A stretch of DNA of 64,000 nt from Elsinoe ampelina. Its lineage: Eukaryota. The notes below the pieces were generated by a model. The model made no database searches. It saw only the letters and a list, made by a program, of their open reading frames with translations, and was not told where the DNA came from. Below, in pieces: positions 1 to 64,000 of this stretch. Where the stretch lies: assembly GCA_010093995.1 (NCBI GenBank), contig ML992505.1, positions 473,433 to 537,432 on the forward strand, read 5' to 3'. The translations under genes were made by a program, and so were the position numbers. Numbering within the stretch: the stretch's first letter is position 1; each line of letters opens with the position of its first letter.

Positions 1-609
1 TCCCGTCTGACTTGGGACGCCCGTGGAGGCGACACACTGCTGTGCTCGAAGTAAGTCATCGGTATCTGCCGTCGATATGTTACTGACTGATACTTAGCCC
101 GCCCGCCTGGGCTTCCACTGTCAAGAACTACAAGCTCTGGAGGTTGATGAATGTAAGCTATGGTCTACATTGTAGCACAGATGGTCTTGCTAAAGTTCCG
201 ACAGCAAGAAAGACTCATCAGCACAGAGTACTTGATCAGGGACGTCGACGTGGTCGCGTACCAACAACTCGACAACCCGGGCGTGATAGCTGTCGGCGGT
301 GGAGGTGATGGTGGAGGAGATATCATCACCGATGAAGCGGCAAGCACGCAAGCCCGAATGACACTGATGACAGCCCTGAGCAGTCCTGGAGAGAACGCTT
401 TGGCTCAGAAGATCAGAGACTATTATATTTCCAGCAAGCTTGATGGACCTGGTAAGATTGAGGAGTACAATCAGTTCATCAAGAAGAATTTCCCTGATGA
501 GGAGTCGACGTTGATCACTCAAGGGACCTTGTATGGCGGAACTACCATAGATCAGCGAGTTGGGCTAGGCCTGTTCATGGTCACCAAGGGCGTCCTCCGC
601 TTCAATTGA
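1..609 (+). CDS. 3' part of an intron-containing gene of unknown function, truncated by the window edge
   Basis: GTAAGT..TAG intron 51-97 and GTAAGC..CAG intron 153-204 lead into an open terminal exon 205-609 (QERLISTEYL...GVLRFN*). No recognisable motif. Confidence 0.5.
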
Positions 610-1066
610 GTCGCGTTAATGTAGTCACTTCTCTTGCTTTGATACAATAAAGTCCCTTCACGTTGTGCCTCCTACCAATCGTCCTTCCATCAGTGCTGGC
701 GCCACGCTCCCAGTGACTTGGTCAGCGTCCAGACTTCTCCAACCACCGAAGCAAAGCGTGTATACCAACAGTGCATGACATGGATGTGCTGTCATTCTTT
801 TGATCGTAAATTCCGAGCAGCAAATGTATGTATCGGTGGTGTGAAGAGAGGATGAATCAAGCCTGACTGATTGAGCCAAGTTTGGCGAGCCGCGGGACGT
901 CGTCATCATCATTTGCTGCGGTCACTTGATCCTTGTCCTATTCCCATGTCGACTTGGATGTTCGCGGCCATGTACATACTGTATTCTTCTCATCGTTCGT
1001 TATGACAAATATGAGTATCCCACCACACGCCCTGCCACCAATCTAATTCTCCAACAAACCTCCACC

Positions 1067-2557
1067 ATGCCGGCGCGCAACTCCCGACCAAAGTCCTTAC
1101 TGGAGAGCCGACAAGCAGTAAACAAATGGTGCGCACTTATCATACCACTCGTGCTGATCGGAATCGTCGGCTACGCGACATGGGTTTTCATCGTCCAAGT
1201 CTGCGGTACGCACATCCTCCCCCAACCACCCAAACACCCTCACTAACACCACCCAGTCAACCACTTCCTCACCCCCTCCACCGCCGACAACGTCCCCCCC
1301 CGGCCCGGCGCCGCCATAGCCTGCATAACCATCTACCTCCTCCTCCTCCTCCCCATGAGCGTCTGCTACTTCCGCACCGTGTTCCTCACCCACCTCAACC
1401 CAGGGTACATCCCCCAGGGCACCCCCAACCACACCCTCCGCCAAACCTTCGTCGAAGAACCGCGCGCCGACATCGAATGGCCCTGCGCCTCCACCACCAC
1501 CGGCGCAGACGACGACGCCGAGAAACGCGCCACGAAGAAAAAGGACGTGCCGGGGTGGTACATCTCCACGCTTGATCTGGAGGGGATATTCCGGGGAGAC
1601 ATCGCGCCTCCGTCCGGGATGGAGGAGTTCTACAAACGGGACGTGTTCCAGTGCGACCCCAATGGGTTGCCGATCTGGTGTGGGACATGCAGGAATTGGA
1701 AGCCGGATCGGGTGCACCACTGCTCTGACGTGGGGCGGTGCGTGTGGAAGTTGGATCATTTTTGTCCGTGGGTGGGAGGGGTGGTGGGGGAGACGAATTT
1801 CAAGTTTTTCGTGCAGTTCAATGGGTATGCGGCGTTGTTCACGGCGTATATCACTGTTGTTATGGCGGTGGTGATTGCGGAGCAGGCGAGGAGGGGGAGG
1901 GGGTTGGAGAGGGTGACTTGGGTGGTGTTGGTGGCGTTGAGTGGGTTGTTCTTGATGTTTACGGGGGGTATGGTGGGGAAGAGTCTGCAGGATATGCTTA
2001 TGGGACTGACGACGGTGGATGCGATTGATGCGGCGAAGAGGACGGTGTTCTTGGCGGTGAAGCTGAAGGGGGGCCAGAGGACGCCCGTCCCGCCGGTGGA
2101 AGGGAAGAGGGACCTCAGTATACCGTGGCAAGGGACTATTGCGTACCCTTTCGTTGCAAAGGGCCAAACGCTGGACAGGCCGAGGGAGACGTTTGCTATT
2201 CTTTGCACGCCGCCAGGTCTGAATCCGTGGGATCAGGGGAATGCCGCGAACTGGAGGTCGGTCATGGGGGAACGATGGTATGATTGGCTGCTGCCGGTGA
2301 AGATGTCGCCTTGTTGCGATCACAGTAGCTTGGAGAGCATGTACCCACTGGGGTTGCGGTTTGGCGAGCTCCTCGAAGACGCGGGGATAGAGACGGCGGC
2401 AGTGGATGAGGATCGAAGAGGGCGGCGGCGACATAAGCATTCGGGCAGGTCGGAGAAGCATGGACATGAGCATAGGCACAAGCATAGGAGGCATCATGAA
2501 CTTGAGCACGGGACAGGGAAGAAACACAGAGGAGACACAGCGAGTTCTTCGACTTGA
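1067..2557 (+). CDS. PFA5: DHHC palmitoyltransferase, Pfa5-like
   Basis: ATG 1067 (MPARNSRPK), intron 1206-1256 (GTACG..CTAAC..CAG). Cys-rich domain WCGTCRNWKPDRVHHCSDVGRCVWKLDHFCPWVGG has the DHFC variant typical of Pfa5; four TM segments; NPWDQG motif. Confidence 0.85.
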
Positions 2558-2909
2558 TCAGTCAGTACATAGGATCAGAGCGCTTTTCGAGATACCCCAG
2601 AATTGATTTTGTAACAAATGACTCCCTATAATTTCTTTCATTGCCACGCCGCGCATGAATTGCTGACGCGACCCTTTTCTTGGCCACCAGCCGCAGCTCC
2701 TCCAGCGCCGAGATGAAGCTATCCTCTAACACCTTCAACCTATCCCAGCCAAACACAATTTCCACTCCACAACACATCCAATCCGATCGCTCCAGCCCTC
2801 CCATCAACTCACCTGCCATGCGCCACCTCTCTTAACAACCACCCCACCGATCCCAGCCAAGCAACACCACCCAACCCTGCGCGCCCACTTCCCTCCCTAA
2901 CCCCCCAAC

Positions 2910-4250
2910 ATGTCCACCCCCAACCTAACCTCCTACCTCCTCGACGCCCTCTGGTCCCTAACACAATGCCTCTCCTGCTTCCCCACCTCCCCACTCCTCA
3001 CCCTCAACTCCAAACCCTACAAAATCCTCCGCCTGCTGGGCGAAGGCGGCTTCTCCTACGTCTACCTGGTGCAATCGCCTCCATCCCCGCAACTCTACGC
3101 CCTCAAGAAAATCCGCTGCCCCTTTGGCGCCGAGTCGGTGCGGCAGGCGATGAAGGAGGTGGAGGCGTATAAGTTGTTCGAGGGGTCGGGGTTTATCATC
3201 AATAGCGTGGATCACGCGGTGGTGGCGGACAAGGGGGCGAGGAGTGGTGGGTTTGGCGCGGGGAGCGGTGATGAGGGGGCGAAGACGGTGTATATCTTGC
3301 TTCCGTATTATAGGAGGGGGAATTTGCAGGATGGGATTAATGCGAATCTTGTCAATGGGAGTCGGTTCCCGGAGAGGCGGTTGATGGTTTTGTTCAAGGG
3401 GGTGTGTGAGGGGTTGAGGGAGATGCATGAGTATCGGGTGCGCAAAGGGGGGAGGAAGAAGGCGAGAGGGGTGAGGAGGGAGGTGGAACGGGAAGGGGGT
3501 GCGAGGACGGGTCACGAGGATAGGGAGGAGCAGGGGGAGGGGTTTCTGGAGAACGAAGCGGGACTGGCGAGTGACGGGAGGGAGGAGGGGGAGGTGATGA
3601 GTTATGCGCATAGGGATATTAAGCCTGGTGAGTTGGATAATTGAGAGTGGCAGGGGTGACGCTGACGGGGATTAGGGAATATTATGATCTCGGACGACGG
3701 TACGACGCCGGTGCTTATGGATCTGGGATCGTTGTCGCCTTCACCGACGCCGATCACGTCGAGGGCACTTGCGCTGCAGGTCCAGGATACCGCGGCCGAG
3801 CACTCGACTATGCCGTACCGTGCGCCCGAACTCTTCGACGTGAAAACTGACACGGTGATCGATACCAAGGTTGATATCTGGTCTCTGGGATGCACGTTGT
3901 ACGCTTGTCTGGTGGGCAAATCCCCGTTCGAAGCGCGGAGTGAAGAGACGGGGGGCAGTCTGAGTTTGTGTGTGTTGGGAGGCGATTGGCGGTTCCCAGA
4001 CGATGATGCGAATGGGAGCGTGAAGAGTAGGGGAAAGCAGGCTGTGAGTCCAGGAGGGGCGGGGCAGGCGAATGGGAGTGCTGAGGGAGCGAGGAAGGGC
4101 GCGGGGATAAGTGAGAGTGTCAAGGAGGTGGTGAGGAAGTGCTTGAGAGTGGAGCCAAGTGAGCGGCCGGATGTGGGCGAGTTGATACGATTGGTGGATG
4201 AAGTGATAGAGGGATTGCCAGAGGATGAGAATGGGGTTGTAGATGATTAG
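2910..4250 (+). CDS. ENV7: NAK-family Ser/Thr kinase, Env7/STK16-like
   Basis: LGEGGFSYVYL, ALKKIRC, HRDIKPG|NIM across intron 3628-3675, MDLGS, TMPYRAPELF, DIWSLGC; N-terminal CLSC. Confidence 0.85.
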
Positions 4251-4537
4251 GGGGAGAGTGTGTATATTTCTTGGTTGTGTAAGAGTTTAGCATGTTGAAC
4301 AATATTACAGCGCCAGGGTCAGCGATGGCGAGGTGTGCATTTCGCTTAATCTGGACTCAAGTGTAATGAGGTGTTTTGGATCTTGGTATGGCTTGATTGA
4401 ATAATGTTATACAAAGACTTAGGTATCTATGCGAATCGCAGCGGCCAAATCGGTAACGTAACTGAGGAAAGTCTCACAGGTCGTTAAGTGATGTGTTGCG
4501 TACTGATATCCTCCTCTTATCGTGATGCATCAACAGA

Positions 4538-5878
4538 TCATGCGCTGTTGACCAATGCGACCACAAGCTTCTTAAAATCACCGCTCGTCTCGCCTTCGAC
4601 CCTCCTGGCCAGATCTTGCTTGTAGAAGTGCTTATATGCAGCTTTGGCCTGCGCCATCCTCTGCTTGTCCCAATGTATCCGCACAAGGCGCTGGACGAGA
4701 AGACTGTCCTTGGTGCCCATGCCCTTCATGGTAGCCTCGAGCAAGTCTGCATCGTGCTTTGCTCTATCGCTTGCAGCGTTAAGCATGAACAGTAGAGCAT
4801 CCTCCATGTGTCCCGAAAACTCCTTCTTGATCACTTCTTCCAAGCTCCTATGATATTTCTGCTTGTACCCTTGGCTGATCGCACGAAGCTGACCGTCTGA
4901 TCGACTGGAGAAAATCGAGCATACAGTGATCTGATCTGCGCCGCGTTGTCCTTCGGTAGCGCGGTATAGTTCTTGGACATCCTGATCGATTTGCTGGGGA
5001 ATGACTGGTGCTGACTCCTCGTTGCGGCGAGCCGCGAGGACCATGGTGAACAGTCGTTCCGTCTTCAATGAAAGGTCGCCTTTGACGTCAGCTTCCAGAT
5101 TGCGGCCCTTAGTCACCTTCGTGTACGCCTGCTTGATGGCGTTGAGGTCAGCGTTACTCCGCCCTAGGACGACGTCGTTAAGCACGCTCTCTTTAGTTCC
5201 GAGGCCTTTGATCGCAATTTCCAGGTTATACGCGTCTGATTCCAGAGGCCCACGTGCGATGGCCAGCAAACCTTCTTCGAAATAGCCAGACGTCTCGTCC
5301 TTGATATCCTTTTCCAAGTCTCGTCTTAAATTCTTCTTGAAGAAGCCATTCACATTTAGAGCTTGAATGGGATCCAACGGGACCAGCGCTGCGATCAAGC
5401 GCTTCTCATCTGTACCGAAGCCCTTCATCGCTGCACGTGCCTCATTCGCTTGGTAGGAACAATCGATACTTGGGATCTGGCCATAGCCAGGCGACGGTTG
5501 TGCGGGAAACCCGGCTCCAGCTGGAGGTTGACCGTATGAGCCCGGTGGTGGTCCACCCGGCGGCGCGCCATATCCGCCATGTTGGGGCGCACCTGGGCCT
5601 GCTTGTCCGTAATAGCCCTGGTTCGCAGGAGGTGGTGGTTGGCCGTAGCCGGGCTGTTGACCGCCGTATGGCTGTTGTTGAGGTGCGCCGTACTGGCCAG
5701 CAGGAGGGTGTCCATACGGAGGAGCGCCAGGAGGTGGAGGATAGCCTCCCTGCGGTGCGCCGTATTGACCTGGAGGTGGGCCTCCGTATTGGCCTTGTTG
5801 AGGTGGATACGGCGATTGACCTGGCGGCGGGCCTTGCGGTGGTGGATAGCCCTGATTTCCGTAATACTGATGCGACAT
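4538..5878 (-). CDS. Annexin with G/P/Q/Y-rich N-terminal low-complexity head (annexin A7/A11-like)
   Basis: Start MSHQYYG at 5878; four annexin repeats (MKGFGTDE, IKGLGTKE, EGQRGADQ, MKGMGTKD; ETSG motifs). Confidence 0.92.
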   Translation of the reverse strand: MSHQYYGNQGYPPPQGPPPGQSPYPPQQGQYGGPPPGQYGAPQGGYPPPPGAPPYGHPPAGQYGAPQQQPYGGQQPGYGQPPPPANQGYYGQAGPGAPQHGGYGAPPGGPPPGSYGQPPAGAGFPAQPSPGYGQIPSIDCSYQANEARAAMKGFGTDEKRLIAALVPLDPIQALNVNGFFKKNLRRDLEKDIKDETSGYFEEGLLAIARGPLESDAYNLEIAIKGLGTKESVLNDVVLGRSNADLNAIKQAYTKVTKGRNLEADVKGDLSLKTERLFTMVLAARRNEESAPVIPQQIDQDVQELYRATEGQRGADQITVCSIFSSRSDGQLRAISQGYKQKYHRSLEEVIKKEFSGHMEDALLFMLNAASDRAKHDADLLEATMKGMGTKDSLLVQRLVRIHWDKQRMAQAKAAYKHFYKQDLARRVEGETSGDFKKLVVALVNSA

Positions 5879-6928
5879 GATAATGGTGTTGTAGAGAGAG
5901 AAGAAGAAGCGATCTAGGTGGGGTAGCGGGGTCCTTATACCAAGGACCGGGAGCTTGAGCTCTGTAGATTTTGTGGCTGAGTGTCGTAGGCGTGCCGTTG
6001 TAAGCAAGGAGCTAAATGTTGGTGTACCGTTGATGTCTTAAAGTGGTGGCAGGTGCAGATGTACTGTAGCTGAACAGATAATCAAGTGCGTTCTTACCAA
6101 AACTTACAGTCCGTCCTTTCCGCCTACTTACCTCACCGGATCCCGTCGCATCTACGGGACATGGCTCATGTACGCGTAGTACCAAGGCGCCATCTCTGCA
6201 GACTAGCGGTAGATGATGGGAATAAGGTTGTGTATTGATGGCGACACAAGAAGGATGCAAGGACGGGTCGCAAAACGGGACACTGTGACGAAAGCGGGGC
6301 AAGGCTGTGCAACACTCTTGGACGACAATCTGCGGCTGAGCAACCTGCAGCCACTCTCTTTGCCATCATTCGCCAGCAAGGGCAGGCCAAGGCAGCCTTC
6401 GGCCACGCCCAATGCGTTCTTCTATCCTCGTCTCCAATTCAGCAGCACAGAGATACCACATCCACGTTCTGAAGGATTGTGCATTGAGCCACTCGATACT
6501 CATCGCTATGGCCAACAACAAGCACGTTTGGGAACTTCAAAAAGCACTGGTATTCCCTTGCTGGATAAGAATCATCGACTTCCATTGCGTATTGTGTGTC
6601 AGCGTCAACTCCAGCACGCAGAAGGTTTCCAGACCTCTCTTAAGTGATGCATAAGTAAGTGAAACATCAAAAACCCGCAGACGAAAAATGCTGCTCGATG
6701 GGCAGCGTGCAAGATCTGCGACTACTGCATGCGCGACGGCGGCTTGAATACTAGGCTTGTCTGGTCCAATCACGATGGATAGGAGAGCCAGCATCTAAGC
6801 GCCTGGCACCCACGCTGCTTTTCTCACGAGGGTCAAATACTGTTCAAAACAATCCCATCTCGCAGGTATACCATGGTGGCTCCAGATCCACCTTCCCATG
6901 CTGTCTTCGCCTTCGTGGTGCTTGTGCC

Positions 6929-9900
6929 ATGGAGGTCGCCGCAGGCCTGCAAGTCGCTTGCAATCTCATTGAAATTATCAAAACGACAAGAGACGTCATC
7001 ACTATTGGCCAGCTCATTCGCAAGGGAGGAGCTGTCAGCCACTCATTATTGCAGGAGGCACAAAATCTTCGTCGAACCAGCGAAAGGCTACAATTAACAT
7101 TACAACCGGTATCAAGTACCAGCGACCCAGGCGAGCTCGCACTTATATCCCAGTGCCAAGCGCTGTCGAAATGTGCATCAGAATTCGAGATAGAGGCTGG
7201 GAAGTATTCGAAGTCGCAATCGGTCAAGAAGTCCAGTATATGGACATCCTGGAAACAGTCTAGCCGCTACGTCATTAGCGGCAGAGACAAACTCGCAGAG
7301 CTGAGCGCCCAATTGCAGAGGCACGAGCAGCATCTGAGCATGCAGGTCAATTTGCGATTGAGGTCAGTCGTGCGGATGCTGATCAGATATAAGCTGACTG
7401 GCAAGCCAACACTCGGATGAATTGCGACTCGACCACAAAACATCATCCGCCCAGATCGACCTTGTACTTTCGAAAGTCTCGGAGATCCAAATCGACTTGA
7501 AGAACAATAGGAATCAACGAACGCATCGAACACGTGATATAGAGGACAGGATGCTACTTCGGAAAGTATTGACCAGTCTCCATTTCCAGCAGATGCAGAG
7601 CAGGAAGGACTCAATTCAGACAGCTTATCACCAGACCTTCGAATGGGCCTTGATCCACCATAACGATTCACTGTCCTGGGACTGCCTGCCCTCGTGGATT
7701 AGCAATACCTCTTGTAGAGCTTATTGGGTCTGTGGTAAGCCTGGGGTCGGGAAGAGCACTTTTATGAGATTTATCGAGACTCACGACCTGCTTCAGACTC
7801 TTCTTGCATCGGTACAGCCAGGACGAACATTCGGCGTCGTCTCATATTACTTCTGGAGAGCTGGCATGTCGCTCCAAGCGTCTCGAGTCGGAGCTTTGCG
7901 GACTCTCTGCCACGGTATCATCTCTCAACACACTGGATGTGCAACAACGGTATTTGGGCCGCATTTCGAGGAAGATGACTGGACCTACCAGCGGCTTTGC
8001 AAGACATTCAAGCGTCTGGTCGAAGCAACGACATGCTCTTGGCTAATCTTCATCGATGCCTTGGATGAATGCCTAGATGATCGTGAAGATCTTGATGGGT
8101 TCCTGGTCTTCCTTGAAAGTGTAGAGAAGTGCCGCGTGATATATAGTAGCCGACCAGAGCAGCGCTTCGAGAGTCGTTTTGCGCAAACAAAATCGCTCCG
8201 TCTCCAGGATCTGACCAGGAAGGACATCGAAATGTATCTCCAAGGCCGACTCCACGGTCCCCTGGAGTCAGCAAACCATATCGATGAGGTACGCAAAGAC
8301 ATGATCCTCCAAGCACTCGCCGACCGTGCTGAGGGAGTCTTTCTATGGGCACGATTGGCTACGACTTCAATGACGGAGCGATTGGAAGCTCTCGAGACCT
8401 TCGAAGAGATCATTGCAAGCATGGACGAAATGCCTGCGGATCTTGATGACATGTTCGCAGCCATGATGGACAGACTTCCAGACCGGTACCGAAAAGAAGC
8501 GCACGTCTATTTCCATCTTCTTATCGCAGCCAAAGATGCGGGTATGCAGATTTCTTTGCTTCAAACGGCGACCGCGGATCTTCTTTGCCAACATCTTCGA
8601 GGGCCCCCACGTAGGTCGCTCAGGCTTGCAGATCTGAAGGAGCACAAAATAAATGTGACGACGTTCCTGCGAATACGCTGTGCGGGTCTCCTCGAGGTTC
8701 GCAAGCATGAAGAACATGAACCCCGCCGAGGATATTATGTCGATTTCATACATCGCTCCGCATACGATTATGTGATCGGGCGAGCTGATAATCACCATCA
8801 GAATGTGGTAGACTTCAACCCTTACGAACTGTTGATTCGCACACAGATTCAACTCCTTGAGTATGCGGAGGTCGACGTCGAAGCGGCGGCCACGGTGGAG
8901 TTGTATAGGATCCCGCAGACATTCGAGCGGCTGAGGGGAGAGCCCTTAGTGTCACTGAGAAGCCTTCGAAAAGATCTTGATGAAGCTGGTCAAGCTTTCA
9001 TGGATCGTCGGAACCTTCTGACCGATTGCTGGCACGATCCTGCTGTATGGATCAACGAGCTGCGCGCCCCGGCAGACGAAGTGGTCACCCATTGCTGCAG
9101 ACGACAGCAAAGTGATCGAACCGACTCATTTAGGAGCTCACCAGTGAATCAGACGCCTCTCAGGTCAGTGAAGAAGTCAAGTGCGGAGCACATACTACCA
9201 TCGGGTGCCTGGAGTGGTCTTATCATCAGCTTGGAAGGGTACCTCTCAAGTTTGGGATTCGTAGAGCTGATACGAGATATCCTGCCCGGGTGCGACACCA
9301 ACGAATCAACATACCTGGCCCTCTGTTGTGTTCACATGTGGCGACGACTGCTCCTGGATGGCGAGAACTTTGTGCCTGGTCAATCGCTGCGTATGCTGTC
9401 AGTGTTGCTAGAACGTGGTGTCGATACCAGTCTGTCCACGGAGGACGTGATATCTCACAAGGCCCCCGAGTGTAATCAGATCTGGTCTTCCCCATCACAT
9501 ACACTATTCTCTATGGTCGCCGACACAATCATCCTTCTCTCTCAAGACAAAAGCGATGACCCAGATGCTTGGGAGCAGACCGATCATGGATTAGGTCTCA
9601 TGACTGTCGTTGACGAGTGTACCTCCATGCTAGCTATACTGTGCCTGCACGGAGCCTATGACAATCTTGGCCGCCGAGTGGTCAACCTTCCACTGGAGAA
9701 AATCACAGGAATCCAGCAGCACCTCGAGACAAGGCTTCAAGTCTTCGTCAACCTCACTGCATATGCTTGCATGTTGGCTTCAAATGATCAAATTTGGGAG
9801 CGACTGGCCAACATCTGCTGGACTCAAGACCCGAACGTTGTTGTCAAATTTTACAATCTTACAAGCGCACATGGCGTTGCCGACTCGGGGGCAGGAGAAC

Positions 9901-10106
9901 AGCTGTGTCTACCTAGTCGCACCTGTTCTCCAGAACCTATCGAAGGTCTCGTTACCCTTGTCAATCTCAGTGGTAGTCCGCATTGTCCATTCCAGCCGAA
10001 AGATGGTGCCAGAATTGATTTGCGAGAAAGGATCAAGGAGTACGTTGCGAAGCGCCTTGGTGGTGACATCTCCGCCGATACATTGGCTGGGGGGCTGATG
10101 AAGTAG
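6929..10106 (+). CDS. NACHT-domain STAND / NLR-like protein with N-terminal helical (SesA/HeLo-like) domain
   Basis: Intron 7363-7405 (GTCAGT..GCTGAC..AAG) joins the two ORFs in frame. TFEWAL, Walker A GKPGVGKST, Walker B LIFIDALDEC, SSRPE, LQDLT, AEGVFLWARL, VDFIHRSAYDY. Confidence 0.85.
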
Positions 10107-10618
10107 AGGGACACATAACCTGCCCATCACGTAGGTCATACTCGGACGAGAAATTGGAACGCACTCGCTCTGCCGGCAAATGGTCTTCCAGCAACACCTT
10201 CTGGAGCGGTCTGGTAGTATCATCTGTGCTTACACCCTGGCTAACCACCAGATCGTACAAAATGAGCACGCACGCCGGTTTCTATGAGCACTGATACTGG
10301 GACAACGGATGCTATTCGACTCCCAAGGAGATCGCTCTACACAACTAAGCGAAGCAGGACGAAGTCGACCGTCCTCCAGCTGCCGGATGGCGTGAGACCG
10401 AGCTCTGCAAGGCTGGGCGAGCACCATGATGGTGTTGTCGTGAAGGTCCGGTGACAGACGCCATGCAGCTACCCTGCTGGCGCTGCCTTACGCCAATATC
10501 CCAAGGTATCGGTCAGAAAGATGGGCATTCAGACTCTATGAACAGACAAGTTTTTCAATACAAATGATACAAATCTCTATGTACAAATTCATTTTCCCCT
10601 CACCCTCTATCTTCCTGT

Positions 10619-12415
10619 TCACCACAGCTCCCAAATCCTATCCGGCAGCACCGTCCTCATAATTTTCCAATGCCTCTTCGCACTCTCCAACTGATGCTTC
10701 CCATACGCCCCAATATCCTTCTTGGTCAGCACCTTGATCTTCTCCCCCTCCATCTCCTGCGCCGATGGGAAGGGTAACTCATTCTGCGGATCCGGATCCA
10801 AATGACGCTTTCTTGACAACGAGCTCAGAAAGTCCTTCTCGTTCGCCTTGCGGAAGATGGGCTTCTTCTTGTCGTGCTTGGAGTTGGGATGCAGGCAGAA
10901 GACGACCATGTTGGAGAAGCGGGTGGTTTCGTCGTTGGGGTCCTCTGGGGCTAGGTCGCGGAAGATGCGGCAGCGGCCGTTGAAGACGGTGCTGATCGTG
11001 TTGAGGACTTGTTTGGTGGGTGGTTGGGTGATGTCGCCCGCGTAGTTGATGGCGATGACGCCGTCGACGGAGAGGAGGTTGCGGAGATTTTTGACAAAGG
11101 TCTCAGTAAAGAGGGCGAGGGGCTCAGCGCCGCCGGTGAAGACATCGTGGAGGATGAAGTCGTATTTGTTGCGATAGGTTGCGTCCAGAGCACGGCGGGA
11201 GGTCCAAGTGACGGCGTCTTGAAGGTGGGCGGTGATGTTCTTGGGCATGTCGAAATACTTGACGGCGTAGTCATAGACCACAGGATCAAGCTCGACGATG
11301 GTCGTGTCAATGCCATGGGCAGACAGAGCTTTCGGAGCTGTGCCAATGCCGAGGCCAATGACCAGAGCTTGCTTCTCCGAGTCTTTCTTTGTCGGGTTGA
11401 TTGTCTCCACAAGGCGGACTGCTTCCAGGATTTCGAAGACGGCATATATCGGCTCCGTACCGGTCACACCTTCCGATCTCATTTGATCGTTAAGGATCCA
11501 CTCGCCACCGAGAAGAGAGTGGTCACATCGCAGAACCCGAAACGCGGGATTGCTGTTCTCCAAAACTGATACGTAACCAGTGACAGACTCCTTGCGATCC
11601 AAGAGCTTCCAACCAATGACCTCGAGGTCGTTGGACAAGCCTTGTGTTGTCTTCTGCCACTGTAGCTGAGGATTGTACTGCATATTATACCAGATCGCAG
11701 GGAGTGCTGTGAATGCAATTTGAGGAGTCGACTGGACTAGACCTAGCGCGGATGTGCCGAGGTAGAGCCATACACGAGTCAGGAAGTCCGAGTATTTTGG
11801 CAAATCTACAAGGTACCCTGTAATGATGGTTTCCGAGGACGTAACGGCGATGTATGCTCCAATAGCTGGTATTAGATAGAAGTACGGTTTGTCCTTGAAG
11901 ACCTTAAGGACACTCAGCTCTTCAGCTGCACAAAGAGCACTGAGGAAGACGAATGGAAATAGGGAGATCATTTCCGTCAACAGAGGGCCAAGAGTCGGAC
12001 CCAGTGAGGCGCTGTATTTGAACAGCTGCTTCTGTAGAAGAGGAATATAAAAAGGTATGAGGGGGAGGTAGAGCTTCAGGCGAGGGATTTTGATCTGAGG
12101 GAAGGTGGGCTTGAGCATGAATCCAAAGAGAAGACCCGAGGATAAGATCCTTTTATGCTGGTCCGCAGCTATGATGGAGCCATACACCGGGCCGAGCATG
12201 AGCTGCGAAAGAGCTCCATGTAGAGCCGTGAAGTAGACATAGTAGAAGCTCAAAATGATTGCTGAAAACGTATCTTCCTCTGGAGGTAGCGCTGTACTCG
12301 ACTTTGTTGGAGTCGGCTCTGCCTTCTTTGATTTCGATGAGGGTGTTTGCCTCAGGTCCACGGGCTTCGATGGGATGGCTTCTGCCTTGACTTCTTGCTT
12401 CTTCTTGTTGGCCAT
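10619..12415 (-). CDS. Membrane-anchored spermidine-synthase-like class I SAM-fold protein
   Basis: N-terminal multi-TM region; RVLRCDHSLLGG, ALVIGLGIG (motif I), VELDPVV, YDFILHDVFTGG. Confidence 0.75.
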   Translation of the reverse strand: MANKKKQEVKAEAIPSKPVDLRQTPSSKSKKAEPTPTKSSTALPPEEDTFSAIILSFYYVYFTALHGALSQLMLGPVYGSIIAADQHKRILSSGLLFGFMLKPTFPQIKIPRLKLYLPLIPFYIPLLQKQLFKYSASLGPTLGPLLTEMISLFPFVFLSALCAAEELSVLKVFKDKPYFYLIPAIGAYIAVTSSETIITGYLVDLPKYSDFLTRVWLYLGTSALGLVQSTPQIAFTALPAIWYNMQYNPQLQWQKTTQGLSNDLEVIGWKLLDRKESVTGYVSVLENSNPAFRVLRCDHSLLGGEWILNDQMRSEGVTGTEPIYAVFEILEAVRLVETINPTKKDSEKQALVIGLGIGTAPKALSAHGIDTTIVELDPVVYDYAVKYFDMPKNITAHLQDAVTWTSRRALDATYRNKYDFILHDVFTGGAEPLALFTETFVKNLRNLLSVDGVIAINYAGDITQPPTKQVLNTISTVFNGRCRIFRDLAPEDPNDETTRFSNMVVFCLHPNSKHDKKKPIFRKANEKDFLSSLSRKRHLDPDPQNELPFPSAQEMEGEKIKVLTKKDIGAYGKHQLESAKRHWKIMRTVLPDRIWELW

Positions 12416-12724
12416 TTATACAGATGTGACAATGGAGGTCCAGCTCCAGCTCCAATTGGGATGTGTGACAGGGATTGATCTTAGCAAATAGCAATCATGA
12501 TGATTGAGCAAGGAAATGGTCGACCAGATTCCGATCTCCAAGCATGTGAAGTTAAAGAGAGGTGGACCCTGCAGGTCCCGGCGATTGAGTTGCGGCTCGT
12601 TTGAGGCTGGAAGCAGCTTAGCGTCAACCTTAAGCTCCGTTGCTCCGCCGCTTTTGTTTTCGAATGTCAACGTCGACTTCATACAAATTCCAGCTTTTCT
12701 CACTAATCTGGCAGCGCACTGTAC

Positions 12725-14656
12725 ATGGCGCCTCGACGCACATATGGGAAGCGTCCGAAAGCCTTCCCGGTTCGGACATTGCACGACAGTCCTTTCAAAG
12801 CCGAGCAGGAAGCACAAATCGACAATCTCGCAAACGACTTTCTAGGACTCGAGGTCAAGCACACCACAGACGTAGCACTGGATCGCAAATCTCGACATGC
12901 ACTCCAACCTATCAGTAGAAATGAGAGGAGTAACAAGGCCCCGGATGGAGGGTTCAAGAAAAATGGTTTCGAGATCGGTCAAACACAAACGGTCCCTTCA
13001 TGCAGAAAGACCGGCAAGAAGTCTGCTGGGAAACTCCAGCCAAAAGTCGAGGCTGCACCTTTGGAGGAGAGCCACGAGACGACAGTGAAGGTTACTGATC
13101 ATTTGGATATCCCGGTCCAGAGCTCTCCACAGCCGAACACACCAGGCGACCCGACAGAAGCAAGTTCCGGTGTATCGCCGCATTCCTCGTTGCCTACAGA
13201 TCTACATGATCACCTCTTACCTCTACTTCCATTTTGCAACAACCCTCTCACACCCCTCTCGACCTTTAGCGCCACTCTCACCCCTCACTTTACCATCAGC
13301 AAACTCGCAGAAGCCTCCTTCAGCCAAGTCTTCCTCCTCTCCTCTCCAACCCTTTCGAGTACCCACCGCTCAGTGCTCAAACTGATACCACTGCTTCCCT
13401 CCTCTACCTCAATCCCAGTCAAGCCATCCCGATCTGCGAAACAACTCCTCTCGCTCTCCTCAAGTCCCTCTGCAGTAGCCACCGAAACCCGCCTCCTCGC
13501 CCATTTGACCAACATCCCTGGCTTCACCGCCTACCGCGCCCTCCATCTCCTCTCAGGCCGACCAGGTAGCGCCTTCACCAAAGCATGCCGCACCTGGAAC
13601 GCCCAACAAAAAGCCCAAGGCAAAGAAGGGAGCTACCTCCCCGACCCCGGCCGCAAAGGCAACTACCCCGATTCCCAAATCTGGGCCGTCATCGAAATGA
13701 GCGACGCAGGCCTCGACCTCGAGCGCTGGCTCGAAGCTCCTCCCTCTCCTCCATCCCTCCCCTCCTCTCCCGACCCAAGCACCCCAGACAAACCCCCCCA
13801 ACCCCCCCTCCACCCCTACGGCATAGCCGCCATCTTCGACATATTCTGGCAAATCGTCCTCGCAGCGGGCAAAGGCGAAGTCTCCTCGCAATGGGAATCC
13901 CGCGACCTACACTGCGGGAACATTTGCGTGCGCCAACGACGGCCCCTCGGGTCTCTCACCCCGCGAGAAGCCATGGCCCGCCGCCTCGCTTCCTCTGCCC
14001 GCTCCTCGTCCTCGTCTTCTTCCGAGACCTCGAGGCGCAAATTGGGTTTGACGGGTCTGGAAGTCACGATCATAGACTACACCATCTCTCGCGCGGAGGT
14101 AGTCAACGTAAACGGAGAAAAGGAGGTGGCGTACATCGATCTGGACGAGGACGAAGGGTTGTTCGAAGGTGATGAGGAGGTGGAGTACCAGTATGCGATT
14201 TATCGGCACATGCGTGCGGCGGTGGTGGCGGGGGATCCGCTTGCGGGAGAGGAGGAGGTGAGGAGGGGGTTACAAGGGAAGGAGTGGTTGATGGGACAGA
14301 GGTGGAGGGGGTTCAGGGCTGAGACGAACGTGGTTTGGTTGTTTTATGTGTTGGGGAAGTTGTTGGAGAAGTACCAATGGGGTTGCGAGAGGGGGTGTGA
14401 GAAGGACGGGGAGGGGCGGGCACTGCTTGAGGCGAGGGAGAGGGGGATGGAAGACGTGATGAAACAGGTGAGGGAGTTGCTGAAGCTGGAGAATTGGAAG
14501 GTGTCTGGTATCAGGTCGGCGGGTGATCTCATCGGTGTTGCGCTCAAGGAGGGGTGGTTGGAGTTCGAGGATGTGGTGGGATTGATTGGGGAGGAGAGAG
14601 AGAGGAAGAAGAGTAAGAAGGTTCGCAGCAGAACCAAGGCGGCGGGCAAAGCATGA
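12725..14656 (+). CDS. Haspin-family atypical protein kinase
   Basis: Disordered N-terminus; KLAEASFSQV, VLKLIP, IEMSDAGLDLE, ESRDLHCGNI, IIDYTISRA, QYAIYRHMR, ETNVVWL. Confidence 0.85.
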   Translation: MAPRRTYGKRPKAFPVRTLHDSPFKAEQEAQIDNLANDFLGLEVKHTTDVALDRKSRHALQPISRNERSNKAPDGGFKKNGFEIGQTQTVPSCRKTGKKSAGKLQPKVEAAPLEESHETTVKVTDHLDIPVQSSPQPNTPGDPTEASSGVSPHSSLPTDLHDHLLPLLPFCNNPLTPLSTFSATLTPHFTISKLAEASFSQVFLLSSPTLSSTHRSVLKLIPLLPSSTSIPVKPSRSAKQLLSLSSSPSAVATETRLLAHLTNIPGFTAYRALHLLSGRPGSAFTKACRTWNAQQKAQGKEGSYLPDPGRKGNYPDSQIWAVIEMSDAGLDLERWLEAPPSPPSLPSSPDPSTPDKPPQPPLHPYGIAAIFDIFWQIVLAAGKGEVSSQWESRDLHCGNICVRQRRPLGSLTPREAMARRLASSARSSSSSSSETSRRKLGLTGLEVTIIDYTISRAEVVNVNGEKEVAYIDLDEDEGLFEGDEEVEYQYAIYRHMRAAVVAGDPLAGEEEVRRGLQGKEWLMGQRWRGFRAETNVVWLFYVLGKLLEKYQWGCERGCEKDGEGRALLEARERGMEDVMKQVRELLKLENWKVSGIRSAGDLIGVALKEGWLEFEDVVGLIGEERERKKSKKVRSRTKAAGKA

Positions 14657-14994
14657 TGAGACCCTGGTGAAGCATGGGGCGGATAGCGACCTGACTTGCA
14701 TAGCGTGGGACTTTCACTAGACATGATCTGATGAATTTGATGACAACTTCTTTTGGCGAATGTATCAGAATGAGTGATCAAAGGGTCTGTCTGTGTCACG
14801 CTTGATGGCCAGGGAAGTGCTCCGCTTGACATGCGGAAGGTCCTACCAGCCTCCTTTGAAAAGTGGTAGAAGAGAGAGACAAATCAGCGTTCACGTTATG
14901 CATGCCGGCAATCAATTGCAGTACTCTTTGCCAAGGTCTTACCATGGCTGTACTTTGGGTTCTTAAAGTGTGTTTGATTTGAGAGCTCCTGCAT

Positions 14995-16477
14995 CTACGC
15001 GCTTGTGGGCTCCTCTTGAACGTAATGTAAGTACGAGCCAAGCAGCTTCGTGCCCTGAATATAATTGGAGACCGCGAGCGATTCATTGACCGAGTGCGCT
15101 GCATCTGTGCTGCCTCCCATCGGTAGCAAGAGCACGTTCTTCCCAGTGGCTTGCTCGAACGTCAGGGTCACTGGGATACTTCCGCCCTCTCGTGTGAGAT
15201 CCGGCTTCACTCCCCAGACCTTTTCCGTCGCCTTGGCAGCAGCAGTAAAGTTCCAGTGGTTCGGGCTGGCTACCCACCACTTGCCACTGTGTTGAAGGAA
15301 GCACTTGCAGGTGTTCTTGGAGCCGAGAGCCTTGAAAGCTTTGTCGACGTGGGCGTACACAAGCTTGTCGACCTCGTCTGGCTCCATGTTGGGTACCGTG
15401 CGGATGGAGAACTTGCCGATGACCTTGGCAGGGATCACAGTCTTCGCACCTGGTTGAGCGAATGCACCTTCGATGCCATGCAGAGAAAGAGATGGGAAAC
15501 GCCATCGACCCATTAGTGTCCGCTCCTTGTCGTTGTAGATGCCGGTCTTGCTACCGAGTGATTCATATAGATTGTCCATGGTGAACGAAATGTCCTTGTA
15601 GAGTGCTTGCTCCTCATCAGTAACAGGTGCGACCAGGTCATCGATACCAGCGATCTGAATCTTGCCGTTGCCGTCAACGAGCGTAGACATGACTCTGACT
15701 AAATCCGTCATTGGCTCCTGAGCAGTTCCGCCGAAGACACCGCTGTGCAGATCCTGACCTGGACCACTGATCTCAATGCTGTAGTAGCTGCATCCTCGAA
15801 GACCATAGGTAAGGCATGGCTTCTCGGTCCCCAACCAGTAGTTGTCGCTGATGCACACAGCGTCGGTGTCCTTGAAGAACTTCTTGGCCTCGGCATTGAT
15901 AAAGTCGTCCAGACCTTCACTGCCATACTCTTCCATGCCCTCAAAGCACATCAGTAGGTTGACAGGGAAGTCAATGCCAGCCTTTTGGTGTGCCTCGATT
16001 GCGTTGACCCATCCGAGTACTGGTCCCTTGTCGTCCGTGCTGCCTCGTCCATACATGCGGCCCTTCTCGACGGTAAGCTCGAAGGGCTCGGTAGCCCATC
16101 CGTCTTCCTTTCCTGCTGGCTGTACATCGTAGTGTCCGTAAACCAAGATTGTCTTCTTTTTTGGGTCTTCGCCGTATCGACCGATGATCACTGGTGGTAG
16201 AGTGAGGTGCTCCTTATGTGGCTGGGGCCCGAGCTCACGTGCTTCCACATGAACACCGAGAGCCTTGAGCTCGTCTGCAAGGAAGTGACCCATCTGATGT
16301 GAAAGTCAGTAGGTCGTTCGTTTAGGCGACGTCGACATGAACTACCTTGACTACATCCGGTCGCCTCGCCTCGTCGGCAGAGATGGATGGAATGGCGACA
16401 GCTTTGCGCAGACGCTCGATGAAGTGGTCAGACATGCTGTCCACAGTCTTGAAGTAGCCATCGAGATTGGGTGCCAT
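14995..16477 (-). CDS. DUG1: Cys-Gly metallodipeptidase (M20, Dug1/CNDP2)
   Basis: MAPNLDGYF at 16477, intron 16294-16345; YGHYDVQP, GRGSTDDKGP, EGMEEYGS, DLHSG, REGGSIP, AHSVNE. An upstream in-frame ATG lies at 16654. Confidence 0.9.
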
Positions 16478-17043
16478 GTTTGCAGACGGTTCTGTGCGAT
16501 AGATATAAGGCCACTCGGGTCGTTTTCGAAGAGTGTTTGTTGAGAAAGACCTTGCGTTATATTGCTTGAAGCCCGATCTTCGGAGATGTTGAGTGGTGGT
16601 TCGGAAACCTCTGCTAGACAGACAGCGAGTCGAAGGTAAAATAGCAGAGCTCATGAAGCAGTAATGGCAAAAAGGATGAACGGCATGACAACTCCAAAGC
16701 GCCATTCGAGGGCTCACCCCACCTTCCGCTTCTGGACCCTGTAAATTTTAGTGCGAGCTGACAGGCGTGCAGGGTCACCAAAGTCACGTGTTCTTGTATG
16801 AAATATCGTGATATTCCGGACCTTAGATGGCCTCTTTCTATGATGTTGAGGATGGGTCGCTTCCAATCTAATGCTACCTTGCATTTCCATCTCCCACCGT
16901 TGAGAGTGTCTTTTGGTCAAGCTCCGTCACGTTAAGTGATCATTGTGCCTTTTCGTCTATCCAAAAACGCCGTCGCTCATGTGTTGAATTATTTGTTGAA
17001 AGTGCCAGCCGGCTGCAGTCGATCCTGCGACTGATGAACCTGT

Positions 17044-20023
17044 CTAAAACAGACCGTCGATCTCCCCTGTCTCGGGATCGATGTCTACGTTGAGGTATCC
17101 AGGCGCGGTTGGAAGGCCTGGAATAGTCTGGATATCTGCTGCAAGAGCGTACCTGGGATGATCAGCAAGCAAGCCGAGGTGAAAGTAGAATCAGAACTTA
17201 CAAGTAGCCTGCACCTGCAGCCATACGGACGTCACGGATCGGGACAGTGAAGCCCTCTGGCGCACCCTTCAGGTTTGCATCGTGACTAAGACTGTACTGA
17301 GTCTTTGCGATACAGATTGGCAAATTGCCATATCCTTGTTGGACGTATGTGTCGAGTTTCTTCTGCGCTTTTGGCTCGAATTCGACCGCAGCAGCGCCGT
17401 ACATCTTCTTGGCAATAGCTTCGATCCTCTCCTGTACTGAACCCTCGAGGCTGTACAGAAGCTTGAAGTCGTCAGGATTGCTCTTCTCAGCAGCTGCAAT
17501 TACACCCTTTGCTAGGTCAACAGCACCCTTACCACCCTCGGCCCAGTGGTTGGCCATGATGGCATCTTCGGCGCCGGCGGCAAGAGACTCCTCACGCAGA
17601 GCAGCGATCTCAGCATCCGTATCGGTCTCGAACTTGTTGATGGCGACAACAACGTTCACACCATATTGCTTGGCATTCGCGATATGCTTCTTGAGATTGA
17701 TGCAACCCTTGCGGAGGACTTCTACATTCTCAGTGCGGTAGACTTCAGGAAGCTGAGCACCAGTCTTGATCTCGGGACCACCACCATGGACCTTCAACGC
17801 GCGAACTGTGGCAACGATGACAACCACGTCAGGCTTGAGACCAGATGATCTGCACTTGATGTTGAAGAAGCGCTCGCCTCCCATGGTGAAGTCAAAACCT
17901 GCCTCAGTGACGACAAATCCAGTCTTGGCATTGTGATCCTCGTCCGGCTCGGTACCGGCCAACTTGAGCGCAAGCTTGTCAGCTAGCACGGAAGAAGCAC
18001 CGATAGAGATATTCGCGAAAGGCCCAGCGTGGATGAAGACGGGTGTACCTTCCAGTGTTTGCATTAGGTTGGGCTTGATGGCATCCTTCATGAGCACAGT
18101 GAGGGCACCACCGGCTCCGATGTCATCGCAAGTGATGGGATCGCCGGCCTTGGAGCTACCTATGACCATGCGACCGATTCTCTCACGCATGTCCGCAAGG
18201 TCATTGCTCAGTGCAAGAATAGCCATGCACTCACTGGCGACAGAAATGTCGAAAGCAGTGTGTCGTTCCTGGCCTTTTTCAGTCGGAGCTTGCCCAACTG
18301 TGATGCCACGCAAATGTCTGTCGTTGACATCGAGCACTCTTCGCCATGTGATGGTATCGGGATCGATGTCAAGACGTGCGAAGCGGGTAATCTCCTCAGG
18401 CGTGAGCTCGTTTGGATCGGTCTTTGTGATGCCGAGCTTCTTCAACCGGCGGAACATGACAGGTGCAAACTCCCTCTTACCCTTCTTGGCAGGGACAAGG
18501 CGGTTGAAGAGAGGTCCATCCTTCTGCGTGTTTTCGTGGAACATACGTGTCTCGATGGCAGCGGCTAGCAAGTTGGTCGCTTGTGTGATGGCATGGATGT
18601 CACCCGTCAGGTGAAGGTTGAACTCCTCCATGGGGATGACCTGACTGTAGCCACCACCAGCTGCACCACCCTTGATGCCGAAAGTAGGTCCCATACTTGG
18701 TTGCCTGACGTTGGCGAATGCGATACGGTCGAGGTGACCCGCTAGCGCTTGGACAAGACCGACAGTTGTTGTCGATTTTCCCTCGCCGAGCGGAGTGGGA
18801 GTGATGCCTGCAACGAGAATGTACTTGCCATTTCTGCGGTGTTCCAATCGTTTAAGCAAGCTGAGGTCGACCTTCGCTTTGGTAGCACCGTACGGCTCAA
18901 GCTCATACGGCTCGATGCCAACCTCTTCCGCGACCTTGTTGATCAGCTTTGGTTTCTGAGATCTTGAAGCTGCAATGTCGGAGGGAACAGGATGTTGAAG
19001 CTTGAGGGGCAGAGGTGTGATGTGTCGGGCCTTTTGCCTGTCAAAGTAGGCGGACGCTGACTCGACCACGTTCTGCATGAGCATGGCCACAGTCATTGGA
19101 CCGACTCCACCAGGAACGGGTGTAATTTGAGAGGCAACCTCAACCGCCGAGTCGTAGTCGACATCTCCGACCAATCTTTGACCAGATTTCTTGGACGAGT
19201 CGGGAATAAAGTTTGTTCCAACATCAATGACAACGGCGTCCTTCTTCAACCAGTCGCCCTTGACAAATTGAGCTTGTCCGATAGCCGCAACCACGATATC
19301 AGCCTGTCTGACGACGCCTGCAAGATCCTTGGTTTTCGAGTGGCAGACAGTGACAGTGGCGTCGGCGTTCTTCAGCAAGTAGCTGACAGGACTTCCAACA
19401 ATGTCACTTCGCCCAATGACAACAGCGTTCTTTCCCTTGATCTCGACACCGGCCTCTTTCAATAGTACCATGACTCCCTTGGGTGTGCAAGGAACGAAGA
19501 GAGGCTTGCCACCACGCTTAGCCAACTCTCCAATGTTGTTGGTCCCGAAACCGTCAACATCCTTCTCGTCTGCCACCGCCGAGGTGATTGTGTGCTCGGA
19601 GATGTGCTTCGGGACTGGTAATTGGACCAAAATTCCATGGATGGTGGGATCATTGTTGAGTCGCGTGATGTGCTGTAGAAGCTCTGCTTCTGTGATGTCG
19701 TCTCCGTACTTCTCCAGCGTGCAAGTGATGTTGGCCTCCTCGGCGGCCTTTAACTTCATTCGCACATATGTGCTTGAATCTGATCGGTCACCGACCTGAA
19801 CAATGGTGAGGGCAGGCTTGTAGCGTGGGTTGGCCGACTGCTTGGTCTTGATCTCGTCGGCGATTCGACCACGTATAGACGCAGCAATGGCATTGCCGTC
19901 AATCTTACTTGCGACCATGGCTCGTAGAGTTGTTGAGAAGTGTCTGAGAGAAAGAATGGATGGTCTATGTGAAAATGAGACGCGGGGCAGAGGACGCGGA
20001 AGGTGCCTGATGGAGCTCCTCAT
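17044..20023 (-). CDS. ADE3: Trifunctional C1-tetrahydrofolate synthase with mitochondrial presequence
   Basis: YVRMK, KDVDG, GRSDIVG, PGGVGPMTV, GITPTPLGEGKST, HAGPFANI; intron 17153-17201; last exon ends IDGLF*. Confidence 0.95.
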
Positions 20024-20359
20024 TTTTTTTAGCGTCGCCGAAACAGAGCAGATCTATGCCGCGGTAACCCCAAAACTCCGAGAACAGTATCGATGTAGAG
20101 GAAACAAAGACGGTGGCCCTCTAGTCTATTTCAATCTTCATGACTTGCCGGGGAAGGCTTTGGGGTAGCAGTTCCCTGTCTCATTTCTCTTACATAGGCT
20201 GGTGGAACTAGCCGGGTCTTGGACGGGCTTTCAAGGCTTTTTTGCCGGCTCCGACTTTTTTTTGACGCGGGCGCGGGAGGGCTGAGGAGTGGGAACGCAC
20301 AGAGGCAGACGTCAAAGGTCAAGCTCCACCACTTTTGACTCTTCTTAACATCAACAATC

Positions 20360-21468
20360 ATGAGACCTATCTTGTTGTCGGGCCACGTATGTATCATACT
20401 ATCAGGTTAACGATATGCGAAGCTAATACATCGGACAGGAACGAGCCCTCACCCAAGTCAAGTACAGCGCACCACAAACGCGAAATTCGACAGTGCTAAT
20501 TGCGCGACAGATTCAGCAAGGAAGGAGATTTGATATTCTCGGTAGCGAAGGATCACAACTGCTGCGCTTGGTACAGCGCAAATGGAGAGCGATATGGAGT
20601 ATACAAAGGACACGTAGGAGCGCTTTGGACGGTTGACGTGGATCCGCGGACGGTTCTTTTGGCCACAGGTGGTGCGGACAATACCATCCGACTGTGGGAG
20701 GTCAAGACCGGCAAGCTGTTGAAGACCTGGGAATTTGGCACAGCGATTAAAAGGGTGGAATTTTCAGAGGATGGGTTACAACTGCTCGGCGTGACGGAGA
20801 AGCGACAGGGACAGCTGAGCACAATCTTGGTCTACGACATTAACCCAGACCCCGAAGCTGAGCAGTCAAGCGAGCATGCTCTGCGCATCGTTGTCGACGA
20901 CATTCCGAAAGTCACGGTCGCTGGTTTCAGCTACCTCAACCGCTACATCATCTCTGGACACGAAGACGGCAGTATATCACAATGGGACGCAAAGACTGGC
21001 GAGCTCATTGTCAACAACTTCGTGCACGAGGCAGACATGCAGGTGACCGATCTTCAATGGTCATCTGACAGGACCTACTTCATCACAGCATCAAAGGACA
21101 AGACGGCGAAGCTGATCTCAGTCGACGACATGGAGGTTATGAAGACATATGTTGCCGACACACCACTCAACTCGGCGGCCATCACACCGGTCAAGGACTA
21201 TGTCATTCTCGGAGGTGGTCAGGCGGCTATGGATGTCACAACAACTTCTGCCCGACAAGGAAAGTTCGAAGCTCGATTCTATCACAAGATCTTTGAAGAG
21301 GAGATCGGTCGTGTTCGTGGTCATTTCGGTCCTCTCAACTATGTCGCTGTCAGTCCTCTTGGAACGATGTACTGCTCAGGAGGAGAAGATGGTTATTGCA
21401 GAGTACACCACTTCGACCCACCGTACTTTGACTTCAAATACGAGGTGGAGAGGGAGACGCGGATATGA
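20360..21468 (+). CDS. TIF34: Translation initiation factor eIF3 subunit I (WD40)
   Basis: [24 protein letters not shown] with introns 20387-20438 and 20462-20510; [21 protein letters not shown]. Confidence 0.95.
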
Positions 21469-22499
21469 TGACATTGAGGAAAGAGCGGCGGACCGGTTGC
21501 ATGGGCACTGACGACTTGATGCTTATCTGTCGTTGGCGATGAGGTTTACGAACCATGGCCACACGGGGAGTCGGCGGAATGAACAATGGGTTGCAGATGA
21601 CCAAAACGACGTGCGTTGTGCATCATACGGAGGGATCACCTTTACAGGAGTTTGAAGGCTAAAATACCACATTTAGATGACCCTGAGAATCTGTCTGCAT
21701 GTAACAAATGTGACTGCATGGTGACCAACTCTATGCACCGGAATAGTGTTCCGTATGCGATTGGCTATGTAATATGGCTTGTCCCGACGCGAGTCATTCA
21801 TAAAATGGTGTACCTGGAGGCGTTCATTGGAGAGCAACCCTGGTATATTGAGGGGTAATGTGCCGCCTTTTGTACCAACTATCACCTAGTGTGACATCCG
21901 AGTGTCGTTGATGCTTGTGAATGACAATCCCATGTGTTTATCTGTGTGTCCAATCTTCCATGACCGTAATACAGCACTTTGTTATCGCTTGACCAATGGC
22001 AGGGTCTTGCTGAATCCGTGGGGGCTCCGTGGGCAGCGACGTCATGGCCGTGCAGAATGATGCTTGGGCGCGTTGGGAATGTAGAGGCCGATCATAATAG
22101 CTTCGTCAACCCAGAATTTTTGTTTCTCTCGAATCAATTCATCTTATATCAATCTCAATCCTCGCACAGAAGCTATAGCGAGACCATTGACACAGGTCCA
22201 ACGGCTCTTCAAATTGATTTCCCTCCAGATCACCACTGGCGCAGACGATCGACAAAAGAAGGGACCCGTGTGGCTCAATTTCAGCCAGCTTGAGGAGAGA
22301 GCAGCTTGCAGGATCAATTACACGGTAAGCAAGCTATCCCGTTCCTTTGTAGCAGTGACATGCCAATTGCTTTTTCTCTCTGCCGGGCCAATGTCTAGGC
22401 TGAAGTCAGAGCCTCGGATCAAAGCATATATGCAGCCCTGACCGCCTGTCTCTGTTTGTTGAAGCTTCAGACCCTGTCTAATTGAGCTTCACAGAAAGA

Positions 22500-23784
22500 A
22501 TGTTCACCCGTGGAGCTCTCCGTCAGGGAGCGCAATCGCTCCGACCCACCAATGCAGCTAGGCAACCTGCAGTCACACGACCGTGGCAGGCAAACACCCG
22601 CACGTTTGCTGTTTCACAGTACACACGGGCAGACAGCAGGGATAAGCCCTACCCAGGAGAAGAGGGGGATCATGTAGGATCATTCTCCAGAACGGACAAC
22701 ACTATCCAGCTGGAATACCCCCCAGAGGAGGAGTTGCCCTCCAGTAAGCCAGTCCAGGGCCGCGGAGGTGTGCACTTCAAGAGGACCTTGCCTAGCTTCT
22801 CCCTCGAAGGGAATGTAGGACTCGTCACTGGAGGAGCTCGTGGTCTTGGACTGGTCATGAGCCAGGCATTGGTAGTCAGTGGAGCCAATGTTGCCATCGT
22901 TGACTTGAACAGTGGGTGCAAATTGCACAATAGTCGGGAATTAAATGCTGACAAGATGACAGAGGACGAAGCGTCGAAGCAAGCAGAAGGCTTGGTAGCA
23001 GAATTCAAGAAGGAGAATCCAGGAGCCGAGAAGTTAGTGTCAGCTTGAGACTACAGGCAGCTCCAGCACTAACCTTCCAGTGTTCCCCAAGTCACAGCCC
23101 ACTACGCCGACGTCTCTGACCCAGATTCTGTCAACGCCGCAATCGCAGAAGTCATTCAGCAACACGGAAAGATCGACAACCTCGTTACATCTGCTGGATT
23201 TACCGAGAACTTTGACGCCATCGCATACCCATACGACAGAGTGAAGAAGCTGTGGGGAGTCAACGTGGACGGCACATACCTCTTCGCTATTGGTGTAGCG
23301 AAGCATTTGATGGAGCGCAAGGTGCCAGGAAGCATGGTCATGATCGGCAGCATGTCTGGCAGCATCGTCAACGTACCTCAACCGCAAGCGCCATACAACG
23401 CTGCAAAGGCCGCTGTGCGCCATCTTTGTGCAAGTTTAGCTGTCGAATGGGCGCATGCTGGTATTCGCGTGAATACCATCTCACCCGGGTATATGCTCAC
23501 AGCACTGTAAGGGTGACAGTACCAAAACAGGTGCAAATACTCACTGACAATTCCAGCACGAAGAAGATCCTCGACGATAACCCAGAGCTTGCTCAGAAGT
23601 GGACCAGTCTGATCCCGCAAGGCAAGATGGGCAGGCCTGAGGATTTGATGGGTGCAGTCACCTACCTGCTCAGTGATGCCAGTCTCTACGTAACCGGTTT
23701 GTGCTTTGCTCTACCCTGGCCGACAGAGCGCTGACAGAACCAGGGGCCGACCTTCGTGTCGATGGAGGCTACACCTTGACGTGA
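22500..23784 (+). CDS. Short-chain dehydrogenase, D-arabinitol 2-dehydrogenase-like, with mitochondrial-type presequence
   Basis: TGGARGLG, SMSG, YNAAK, RVNTISPGY, DLRVDGGY; introns 22912-22962, 23033-23080, 23507-23556, 23697-23743. Confidence 0.85.
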
Positions 23785-24465
23785 TCAACCAATCGTGCGT
23801 CTAAACGAGCAACAGTACACAAGGTACTCGTCCAGAACGTGGCATTGTGGTCGGGCTGGTACTGGTACATTGACTTTCAGCAAAAAAAAGGTCTACCCAC
23901 ATAGACTGGAAGCGGAGGGGGGGGAGACAATGGCTGGAAGCGTCACGATAGCGATGAAATAGCTGCAATGCATAAAATCATAGTAACTTTACCATGACTT
24001 GCATATCAAAGTTAGCTAGCCAAATTCGGTATCGCTTTTCCGATCTAACCAATGATGGCAACCCAAATGAAGGGAACCCTGATCATGTTCTTCCGTATGC
24101 ACAGTTGTGCTTTCATTACTCCTACCAGCCAACTCCACGATCCTGTCTCTCATCACGATAAGTTGGATTGGCGAACAGACACTCAGTCCCAAGGATTGGT
24201 GAGCCATGCTTCGGCAAAAACAGGACGTCGCTCGAGAGCCTTATACCTCATCTCCGAGAACTTGTTGGAAGTAGCAAGTTGGGATACCGCTGGTCAAGCC
24301 CGTCAGCACCCAAAACCCTGCCACACTGACCAACGTGACCGTGCTTGGGATCCTTGGCCATCACTGCATTGCTCCTAATAATTCTTTCCTCTCTTTGTTC
24401 CTCTCCATGTCATTCTCTATCATCACATTGTATTATAGCATTGGAAAGAAGAAGTAGTGGCAAAG

Positions 24466-26282
24466 ATGGAGGACGCACGCCTCAATCTGGCTCTCTATAC
24501 GGCTGGTGCCATCATCTTGTACTATGCAGTCCGCTTCTTCTACCTAGGTTATCAAGTTAGAACGCGGTCGAGAAATCTCGTACTTCGCCTCCTCTGCCAT
24601 ACATGATTCAGCTACTGACTCCAGCTACCAGCCAGGACCCCCTCACAGCTGGCTCTGGGGGCACCTCCATCACTTTCCCACCGTGCTGAAGAAATTCCCA
24701 CGCGATGTACCCCCAACGTCCGCGATGGTTCAGCTCGGTATCGATCATTCGCTGTCCGAGTTCTTCTTCATGGATCTCTGGCCTTTCGGCAACCTTTCGC
24801 TCGTGACCATGGGCCCACGGGGGGCGGAACAATTCACATCGGTGTCTTCGCAGCCCAAAGCCCCGGTCGTGGTTGACTATATTGAATGCGTTGGGGGTAG
24901 GCACAACTTGGTAGTGGATGACGGACCGAGATGGAAGACGTGGCGGGCTGCTTTCAATCCGGGCTTTTCAAACGCGCATCTAATGACGCTGGTGCCGGAG
25001 ATTGTACAAAGCACGGAGGTCTTCAAAGGACTGATGGGACGGAACGCAGACGAAGGACGATTGTTCAGGATGGAGAAGTATGCCACGAGATTGACCATTG
25101 ATGTGATTGGCAAGGTAGTCATGTGAGTGCCGCACTTGCTGCAGATGTGACAAGCTGACAGAGCAGGGACTTTGATTTCAATTCCCAGATCAAGGACCAC
25201 AAAGTCGTCACAGCATTTGAGTCGACAATGCGCTGGGCCAAACTGGGCGCTCAAATCCGTCCAAGCGAGCTGATTGACATCCGCCGACCATATGTCTACT
25301 GGCGTAACACGAGGATTATGAACACATTCGTGGACAACGCACTGGTCGAGCGCTGGCGGACTCGCAAGGAGCGGACCAAGTCAAAGTACTTGATCGACCT
25401 AGCACTCGAGACATATCTCAAGGACAAGGGCAAGTCGATCAAGGATACCGATCAGCTGGATCCAGACTTCAGGCGTGATGCGATCGACCAGGTCAAGATC
25501 TTCCTCTTTGCAGGCCACGAGACGAGCGCCTCAACTATAAGCTACTGTATCTACCACATCGCCCAGGATGCGGACGTTAGACAAAAGGTGCGCAGCGAAA
25601 TCGAGCACGTCTTCGGCAAAGGAGTGGACGTCGCTCAGCGTATCAAGGACGAACCCGTGCTGTTGAACAAGTTGGAGTACATGTCTGTCGTAATTAAAGA
25701 GGTCTTGCGTCTGCACGCCCCAGCAAATTCCGTGCGAGTAGGCAGTCCAGGGTACGTTCATCTCCCCTCGCGGACAGACATGATCATTGATCCATCCAGA
25801 TTCTTCGTGACGCATCAAGATACAGGAGAAAAGTACGACGTCTCAGGCATGGACCTCATCGCATCAGTCATGGGCAACCACATGCACAAATCTTGGGGAG
25901 GTAAGCATCCCTCAGCCCCCCTTCCTCCCCAGACTACCAGATCCTAACACCCTCCACAGACCCCTTCACCTTCCGCCCTTCCCGCTGGCTCGACGGCACC
26001 GCTGTCGACGGCGCTTTCGTCGCCTTCGGCAAACTCCCCCGCAATTGTATCGGCCAGGAACTGGCTACGATCGAGATCCGGATTGTGCTGGCCATGTTGC
26101 TTTCCGAATTCGACTTTACGGTACATTACGATGAGTTGGAGAAATTGAAAGGGGATGGCAGTGGGTATAAGAGTGATACGACGGGGATACAGGAGATGTG
26201 GGGGGAGGTGGCGTATCAGCAGGGGATGATGGCGAAGCCGAGGGAGGGGATGCCATTGAGGGTGAAGCGGAGGGGAAGATAA
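24466..26282 (+). CDS. Cytochrome P450 monooxygenase
   Basis: N-terminal TM anchor, PGPP hinge after intron 24580-24631, AGHETS I-helix, KEVLR (ExxR), FRPSRW, heme loop FGKLPRNCIG; further introns near 25123-25165, 25752-25799 and 25901-25959. Confidence 0.88.
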
Positions 26283-26551
26283 ATCAGAAATATCTCTGGT
26301 AGTGCTCGATTACATAATGTCTGGACATTTCCAATTTCGATACCCTGCTACCTTGAGCAATGTCAGACCTTTAGTCAGCTCACCGTCGTTCATCGCCCTC
26401 TGATCTGTCATCCACAAACACGAGCGAACATGCTTTCATCAGCAACACAGAAGACGTCCCGTCGCTCTGACCATTTCAACGCTATACCCTGTCCAGCCTT
26501 CCCGCGAAATAGCGCCGGATGAAATTCCGCCGTGACATCAGCCACGATCTA

Positions 26552-26592
26552 ACGCTTGCAAGGGGGTTTGTCAATCGACCCCCTTTGTCAAT
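26552..26592 (+). repeat. Left terminal inverted repeat (41 bp)
   Basis: acgcttgcaagggggtttgtcaatcgaccccctttgtcaat is the exact reverse complement of 28716-28756. Confidence 0.97.
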
Positions 26593-28715
26593 GACGATTT
26601 GGCTATCTATAAAGAGTAAAACTGCCGTCGCGGCCCGTGCCTCTAACCAATAGGAAGTGCTAAATTCAAACCTTATATCTCAAATTGCTACAAATTCTAT
26701 AGCTTTAAGCTCTTATGTAAAGCGTACTAATTTATACCACCTTTACTATAGATCTAGACAAGTAAATTACAGCTGTAAATAAGGTTCTAGATGATCCTTA
26801 AAATAAGCAAAGTCTTAAGGCTGTTGCTCTTGATTATTTAATCGATCCGTTAATGCTTTAGTACTGTTATAAGGGCTAAAGGCACTTATACTTAGTTACC
26901 TTTTAACATCTTTAATAATTTAATACCACCTTAGAAAAGGCCCTTATTAAGCATATCAAGTACCTTATTAATAGAGGCTTCCCTCCGGAGACTACTATAA
27001 TCATCTATCTCGCTAACTAATTACTTTAGTAGTAGTAGTTATAGATACCTTATCTATAGCATTCTTAGCCTTTAGCTCTTAGTGTGCACTAGTTGTTCTT
27101 CTTCCTTAATTGTTATTAAGAACTTACCCTCTACTACATTGCCTTACTAGAGCATATAAGGGCTTATTAAAGCTATTAACTAGAGGCAATCTAGTACTAG
27201 TTTAACTACCTTATAGAAGTACTTTTAAACTATAAGATTAAGCTAGAGAACATCTATAATATAGATAAGACTAGCTTCCTTATTAGATAGAGTAGCAAAC
27301 GCTTTTACACTATTAAGAGGTTAAAGAAGAAGTTCTTCTACATAGAACTAGACTAATAGATATAGGCTATATTAATTGAGATAGTTAGTGCTACTAGCTA
27401 GACTATACTACCTTATCTTATTCTCCGTAGTGTAATATTTATAGATAACTAGCATCTCTAGCTAGAGTAACTTAGTACTTAAAATTTAGTATAAGAAGCT
27501 TTACTAGGAGTCTCCGAAAATAGCTAGTCCTTAAGCCTTTATACTATTAAGTAGCTAAGGCACTTTAATAAGTATACTACGCTATCTAATTCGACTAAGA
27601 AGAGATTACTTCTCCTTAATAGTTATTACTCGTATAAGAGCATAGAGTTTCTTAAGCTAGCGTAGCACTATAATATTGTTATTCTCTAGCTACCTCCTTA
27701 TATAACTTACCTCCTATAACTCCTCGATATTACTATATTTAGTTACCTAAAGGACGCCTATTACGGTATAATTAATAAGCTTATAATATAGTAAGGTATC
27801 TAAGAGATAAATAACTAGCATTTTATTTAGTGCTATAGTTGAGTAAGAGATAAGGTTTTTATAGCCTTTATATAGAGTTAATTCTTCTAGCGTACTAGTA
27901 TAGCTCCTCTCGATTCTTTATAAGTTCTTTAATACCTTTATAAAGAAACACCTTCTCTCTTAGCTATGCTAGAAGAGGCTAATCTAGAGTAATATTGCTA
28001 AGTCACCCCTTAGTCGAATTACTAGTTCGATAGCTATACTTAATACGTAGTTACTTTACCCCTTAATAACAGTCTTAAAGATATTTACTATCTCGGAAAA
28101 GCCTTTAAAGCTTATAGTAATAAGCTTACCCTTCTCCGTGAGGAGAACTACTGCCTCTACTAAGGCCTTAAGTAAAACAAGAAGACATTCTCCTTACGTA
28201 TTACTAGTTTAACTGTCCTCTTCGCTACTAAGGCTCGGCAAATTCGAACTTATTATAATTACCTTACTACCCTTAAGCAGCAGAAGAAGCATACCTATTA
28301 AGGTAAGAGGTAAGCTAGCGAGGCCTTAAAGAGCTTAGAAGAAGGTACACTAGCTTAGTATAAGGCCTTATACTATTAAGATTACTTTAAGCACTATTAC
28401 GCTAAGGCTATAAAGAAGGTAAAAGAGTATAAGGCTAAGTACTTAGCTAGCTACACTTAATCCTCTATAGCTTAAATAGCTAGTTAAGCTGTCACTAGCT
28501 AATCTAGTAATAAGCCTATTACGCTAGAGTAACTTTTTATTACACTATTAATTCGTCTATATCGATAAATTACATGTGCTCTTTAGCTTTAGTTCCTCTT
28601 CGATTTTGAGCAATTTCTATGAAGCAATCCGACCGCCAAGAAGTACCAATTGTATGGCAATCCTCAGCCAATCGGTACGGCCGATTGGTCGTCAGGATTG
28701 GCTAAGATCGGCAAA

Positions 28716-28756
28716 ATTGACAAAGGGGGTCGATTGACAAACCCCCTTGCAAGCGT
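28716..28756 (-). repeat. Right terminal inverted repeat (41 bp)
   Basis: attgacaaagggggtcgattgacaaacccccttgcaagcgt. Confidence 0.97.
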
Positions 28757-29014
28757 TAGAAGCTCCCACCTTTTCCTCTGCCCCTCCCCTGCCCCGCCCC
28801 CAGTCTCTCGCTCCAGAAGAGATCCAAATCACGAGCTAAGACGTAATTGAATGACAGCCGCGGCATTGTTCATTGGTAAGTACTCGCTAAGCACCCTCAA
28901 AAGGTCCAGGTATTTGTCCATCTCTATTCCTCTTCCCTCGACCTCAACCACCTCCACTTCAACTTCCCATCTCACCACAACAACTCCATACAACAGGACA
29001 ACTCCACCCCCACA

Positions 29015-29596
29015 ATGTCCTCCGCCACCTCCTTCCGCCAACTCATCGGCGTGCCCCCCTCCACCGCCTCCCCCAACGACTCCACCCTCATCATCATCGA
29101 CGCCCAAAACGAATACGCCTCGGGCAAGCTCCAAGTCTCCAACGCCCCCACCTCACGCAAAGCCATCGCCTCTCTCCTCGAGAAATACCGCTCGGCCGGC
29201 GGGGACATTGTCCACGTAGTCCACCAAACCCCGGAAGGCGCCCCGGTCTTCACGCCCAACACGCCTCTCGCGGAGGAATTCGAGGAACTAGCCCCCAAGC
29301 CAGGGGAGAAGGTCATCGCGAAGCATCACCCGAGTAGTTTCGCGGACACGGATCTGGATGAGTACTTGAAGGGCAAGGGGCAGAAGAAGGTGGTGCTCAC
29401 GGGGTACATGGCGCATGTTTGCGTGTCGACGACGGCGAGGCAGGGGGCCCAGTTGGGGTATGATGTTGTGCTTGCTGAGGATGCGATTGGGGATAGGGAT
29501 ATTCCTGGGGTCGAGGCGGAGGAGTTGACGAGGGTGGCGTTGCAGGAGATTGCGGATGCGTTTGGGACGGTGGTAAAGAGTGGGGATATCAAGTAG
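29015..29596 (+). CDS. Isochorismatase-family cysteine hydrolase
   Basis: [30 protein letters not shown] (Asp-Lys-Cys triad). Confidence 0.9.
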
Positions 29597-29730
29597 GTGG
29601 TGGAGTCGAGGGGGTGTGTGGTTGTGTCCAGTCGTGCGCTCCGTTTTGGTCCTGAGGAGGGGGGATTTGTAGATATGATCGTGTCATAGGATAGTGGGCC
29701 GAGTTCATGATCCTTGTACCATGAGTCTGT

Positions 29731-30800
29731 TCAGTCCGCGTGTTGAAGAAGATGTATCCGTAGACCAGTGAATGCATGCCCACTGTTCGGCACTTCCGGA
29801 AACCCCAACGATGAGTGTGATTGTTGCATCCTTTTTGCGGCCTGCAGATTCGTCTTGATCTCTTCTGTAGATAAATCGGAGCTGAAAACTTCGTCCTCGC
29901 TTCCCTTGGACGACCTTTCCAGCCCCTCAAGGTAGCTTTCAGTCCCCTTCAACCCGGAGGATACATAGACCGGACATGTCTCAGCATGCACCAGTATCGC
30001 CGCCTCGTAACGGAAATCCAGAAATGGCACAAAGAGGAATGTGTGCTGATCCGTCACCAACTTGTCTTCCAGCGAGAGAACTTTGAATCCAAGAGACTCC
30101 AAGAACTTGGTATCTGTGGTAGAGAAAGCAGGATCCCTGACCTCCAGTGTGATATCGCCACCAGAATGCCTCCCCACTGCTAGAGTCAGCACACGTGCTC
30201 GTTCCTCGATTCGCAGCACCTACTATCATCAACGATAACCATAAACACCGCTAATTGCCACAAACTCCTATCATCCGTCCTCGCCGTAAACGATCCCAGA
30301 GCAAGACAGACCGCCCGATCAATCCTCATCCCCCTGCCTCCCTCCCCACTCCCCCTCTCACTCCCATCCCCACCCTCCTCGACACGCACCGTCCACGTCC
30401 CCCGCCCATCCCCCTCCCCTCGCAATCCCCCTTCCACTCCCTCCTTCCCACCCTCCCCATCTACCCCNNNNNNNNNNNNNNNNNNNNNNNNNNNNNNCGT
30501 CGCCTCCCACTCCCTCCTCCGCCTCTCATACCCCCTCCTCAACTCCCCCACCGTTGCCCCCGTCACGTTCCGCGGCGGTCCGGGCTCGATCCGGTGTCCC
30601 TCCCCACCACGTCCAGCCTGCCCTCCACGCCTCCCCCTGGCGGCGTTGGAGCGGACGACTTTGGACCAGCCTTGTTCGGCTTCTCCTTCTCCTTCTCCTG
30701 CTCCGTCGCCGGAGACGGGGATGGGGATGGGGACGGGGGCGGGGATGGTGATCAGTTTGCCAGGGTGCTTATTTTTGTTCTTGCGGGCGGTGTGTGGCAT
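29731..30800 (-). CDS. SRR1-like domain protein (spans an assembly gap)
   Basis: MPHTARKNK at 30800; AVCLALGSF, SLWQLAVF, DPAFSTTDTKFLESLGFKVL, TFLFVPF; intron 30180-30223 restores the frame. Confidence 0.65.
30468..30497. other. Assembly gap (30 N)
   Basis: Run of n within a poly-C-rich low-complexity tract. Confidence 0.99.
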
Positions 30801-31068
30801 GGTGATTCGAGGGAGAAAGGGATGGCCGAGCAGAGATTTGTGCATGGGAAAAAAAATCTTGGGTGACAGGGCACGTGGGCACGTGGACTTTTGTCACTAC
30901 CAGATCTCGCCTCTGAAGACAGTCAAGCGCAAGGATATCAGAATGGGGACGGCATGGATTAGGGGTGCTGATTAAAGTGGTATCTCAAAGTATGCTACGA
31001 GAAAAGGAAACCCTCCCCCCCTCTGCCTTTTGCCTCGCTGCCTTCGCCTCACGCCGCTCCGCTGCGCT

Positions 31069-34000
31069 TCACCCGGAAGCAGCAACCGGCCTCCCCCCCA
31101 GCCTCAACACCCCAGGCGGCGAATGCTCATCGACATCCACATCGACCTTCCCCTTCGCCTCCCCTGGCCCCTTCCCTCTCCCCACCTTGCCGTCACCAGG
31201 CGACTCAACCTTGGTACTATCCGTCTCATTGCCCCCCTCATCCTCCCCATCGCCCTCCCCCTGTCCCTCCCCCTCCACCTCCCTCTTCCCCCCTCTCACG
31301 GCCCCCACATCCCCCGGCCCCGGATCCTTCGCCTTCACCTCCTCCCAAGTCTGAGGCTGATCCGCCATCTTCATCTCCCTCTGCCTCTGCTTGAAAAACT
31401 TTTGCAAATCCTTGCGGTTCTTCGCGCTCTCCAGCGCGCGCTCGGTGGCGGACACGTTCTCCAGCGCCCCCGTGCGTTCCCACTTCTTGCGCTCCTGACG
31501 CACGCGCCACGCCCCGACGAAGCGGCCGCCTGCTTGCTTGTACTGCGCCGCGGCGGCCCAGACTTCGTTCATGGTCTTCCAGCCGTCGTCGACGCGTTGT
31601 TGGATGTCGCGGAGTTTGCGCTCGCCGTCGTCTTCGGAGGTGACGGCTTTGATGTCTTGTTGCCCTTGGATGATGTGGGCTTTGCGTAGCCAGGTGTTCC
31701 CGCGGGAGATGGGGCCTTGGCTGCGTCGGCGGATTTCTTTGCGGAGTCCTTGGCCGAAGAAGGCGGGTGTGCTGACGAAGGCGCTGGTGGGCTTGAGTGC
31801 GGCGCCGCCGATGCCTTTGCCTACGCCGGTCCAGAAGCCAGCGAATTTGGCGGCGGGGCCTTCGGAGTACTTGACGCCGTTGATGGGTTGGGTGAAGATG
31901 CCGCTGACGCCGTCGTAGATGCCGAAGCAGAATTCGTTGCGGGCGGCTTTCATGCCGGATTTGACACCGTTGATGCGCATGGGTTTGCGGACTGTGGAGT
32001 CACCGTAGAGGCGAGGCGCGTTGTGGAAGCCTTGAGCTACGGCGAGGTGCATGTCCAATGGAGCCCAGAACAGTGAGGCGAAGGCTCGTCTGACACCCAT
32101 GCCAGCATCCTCAGCTAATTCGTGCGCTAGAGATTCCTTCGGCTGTTCGGACAGCTGTGAGCCTAAAGTCGAGCTGGTTGCTGCATGTTGAGGCGCATTC
32201 GGTCTCTGCGTCGTCCTCTCAGGAGAATCGGTTGAGTCGTTGGGCGCAATGTCCCCTCGCTCCTCCGCATCCACCATTGCCTTGGCCTCTTTCTCCGCCC
32301 TCCTCTCTTCCCTCTTCTTTTCCGACTTTCTCTTTCGCCGCGCGATCTCCTTCCTCTTCCTTACATGCTCCTCCATCCTGTAGGGTATCATACCAATGCC
32401 TTTGCCAAATCCATGCACAGATCGCATTACCGCCCCTCCAGCGCCGGAGATGGGCTCTCCCGGTCCATCGAAATCATTATAGTCGTAATGTCGGAGTAAG
32501 TGTAGCTGATTCCACTTGATCTTCCTCTCCTCGATCAGTAGCTCCGCCGCCAGCGTCGAAAGCCGTAGATTCGAGTGCTTCAATTTCCACACTGCTACTC
32601 TCTCCTCAAGAATGCTGCATCGCATGTTATGGTGACCTGCGAGTGGCAAGCTCCTCTCAAAACTCTTTACCGCGTTCTCCGCTCCATCACCTTCATTCTC
32701 GATGCCCTCGGCAATTCGTTGAGCATTCTCCCTCGCCTCATCCGTCATGCATTGCTTGATACCCTCGGCTAATCTCTCGGCTGTCAACTTCTTGTAGGGA
32801 ATACTGCTGTGCGCTCCGGCTTTATTGTCGGCAATCATGGCACCCCAGAAGGGCTGGTCACCGAAGAAGGGTACAATGACCGTCGGCTTGCCGCATTTGA
32901 GGCCGATAGCACTCGTCCCAGCGCCACCGTGATGAACGACTGCGGCGCATCTCGGGAACAGCCAGTCATGAGGAGTATTCTCAAGCATGAAGACGCCTTC
33001 TGGCGCGTCACCTTTGCCGCCGAAACCTCCCCATCCTTTGCTGACGAGAGCACGCACGCCGGAGAGCTTGACCGCTTCGAAGATGAGTTTCGTGAATCGA
33101 TCGGGATCATCAACGACAATACTGCCAAAGCCGATATAGACAGGTGGATCGCCTGCATCCAGGAATTTCTGTAACGCATCCGGTGGCTTAAAGTTGCTCG
33201 CAAGGTCAAGGAAGACAAACCCGGTGACATCAATTTCTGGACCCCAGTCTTTCGGCTTGGGAACGAGTTCCGGACTCCACATGTAGGTGTAAGGTACCTT
33301 CATGCGCCATAAAGCATCAGGGGCCCAGAAACTGCTCACGGGCTCGAGGCCCAGTGTCCGAACGCGGAACGAGTTGACTAGATCTCCGAGTCCTTGCCAG
33401 GTCATCATCTCGACTAAAGCATATGACATGAAGTTGACATATCCAGCATCGACGTTACCTTTTGATGATTTGATGTTGGCGAGAGGATGAGGGAATTGAG
33501 TGGTCGGAGAGTAGGGGAAGGTGAACATCATGTGCAGAGGGATACCAAGTCGTTCGGCGATGTGAACGTGAGCGAAAGATGGTGGGTTGGCAATGATGGC
33601 ATCTGCAATGAAAGGTTGTTTCTCCCCCATCATGCGATAGTTGAGCTTGTCCTTCTCGTCGTCGGTAGCGTTTATGCAAGATCGCCAGAAGCCTTCGAAC
33701 ATTTCCGCCATTGCTGCTCGTCGTTTTGCGATCTCGCCTTGTCGGACAGTCTCGAAAGAAGGGATCAGACCGGGATTCTTGACCATGAATGCCATCAATT
33801 CTGATGGATCTCCACCGACACTGAAGAAATCGAGGCCTATGTCTTTCTCGACAAAGTCACGAAAGGCAGGATGGGTCGCTATCCGTACTCGATGACCTCT
33901 TTCTCGTAGTATCTGTCCAATCTTGAGGAATGGCTGAATATCACCTCTTGACCCAATAACCATTATGACAATGTTGAGTCTGGGCTTTGGAATATTCTTC

Positions 34001-34857
34001 AGCCCGTCGGTGATTCGTTTCGCCTCTGCATCTGCAAACTCGGCCGATGCATTTTTTGACTGGCGGACAGATGACCTGTGTGTGATATCCAGGTGATTAC
34101 GTATCGATTTGCCCAACCATTTGGCAACTCTGCCCGAGTTAACATTCTCGTTGATCGAAATCCTAAGTCGACCGTCGCGTTTTGACACCTTTCCCTTTGT
34201 CTGGTATTGATCATTGCCGAGCGCGATACGGTTGTACGATTGTGTCCGTTGAACTTGTTTTCGCTTCCTCTTCTCCTCTGCGGAAACACCTGCCAGGGTT
34301 GAGGTACTTTTCGTGATTGGCTCGATTTCCTCTTCTTCAGACTCTGATGAGCTTGATGTGTCACTCTCTGATGACGAAACATCGTTGTAGCGGTATGAGT
34401 ATGCGGCGCGACCAGTTGGACGTGTTTTTCGGGGGGCGCTGTTCGATCGCTTCAGTTCAGGCTCCATAGGCGTGGTCATGCTTTTCCGATGGCGTGTCAG
34501 GTTTTCTGTTACAGAACCACGCTCCAACGATGGACGCATATTCCCTACTGGTGCTGTACCTGCTCGTTGTATCTGGGGTCCTCTTAGAATAGGCGACGAG
34601 ACTCGTCCTGCGGTCTCTGGCGTGGCATGATCTATACGTTCGGTATCTGGGTCGAGCGTTTTCCCTTCACGCTTCAAACAAAAGTACTCAGGTCCCTGCT
34701 CTTGTCCCGTCTCCGACCTCTTCCTTCGCTCTCCCTGCGGTGTTGTGAATTCGGTGACGGTACCACTCGACATGGCTTCTCGATTATCCGGATCAAGAGA
34801 GTCCATGATGTTCTCATTCGAATCCGGCAGGTCTTTATTATTGACGAGAGACGCCAT
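31069..34857 (-). CDS. GT1 glycosyltransferase, sterol 3-beta-glucosyltransferase-like (UGT80-like, no PH/GRAM domains seen)
   Basis: IGSRGDIQPF, VRIATH, ANPPSFAH, YIGFGSIV, PHDWLF, HHGGAGT, PFFGDQPFWG, AQGFHNAPRLYGD. Confidence 0.88.
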   Translation of the reverse strand: MASLVNNKDLPDSNENIMDSLDPDNREAMSSGTVTEFTTPQGERRKRSETGQEQGPEYFCLKREGKTLDPDTERIDHATPETAGRVSSPILRGPQIQRAGTAPVGNMRPSLERGSVTENLTRHRKSMTTPMEPELKRSNSAPRKTRPTGRAAYSYRYNDVSSSESDTSSSSESEEEEIEPITKSTSTLAGVSAEEKRKRKQVQRTQSYNRIALGNDQYQTKGKVSKRDGRLRISINENVNSGRVAKWLGKSIRNHLDITHRSSVRQSKNASAEFADAEAKRITDGLKNIPKPRLNIVIMVIGSRGDIQPFLKIGQILRERGHRVRIATHPAFRDFVEKDIGLDFFSVGGDPSELMAFMVKNPGLIPSFETVRQGEIAKRRAAMAEMFEGFWRSCINATDDEKDKLNYRMMGEKQPFIADAIIANPPSFAHVHIAERLGIPLHMMFTFPYSPTTQFPHPLANIKSSKGNVDAGYVNFMSYALVEMMTWQGLGDLVNSFRVRTLGLEPVSSFWAPDALWRMKVPYTYMWSPELVPKPKDWGPEIDVTGFVFLDLASNFKPPDALQKFLDAGDPPVYIGFGSIVVDDPDRFTKLIFEAVKLSGVRALVSKGWGGFGGKGDAPEGVFMLENTPHDWLFPRCAAVVHHGGAGTSAIGLKCGKPTVIVPFFGDQPFWGAMIADNKAGAHSSIPYKKLTAERLAEGIKQCMTDEARENAQRIAEGIENEGDGAENAVKSFERSLPLAGHHNMRCSILEERVAVWKLKHSNLRLSTLAAELLIEERKIKWNQLHLLRHYDYNDFDGPGEPISGAGGAVMRSVHGFGKGIGMIPYRMEEHVRKRKEIARRKRKSEKKREERRAEKEAKAMVDAEERGDIAPNDSTDSPERTTQRPNAPQHAATSSTLGSQLSEQPKESLAHELAEDAGMGVRRAFASLFWAPLDMHLAVAQGFHNAPRLYGDSTVRKPMRINGVKSGMKAARNEFCFGIYDGVSGIFTQPINGVKYSEGPAAKFAGFWTGVGKGIGGAALKPTSAFVSTPAFFGQGLRKEIRRRSQGPISRGNTWLRKAHIIQGQQDIKAVTSEDDGERKLRDIQQRVDDGWKTMNEVWAAAAQYKQAGGRFVGAWRVRQERKKWERTGALENVSATERALESAKNRKDLQKFFKQRQREMKMADQPQTWEEVKAKDPGPGDVGAVRGGKREVEGEGQGEGDGEDEGGNETDSTKVESPGDGKVGRGKGPGEAKGKVDVDVDEHSPPGVLRLGGRPVAASG

Positions 34858-35564
34858 TGTTCTTGACAGTCGAAGTGTTCGACTATAAAGTCGCGAACGA
34901 CTGTGAGACGCGACGAGTCCCTATCAGTGCCTGTAACACGACTGACATGTGTATGACATGGGAGTAATTCGTGAACCCGCTAAGGGAAACCTGCTTTGTT
35001 GCCAAGGTGGAGACTTGCTTTCGATGCAGATCTGTACCTGACTCGTGGGCCGAATATGCGGACTATGTTGTCAGACAGTGTCAACGGGGACGATCTCTTG
35101 TGGTGAGTGAACGGAGAATGTCGCGGTCCGAGGGGGATTGCAATTGAAGGGTTCACGTGTTCCATTATTGTGCTCGGGGAATGAAGCTAATCGATGCTTT
35201 CGCTTAGTTTTGACGAAGACTTTACCAGCCGTCCTATGACGTAGGGACCATCAACCCCAATCTGGAGCCGAGTCATTTCCGCAGAGCCGCAATAGACGTC
35301 GATCAGGAACCAGCTCCTCCAAGAATGTCTGTCTGCCGTGTTTGCCGGAAACGCTCACTTTTTTATCACTAGCACAATATTGGACATTCAGGCAAGGTAA
35401 GGAATGAATCAATTCAATCTCCAATCAACGTGCCTCAAGCACTGGGTCAAGTGTACAGGTCAGAAGCATAATGCCGATTCCCAATGACAAAAATCAAAAT
35501 GGCTCAATGATAGTCCCTGTCGGATGCCCGCCGTGGCTCCTCTTTTCTTACTCCCACTTGATCC

Positions 35565-38243
35565 CTATGCCCCCGAAGGGTAGAGACCGGTCCAAGTGCA
35601 GCCCTTGGGGATTTGACTTGGGCTACCGAAGTAGAGATAGCCTGGATCACTGGAGCAAGTACCGGCGAAAGTGAACCCGCCAGAGTTGTTGCACATAACG
35701 TACCCGTCCTGGAGCCAGCACTTGAGGGGATCAACACCGAGAGGCTTGAAGCCAACACGTTGCCAGGCACCACCGAGACGGTCGGTCAAACCAATGTAGT
35801 TGTTCAGCAACCAGATCCACGATTGGTTGCGGACGTAACCATTCTTGTCGACCGAGAAGACGGTGGCGGAACTCTTGGATGAGACAAAGGTGACACGACC
35901 GCCAGCGAGCCAGTTGACGTACAAATACTGGTTGGAGGTGCTCGGGGACGTACCGACCTGGACGACAAAGTTGGTGACAGATACGGCAGCCGAGGTGGTG
36001 GCAGCAGCAGAAGTCGTGGTAGATGCCTTGGTAGAGGTAGCAAGAGTAGTCTGAGCAGGAACAGTGACGGTAGCAAGGAAAGTGCTGATAATAGCAACAT
36101 CCACATTACTGGCGTATGTAGGCTCGGTGTTACCGGCGGTGAGCTTCTTGAAGTAGCAAAGGCCGTCAGTGGCGTAGGCGAATGCTTGACAGCCGGAGAA
36201 CTTGGTGCAAAGGCTGAAGCAGCCGATGAAGCTGGTGGACTTGGCAGAGCCAATGTCGTTGACAGCCTTGAAGTCGGAGTTGCAGCGGAGAGTATACTGA
36301 GTAGCATCATCAGTGTAGGTGGTACCGCTCTGGAGCATGGTGGCGCAGTTGGCATTGCTGGCATACTTGATAGCAGGGGCAGAGAAGCCGGTGGTAGTAG
36401 GAGCAGCAGTGGTGGCGGCAGCAGTGGTGGCGGGGGTAGTGGTTGGCTTGGGAGTGGTAGTTGTGGTGGTGGTAGTTGTGGTGGTGGTGGTGGTGGTGGA
36501 CGTCGTAGTAGTAGTGGTTGAAGTAGTGGTAGATGACACGACAGCCACAGTGTTGGTATAGTAACGGGCAATGTAGGCCACGTCATAACCTGCTGCATAG
36601 GTAGGCTGCACCTTGACGTTGGCGAGGTTCTTGAAATAGCAAACACCGTTGTAGAAGGTGAAAGCCTGGCAACCGTTGAATGCTTGGCAAGCGCTGAAGC
36701 AGTTGTAGAAGCTGGTTGAAGCGGCGCTGCCAATGTCGCCAGCACCATTGATATCGTGCGAGCACTTCAGGACGTAGGCGTTGGTACCATCGCTGAAGGT
36801 GGAAGAGACACCTGCCATTTGACCGCAGTTCATGTCACTGCTGTAACGGGAGGTTGGGCTGGCGGAAGTGGTAGTGGTGATAGTGGTAGTAGTCTTTGGG
36901 GTGGTGCTAGCAGGAGGAGTGGTGGTGACGCCAGAGCTGGTAGGGGGGGCGCTGTATGAGACAGTAGAGATGTACTGAATGGCGGTGGTGGATTGACCAT
37001 AGTCAGGGCGGTAGAGCGAAACCGCGGTGGTGGTAGTAGTGCTGGATGCCGGAACAGCAGCAACAACAGGAGCTACGCTGCTCGAGGAAGCAGGAGGAGC
37101 GGCGGAAGTAGCGGCGACAGTCGTAGTCGTGCTGCTGCTAGCGGCTGGGGCAGCGGCTTGTTGAACAGCCATGACACCGGAAACCACATTCTTGCCGGAA
37201 AGATTAGGCTTGCCGAGCTCAGTCTTGAGCCAACAAGTACCAGACCCGACACCATTGTCACCACCGACGTAGGTGAACGCCTTGCAGCCATCAGTCCTAG
37301 CTTCGCAGGCATCCTCACACTCGGTGTAAGAGGCGGAGGCTCCAGCGTTGGAGTAGGCACCCTGTGAGGTATCCGCGGAGTAGTAGATAATCCACGGTTT
37401 GCCGGACTTGGCAGTCTCGGTGGCGATGGTGGCGCCAGCAACGGTGGGAGTGGCAGATCGGAGAGCAGCAGCTCTGGCAGTGTGCTCGTAACCGTTGGAG
37501 CCAGCGACAACGACGTAGAAGTCGGCTTGCATGTTTCCGTAGTTGTTGGCGTTATTGAGGGAGACGAGACCACCCCACCACACACACTTGATGCGGGTAA
37601 GCGAAGGAGGGTTGGGGCAGGATGTCTGGTCCGGAGACATGACAGGGTCACGCTCGAAGTAGATGTTGAAGGAGACACAGCCGGCAATCGAGGTACATTG
37701 GGCTGAACAAGCGCCAACATCGTACGAGTTAAGGAAGGTGAAACCCATGTAATCATCGGCACTGTTCGCGGCGACAATGTCTTGGAAGACCTGTGTGTAG
37801 CCGGAAGGCGTCCCCGCATTGACGGCAGCGTTGGAGTAGTACTTGTCTGCGGTGAACGAGTTCGGGTCGTCAGGGGAGGTGACATAGCCGATACCGGTAG
37901 GTTGAGCTACGCAGACCTCGTCACGCTTTGCGAGAGTGTCACGCTTGATCCTTGATGGTGCATCGGTAGCGGCGACTATGATAGTTTCAGCTGTGAGTGC
38001 AGGTTGTACGCTTGCCGTCTTATACACACCCATGGGAGGTCCGGTAGGGACGGTCGCATCTCGCTTGTTGATCTTGCCAATGACTGCAGTGACTTCGGCA
38101 ACAACCTCGGTCAAGGTAGTGGCGGTGATGGCAGGAGCATTTTTGGCAGTCTTGTAGACTCCCATGGGCGGTCCAGCAGCAGGAGTGGTGTCCTGGGCCA
38201 GGGCGAGGCCAGCAAAGGCCGCGAGCGCAATGAATGAGCGCAT
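35565..38243 (-). CDS. Secreted Ser/Thr-rich protein with several PAN/apple-like Cys domains and KR-terminated pro-repeats
   Basis: Signal peptide MRSFIALAAFAGLALA; repeated C-x3-C-x5/6-GC-x-[AS]F...C[WY]xK modules; long Thr/Ala linkers. Confidence 0.75.
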   Translation of the reverse strand: MRSFIALAAFAGLALAQDTTPAAGPPMGVYKTAKNAPAITATTLTEVVAEVTAVIGKINKRDATVPTGPPMGVYKTASVQPALTAETIIVAATDAPSRIKRDTLAKRDEVCVAQPTGIGYVTSPDDPNSFTADKYYSNAAVNAGTPSGYTQVFQDIVAANSADDYMGFTFLNSYDVGACSAQCTSIAGCVSFNIYFERDPVMSPDQTSCPNPPSLTRIKCVWWGGLVSLNNANNYGNMQADFYVVVAGSNGYEHTARAAALRSATPTVAGATIATETAKSGKPWIIYYSADTSQGAYSNAGASASYTECEDACEARTDGCKAFTYVGGDNGVGSGTCWLKTELGKPNLSGKNVVSGVMAVQQAAAPAASSSTTTTVAATSAAPPASSSSVAPVVAAVPASSTTTTTAVSLYRPDYGQSTTAIQYISTVSYSAPPTSSGVTTTPPASTTPKTTTTITTTTSASPTSRYSSDMNCGQMAGVSSTFSDGTNAYVLKCSHDINGAGDIGSAASTSFYNCFSACQAFNGCQAFTFYNGVCYFKNLANVKVQPTYAAGYDVAYIARYYTNTVAVVSSTTTSTTTTTTSTTTTTTTTTTTTTTTPKPTTTPATTAAATTAAPTTTGFSAPAIKYASNANCATMLQSGTTYTDDATQYTLRCNSDFKAVNDIGSAKSTSFIGCFSLCTKFSGCQAFAYATDGLCYFKKLTAGNTEPTYASNVDVAIISTFLATVTVPAQTTLATSTKASTTTSAAATTSAAVSVTNFVVQVGTSPSTSNQYLYVNWLAGGRVTFVSSKSSATVFSVDKNGYVRNQSWIWLLNNYIGLTDRLGGAWQRVGFKPLGVDPLKCWLQDGYVMCNNSGGFTFAGTCSSDPGYLYFGSPSQIPKGCTWTGLYPSGA

Positions 38244-39719
38244 TTTGGAACGAATGTACAGGGTAGGATAGTTGGGAAATCGGTAAGTGAGTGTGGTGTG
38301 GGAGCTACCCCTACGAGATGTACGAATGACCTGGGTGGATGACCATACCTAGCTGGGGATGGACTGATACATAAGTAGCTTCCAGCAGCCCTGTGGCAGA
38401 GACATGCCGGCAGACAAAACCGATAGATTCAACATCTCGGAGGAGAAACGGACAAATTCGTTGGATGGAAAGGTAAGAATACGGGAAGAGGAGAGACGTC
38501 AGTTGGAAAGGTGCCCCAAATGGCAGTCAGATGGATCCTGCTTTGGGATGCGTTCGGCTTTTTGGCAACGTCTTTAACGAAGACCGCCGTTGAATTGACT
38601 CAGGGCAGTCCGTACCTGATTGAGACGTCATTGGTGTGTCTTCAGCCATGTCTGTGAAAAACAGATCGGAGATATCGCCGGGACGGCATGGTGACCTATG
38701 TGGTATAGCCGTGCAATGTACACGGCTCGAGCTGGTGTTACAGATTAGACGCCACACGGGCTCTGGAGGCGACTGGCTCTGAGATGAAGCTGTTATCAGG
38801 GTCAGCCAGGACGGTATGAATATGAATCGTGAGCTTTGTGAAGAATCCAGTATATGCTCGACGACAGTGACATTAAGTGTGCAGCGTAATGCTCTTGTTC
38901 TCCCAATTGGGTGTAGAAGGGTTGGAAGCTGTTAGTCAGCGCCAAGACACGAGGCCGAATCTATCGATAGCGCCGGGTTGTCGAAGCTTGTTTCTTGTGA
39001 CAGGGCTGGGGAACGACCTCTATCGATTCTTCCTCATGCATACCACACGCTCTCTAGGGATCTCAGATCTGCCGCGTTCCAAAGCGTGGGCATCGCTGCA
39101 TCGTCTCTGACTTCTCTAACAACGTGATCATCTTTTCTTCCACACGGGCTGACACCTATCCAATCCGGTGCAATGCGAGTACAATGCCGTTGCGTCTGTT
39201 TCACGAAGAACGAAAACGGCTCACGTGGTGGTGACTCTCATCTTTCAACGTTCCGAACTTGGCAGCTGGGACATGTGGCCGAATATGACGGTGTCAGACG
39301 GATAGTAGGCGATTATTGAACCGGTTTCGTCTCCGATTGACAGCGAGATTGACCCTTGGTATACACGGCACAAGTTTCGTCATTCGAGGAAGCGTTTGTG
39401 GATCTTTGGGGTTCAGCTATACGAGAAGAATATGACAATGTCTTTCGGCTGTGAGATCTGTCAAGTACTTTGCAACCCTGGAACTCCGGAGTGACCACCG
39501 TTGCATCGAGCAAGCGAAAACGGGAATTCGACAAGAGGGCTGCGACTTCACGATCATTCCGATTGATCAGTGCTATTCAGTCGTTCACAGAAAATTTCTT
39601 CTGCACACTTGGTCAAAAATCCATTTAGGAAGCAGCACTTCAACACCACAGACAAAAAGCCAATGGTCCAGGCCCGACGGCCATCTCGCCGAGCCATACA
39701 ATTTCCTTGGTACCGGAGC

Positions 39720-41145
39720 TTATGCAAATTCAAAGGCATATGCCGTGTTGGCCGTCTCAGTTGTCACCCAGAAGGTTACCTGATCACCACTGTACTGGTG
39801 TGAATAAACACCGAGATCCACAGGAGCACCGATCTTGCCAAATCGACCATTCCAGTCGAATCTGAAGGTTCTGATGTCGACTTTACCGGATGCTGGCAAC
39901 CCCACACTCTTCGGGCCATTAATAGTGATGTCGTACGTCCGGGTGTTCCCCATGTTGCCGGCCAGGACTTTGACAGATTTCGCCACATCTCCCTTGGTAG
40001 CAAAGACATCGAATCCACCATCAGCAGATCCCGAAGTCGCCACACGAGTACCTGTCATACCTCCGTAGTACTTGTACAGCTGCCACTCTCCATTTGGGAA
40101 GTACTCGGTCCCGTTCTTCCCAACCACATTGGCCAAAAAGTCGTGCAGATCGCCAAAGCCAGCCCAATTTGCTCTCAGACCTCGAAGATTCAAACGCTCA
40201 AATCGAGAGATATACCACGCTGAGGTGGATGGAATTTGCTCTTCTGGTGCAGCATATTCGTTGATGTCAATGGGTCGCACAGGCAGGTTGTTCTGAGTGC
40301 GAAGCGACTCAAAGGCTTGCAGATTGCTAGCAGGGTCTTGCGACGTCACAAGTTGGTGCCAGGAGTAGATGTCGGGAATCAGGTCATTCGCTGCAACGTA
40401 GGATGTCCATTGCTGCCAGGTTGTGGCTGAGGTCGACGCTGGCTGAGACAGGGACGGTCCGCTAATCTTAAGGGCGGAGAATTCGGCCCTGGTCCTCGTC
40501 AGCGTTGCATGGTCTCTCCACAGAGCGTATATACCTCAATCTCCGATGAGCTCGACCATAGTAATCCAGATACTGCGGGGATGAGCGAGCCCAGAAGCTC
40601 CCAATATCTGGTTCGTTCCAAATATCCACAACAACGCCATCGATCATATTGTTCGCCCTCAGATCCGAGAAAAGCCGGTCATAGAAACGCCCGAAACTCG
40701 ACCAATCGCCACTGTCTCCCGGGTAGGCGATAGTGTTCGCTTCCAAGGAGTCCGCCCCCCAAAGATCATGGACTAGTAGGATAAAGTCCCCACCGAGCTT
40801 CCTGGTAGTCAAGTAATTGGACAAGGTTGAGGCAAATCGTCCAACATATTCGTTCTCGCCGAAGGCCCAGCCGCGGTTAGGCGCCACCAGCTGAGCACCG
40901 CCAGCTCGGCATGCATTGAAGCCAATTCCGGTGTAGAATAAATCCGGAATGGCAGTCGAGACAGAGGCTCTGGCTGTCACGTTGTCGACAATGCCGTAGA
41001 TGAAGTTCGAGGCCAGCTGCTGAGGCACACCTGATGGTTCCGCAAGTCGGACTGTAGCGGTACCTTGAGCTTGCCGCCTCTGGAACACTGCTCCTTCAGC
41101 GAAGCCCAACAAGGCTAGAGTTTTCATGAGCTCGGTGATCTTCAT
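39720..41145 (-). CDS. Secreted clan GH-A glycoside hydrolase, GH39-like
   Basis: Signal peptide; RAGGAQL, HDLWGAD, WNEPD (acid/base), YSWH, INEYA (nucleophile); intron 40489-40534 joins the two ORFs in frame. Confidence 0.75.
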
Positions 41146-41874
41146 AGTTGTTATGCTGGGGATCCAACCACGACTTACTGGACAGTGGTCTTATATCATC
41201 GTTCAGTGTACCGTCTGACTACAATGCTCTCCCCCAGCGGACGTGGATGTCAGAGCAATTGTGGCATGTCTCCTGATTACCCGCCATAAGTCTTCGATCT
41301 CAAGATTGATTGAAGTATAACCAAACGAGAATCTTGACTGGCACGATTGCGAGTACATGGAAGAGAAGCGAGGTGTGTGGAAACCCCTTGGGAAGGTTAC
41401 AAGCAAAGCAACCAAATTTTGGTAGCACAAGGTAATGGCAATCGTGCGGGGTTTCCAAAACCCAAACATCCTTCTGGTTGCAGTATGTCAGTCCCGGTGG
41501 GGCAACGGGATTGTTCTTGGAGGATGTCGAACACGAAAGACTGCTGGGCGCCCCGGACCATCCCACTTCAAACTGGAGCCGTGCCCGGGGTCTCCCACTT
41601 TCCCATCACTCTGGCCGATCAGCACCCTCGCTTGAGCCCTGGCGTCTCGAATTAAGTCCCTAGCTTCCCTTGGATACATCGTATCTGGTCATGGCAATTT
41701 AGCAGTTGAGCAGCGAAGTTACGGAATTGTTCACAGGATCACCTGATTAACTCCGGGATCAACAGTATGGGCCGTGAGAGTCTAAACATGTTCAATACCG
41801 GGAGATTCCTTTCGCAATTACTATGGAGACCTGGTTCGGCCTACCCTAATGTGTGAACCACTCTGTCAGCATAG

Positions 41875-43485
41875 CTAGCCTTGAATCACATCGTCGACTT
41901 CATCTTCATAGGCATCAACATGGTAGCCCTTGAATTGTCTTGCTGGCACCTTCCTGGCGAACAGTATGTCCAATTCTTCAAAAGTCCTGTCTTTCGTCTC
42001 CGGCAAGCGGAAGAAGGCCCAAGCGAAGCAGATCAAGCCGGTTGCTCCCCATACGAAGCCAGCTTTACCCTTGAGATTCCCCTCAGTGGGGTTGATCATG
42101 TACGGCTGAACAACATAGCCGATGATCTGTGCAATATAGTACGATATCCTGGCCACGCAGACAGACTTTGATCGAAGTTGTACTGATGAAGTCTCCGAGA
42201 TGATGGCGTAGCAGATGGGTCCGACTGTGAGATAATATACGAGCAGCCACACGAGGACCATGCTACCCATGGCCCAGGACCCGCCTTCAGATGATGTGCC
42301 GACTTGAATGAACCCGATAGTAAACATGATGGCTGCCAGAGCCCCGAGCCCAATCACGTAGATCGTGCGACGGCCCAGAACAGATAACAAGAACCAAGAG
42401 ACAATCGTGCCGATACACGCCAGACCAAGACCACCGACACTGAATTGGAAGGACGTGGACGAAGGCAGGCCAGCTTGCGTGAAGAAGTAAGTCGGTGCTC
42501 CACCGAGATTACTTCCAGAGAAGACTTGAGCGGCGAAGACGACGCAGACAACCTCTGTTCGGCGCAGCTCGTCACCACGGAAGAGATCAAGGTAAGAAGT
42601 TCCCGACGAAAGTGACTCTTCCAGTCTGGTAGTATGAACCATCTGCGCGACACTTTTAGTAGCGTCTTGAATCGACAAGCCAGTCGTAAGTCGCATGATG
42701 ACCTTCTTTGCATCCTCAATACGACCGGCACGCACAAGCCACCATGGCGACTCTGGCGCGGATACGAGCACAGCTAGGAGAAAAGGCGGCCAGACCCACT
42801 GTACCGCGAAAGGGATGCGATATGCCCACTGGCTCCCTAGTCCTTCTGTTCCAGCGAGGACACCTGCGGCGAGAAGCTGTCCGAATGCCCAGCAGATGTT
42901 GACATAGACAGTAAGATATCCTCGCAGCGCTAGTGGGCAGACCTCAGAAGCATATGCTGGAGCCAGAGTAGCGAAGACTCCCCAGGGTACACCACAAAGT
43001 ATCTGCCCAACGAGCAGCATCGTGATTGAATTCGCAAAGAAGGTGAGGAAGATGAAACCCGTCATCGATACCAGCGATACAAGTAAGACCTTCCTATATC
43101 CATATTTGTGTGTGAGCCAGCCATTCCCAAAAGCACCAACGATGGTTCCAACAGTAGCACCACAACTAAGACCAGCCTGCCAGGGACCAGAGATCTGGTA
43201 GCCAATGTCGTCGCCGTAGAATTGTCCATATCGTCGTTGAAAGTCGGGTTGGGCGAAGAGTGAGCCGACCAGAACGATATCGTAGCCTTCCATGATGATG
43301 GCCGTGGACACCATGATGGACCAGAAGACTGCTTTTGGGTATTTCTTGAGGGCTTGCTTGATCGTCATGGAGTGCTCTTCGAGAGCTGCCTCTCGGGCGC
43401 CGACGGTGAGGGTGTCATTCTGCTTGATGGGGTCGTCGGTGTCTTCGACATGACTTGTTTCGGTCTTTTCTTCGAGTGTCGCCAT
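41875..43485 (-). CDS. MFS sugar porter, maltose/alpha-glucoside permease-like
   Basis: IIMEGYD, YASEVCPLALRGYLT, PESPWWL, GRRTIY, PETKDRTFEELDILF; about 12 TM helices. Confidence 0.9.
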   Translation of the reverse strand: MATLEEKTETSHVEDTDDPIKQNDTLTVGAREAALEEHSMTIKQALKKYPKAVFWSIMVSTAIIMEGYDIVLVGSLFAQPDFQRRYGQFYGDDIGYQISGPWQAGLSCGATVGTIVGAFGNGWLTHKYGYRKVLLVSLVSMTGFIFLTFFANSITMLLVGQILCGVPWGVFATLAPAYASEVCPLALRGYLTVYVNICWAFGQLLAAGVLAGTEGLGSQWAYRIPFAVQWVWPPFLLAVLVSAPESPWWLVRAGRIEDAKKVIMRLTTGLSIQDATKSVAQMVHTTRLEESLSSGTSYLDLFRGDELRRTEVVCVVFAAQVFSGSNLGGAPTYFFTQAGLPSSTSFQFSVGGLGLACIGTIVSWFLLSVLGRRTIYVIGLGALAAIMFTIGFIQVGTSSEGGSWAMGSMVLVWLLVYYLTVGPICYAIISETSSVQLRSKSVCVARISYYIAQIIGYVVQPYMINPTEGNLKGKAGFVWGATGLICFAWAFFRLPETKDRTFEELDILFARKVPARQFKGYHVDAYEDEVDDVIQG

Positions 43486-43999
43486 GTTCGGAGTGGCCTG
43501 GTATGAGAGCGTGGTGAGGATCTATGCTTTTGTCTAACATCATGGCTGAGGGGTACACTTATACCACGGGAGCATGAGACGCACATACCCATGCACGGTG
43601 CCGATCACGACAGATCTGTGTTTCCCCATGGGTCATGCATTGACTTTGCGGGGAGCGAATAGGGCATGGACGAGGACCTCACTGCGTGAAGTGGGCACTC
43701 CGGAAGGCAAAGATGATGATGGTCCAGAAGGTTATATGAGCCACATGGATCCTTTCTAAGTAGTAAGCTCGGCGATACGTCCTGGTCGCGTGACACAGAT
43801 CCTCTGATGGCACACTAGCTCCCAGCTCGGAGTGGGATGCCCCGACGACCACCTCTCTCTTCCGTTCAACCCCTCATGCTCCGCAGCTCTAGTGCATCAA
43901 GCTAACAATCTTGCTACGTCAGTGTCCATATTGGCATATTATTTCAATGCCTCATTCACAGTAGGTACCTCTCCTTCCCACCTCCCATAGCCCACCACA

Positions 44000-46022
44000 A
44001 TGTTTATCCCCTCCCCCTCCGCCCTCATCTTCCGCTACGACGCCGAAGAGCTCCGCATCGAGCCATGGGGCACCAACGCCCTGAGGGTCCGCTCCTCCAA
44101 AATCCGTCCCATGCCACAAGAAGACTGGGCGCTCCTCCCTCCCGCCACCAGCACCCCGAAAATCACCCTCGGCAGCGACACCTCCTCCATCACCAACGGC
44201 AAAATCACCGCCACCATCACCAAACTCGGCAAAATCACCGTCACCAACCAACACAACACGCTCCTCCTGGAAGAATACGCCCGCACCCGCGTCGACGTCC
44301 TCGACCCCAAAACCAGCGCCCTCGAGATACAGGCCCGCGAATTCAAGCCCCTGCTCGGCGGAGACTACCACCTCACCATGCGCCTGGAATCCGTCTCGCG
44401 GGACGAGAAACTCTACGGCATGGGACAGTACCAACAACCATACCTCAACCTCAAGGGCCTCGACCTCGAGCTCGCGCACCGCAACTCGCAAGCCAGCGTC
44501 CCGTTCCTGCTCTCCTCCCTGGGCTACGGCCTGCTCTGGAACAACCCGGCCGTAGGCCGCGCCGTGCTGGGCGCCAACGTCATGACTTTTGAGGCGTACT
44601 CGACTGAAGTGCTGGATTACTGGGTCGTGGCGGGGGATGAGCCTAGGGAGATATTGGCGGCGTATGGGCGGACGACGGGGACGGTGCCGATGATGCCTGA
44701 GTATGGGTTGGGGTTTTGGCAGTGTAAGTTGCGGTATCAGACGCAGGAGGAGTTGTTGGGGGTCGCGAGGGAGTACAGGCGGAGGGAGCTGCCGTTGGAT
44801 TTGATCGTGGTGGATTTTTTCCATTGGCCGAAGCAGGGGGAGTGGAGGTTTGATGAGACGTATTGGCCTGATCCGGGTAGGTATGCGCAAGGTGGGGAGG
44901 GGATGTGGCTGATGTGCTGCAGATGCGATGATTGCGGAGCTCAAGTCTATGAATGTTGAGCTGATGGTGTCTATCTGGCCTACTGTCGACAAGCTTTCGG
45001 AGAATTACGAGGAGATGCTAGAGCGCGGCCTGCTCATCCAGACTGAGCGCGGGATCCGCACTGCGATGGACTTTCAGGGCGATACTGTCCACTTCGACGC
45101 CACGAACCCGGAAGCTCGGAAGTATGTCTGGGACAAGGCGAAGCAGAATTACTTCGACAAGGGTATTCGTGTCTTCTGGCTGGACGAGGCAGAGCCCGAG
45201 TATACCGCTTATGACTTTGACAATTACAGGTACTACAAGGGGCCGAATCAGGCGATCGGGAATATCTATCCTGTTGAGTATGCTAGGGCATTCTATGAAG
45301 GACAGGAAGCGGCCGGCCAGAAGGACATTGTCAACCTGATCCGATGTGCCTGGGCTGGGAGTCAGAAACTTGGTGCGTTGGTGTGGAGTGGTGATATTGG
45401 TAGCTCCTGGTCGAGTTTGAGAAACCAGCTAGCTGCTGGGCTGAACATGGGTGTCGCTGGTATCCCATGGTGGACCACAGATATCGGCGGCTTTCACGGA
45501 GGTGATACCAACGATCCAGCCTTTCGGGAACTGTTCACTCGGTGGTTCCAATGGGGAACATTCTGCCCGGTCATCCGACTACATGGTGATCGAGAGCCGA
45601 GGCAGCCACAGGTGGGTGAGACAGGGGGTGCTACATGTCGTTCTGGAGCGGCTAATGAGGTGTGGTCGTATGGTGAAGAGATATATGGCATCTGCAAGAA
45701 GTACATGGAGATTCGAGAGAAGTTGCGAGAATACACACGGCAGCTGATGAAGGAGGCGCACGAGACAAACTCACCTGTCATGAGGCCTTGTTTCTATGAG
45801 TTTCCAGAGGACAAGAGGAGCTGGGACGTGGAAGACCAGTACTTGTATGGTAGCAAATATCTGGTTGCTCCAGTTTTGTATCCTGGTCAGAAGACAAGGA
45901 AATTGTACTTGCCTCCAGGGAAGTGGCAATCAGCTTTCGCAGCGGAGAAGCAGTACGAGGGTGGCCAAGACATAGAGGTAGACGCTCCGATAGACACCAT
46001 ACCAGTCTTCGAGAGATTGTGA
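44000..46022 (+). CDS. Intracellular GH31 alpha-xylosidase/alpha-glucosidase
   Basis: YGMGQ, FWQCKLRY, VVDFFHW, FWLDEAEP (nucleophile), WSGDI (acid/base), TTDIGGF, RLHG; intron 44877-44922; no signal peptide. Confidence 0.9.
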
Positions 46023-46152
46023 GGGGCTCTGCAGCTTACTTGTCAATAGATATTAGAATGTCTCGTTCGTCCTGTCCATGAAATGCTGTATCGAACTGTA
46101 TTGATCGTTGATTCATGCACCCATATGAGCTAAAGAGGTTGTCTTTCCACAT

Positions 46153-48961
46153 TCATGAGTAGTAATTGGATATTACAGCAAATAACCTCTCCAGAACCTG
46201 TACCTGGTAGGTAGCTACCTGCCAGGTCTGCGCATATCCGGTAAGCAATTTCTGTCCGAGTGCAAGGATACGGAGCGGAGCTTGCCTCGCATTGATATCA
46301 CCGACACCAGATATCAAAGCAGTCATCTTACCCGGCTGACCCGTTCGTACCCAGATCTGAGCCATCTCGTCATCAACCGGTCGATCAAGCCGCACGAACG
46401 ACAGCTCTTCGTCCTCGGTCACTTGTACTACCAGAGATTGGGATGGCGAAGCGGCGAGATTGCGGATGTTCGTTCTCGAGAAGCCATCTGTTGAGATATC
46501 TGGGAGCTGGGTTGGGTCACCAGGGGCCCCAGATGTATGACCGCTGGACGCTCCAGCTGTGTACGTGCTGTAGGCCCAGAGTGCCAGGATAGAGAGGTAG
46601 ACGCTTTTGGCTTCGTAGAATGCGTTGTCGCTGAAACGTCGGACATACCACAGAAGAGCACCGACGTGCAGCATTGACAACCGTGCTTTGTGCTCGTCCC
46701 GTCTGACCCAGTACAAGATATCTTGCTCATAGTTACGTCGATCTTGTGGCCGAGTATTGATATGAGGCAAGAGTGCAGATACGGAGTTGCCGAAGGTAGA
46801 TACGAGACACTCTATCTCCCGAAGGGGGACCAGTAGTGCGATCCTTGCGAAATGAAGATGAAATACTGTATCGTGCTCTTTGCCGAAGTTTGCCGCGATT
46901 ACGCTGTTAGCTTGCCAGTGGAGGATATCCATACAGTCACAGGCAGCATTCCGCCACTTCGCAAATGCTGGGTCGCTCGGGAGCCAGTCTCTATGCTGGT
47001 CGTTCCGACCGTCGTCGGCTCGATTGCTTGGATGTGAGATACAGGGGATATTTTGCGACGGTGTCCACGATGACAGAGCCCTTTTGTGGAAGCGCTCGAC
47101 CGCCATGACCTCGGAACGAATGCCGTGTAACATAAGGAGCTGCCCGAAACGTCCAGTATTCCTGTCAAATTGTCGATGTGTGAATAGTCGTGACACCGAT
47201 CGATGAAGAGTTGGCGATCTTGATGTCGAATCATTCTGTTTCTCCGTTGGCAGAGGAGCTTGCGCATCTTCCACAGTCAGCAAACTAGGTTGGTGAAAGT
47301 GTGTTTCAATCATGCTGTCAAGAAGCTAGAATGCATTCAGCAACAGACATCCTAACATGAGCGTTACGAAAGCATACCCATATCATATAACCTAACCAAG
47401 CTTCATTTTCGCTGCGGGAAGTCTGCTGTGTGCTGTCATAAGATATCGTGTCTTCGAACAAGTGCAGCTTCCTCCCGAGTCTTATTAGAGTTGCATGCCT
47501 ATCAAGAGCATATGCAATAAAGTCCAGACTGCTACCGTACAGTAGACCGATCTGAAGTAGAACGAGTGCCTGCAAGAACTCGAGAGGCGGCATGCAACGG
47601 GCGTATTTCTCCATGCCAACATTCGTAGCCCTTCGACATAGTTCGAGCATTGGTCTGTCACAAGCGGCCAGATGGGGACTTTCAGCTTGCATGGCACCCA
47701 ATCCTGCTATGGCCATGACGAGCTCCGGACAATCATTAAGTCTGACCGTTGTGGTTGACTGTAGCGGAATCTGCTCAGCGAGCTTCTCACTGTAGAGCGC
47801 TAGTAGACACTCGAGATGTCGCTTTGTCGGAAATTCTGCAGTCTTGAAAACCTCATATTCATCCAGAGGTGTGAAGCAGAGCTTCGTGAAAGTCTGCTTG
47901 ATGTCCGTATACACTGTGTCACTGATTCTGGTTTCTGTGGTGTCCTTCTGGTGCCCGATCGCCTCGTCGAGCTCTGTCATGAACGGAAATGAGTATGAGT
48001 GCTTGCCTGGTTCTGATTCACTACTATTCAAGGTAAGAGGTCTTCGGGATCTGGCCCGTGATATGTTCGGACTGGCTGGCATTCCAAAGGGTGCTCTGGC
48101 GCCGTCATTGCTCGTGGCGTAGAGTGCACCGCTCGAGTCTGAAATATGAGTCTGGTCAATTACCAGCATTTCGGGCTCTTGAACTTGGCCTACGGTGGTA
48201 GAGCCAGTGTTCGTCAGCGCCTCGGGAGTGCTCGTCGAATGCTGCGAGATCATTGTGGGTACAGGCTGATCAAAGAAGGACGGAGATTGCATGTCGAAGA
48301 AGTCGAATGTCAAATCCGCGTCTAAATTCGCCGGAAGCCAGTTCATGTCGGTTGTCAAGAGGTCGCCAAAGTTTTGACCGTTCCAGTCGCCGCTGGGTGG
48401 CGGATTGGGCACGGGTAGCATGCCTTGCGGTAATGATTGTGATCCAGCCTGACATGTGTCTTCGAGATGAGTTGGGACGAACTGTGTAGCGACATGGTGA
48501 TCTTGGTAGCCATTACTTGAAGCTGAGCGGATGTCCCCGTTGGAAGCCATCGGTGCCATGTCGTCTGCCATAGGGCCCATACTGCCGGCGTGTTCTGTGT
48601 GAGAAGCATCAGCCATGGCATTCTCGTTCAACGACGCCGAAGATGCGAGAGGGTATTCGCACTCCAGTCCTCGATCGGCGCATCGTAAGCATATGCTTTC
48701 CTTGGTGCATCGTACTCGAGCAGAGGCACATTGTCTGCAAGCTCGCGGCAATCGGTCCAGATCACCGCTCGTCACTGGCAGTGCGTTGTGGACAGCCGCA
48801 CGGTGTCGGTTGAGGACATCACTGCGATGAAATCTCTTGCCACATATCGAACAAGCATGGCGCTTGTTTCGATGTTGCTGTTGATGCCTCCTCAGATGCT
48901 CCGGGCGAGCGAATGTGCGGGGACAGTCCGGACAGCTGAATGATGGACGTGGCGAAGACAT
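46153..48961 (-). CDS. Transcription factor with two C2H2 fingers, a Zn(II)2Cys6 cluster and a fungal TF domain
   Basis: CPDC..HQQQH, CSIC..HRAAVH, CRQCASARVRCTKESICLRCADRGLEC; intron 47326-47377. Confidence 0.85.
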
Positions 48962-49291
48962 GCCTGGTCCGATCTGGTATGCATCTTTGCCTGTTGTTTA
49001 CCGGCTAACAGAATGCCAGAGGTTTGTGCGAAGATGGAAGGCGTTCGCCTCAATCAATCACGGAGTGTAAAGTACAAGTAAGAAGAACCAACCCATAAGA
49101 AAGCCTCAGTTACAGTAACCTCGGTTACATGCTGGGCGACACTTCCAGACTATCGATGCCATAGCAGTGAGAGCAAATTTTCCGGTTCTACGTTTATGGA
49201 GTCGCTGAGACGGTGCATGTCTTCATCTAGAGCATAGACTAGCTGACGCCACGATGATCACGTGACCCTGACCAGTTCCCACACAGCTCTA

Positions 49292-51283
49292 TCACTGCCC
49301 ATCCACCTCCCTCCTCAACAACACCTCCCCACCACTAACACTACTCCTCCCCGCCACCGTCGCCCTCAGCACCCCGGCCTTGACCAAATCCTCCACCAGC
49401 CCAAAAATCATCCCATCACACCCCCTAGCCGCCAAAACATCCACCGTCACCGGCAAAATCTCCGTCACCCCCGTGACATCACTCCTATACCCCGCCTCAC
49501 CCACCGGCACAACCACATCGGGCCCACCAGCGAAAACACTGATGCGCCCCGTACTGAACCCAAACGGCACCGTGGGCGGTCCCCCGTACCGGTTCCTGTA
49601 GCTCCCACTCGCCGAACTACCAGGGTAGAGGAGGAGTTTGTCCGAGCACGTCGCGGGATCGGCGCGGAGGATGTTCGCGTCCCACCAGTTTGCGAACACG
49701 GTCTTGTTGGCGTTGGCTTCGGCCAGGGCGGAGTCGGGGACTGTGTCGCCGTAACCCCAGCGGACGAGAGGCGCGGGGTTGACGAACGGGCGTCGGCCGC
49801 CGTTGGCTGCGGCGTAGGCGGCGTAGAAGGGGTCGCGGACGAGACGGGTTTGTTGTTTCGCGATGATGATGGGGTAGGTGAGGTTGAGGAAGGTGGCGAG
49901 GGAGGGGTCGGCGCCGGCGGGGGTGGAGTTGGTCCAGGCGGTGGCGGTGGAGAAGGTGGAGACGGAGGCGTTGAGGAAGGTGGTGAGGTTGCGGAGGAAG
50001 GCGAGTTGGAGTTGGGAGGAGGGGGAGGTGGCGTTGGCGAGGGGGAAGCCGGTCGTGAGGATTTGCGTGGGGTAGCGTCGGGTGATGGTGATGTTGGAGC
50101 CGTAGAGGACTTGGGAGGCGGTGGACCAGAGGATGGGATCGCGGGTGAGGAAGCCGGGGGTGTCGAGTTCAGGGGCTAGGGGCATGACACCGTCAAGGGT
50201 AACGAGGTCGTGGGATGGTCGGTTGCCGTAGAGGCCTTGGACTTGGGATGGACCGCGGACAGAGCCTCCAGTGTCTGAGCCGATGGAGATGTCGAGCCAT
50301 GGGTAGGTGCCAGATCCTGCACCAGCACCGGATGAGGAGGAAGATGGGATTTGATATCCATCGCCACGAGGGTTGAATGGTGCAAGATAGTCAACCCAGT
50401 CGGCAGTGGGAGATTCACCGTTTGCGAACTGTGACGTTTTCTGCTTGCCAACTATGATAGCACCGGCATCTACCGCTGGATAGAGGGAGCAGTGGCCGTT
50501 GCAGCAGGGTAGAAGCTGTACCACGCTCGGTTGCCATTTGACTTCTTGAGGCCAGCGACATCGTAGATATCCTTGACTCCGAGACGTACACCTGCGAGAG
50601 GTTTGGCAGGAGTCTTGGTGTAATACAACCTTGATGGTACTGCAACAGCCAGTGATTGACCAGGTATGTTTGCAGGAAGTACGGTGAAGCCACCACCAGA
50701 CGCAGGAATAATAGTCTCGGTGAAGGATCCGGCAAAGTCGCTGAAGAGTCGCCACGCTTGATAGATCTTCCCGTCATTGTCCACAAAGTAGGGACCTTGA
50801 GGAACAGCTCGATCGTTACTGACAAAGGCAGAGGTGACTGCAGCACCCGTGCCTAGTCGCTCCGAAGATGCATCTCCGGAGTTTCCACGAGATCCAAAGC
50901 CAGTGTACTGTACATAGATGCCTGCTTATGATCAGTACTGCAGCTGTCAGTGCTTCCGATCATAATTTACCTGCTAGGAATCCTCGTGTAAAGACATCAT
51001 CCTCTTGAAGGAACTTGCTTGTCGTGGCGCTGAAGTCGCGGCCAGCGAAGCCTTGGAAAGTAGTCGAGATCACAGTCAAAGGCAATAGACCACCAGACCT
51101 TTCCACATTCCTGCGGATCCTCAGGAAGGCAAAGCCTGGAATCTCGGCTACACTGCTTGCTGGAATGTAGTAATAGTTGCCATCGAGTTGCACCGTCTGA
51201 CCAGTCTTCTGCAAGCCCTGTGCGTAGACAAGACTTATCGATAGCGACACCAAAGACACAAGCAGGCTGGAGAAGTATACCAT
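49292..51283 (-). pseudogene. Secreted amidase-signature enzyme (GatA-like) with a frameshift near 50470
   Basis: Signal peptide from 51283, intron 50922-50970, GVKDIY, then APSIQR-stop, while [16 protein letters not shown] and GSDTGGSVR continue in another frame. Confidence 0.75.
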
Positions 51284-51808
51284 GTTGACGATTGTACGAG
51301 TACTACTTGTCCAGGTAGCTGGGAAAGCTTGACAAGTAGTCATATAATAAAATCGCCTACCTCGAATCCATTGTCATCTTCAGGCGATCTTCCGCTCGAT
51401 GCCATGGAGACCAGTACCACAGCTTCGGGTATACCTGGCCCATTTACAGTGAAGATCGCTTGCCGAAAGCCACATGGCAATGGATCTGGTAAAAGAGCCA
51501 AGATGAATGACAGGTTGAGGCTTATGACATGCCAGATGCGGACAAGGACTGCTAAGCAACCCAGGATATCAACTGATAAGACATGTGCCTTGACAAGTAG
51601 CGCAGCGCTTGGTATGCATGATAGAGATGTCGTTGAGGGCAGAAGCGGGGGAGATAGGAAGCGGGAGGAGGGGACATGGTCGCTTGGCGATCTGCAAACC
51701 GAAAGGAATGCATGCGGCTCCGCTATCGGACATGAGGTTTTTGACTCGTGGATTCTTATCGTTATCTACACTTCCAACCTGATGACAAGCACAAAGGCGC
51801 CATTTCTT

Positions 51809-53733
51809 TTACATGAACGGCAGTGCATGTCCATCTCCACGTGGATCACTACCCGCGCTCCACACTCCCCGGCCTTCCGCCTCGTCAACATGCCAACGAA
51901 TGACTTGACCTCTGCCAAACAATCCTCTGCCCATACCTTCTACGAACTCAACCTTGTGGCCAAGCTTGGTCAACTGATCGGCCACTTCCTTTGAGATGCC
52001 TTCCTCGAGGTAGACTGCTCGATCAAAAACGTCTCCTGCGTCTGGCATACCTGCACCAATGCAGACGCGAGGAGCATCAAGGGCTGTCTGAGGCGTATGC
52101 TGGAAGACCAGCATGTTTAGCAACACTTGGAGATGCCCTTGTGGCTGCATGAAGCCGCCCATGACACCATACACCGAATGCAGGCTCTGATCTGAAACAT
52201 TCGTGATGAGAGCCGGGATGATGGTGTGGTATGGTCGCTTGTTCGGCTCGAGGATGTTCGGATGATCGGTAGGTCCCAGAACAAAGTTGGACCCTCTGTT
52301 CTGCAATGTGAAGCCGCAGCCTTTTGGCACGATACCAGTACCGAAGCCAGCATAGTTGGAATTGATGAAGGAGATGCCATTGCCTTCGCTGTCCGTCGCG
52401 GCAAAGTAGACGGTGTCGGAGTGATTGTGTGCAGGAGAGCCATGATCGAGGGGAGGTGTGGCCTTTTTGGGGTCGAACAGCTTTGCTCGCTCGGTGAGGT
52501 ATGGTTTCGAGATGAGTTCCTTGATTGGCACTTTTGCGACGTTCGGGTCCGCGACCCACCAGTTGGCATCTGCGAAGGCGATTCTCAGTACCTCGACGAC
52601 TGCATGCAGGTGCTCGGCGGTGTTGTGATCTTCTGGTGTGAATTTTTTGACCTTGCCCTGCTCTTCGAGGATCTCGAGCATGCCGAGAGCCATCAGCGCG
52701 ACAATGCCCTGTCCGTTTGGTGGATGCTCCCAGAGCTCAACGCCTTCCGAGCTCTTGTCGTGCATTTGCTGGCCATGGCTATCCTCGACACCTTGACCTC
52801 TGAACTTCAAACTGATGGCCTCAGTGTCTTCAGAACCAAGACTCATGTGGTTCTTCAGGTCATCCAGGGTGAGAAGACCACCTTTGTCTTGGACAACCTT
52901 GACCAGCTCTTCAGCGATCTCGCCCGTGTAGAATCCTGCTTTTCCACCTTTTGCTACTCTGCGAAAGGTGTTGGCCAATGTCGGATTTCGCATAATGTCG
53001 CCTGGCTTTGGCGCTCTGACACCATCTTTGGCATTAGGATCCTTCTTCAGCACTTCTCTGAAGTTCGGCGAGGCGTTGCGCAACAATTGCTCGCTCTTGC
53101 CCCACTGCAAAGTGTCAGCTAGTCGTTTGATATGGCTCCAGAATTCGTACGTAGAACCCCATCAGTTCTGAGACTGGGAAGCCTTGCTCGCCCAGCTCGA
53201 TAGCAGGGGTCAGGATCTGCTCCATACTGAGCTTCCCACTGCCAAATTTTTCAATCACATCAACCCATCCAGCAGCTGCTCCGGGTACAGTGACGGAATG
53301 TGCGCTCGTCAAGGGAATCTTTCCAGGCTCCCCATCCTTGATTCCCAGATCCTTGCGAACTTTGTCCACCGTAACTTGTGCACCAGCTCTTCCTGACCCA
53401 TTGAGGGAGTGGACCTTCTTCGTCTTTGCATTGTAGAATAGGCAAAACATGTCTCCTCCGATACCAGTGCTGCCGGGCTCAGTCATGTTGAGCCCAGCAG
53501 CAGTCGCGACAGCAGCATCCTAGGCATATATTAGTCGTATTCAATGCTTCCCGATAAGTAGAACATACAGCGCAATTACCTCCTTGCTGGAGGATCCTCA
53601 GACCGCAATTCGAGGCCAATGGCTGTGTACTGGAGACGATTCCTTTGGTAGAATGAACGACACTTCTGCGAGATGCAAAGTGTACAAACTCTGGGTCTTC
53701 AGCCGGGTAAACGGACTTTGTGTTGAGCGGCAT
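51809..53733 (-). CDS. Cytosolic gamma-glutamyltranspeptidase-family Ntn hydrolase
   Basis: MPLN at 53733, introns 53520-53568 and 53105-53150; GIGGD, PPNGQG, SD|TVY (nucleophile Thr), [32 protein letters not shown]. Confidence 0.9.
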
Positions 53734-54627
53734 CTTGAGAAGTAGTTGAGGTGGTGCTTGCAGATGTGGGAGGAAAAGCAACAGGGACGATGTCAAATAC
53801 CAACCTGCGATCACCAGCAGCTCCTTCAAGAGATGTACGGCGCGAATGTGCCGGTCGATACACTATTTTACGTGATGAACGTCAACAAGCAAAGGATCGA
53901 TCAATCCCACCATTACACTGTGGCCCGAGCAAATTGGCCTGCTGCATCTGTGATAGCTCTCCCAGGCCCGCCTTTTTTAGTCTGGTCGGCGTCATCGTGT
54001 AGCGGGGCAATCCCCTCGGCATTCGATCAGGGAACGAGGGGCAGACGGCTGGAAGAGGTCACGTGGAATACCAGAGGCGGACCTCTTCCGTCGTTTCTCG
54101 TCCGACATATGATTGGTCAGCTGCCTGATCGCAGGCTTCCTTCCCACCTCATCTTTCGACCTCATCTCTCGACTCTGAAGACCGTTCATCAACGACCAAC
54201 AAGTGACTAATGCACAGATCGAATAAGTGCTAGGAAGGTCTTGGGTAAAGACAAATAGTCCCAGATCAGAACCTCTCCTAAACCCCAGAAGCATGCACGC
54301 CAAGCTCATTTCGCCTGTGACTCAAATCCTTCAGCCACAACTGTTCAGCTACTCGTAAGCTCGTGCCTCACTTTGTGCCCGTTACCAGCAGGGTTGCATG
54401 CCGGTAAGCTGGCGGCCTGATTGGTGCCTGTAATGGTTTGGGCAGCTTTCCCCAGATTCAAGAGAAATGCTTATAGAGAGCTTCTAAGACAACTTAAAGT
54501 AGAGTCATCAGGCAAGACTCAGTCGATAGGCAGCAGTAGAGGTCTCTACCTATAAAGCTCCTCTCACTTGACTCAAAGTTGCTCGCACCTTACTCAGCAC
54601 AAAATCAACACACCACAGCCGATCATC

Positions 54628-57555
54628 ATGGTATCTTGCAATTGTGGACTCTTCTTTATCATTCCAGACCAGTACGGACATCAGCGACGGACGTATCTAC
54701 CTCAACTCACTGCCAAATCGCATACGACCATACAGGCGACATCATACACGACACTATTGCGCCAAACTTTCTCGAATCCTTTAGATCAGAACCACAAGCA
54801 GACCTCTTACGAGTTCCCCTTGTACGATGGCATTGCGGTGACCTCATTCACTTGCACCATCGGTGATCGCAAGATCTTTGGTAAAGTCGAGGAGAAGGAA
54901 AAGGCTCGCAAGACGTTCAAGCAAGCCGTCGACCGCGGCGAGTCGGCAGGCCTTTTGTCCACCGCGCCTGCCGGGATCTTCACCATCAGTGTTGGAAACA
55001 TTCCAGCCAGGAGCAACGTTGTTGTCGACATTGAGTATGGTGGAGAGCTCAAGCATGATGCTCAGATTGATGGGATTCGATTTACCCTTCCCACCGCAAT
55101 AGCACCACGATATGGCTCTTACCCTGGAGATGTCCTCGGATTGGGTACCACCGCACAACAGCGTGGTATTCAGATCGATGTCGACCTGGATCTCGCTCCC
55201 ATGAAGGTCACCTCCCTTCGTACCACCAGCACTACCTTCGAGTCACTCCTGACACCGACCTTCGCCACCGAGAAGGATGGACGAGTCCTCGCCGCCAGTG
55301 CTTCAATACTCCTCATTGGGTCCGAAATGACAGAGGACTTTGTCTTGCTCGCTGAAGTCGATGGTATTGGAAAACCTCAAGCTCTTCTCGACACAAGCCA
55401 TGACTGCAACACGGTCATGGCTACCTTCGTGCCCAAGTTCAAGCTCCCGAACATCAAGCCCGAGATTGTCTTTGTCGCCGATCAATCTGGTAGTATGGCA
55501 GGGGGGAAGACGAAGTCACTTGTGGATGCATTGACGGTTTTTCTGAAAAGCTTGCCCGCGGGTGCAGTCTTCAATATCTGCGCATTTGGTTCAAGATATG
55601 ACTTTGTCTTCAAGACCAGCCAGCCCTACACCCAAGAGACTGCTACCCAAGCATTGAACTACGTAAAGACCTTCCGGGCTCAATACGGTGGGACTGAACT
55701 TCAACGACCGATCGAGGATGTCTTCAAGAAGTATTCTGGTAATCACCCTCTGGAGATTATCCTGCTCACTGACGGGGAGATCTGGGGTGAAGAGCCACTT
55801 TTTGACTTCATCAACGACCAGATCATCATCAAAAAGGTTGATGCTCGTCTGTTTTGCTTAGGCTTCGGACGCGACGTCTCCCACACTCTGGTGGAAGGAG
55901 TGGCTCGAGCCAGTCGTGGACTGTCCCAATTCGTCACCGACAAAGAGAATCTTGACCAGAAGGTTGTACGAATGCTCAAAGCTTCGCTTTCACCGCACTT
56001 CAAGGATGTTGCAATCAAGCTCAACCATGACGAGGAGGAGTTTGAAGTGGTGGAATCTGCTGGTAATCACTCCGCCGATGAGACGAGCACTCTCCCACTT
56101 GGACAGTCAAAAGAGCATGTGTCGACGTCTCTCTTCGACCAGGCAGCGGATCTGGACACACCGATTCCTGGCAGTGACGACGAAGTTCTGAAGAACACGA
56201 ATACAACGATCGATCCGTTCAACTTTACGGCACCCCATGACATATCGTTGTTCCCATTCAGTCGCACGACCGTCTTTGGCATGACCAGCCGAACCAGCAC
56301 TCCGCCTGTATCTTTGACGTTAACTGCCAAGTCATCGTCCGGCCCCCTGGAACTGACCATCCCAATCGAAGCGAGCCACGGCAGTGCATCCATTATCAGG
56401 AAACTCGCCGCTCGGACTTTTGTCCACGATCTCGAGCAAGGTCGCCTTCCACCAACCTTCGAAGCCAAGTTCAACTCTCCGACTACCAGGACTGAGCTAC
56501 TCCAGAAAGCCATCACGAACATCGGCGAGATCCACCAGATCCCAACAAAGTACACCTCATATGTAGCTGTCGAGGATAAGATCTCACAAGGTCTTCCTCC
56601 CGAAGGGGAAGCCCCACCATCATACGGAGGAGCCTTGACTCCATCGTCCTTCGGAGGAGCCCAACCAAGGATGATGAGAATGAGCGCCATCCCACCTCCA
56701 CCACCTGCACCTGCACCTGCGTCGTCCTTCCAAGGTTTTGGCACACCAAGTGTAACGACTTCCGGTGGACTTTTCGGCTCTCGTCAGTCGGCAGTTGGTA
56801 AAGCATTCGGTAGTGCGCCGGTCCCAGCCCCAGCCCCAGCCCCAGGGGGCGGTGGTACAGGAATTTTCGGCGGTCTGTTTGGCGGTTCCAGGGCAGCTTC
56901 AAAGCCTCAAGCCGCGGCATACGGCGCACCTTCCGCGTCGTCTGCTGGAGCTTTCGGGGTCATGTCGCGCATGCATAGCGATGAAAGGAGTCGCGATCGC
57001 GGCCGTACTGCTCCGTCACCACCTGGAATGTCGGCTCAGCTTGCGCAATCTTCGATACAACGCAGGGCTGTGACCGATGACGATGACGATAGCGATGGTG
57101 AAGATACGGGTGCCCTGAGGTTCCTGTGCGATCGTGATTCTGACGGTAGCGACGAGGAAGATGAGACCAATGCCAACAGGTTTCTAAGCTCCGGCGGCAG
57201 CCATCAGAGCGCTGCTCGGAAGAAGAAATCGCGGGCTCGAGCTGGAGGACGAGACGAAGATGTATCCACTCTCAGCATCGAGGAGAGGTTAAGGATCATC
57301 ATCTCGGAGCAGAGCTTCGATGGCTTCTGGGCACCAAGTGTAAGGTTACTGCAGGCATTGCAGCTGGATGTTGACACTGCTGGAATGAATCCGGAGCTCA
57401 TCACGGTCCTGGTCCTGATCGTACTTGAAGAGAAGTTTGACAAGCTGGAGGAGGTGTGGGAGCTTTGTGGTGACAAGGCAGAGGCGTGGCTGGGGAGCAA
57501 GATGGATGGGAAGGGGTTTGAGAAGATGAAGGAGACTGCTCGACGTTTGTTGTAG
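54628..57555 (+). CDS. VIT + von Willebrand A domain protein (VWA5A-like)
   Basis: YEFPL..F, G.V.EKEKARKTF, SVGNIP, RFTLPTAIAPRY, MIDAS DQSGSM, GGTE, LTDGE, TKYTSYVAV, QSFDGFW. Confidence 0.85.
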   Translation: MVSCNCGLFFIIPDQYGHQRRTYLPQLTAKSHTTIQATSYTTLLRQTFSNPLDQNHKQTSYEFPLYDGIAVTSFTCTIGDRKIFGKVEEKEKARKTFKQAVDRGESAGLLSTAPAGIFTISVGNIPARSNVVVDIEYGGELKHDAQIDGIRFTLPTAIAPRYGSYPGDVLGLGTTAQQRGIQIDVDLDLAPMKVTSLRTTSTTFESLLTPTFATEKDGRVLAASASILLIGSEMTEDFVLLAEVDGIGKPQALLDTSHDCNTVMATFVPKFKLPNIKPEIVFVADQSGSMAGGKTKSLVDALTVFLKSLPAGAVFNICAFGSRYDFVFKTSQPYTQETATQALNYVKTFRAQYGGTELQRPIEDVFKKYSGNHPLEIILLTDGEIWGEEPLFDFINDQIIIKKVDARLFCLGFGRDVSHTLVEGVARASRGLSQFVTDKENLDQKVVRMLKASLSPHFKDVAIKLNHDEEEFEVVESAGNHSADETSTLPLGQSKEHVSTSLFDQAADLDTPIPGSDDEVLKNTNTTIDPFNFTAPHDISLFPFSRTTVFGMTSRTSTPPVSLTLTAKSSSGPLELTIPIEASHGSASIIRKLAARTFVHDLEQGRLPPTFEAKFNSPTTRTELLQKAITNIGEIHQIPTKYTSYVAVEDKISQGLPPEGEAPPSYGGALTPSSFGGAQPRMMRMSAIPPPPPAPAPASSFQGFGTPSVTTSGGLFGSRQSAVGKAFGSAPVPAPAPAPGGGGTGIFGGLFGGSRAASKPQAAAYGAPSASSAGAFGVMSRMHSDERSRDRGRTAPSPPGMSAQLAQSSIQRRAVTDDDDDSDGEDTGALRFLCDRDSDGSDEEDETNANRFLSSGGSHQSAARKKKSRARAGGRDEDVSTLSIEERLRIIISEQSFDGFWAPSVRLLQALQLDVDTAGMNPELITVLVLIVLEEKFDKLEEVWELCGDKAEAWLGSKMDGKGFEKMKETARRLL

Positions 57556-57714
57556 GGCTCAAGCCGGATCTGATATCACAAGCAATGAGCATACCCTGTG
57601 CGCCAAACAGGAAGTTGGAAATGTAATCCCTTACAACTTTGTACATACACGTCGAGTCGGTGACATGTCATCCAGAACGCCTCGCTAAACCAACAGTCTT
57701 GACCCGTACAATAT

Positions 57715-58644
57715 CTACACACCCACTATCCTTCCTCCAATTCTCATCCGCCAACCAAATCCCCCTCGTAACCTCGACGCCAGATCCGTCGTCCCAGCCT
57801 CCAGATCGGTTCCCGTCGCAGCCGCCTCCCTCTGTTCAGCCAGTTGCTGCCTGACGATCCTCGCAAACGACAAATCCGCCACCACTACCTGCCCCGAATT
57901 GAACGCATCCACAATCTGCGTATCCCCCCTCCTCGGCTCAACCCTCAACAACCTCCTCCTCTCCCCTTCCCCCTCATCCTCCTCCCCCCCTCTCACCCCC
58001 CGATTCAGCTCCCTCAACTCCACATCCCCCTCCTGATTCTCCCTCGCCAACTCCCCCCTCTCCTCAAACTCCACCGTCTGCGCCACCCCTCCCCCCTCCG
58101 TCCCCTCCTTGACCTTCTTCTTCGCCACCACCGCGCCCAGACACACCACCTGCAACACCAAAACCACCAAATCCATGCCTACCAGCCTGACCCTACTCGT
58201 CCCCCCTTTCTGCCCTATAAAATCCATCGCAAGTCCCCCATGGAGGTACCCCCTCGTGGCCTCCCCCCCCTCCGGCGTCGCAAACCAGGCATGCCAGAAA
58301 GCGCAGAGGATATTCGCGAGCAAAACGAGGATGACGGGGCGGTTCGGAGGGGAGGAGGGCGGGTCGGGCACGATGCAGGGTTTGGGTGTGAGGAAGGTGA
58401 ATTGGATCATGCAACGCAGGAGGAGTCGGAGGAAGGAGGTGTCCATGTAGTAGATTGCCGAGAGGTGGGCGTAGATGAGGATGTCGAGGGAGCGGATCAG
58501 GTCGGTCAGCAGGAGGAGGCGGCGGAGTTGGAAGAGGGTGCGTTTGTCGCGGGGTGGGGGGCGGGTGGGCGCGTTGGAGGTGGGTGGAGGGTCGTTTGGT
58601 TGGGGGGTTGGGGGAGGCGGAGGTGCGGGAGGGTCATTGTTCAT
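57715..58644 (-). CDS. DUF1746 membrane protein, Dsc4-like
   Basis: DLIRSLDILIYAHLSAIYYMDTS, FLTPKP, GEATRGYLHGGLAMDFIGQ. Confidence 0.7.
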   Translation of the reverse strand: MNNDPPAPPPPPTPQPNDPPPTSNAPTRPPPRDKRTLFQLRRLLLLTDLIRSLDILIYAHLSAIYYMDTSFLRLLLRCMIQFTFLTPKPCIVPDPPSSPPNRPVILVLLANILCAFWHAWFATPEGGEATRGYLHGGLAMDFIGQKGGTSRVRLVGMDLVVLVLQVVCLGAVVAKKKVKEGTEGGGVAQTVEFEERGELARENQEGDVELRELNRGVRGGEEDEGEGERRRLLRVEPRRGDTQIVDAFNSGQVVVADLSFARIVRQQLAEQREAAATGTDLEAGTTDLASRLRGGFGWRMRIGGRIVGV

Positions 58645-58833
58645 GGTCTGGGGGCATGAGAGGGTGTGAGTTGTGAGCGAAGCATGTGTGCTTGTTGGAC
58701 GTGTGGTTGGAGGTTGGAGTGTTTGTGCTGTATGCGGGCAAGATTGCTCATCTTTCGAGGTGAAGTCTGCGGAAGCTCGAGATACCTGCGTTGCTCGAGA
58801 TGTGGTGCGCCGTAGATGCCTAATTGAATCACG

Positions 58834-58852
58834 TCGCGTCACCCCACGCGAA
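58834..58852. promoter_or_regulatory. Two MCB/SCB-like ACGCG elements in the divergent Dsc4-like/RFC2 promoter
   Basis: tcgcgt (58834-58839) and acgcgaa (58846-58852), about 90 bp upstream of a replication gene. Short motifs, so weak evidence. Confidence 0.35.
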
Positions 58853-58935
58853 GCTCTGGAGCATTTTCTTGAGCTTGACCATCACCTTCTCTTCACCCGC
58901 CAAAACTACACATTCGCTCATTTTGCTCTCTCACA

Positions 58936-60142
58936 ATGGCCAACTTCTTCGACATCCGAGCTCGACAGGCTGCAGCCGCTGCCAATGCGGCGTCTGCGAA
59001 AGCCACAGCGTCCTCGAACACAAAGGAGGACACCACACGCCTACAGCCATGGGTTGAGAAATAGTACCCCTCCCCCGACTCCTATCTGATCTCTCCCTAA
59101 CAATCCCCTCAGCCGACCGAAAACCCTCTCCGAAGTCTCCTCCCAATCCCACACAACCGTCACCCTCGCTCGCGCCCTCCAATCCACCAACCTCCCCCAT
59201 ATGCTCTTCTACGGCCCCCCGGGCACCGGCAAAACCAGCACTATCCTCGCGCTCTGCCGGCAGCTCTTCGGGCCTCTCCTCCTCCCTTCACGGGTCCTCG
59301 AACTCAACGCCTCCGACGAGCGCGGCATCTCCATCGTGCGAGATAAGATCAAGAACTTCGCTCGCATGCAACTAAGCAACGTCCCGGCCGGTCCACAGGG
59401 CAAGGAGTATCTCGAGAAATACCCATGTCCGCCATTCAAGATCATCGTGCTGGACGAGGCGGACAGCATGACGCAGGACGCGCAGAGTGCGTTGCGCCGA
59501 ACGATGGAGACGTATGCGCGGGTCACGAGGTTTTGTTTGATTTGCAATTATGTGACGAGGATTATTGATCCGTTGGCGAGTAGGTGTAGTAAGTTCCGAT
59601 TCAAAATGCTGGCGGGAGGGGACGCGGAGGAGAGGGTCAGGGATGTGGCGAGGTTGGAAGGGGTGAGGGTGCAGGAGGGAGTGGTGGAGAGGATCGTGGA
59701 ATGTGCGGAGGGAGATTTGAGAAAGGCGATTACGTTTTTGCAGTCGGCAGCGAGATTGGTCGGGGCGCAGAGTAGAGATGGGGATATGGAGGTTGATGGT
59801 GAGGGGGAGGTGACGCTGGAGGCTGTGGAGGAGATTGCGGGTGTGGTGCCGCCGGGGTTGATTGATAGGTTGGTGAAGGCCATGCAGGGAGGCGGGAGGG
59901 GAGGTTTGTACGAGAAGGTGGCGGATGTGGTTGAGGAATTGGTGGCGGAGGGTTGGAGCGCGACGCAGCTGGTGGGACAGCTTTATGACAAGGTAGTCAT
60001 GAGCGAGGGAGTGGCGGATAAGCATAAGAATCGGATTGTTATGGCGTTCTCGGAGACGGACAAGAGGTTGGTGGATGGATCAGATGAGCACCTGACTATG
60101 CTCGACCTGGCATTACAGATTGCCGAAATTCTACGATCATAG
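58936..60142 (+). CDS. RFC2: Replication factor C small subunit 2
   Basis: QPWVEKY|RPK across intron 59064-59112; GPPGTGKT, ELNASDERGI, LDEADSMT, SRC, GDLRKAI. Confidence 0.93.
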
Positions 60143-60279
60143 CATGGCGACGAGGTCAGCACAGAGGACATGAAGCATTTCCAGCGCGGCGTCAAGGGCA
60201 GGGCACATTCACAGCATGAATACATAAGCATGACTCTCCATCAAAAGCATTTCTCATTTTTCTAATGCTATCATCCCCT

Positions 60280-60477
60280 TCACGAGATTGTACACTTGAT
60301 CGGCAACCCACAAGGCCCCTCCTTCTCCTTCTTCTCCTCCGCCGCCGCCGGTGCCGTCGCCCTCGACGCCCCAGCACCACCCGCCCCATTCTTCTGCCCC
60401 TCAGGCTTGACCTGATGCTCACCGTCCTTCTTCACCTCCTCCTTCGCAGCAGCAGCCCCCGGCTTACCGCCATCTAG
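60280..60477 (-). other. Putative stop-codon-readthrough extension ending in a CaaX box
   Basis: TGA CTA G followed by 65 in-frame sense codons, ending EKEGPCGLPIKCTIS-TGA. Confidence 0.75.
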
Positions 60478-61156
60478 TCACGCGAAACTAACCTTGTTAA
60501 CAGCCTCAAAGAACGCCTTGCCCTGGGCTTCCGCAACCTGGATCTCCTTCTCACTAGGCTGCCTGCTCCCATCCGCACCAGCAAACGTGCCAGCACCCCA
60601 AGCACTCCCACCCCTCACCTCGCTCAAATCCGCCAGCAGGGAGAACGTCGTCTTATACCCCAACGGCACGTAGATAATCCCATGATGCGCCAACGTGCTC
60701 ATGGCCGCGACGGCGGTGCTCTCCTGCCCTCCGCCCTGCGAGGCCGTGCTGACGAACAGTCCGGCGTACTTGCCCCAGTACGCGCCTTGCTGCCACTGCT
60801 GGCCCGTCTTGTCCCAGAACGTCTTCCACTGGGCGGGGAAGTTGCCGTAGCGGGTGGGGATGCCGAAGAGGAAGGCGTCGTATTGTTCGAGGGTGGCGGG
60901 GTCGTCGAGGGTGGGGATGTCGGTGGGTTTCGGGGGCGCGTGCATCATTTCGAGGACGTTTTGGGGGAGGGTTTCGGGGATTCTGGAGGGGGGGGAAAGG
61001 TCAGTGAGGCCCGGGAGGGAGGGGGTCGAGGGGGGGAACGTACTGGTAGATGTCGGCTGTGCCGCCGGCGGCTTCGATGCCTTTCTTCTCGGCCTCGGCG
61101 AGGGTCTTGATGTGTCCGTAGAGGGAGTAGTAGACGATGGCGATCTTGGGGGCCAT
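60478..61156 (-). CDS. Flavodoxin-like NAD(P)H:quinone oxidoreductase (WrbA/Pst2/Ycp4/Alt a 7 family)
   Basis: [15 protein letters not shown] at 61156, intron 60983-61043; [38 protein letters not shown]. Confidence 0.93.
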
Positions 61157-61849
61157 TTTGGATGTGTGGTAAGGGGGTTGTTGGATGAGAAGTGGTGTGG
61201 GTTGTGGAGGGAGGTGTTCAGAAAGTGGATGATGAGGAGGATAGTCAAGGAGCTCCCCTGGCTATTTGTACGAATGACAGCATAGCTCCCCAGTCCCGGC
61301 AATGAAGCATTTCGCAGCTCCGGCAACAGACAGTCCAAACTCAATCAGGCAAGGGTAGCGCTACCTGGCATGCAGCTGGCCAATTGGATGCGTTGATGCA
61401 TTTCTAATCGCTTACGAGCAGCTGAGAATCGCAAAATCCCAGAGATGGAGCTTTTCCGCGAACGCCGCAAAAATGGTAAGCTCCCCCCACACGATCAAGA
61501 TGTCATATTACCAAGACCGGACTAATGCAAGGCACGAGAACCAGACGTGGTCAGTCGCCGCAAATCATCGGTGCGATTTTGTTTGGGCCTGGTTGGCGCT
61601 GCGCTCTTCATTTCACCTCGAGATCGGGAATTGGCTGCCATCCACTCTTTGCGTGTAGATTGCTCGACTTGGTCACTGACTAGCAATAATGATGCAGTGA
61701 CGTCGTTGGCCGGGTAATCCCTGTCTCGTATATTGCATGATCGGTGGGGCTGAAGAGGGGGAGCTTGTTAGAGGAGCAGAAAGTGTCAATAAGTTAGACT
61801 ACGTCCATTTGAGCACTAATCGTCGTCTCCCCTTGACGCCTACGCTGTC

Positions 61850-63655
61850 TCACTCCCAAATCAACTTGACATACTCCCACTTGTGCTTGTACTTTGGCCG
61901 CGGCGTCTCTTCGGCGATAATATCCTCCAAGCCCGTCACCAGATCAACCTCTTCTGGCGGATGCGCCCACGGGTCTTTTGCATCAAAGTACGACCAGATT
62001 CTATGACCAAAGTAAAATGCAAAGAACAATGGGAGACCAACGTAAGCAGTGAAGAATCTGCTTACGCTCCACCTCGACGGGAAGAACGTGTCAAACCCAT
62101 TGATCAGTGCAAGGACAGCGAAACCGGCGATCGAGACGTATGAACCCCATGGCTGCATCCAGCTATGGTACGGCTTATCGGCGTCCTTGATACCTTGTGC
62201 TTCGCACGCTTTGCGGAAACGGAGGTAGGTGATGGCGCAGCAAATCCAAGAGATGAAGGCGGATTGATTGGTGAGATTGACGAACCAATTGAAGACCACT
62301 GCAGCTCCGGAAGACACGTTCAGGTAAGAGAGCGGGACGTACAGGGCTGTGAGGCCGATGGCGGCATAGGGGACGCCGTTCTTGCCGCAATACTTGAACA
62401 CACTGGGTGCGTTGCCGGAGAGAGCCAGGGCGTACAAGCTACGAGAAGACAGGTACATGAAGGAATTGCCAGACGACCAAGCCGAGACGATGATGCCGGC
62501 ATTGATGATGCTGTCCAGGACGGGGATGCCGGCATTGGCGATACCGACGACAAAGGGAGATGAACCCGCCCCTGCACCGCCAGAGGTGAGACGTGCGTCG
62601 TCTGATGGGCAGATGACGGAGATGCAAAGCACACCGGTAACGTAGAAGAAGACGAGACGGAAGAAGTAGCGTCGGCCAGCGATAGGTAGGTTGCGACGAG
62701 GTGAGTCGACTTCTCCACCAGTAGCGACTAGCAGTTCGGGTGCAAAGGCAAAGGGGAAGGCGGATAGAACCTACCATAATCAGTATACACGGTTGAGACT
62801 CCTTTCAAGCTTTACTCACCCAGGTCCTGAGCAATGCCAGAAACCGTCCCGTATCCTCATTACTCGTGACCAGAAACACATTGGCAGCCCTCGGACGCTG
62901 CCAATACCGAAACCCAAGCCTATCGTTCGTTGGTCCTCCACCAAAGAACAGGATGATAGAGACAAAGATCAGCCCAATCATCATGATAATCTTCGTCCCA
63001 GCAAACCAAAACTCCGTCTCGCCATAAAACTTGACCGGCAGCAAATTCAGCCCGACAATGACCACAATCATGACCGTGATCCACACCGCGATATTGACAG
63101 GCGGCTCCCAGTACTCAATCACCAACGCCGCGGCCGTAATCTCGTACGGCACGAGGATCCCCAAAGAGTACCAGTACAGCCAACCCATGGCGAAGCCGAG
63201 GGAGCGGGAGACGTATCGGTACCCGAACAGGTTCATGGAGCAGCCTTTGGTGGGACACCAGGAGGAGACCTCCGTAATGCCTGTCACTACGCACCAGACC
63301 AGGAATGTCATCCAGCAGAAGGCGCCGAAGAGGAACGCAGGGCCTCCGATGGCGAGTGTTTGTCCTGTGCCGACGAAGAGACCGGTGCCGATGGTTCCGC
63401 CCCTACCAGCGTGTCAAGTCTACAATTGTGTCCTGTCTAGCGGTCCACTTACAGTGCTATCATCTGGCAATGCCTGCTCTTGAGCCCGCGTTGGGTGCTG
63501 TTATAGCGATCATCGTACAGGTCACCGGTGAGGACATCTGGGTTGACCAGCGAGCCTTTCCGCTCCGCAGTATTCGCACCCGCGCCCTTCTTCTCTGCGC
63601 ATATTTCTGCAGCCCGGTGGTCGTACGCAGGGAGATCTGGTCTGACCGTGATCAT
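61850..63655 (-). CDS. Amino-acid permease (APC/YAT family, Put4-like)
   Basis: RGLKSRHCQMIAL|GGTIGTGLFVG, FAMGWLYWY, YGETEFWF, SSPFV, SSRSLYALA; introns 63403-63452 and 62771-62819. Confidence 0.9.
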
Positions 63656-63742
63656 GATTGGGACAGGTCACGCGACCTGGTAGGAGGTATTCAAGAACAA
63701 ATTGCTGTAGTAACACCAGGCACAAGTGGACAGACGCGGTAG

Positions 63743-63977
63743 GAGATAAGCAGGAATACGCACATAGATATACCTACCTGTTCTGTATCTGCAGGGCACA
63801 GAGTACAACGCAGACCAAGTCTCTTGCCAAAGACACTGTCAGCTTGGGATCCGCTTGATTCCCTTGTCCCGTGATAGAATTTGGGGGTGAGCTCACGTCG
63901 ATCGTCCAACAAGATGTCTGCATGTCGGCTTGAAGCGGGCAAGCGTTCCTTGGTAGGGTCCTGGCCGAGAGATAAGT
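63743..63977. promoter_or_regulatory. GATA sites upstream of the permease (possible AreA/nitrogen control)
   Basis: AGATAA near 63743 and 63970, TGATAG near 63872. Short motifs. Confidence 0.3.
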
Positions 63978-64000
63978 GCAGTGTCGGCGCCGTCTCAGCG

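Follow-up and report, generated by a model that had tools for sequence, protein, structure and literature searches.

A conserved UGA-CU stop context followed by a hidden CaaX tail suggests readthrough-controlled lipid anchoring of a Pst2-type quinone reductase in filamentous ascomycetes

Gene structure and enzyme assignment

The window analysed here is a stretch of 64,000 nucleotides from Elsinoe ampelina (contig ML992505.1, positions 473,433 to 537,432), and all coordinates below count from its first letter. The gene under study occupies positions 61156-60280 on the minus strand and was read from the sequence as two exons, with a short product of 205 aa. Exon 1 (61044..61156, minus strand) opens with the ATG at 61156-61154 and contributes 37 codons plus 2 nt, an assignment based on the sequence and on RNA contigs from four runs that join 61044 to 60982. 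Intron 1 (60983..61043, minus strand) is 61 nt long, with GT..AG boundaries and a CTGAC branch site, and a joint skipping exactly these 61 nt is present in one contig per run in all four runs. Exon 2 (60481..60982, minus strand) holds the remainder of the 205-codon main open reading frame, which has an FMN_red / flavodoxin fold and ends in ...AVNKVSFA.

A search of protein databases returned a 205-aa protein from Elsinoe batatas that is 98% identical to the window product. Against Pfam, the 205-aa form of the closest species matched both PF03358 (FMN_red, 43.4 bits, cut-off 24) and PF00258 (Flavodoxin_1, 33.1 bits, cut-off 25), and exon 2 of the window scored 34.6 bits against PF03358. The best relative in a structure-database search was yeast Pst2 (5mp4, E = 8.8e-78, residues 3-201), with E. 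coli WrbA (E = 1.4e-48) ranking behind it. The gene is assigned to the WrbA/Pst2-type FMN-dependent NAD(P)H:quinone oxidoreductases, FMN binding and activity being predicted from the sequence. Enzymes of the WrbA/Pst2 type are tetramers.

An open frame ending in a CaaX box lies behind the stop codon

The main open reading frame closes with TGA (60480-60478), which is followed by CTA (60477-60475) and G (60474), so that the candidate leaky stop signal UGA-CUA-G spans 60474..60480 on the minus strand. Behind this TGA, 65 in-frame sense codons (60477-60283) encode LDGGKPGAAAAKEEVKKDGEHQVKPEGQKNGAGGAGASRATAPAAAEEKKEKEGPCGLPIKCTIS, before a second, terminal stop is reached in the sequence (TGA-A, with the TGA at 60280..60282, minus strand). 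The first 53 of these codons would form a readthrough linker (60319..60477, minus strand), which is rich in A, G, E and K and contains no Met, Trp, Phe or Cys. The peptide then ends in the putative lipidation box GPCGLPIKCTIS (60283..60318, minus strand), with an upstream Cys at 60312-60310 and a CaaX box, CTIS, at 60294-60283, directly before the TGA. The upstream Cys is located six residues ahead of the CaaX Cys.

The same region also contains a donor-like AAG/GTTAGT at 60492 (the slash marks the would-be exon end) and an in-frame CAG at 60414-60412, which together delimit an 81-nt candidate intron. The GTTAGT of the window is its Val-Ser codon pair, and most orthologues have GTCAAC there. 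An initial annotation of this DNA had described the end of the reading frame, TGA-CTA-G, the 65 open codons, CTIS, the upstream Cys and the candidate splice sites; each of these was found to be exact, the peptide agreeing letter by letter. The 121 nt 3' of the window stop folded no better than their shuffles (z = -0.09), so any stimulation of readthrough must come from the short context alone.

The predominant mRNA retains the stop codon

Logan contigs from four public runs, belonging to three studies, were aligned over positions 60100-61350. These runs are labelled as guessed RNA only, and their RNA nature rests on the joint at intron 1: the contigs skip exactly 60983-61043 and are thus derived from spliced RNA. 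In all four runs, the same contigs continue from 60982 across the TGA and into the extension without a joint, a gap or a differing letter, reaching 60235 in three runs and 60351 in X5. The joint at intron 1 is the single one listed over the entire stretch of 60100-61350 in the four runs. Assembled contigs drop rare variants, and this count speaks for the predominant mRNA, not for rare spliced or edited forms. Since the contigs are unbroken and letter-identical across the TGA, this codon is neither an error nor a rare allele, and the predominant mature mRNA keeps both the stop, which is real, and the extension.

The mRNA contigs of X1, X3 and X15 all end at 60235, a weak hint at the true 3' end of the mRNA, which on the long-isoform reading would leave a short 3'UTR at 60235..60279 (minus strand). 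The X5 contig stops earlier, at a brief stretch of low complexity to which other transcripts match as well.

Stop codon, context and tail recur together among relatives

To collect related loci, metagenome contigs were scanned with an alignment of 20 fungal members. This gave 398 confirmed relatives, the best 80 of which were kept, and at each of the 80 loci the reading was continued beyond the match and across the first stop until another stop was reached. An in-frame tail ending in C-x-x-x-stop was found in 52 of the best 80 loci (47 distinct peptides), with TGA as the first stop in all 52; a further 3 ran off the end of the contig, and 25 were complete without an in-frame tail. These 25 include all 17 loci among the best 80 of the 398 relatives whose first stop is TAA or TAG, none of which (0/17) has an in-frame tail. 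The roughly 1-kb metagenome contigs appear to be cDNA, as their coding regions are uninterrupted, whereas the longer loci L058, L070 and L072 match across introns; no poly(A) was seen at the ends of the roughly 1-kb contigs.

The context of the stop was counted over the 47 distinct in-frame loci together with the window, 48 sequences in all. The first stop is TGA in 48/48 and is followed by CT at +4/+5 in 44/48, with A (30 sequences) or G (18) at +6. The full TGACTAG occurs in 23/48, and CTG takes the place of the better-studied CTA in 14/48. Positions +7 to +11 mostly read [G/C]A[T/A]GG, with G at +10 in 47/48. The second stop of the tails is unconstrained (TGA 17, TAA 13, TAG 16), and CT follows it in 0/47. 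Loci with and without an in-frame tail stand at 47:1 for TGA-CT(A/G) and at 5:24 for other contexts (Fisher p = 5e-14, 77 complete loci), although this p-value is illustrative only, because the loci share ancestry and there are fewer independent observations than the counts suggest. Stop, context, frame and tail recur together far beyond chance. Conservation of the TGA, its context, the frame and the terminal CaaX among orthologues, which the initial annotation had proposed to look for, was thus borne out. One locus (L028) has an in-frame tail despite a TGA-TCG context, and another (L026) has TGA-CTA with a truncated extension that lacks the tail.

Named proteins were placed beside the loci in a FastTree tree of 167 columns, built without yeast sequences and with 30 of its 94 forks unresolved, which serves for rough placement only. 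In this tree, the loci free of intron signals sit beside proteins of Cladosporium, Zymoseptoria, Alternaria, Parastagonospora, Teratosphaeria, Lachnellula, Fusarium and Colletotrichum.

The extension evolves as protein-coding sequence

At the orthologous loci the extension is 44-100 codons long and always open and in frame, with linkers rich in A, G, T, E, K, Q, P and S. The 46 canonical tails are far more uniform at the protein level: GPCGLP and both Cys are invariant (46/46), the CaaX Cys is at -4 and the upstream Cys at -10 in 46/46, V or I occupies a2 in 46/46, and Lys is found at -5 in 43/46. At X of the CaaX box the 46 tails carry L (21), M (9), S (8), Q (3), A (3), V (1) or I (1), a set that would imply farnesyl or geranylgeranyl. 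The codons of the same tails vary freely, with four of four Gly codons, four of four Pro codons and six Leu codons in use.

Insertions and deletions were counted by comparing related loci two at a time, in 27 pairs drawn from 11 groups. In the extension, 49 of 53 are multiples of three, and the four exceptions form two compensating pairs; in the 200 nt past the second stop, where identity falls, 22 of 100 are multiples of three. The dN/dS ratio (Nei-Gojobori) of the linker is 0.14-0.67 in 10 of the 11 computable pairs and 1.28 in the other, so that the values below 1 that the initial annotation had suggested checking for were obtained in all pairs but one. Over the last 13 codons, 10 pairs were computable, of which nine gave a ratio of 0-0.18 and the tenth 0.51. 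The extension evolves as coding sequence, in a frame tied to the conserved UGA-CU stop. Internal Met codons are absent from all 47 orthologous extensions (0/47) and from that of the window, which makes internal initiation unlikely; an independent start inside the extension was ruled out on this basis.

In some relatives the stop lies within an intron

In six related loci, five with TAA and one with TGA, stop and tail are in different frames. All six carry a canonical intron of 65-133 nt, with a GTGCGT donor overlapping ...GGT GCG TAA, a CTAAY branch site and an AG acceptor. Removal of this intron would take out the stop and bring the tail into frame, and the short form encoded by these loci ends ...AFGA-stop inside the intron. 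They share with the window gene the same enzyme and the same GPCGLPxKCaaX tail, but differ in their stop, for the most part TAA, in their out-of-frame tail, and in a long form that would need splicing and not recoding. In the rough tree, one of the six (L025) groups, at an unresolved fork, with named Sordariales sequences from Podospora, Achaetomium and Parathielavia, and the other five are nearby.

Five in-frame loci, falling into four groupings, carry the same signals, with an in-frame intron of 63 or 72 nt. Two of these also have TGA-CTG and look like intermediates, and both routes may coexist in the five. No combination of a donor (GTNNGT near the stop), CTRAY and AG spanning the stop was found in 43 of the 48 distinct loci, the window included. 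The out-of-frame intron loci serve as a natural control: the frame is free where the region behind the stop is intronic and rigid where intron signals are missing, which is what translation through the stop predicts.

Alternative routes to the extension

The alternative that survives best, although we consider it improbable, is alternative splicing, in which a minor mRNA would drop the stop, for example from AAG/GTTAGT at 60492 to the CAG at 60414-60412 (81 nt, in frame), or from GC/GTGACT at the stop itself. The window does contain a donor-like GTTAGT and an in-frame CAG, six relatives have a canonical stop-containing intron of 65-133 nt that would restore the frame, five further loci have such an intron in frame, and many gene models in the databases skip the stop region to reach the tail. 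However, intron 1 is the sole joint in the contigs of 4/4 runs, and in the window no CTRAY plus AG lies behind the donor. Nor are the donors themselves conserved: GTTAGT is unique to the window, with GTCAAC in most orthologues, and a G precedes TGA in just 30/48, so a GT donor at the stop is not a conserved feature. An intronic region, moreover, need not stay open and in frame, yet this one does so in 43 distinct loci lacking intron signals, whereas the tail is out of frame wherever an intron goes with a TAA stop. The initial annotation had itself named splicing from AAG/GTTAGT to CAG as the competing route; no such joint was seen in the contigs of any of the four runs, no branch-site-plus-acceptor follows the donor, and the 81-nt intron was ruled out as the main route. 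Mini-introns of 19 nt (GTTAGT..TAG) and 30 nt (GTTAGT..AAG) were also discarded: both are too short, excision of the 19-nt one would cause a frameshift leading to an early stop, and no joint was seen for either.

Less probable still, and in our view quite unlikely, is stage-specific A-to-I editing during sexual development, which would change UGA to UGI, decoded like UGG. Fusarium and other Sordariomycetes are documented to lose stop codons through such editing and so to gain C-terminal extensions (PMC13123824), and the case of FgDBF2 resembles the present one in that a fungal stop is bypassed and a disordered C-terminal extension is added. As described there, however, fungal editing is biased toward UAG, and the FgDBF2 type is UAG-targeted, sexual-stage-specific and associated with destabilising tails, whereas the stop here is TGA in 48/48 and never TAG, is accompanied by CU, and precedes a conserved lipidation box. 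Editing would leave the conserved CT at +4/+5 unexplained, and no differing letter is seen at the stop in the contigs of the four runs. Finally, such editing has been described in Sordariomycetes (PMC13123824), and most of the loci here group with other classes.

That the extension is untranslated, being either a frame that happens to be open or the decaying remnant of a Ycp4-like reading frame that was continuous until a nonsense mutation cut it, is very improbable. The public annotation of the closest species does end at 205 aa, and GC-rich 3'UTRs may stay open by chance. Neither version accounts for a tail that is invariant at the protein level while synonymous positions change freely, for 49/53 indels in multiples of three with dN/dS below 1, for an extension more conserved than the sequence past the second stop, or for the recurrence of the same stop across sequences that group with several fungal classes.

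The last possibility, that the TGA was introduced by faulty sequencing or assembly, or is a nonsense allele confined to one strain, which the initial annotation had listed as a way in which its reading might fail, has next to no probability left, as zero letters differ across the stop in contigs of four runs from three studies and the same TGA is found in related loci. Selenocysteine insertion at the UGA was rejected, as fungi are without the machinery (PMC4207609).

A model for readthrough-controlled membrane anchoring

The reading that we favour, and regard as probable, is conserved programmed readthrough of the UGA, which would give rise to a prenylated and probably palmitoylated long isoform. 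Experiments in Ustilago maydis and in human cells have defined UGA-CU as a leaky context, which A at +6 and G at +7 make leakier still (PMC4207609, PMC4359377), in keeping with the initial annotation's view of UGA-CUA(G) as the best-characterised setting for programmed readthrough. The features that mark readthrough of the UGA-CUA-G class are found together here, namely the leaky context, a conserved stop, a coding-like extension and a stop retained in mRNA contigs. Those of CaaX proteins are present as well: a Cys at -4, an aliphatic a2, a stop directly after the box, and a second signal in the form of the upstream Cys.

In the proposed mechanism, most ribosomes would terminate at the UGA (60480-60478) and release the 205-aa soluble enzyme, while some would insert a near-cognate amino acid at the leaky UGA-CUA-G and read 65 further codons. 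The product would be the enzyme plus 66 residues, a 271-aa isoform in which a disordered linker leads to GPCGLPIKCTIS. The terminal CTIS would be prenylated, X = S suggesting farnesyl, after which the box would be trimmed and methylated, and the Cys six residues upstream would be palmitoylated in the manner of Ras2 and Ycp4. These steps would turn the long isoform into a membrane-anchored enzyme. One anchored subunit could tether the whole tetramer, much like the piggy-back import of LDHBx (PMC4359377), and, given that WrbA/Pst2 enzymes are tetrameric, a few percent of readthrough could set a sizeable membrane pool. We infer readthrough itself, its rate, the lipidation and the tetramer effect from sequence; the conserved TGA-CT, the frame, the CaaX box and the stop retained in the contigs all favour the initial proposal that one gene yields a soluble and a lipid-anchored isoform, of which the latter's production and lipidation are predicted.

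Comparison with known systems

Peroxisomal readthrough isoforms (fungal Pgk1, Art1 and Rpe1; mammalian LDHBx and MDH1x) offer the closest parallel in logic: as reported for them, two locations are served from one gene, the stop is the same UGA-CU(A)(G), and the signal is hidden behind it (PMC4207609, PMC4359377). Related species are also reported to reach the same peroxisomal extension by splicing, which parallels the intron loci described above, and the extended LDHBx subunit carries unextended partners along in the tetramer (PMC4359377). The present case differs in that the extension bears a Cys and a CaaX box on a 44-100-residue linker, and not a PTS1 tripeptide on a short tail, that the destination would be the membrane surface and not the peroxisome matrix, and that readthrough is a prediction in the present gene.

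In architecture, the long isoform would resemble Ycp4. The Ycp4 proteins of C. albicans and S. cerevisiae are likewise flavodoxin-like quinone reductases with a long C-terminal extension, a CAAX box and a plasma membrane location (PMC4556627); the extension of C. albicans Ycp4 comprises roughly 90 aa and ends in the CAAX box (PMC4556627), and a list of substrates of the Ras palmitoyltransferase Erf2 includes yeast Ycp4 alongside Ras1/2 and Rho2/3 (PMC5364179). These two sources back the comparison with Ycp4 with which the analysis of this locus began. The yeast extension, however, is part of the protein, and the short paralogues (Pst1-3, Rfs1) are separate genes, whereas here both forms would arise from one gene. 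An uninterrupted Ycp4-like reading frame is absent from the window locus and from each of the 52 in-frame loci, in all of which UGA splits the enzyme from the extension. The likeness to Ycp4 is one of architecture only, the closest solved structure of the window enzyme being that of Pst2.

The tail also invites comparison with small GTPases. Signals of the Ras2/H-Ras type are dual, consisting of a terminal CaaX with an aliphatic a2 and a nearby upstream Cys. The classical alternative second membrane signal is a polybasic Lys run, as in K-Ras. The window tail has both the CaaX with an aliphatic a2 and the upstream Cys, and a model from a lichen fungus (P0089) has a run of seven Lys in place of the upstream Cys, matching the K-Ras-type alternative. 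In contrast to Ras2/H-Ras, the upstream Cys here is six residues away within a fixed GPCGLPxKC, and not adjacent, and the cargo is a redox enzyme and not a GTPase.

Significance

Functional stop-codon readthrough in fungi has, to our knowledge, been established in essence for peroxisomal signals lying behind the stop. Dual localisation by programmed readthrough is already known, and what would be new here is the class of hidden signal, a lipid anchor. Human genes have been screened for prenylation signals hidden behind stops (PMC4359377), and one such signal has been predicted in Arabidopsis (bioRxiv 10.1101/2021.11.09.467898). A full-text search of a limited library found no paper linking readthrough with flavodoxin-like proteins, with Pst2/Ycp4 or with a CaaX anchor in fungi.

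With somewhat less confidence than for readthrough itself, we hypothesize that this is an ancient recoding switch present in several classes of filamentous ascomycetes, in which the gene would set its own soluble-to-membrane ratio and tetramers would be pulled to the membrane, and that one lineage grouping with Sordariales has swapped the signal for an intron. If true, it would be the first instance of readthrough-controlled lipid anchoring, and few cellular readthrough events known in fungi would be as deeply conserved. A conserved lipid-anchor case would widen the known roles of recoding, and would account for the presence of both a Pst2-like and a Ycp4-like form in moulds that have one gene, where yeasts use separate genes for the two. 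Flavodoxin-like proteins are described as residing at the plasma membrane, guarding against lipid peroxidation and mattering for Candida virulence (PMC4556627), and a membrane-bound fraction is thus likely to be physiologically relevant.

Gene models in public databases

Among the 120 best protein matches, most end in ...KV(N/S)FA at about 205 aa, and 18 are longer models ending in ...GPCGLPxKCxxx. Public annotation of this family thus appears to be systematically faulty, with models that either halt at 205 aa or skip the stop region, one such skip being about 8 codons and shorter than any intron seen here. A metagenome-derived protein (P0083) reads ...KVNFA-W-LDGSS..., with W again after the CaaX box, and looks as if both TGAs had been translated as Trp by the gene caller.

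Gene models and related loci

Comparison of the public long gene models of the quinone reductase (P0068, P0025, P0118 and P0096) with the related metagenome loci L003 and L058 revealed that the models leave out the region of the stop codon and so reach the conserved tail; one Fusarium model skips ~8 codons, and one from Alternaria skips ~30. Such gaps suggest that the introns predicted in these long models were placed so as to bypass the TGA.

A different treatment of the stops is seen in P0083, a metagenome protein of 281 amino acids, which has tryptophan in place of each stop (...NFA-W-LDG... for the first, ...CAVL-W-... for the second), TGA having apparently been translated as Trp by a gene caller. 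The protein has the same architecture as the loci with an in-frame tail, and its source looks like an intron-free transcript. Two metagenome loci, L031 (2174-2245) and L054 (near its first stop, 2191), have a TGA-CTG stop context together with the full set of signals for an in-frame intron, 72 or 63 nt in length, and may be intermediate between the readthrough arrangement and the splicing one.

Exceptions to the association of stop context with tail were also found. L026 has TGA-CTA-GAT at its first stop (685), yet its extension is only 15 codons long and the tail was found in none of the frames. L028 keeps the in-frame tail behind TGA-TCG (first stop at 1051), and the context in its close relative L022 is TGA-CTG. 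The tail itself varies: those of L045 and L080 read ...DKFCG(L/V)xC-a-a-X, with two cysteines four residues apart, and in P0089, a Lasallia model, a run of seven lysines precedes FPDKCEIQ and the upstream cysteine is absent.

Sequence surroundings of the extension

Within the Elsinoe ampelina extension, a GAG/AAG low-complexity run (60318-60350) encodes EEKKEKE. Contigs of other, more abundant transcripts also match this run, with 3 mismatches, and the contig break of one RNA run falls there.

The reductase gene is convergent with a replication factor C small-subunit gene on the plus strand (59090-60142; Pfam Rep_fac_C, AAA and RFC lid), whose stop codon (60140-60142) lies <100 nt from 60235, where the reductase mRNA contigs end. 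On the minus strand, an open frame at 57718-58881 encodes a DUF1746 domain of the fungal type (E = 3e-39).
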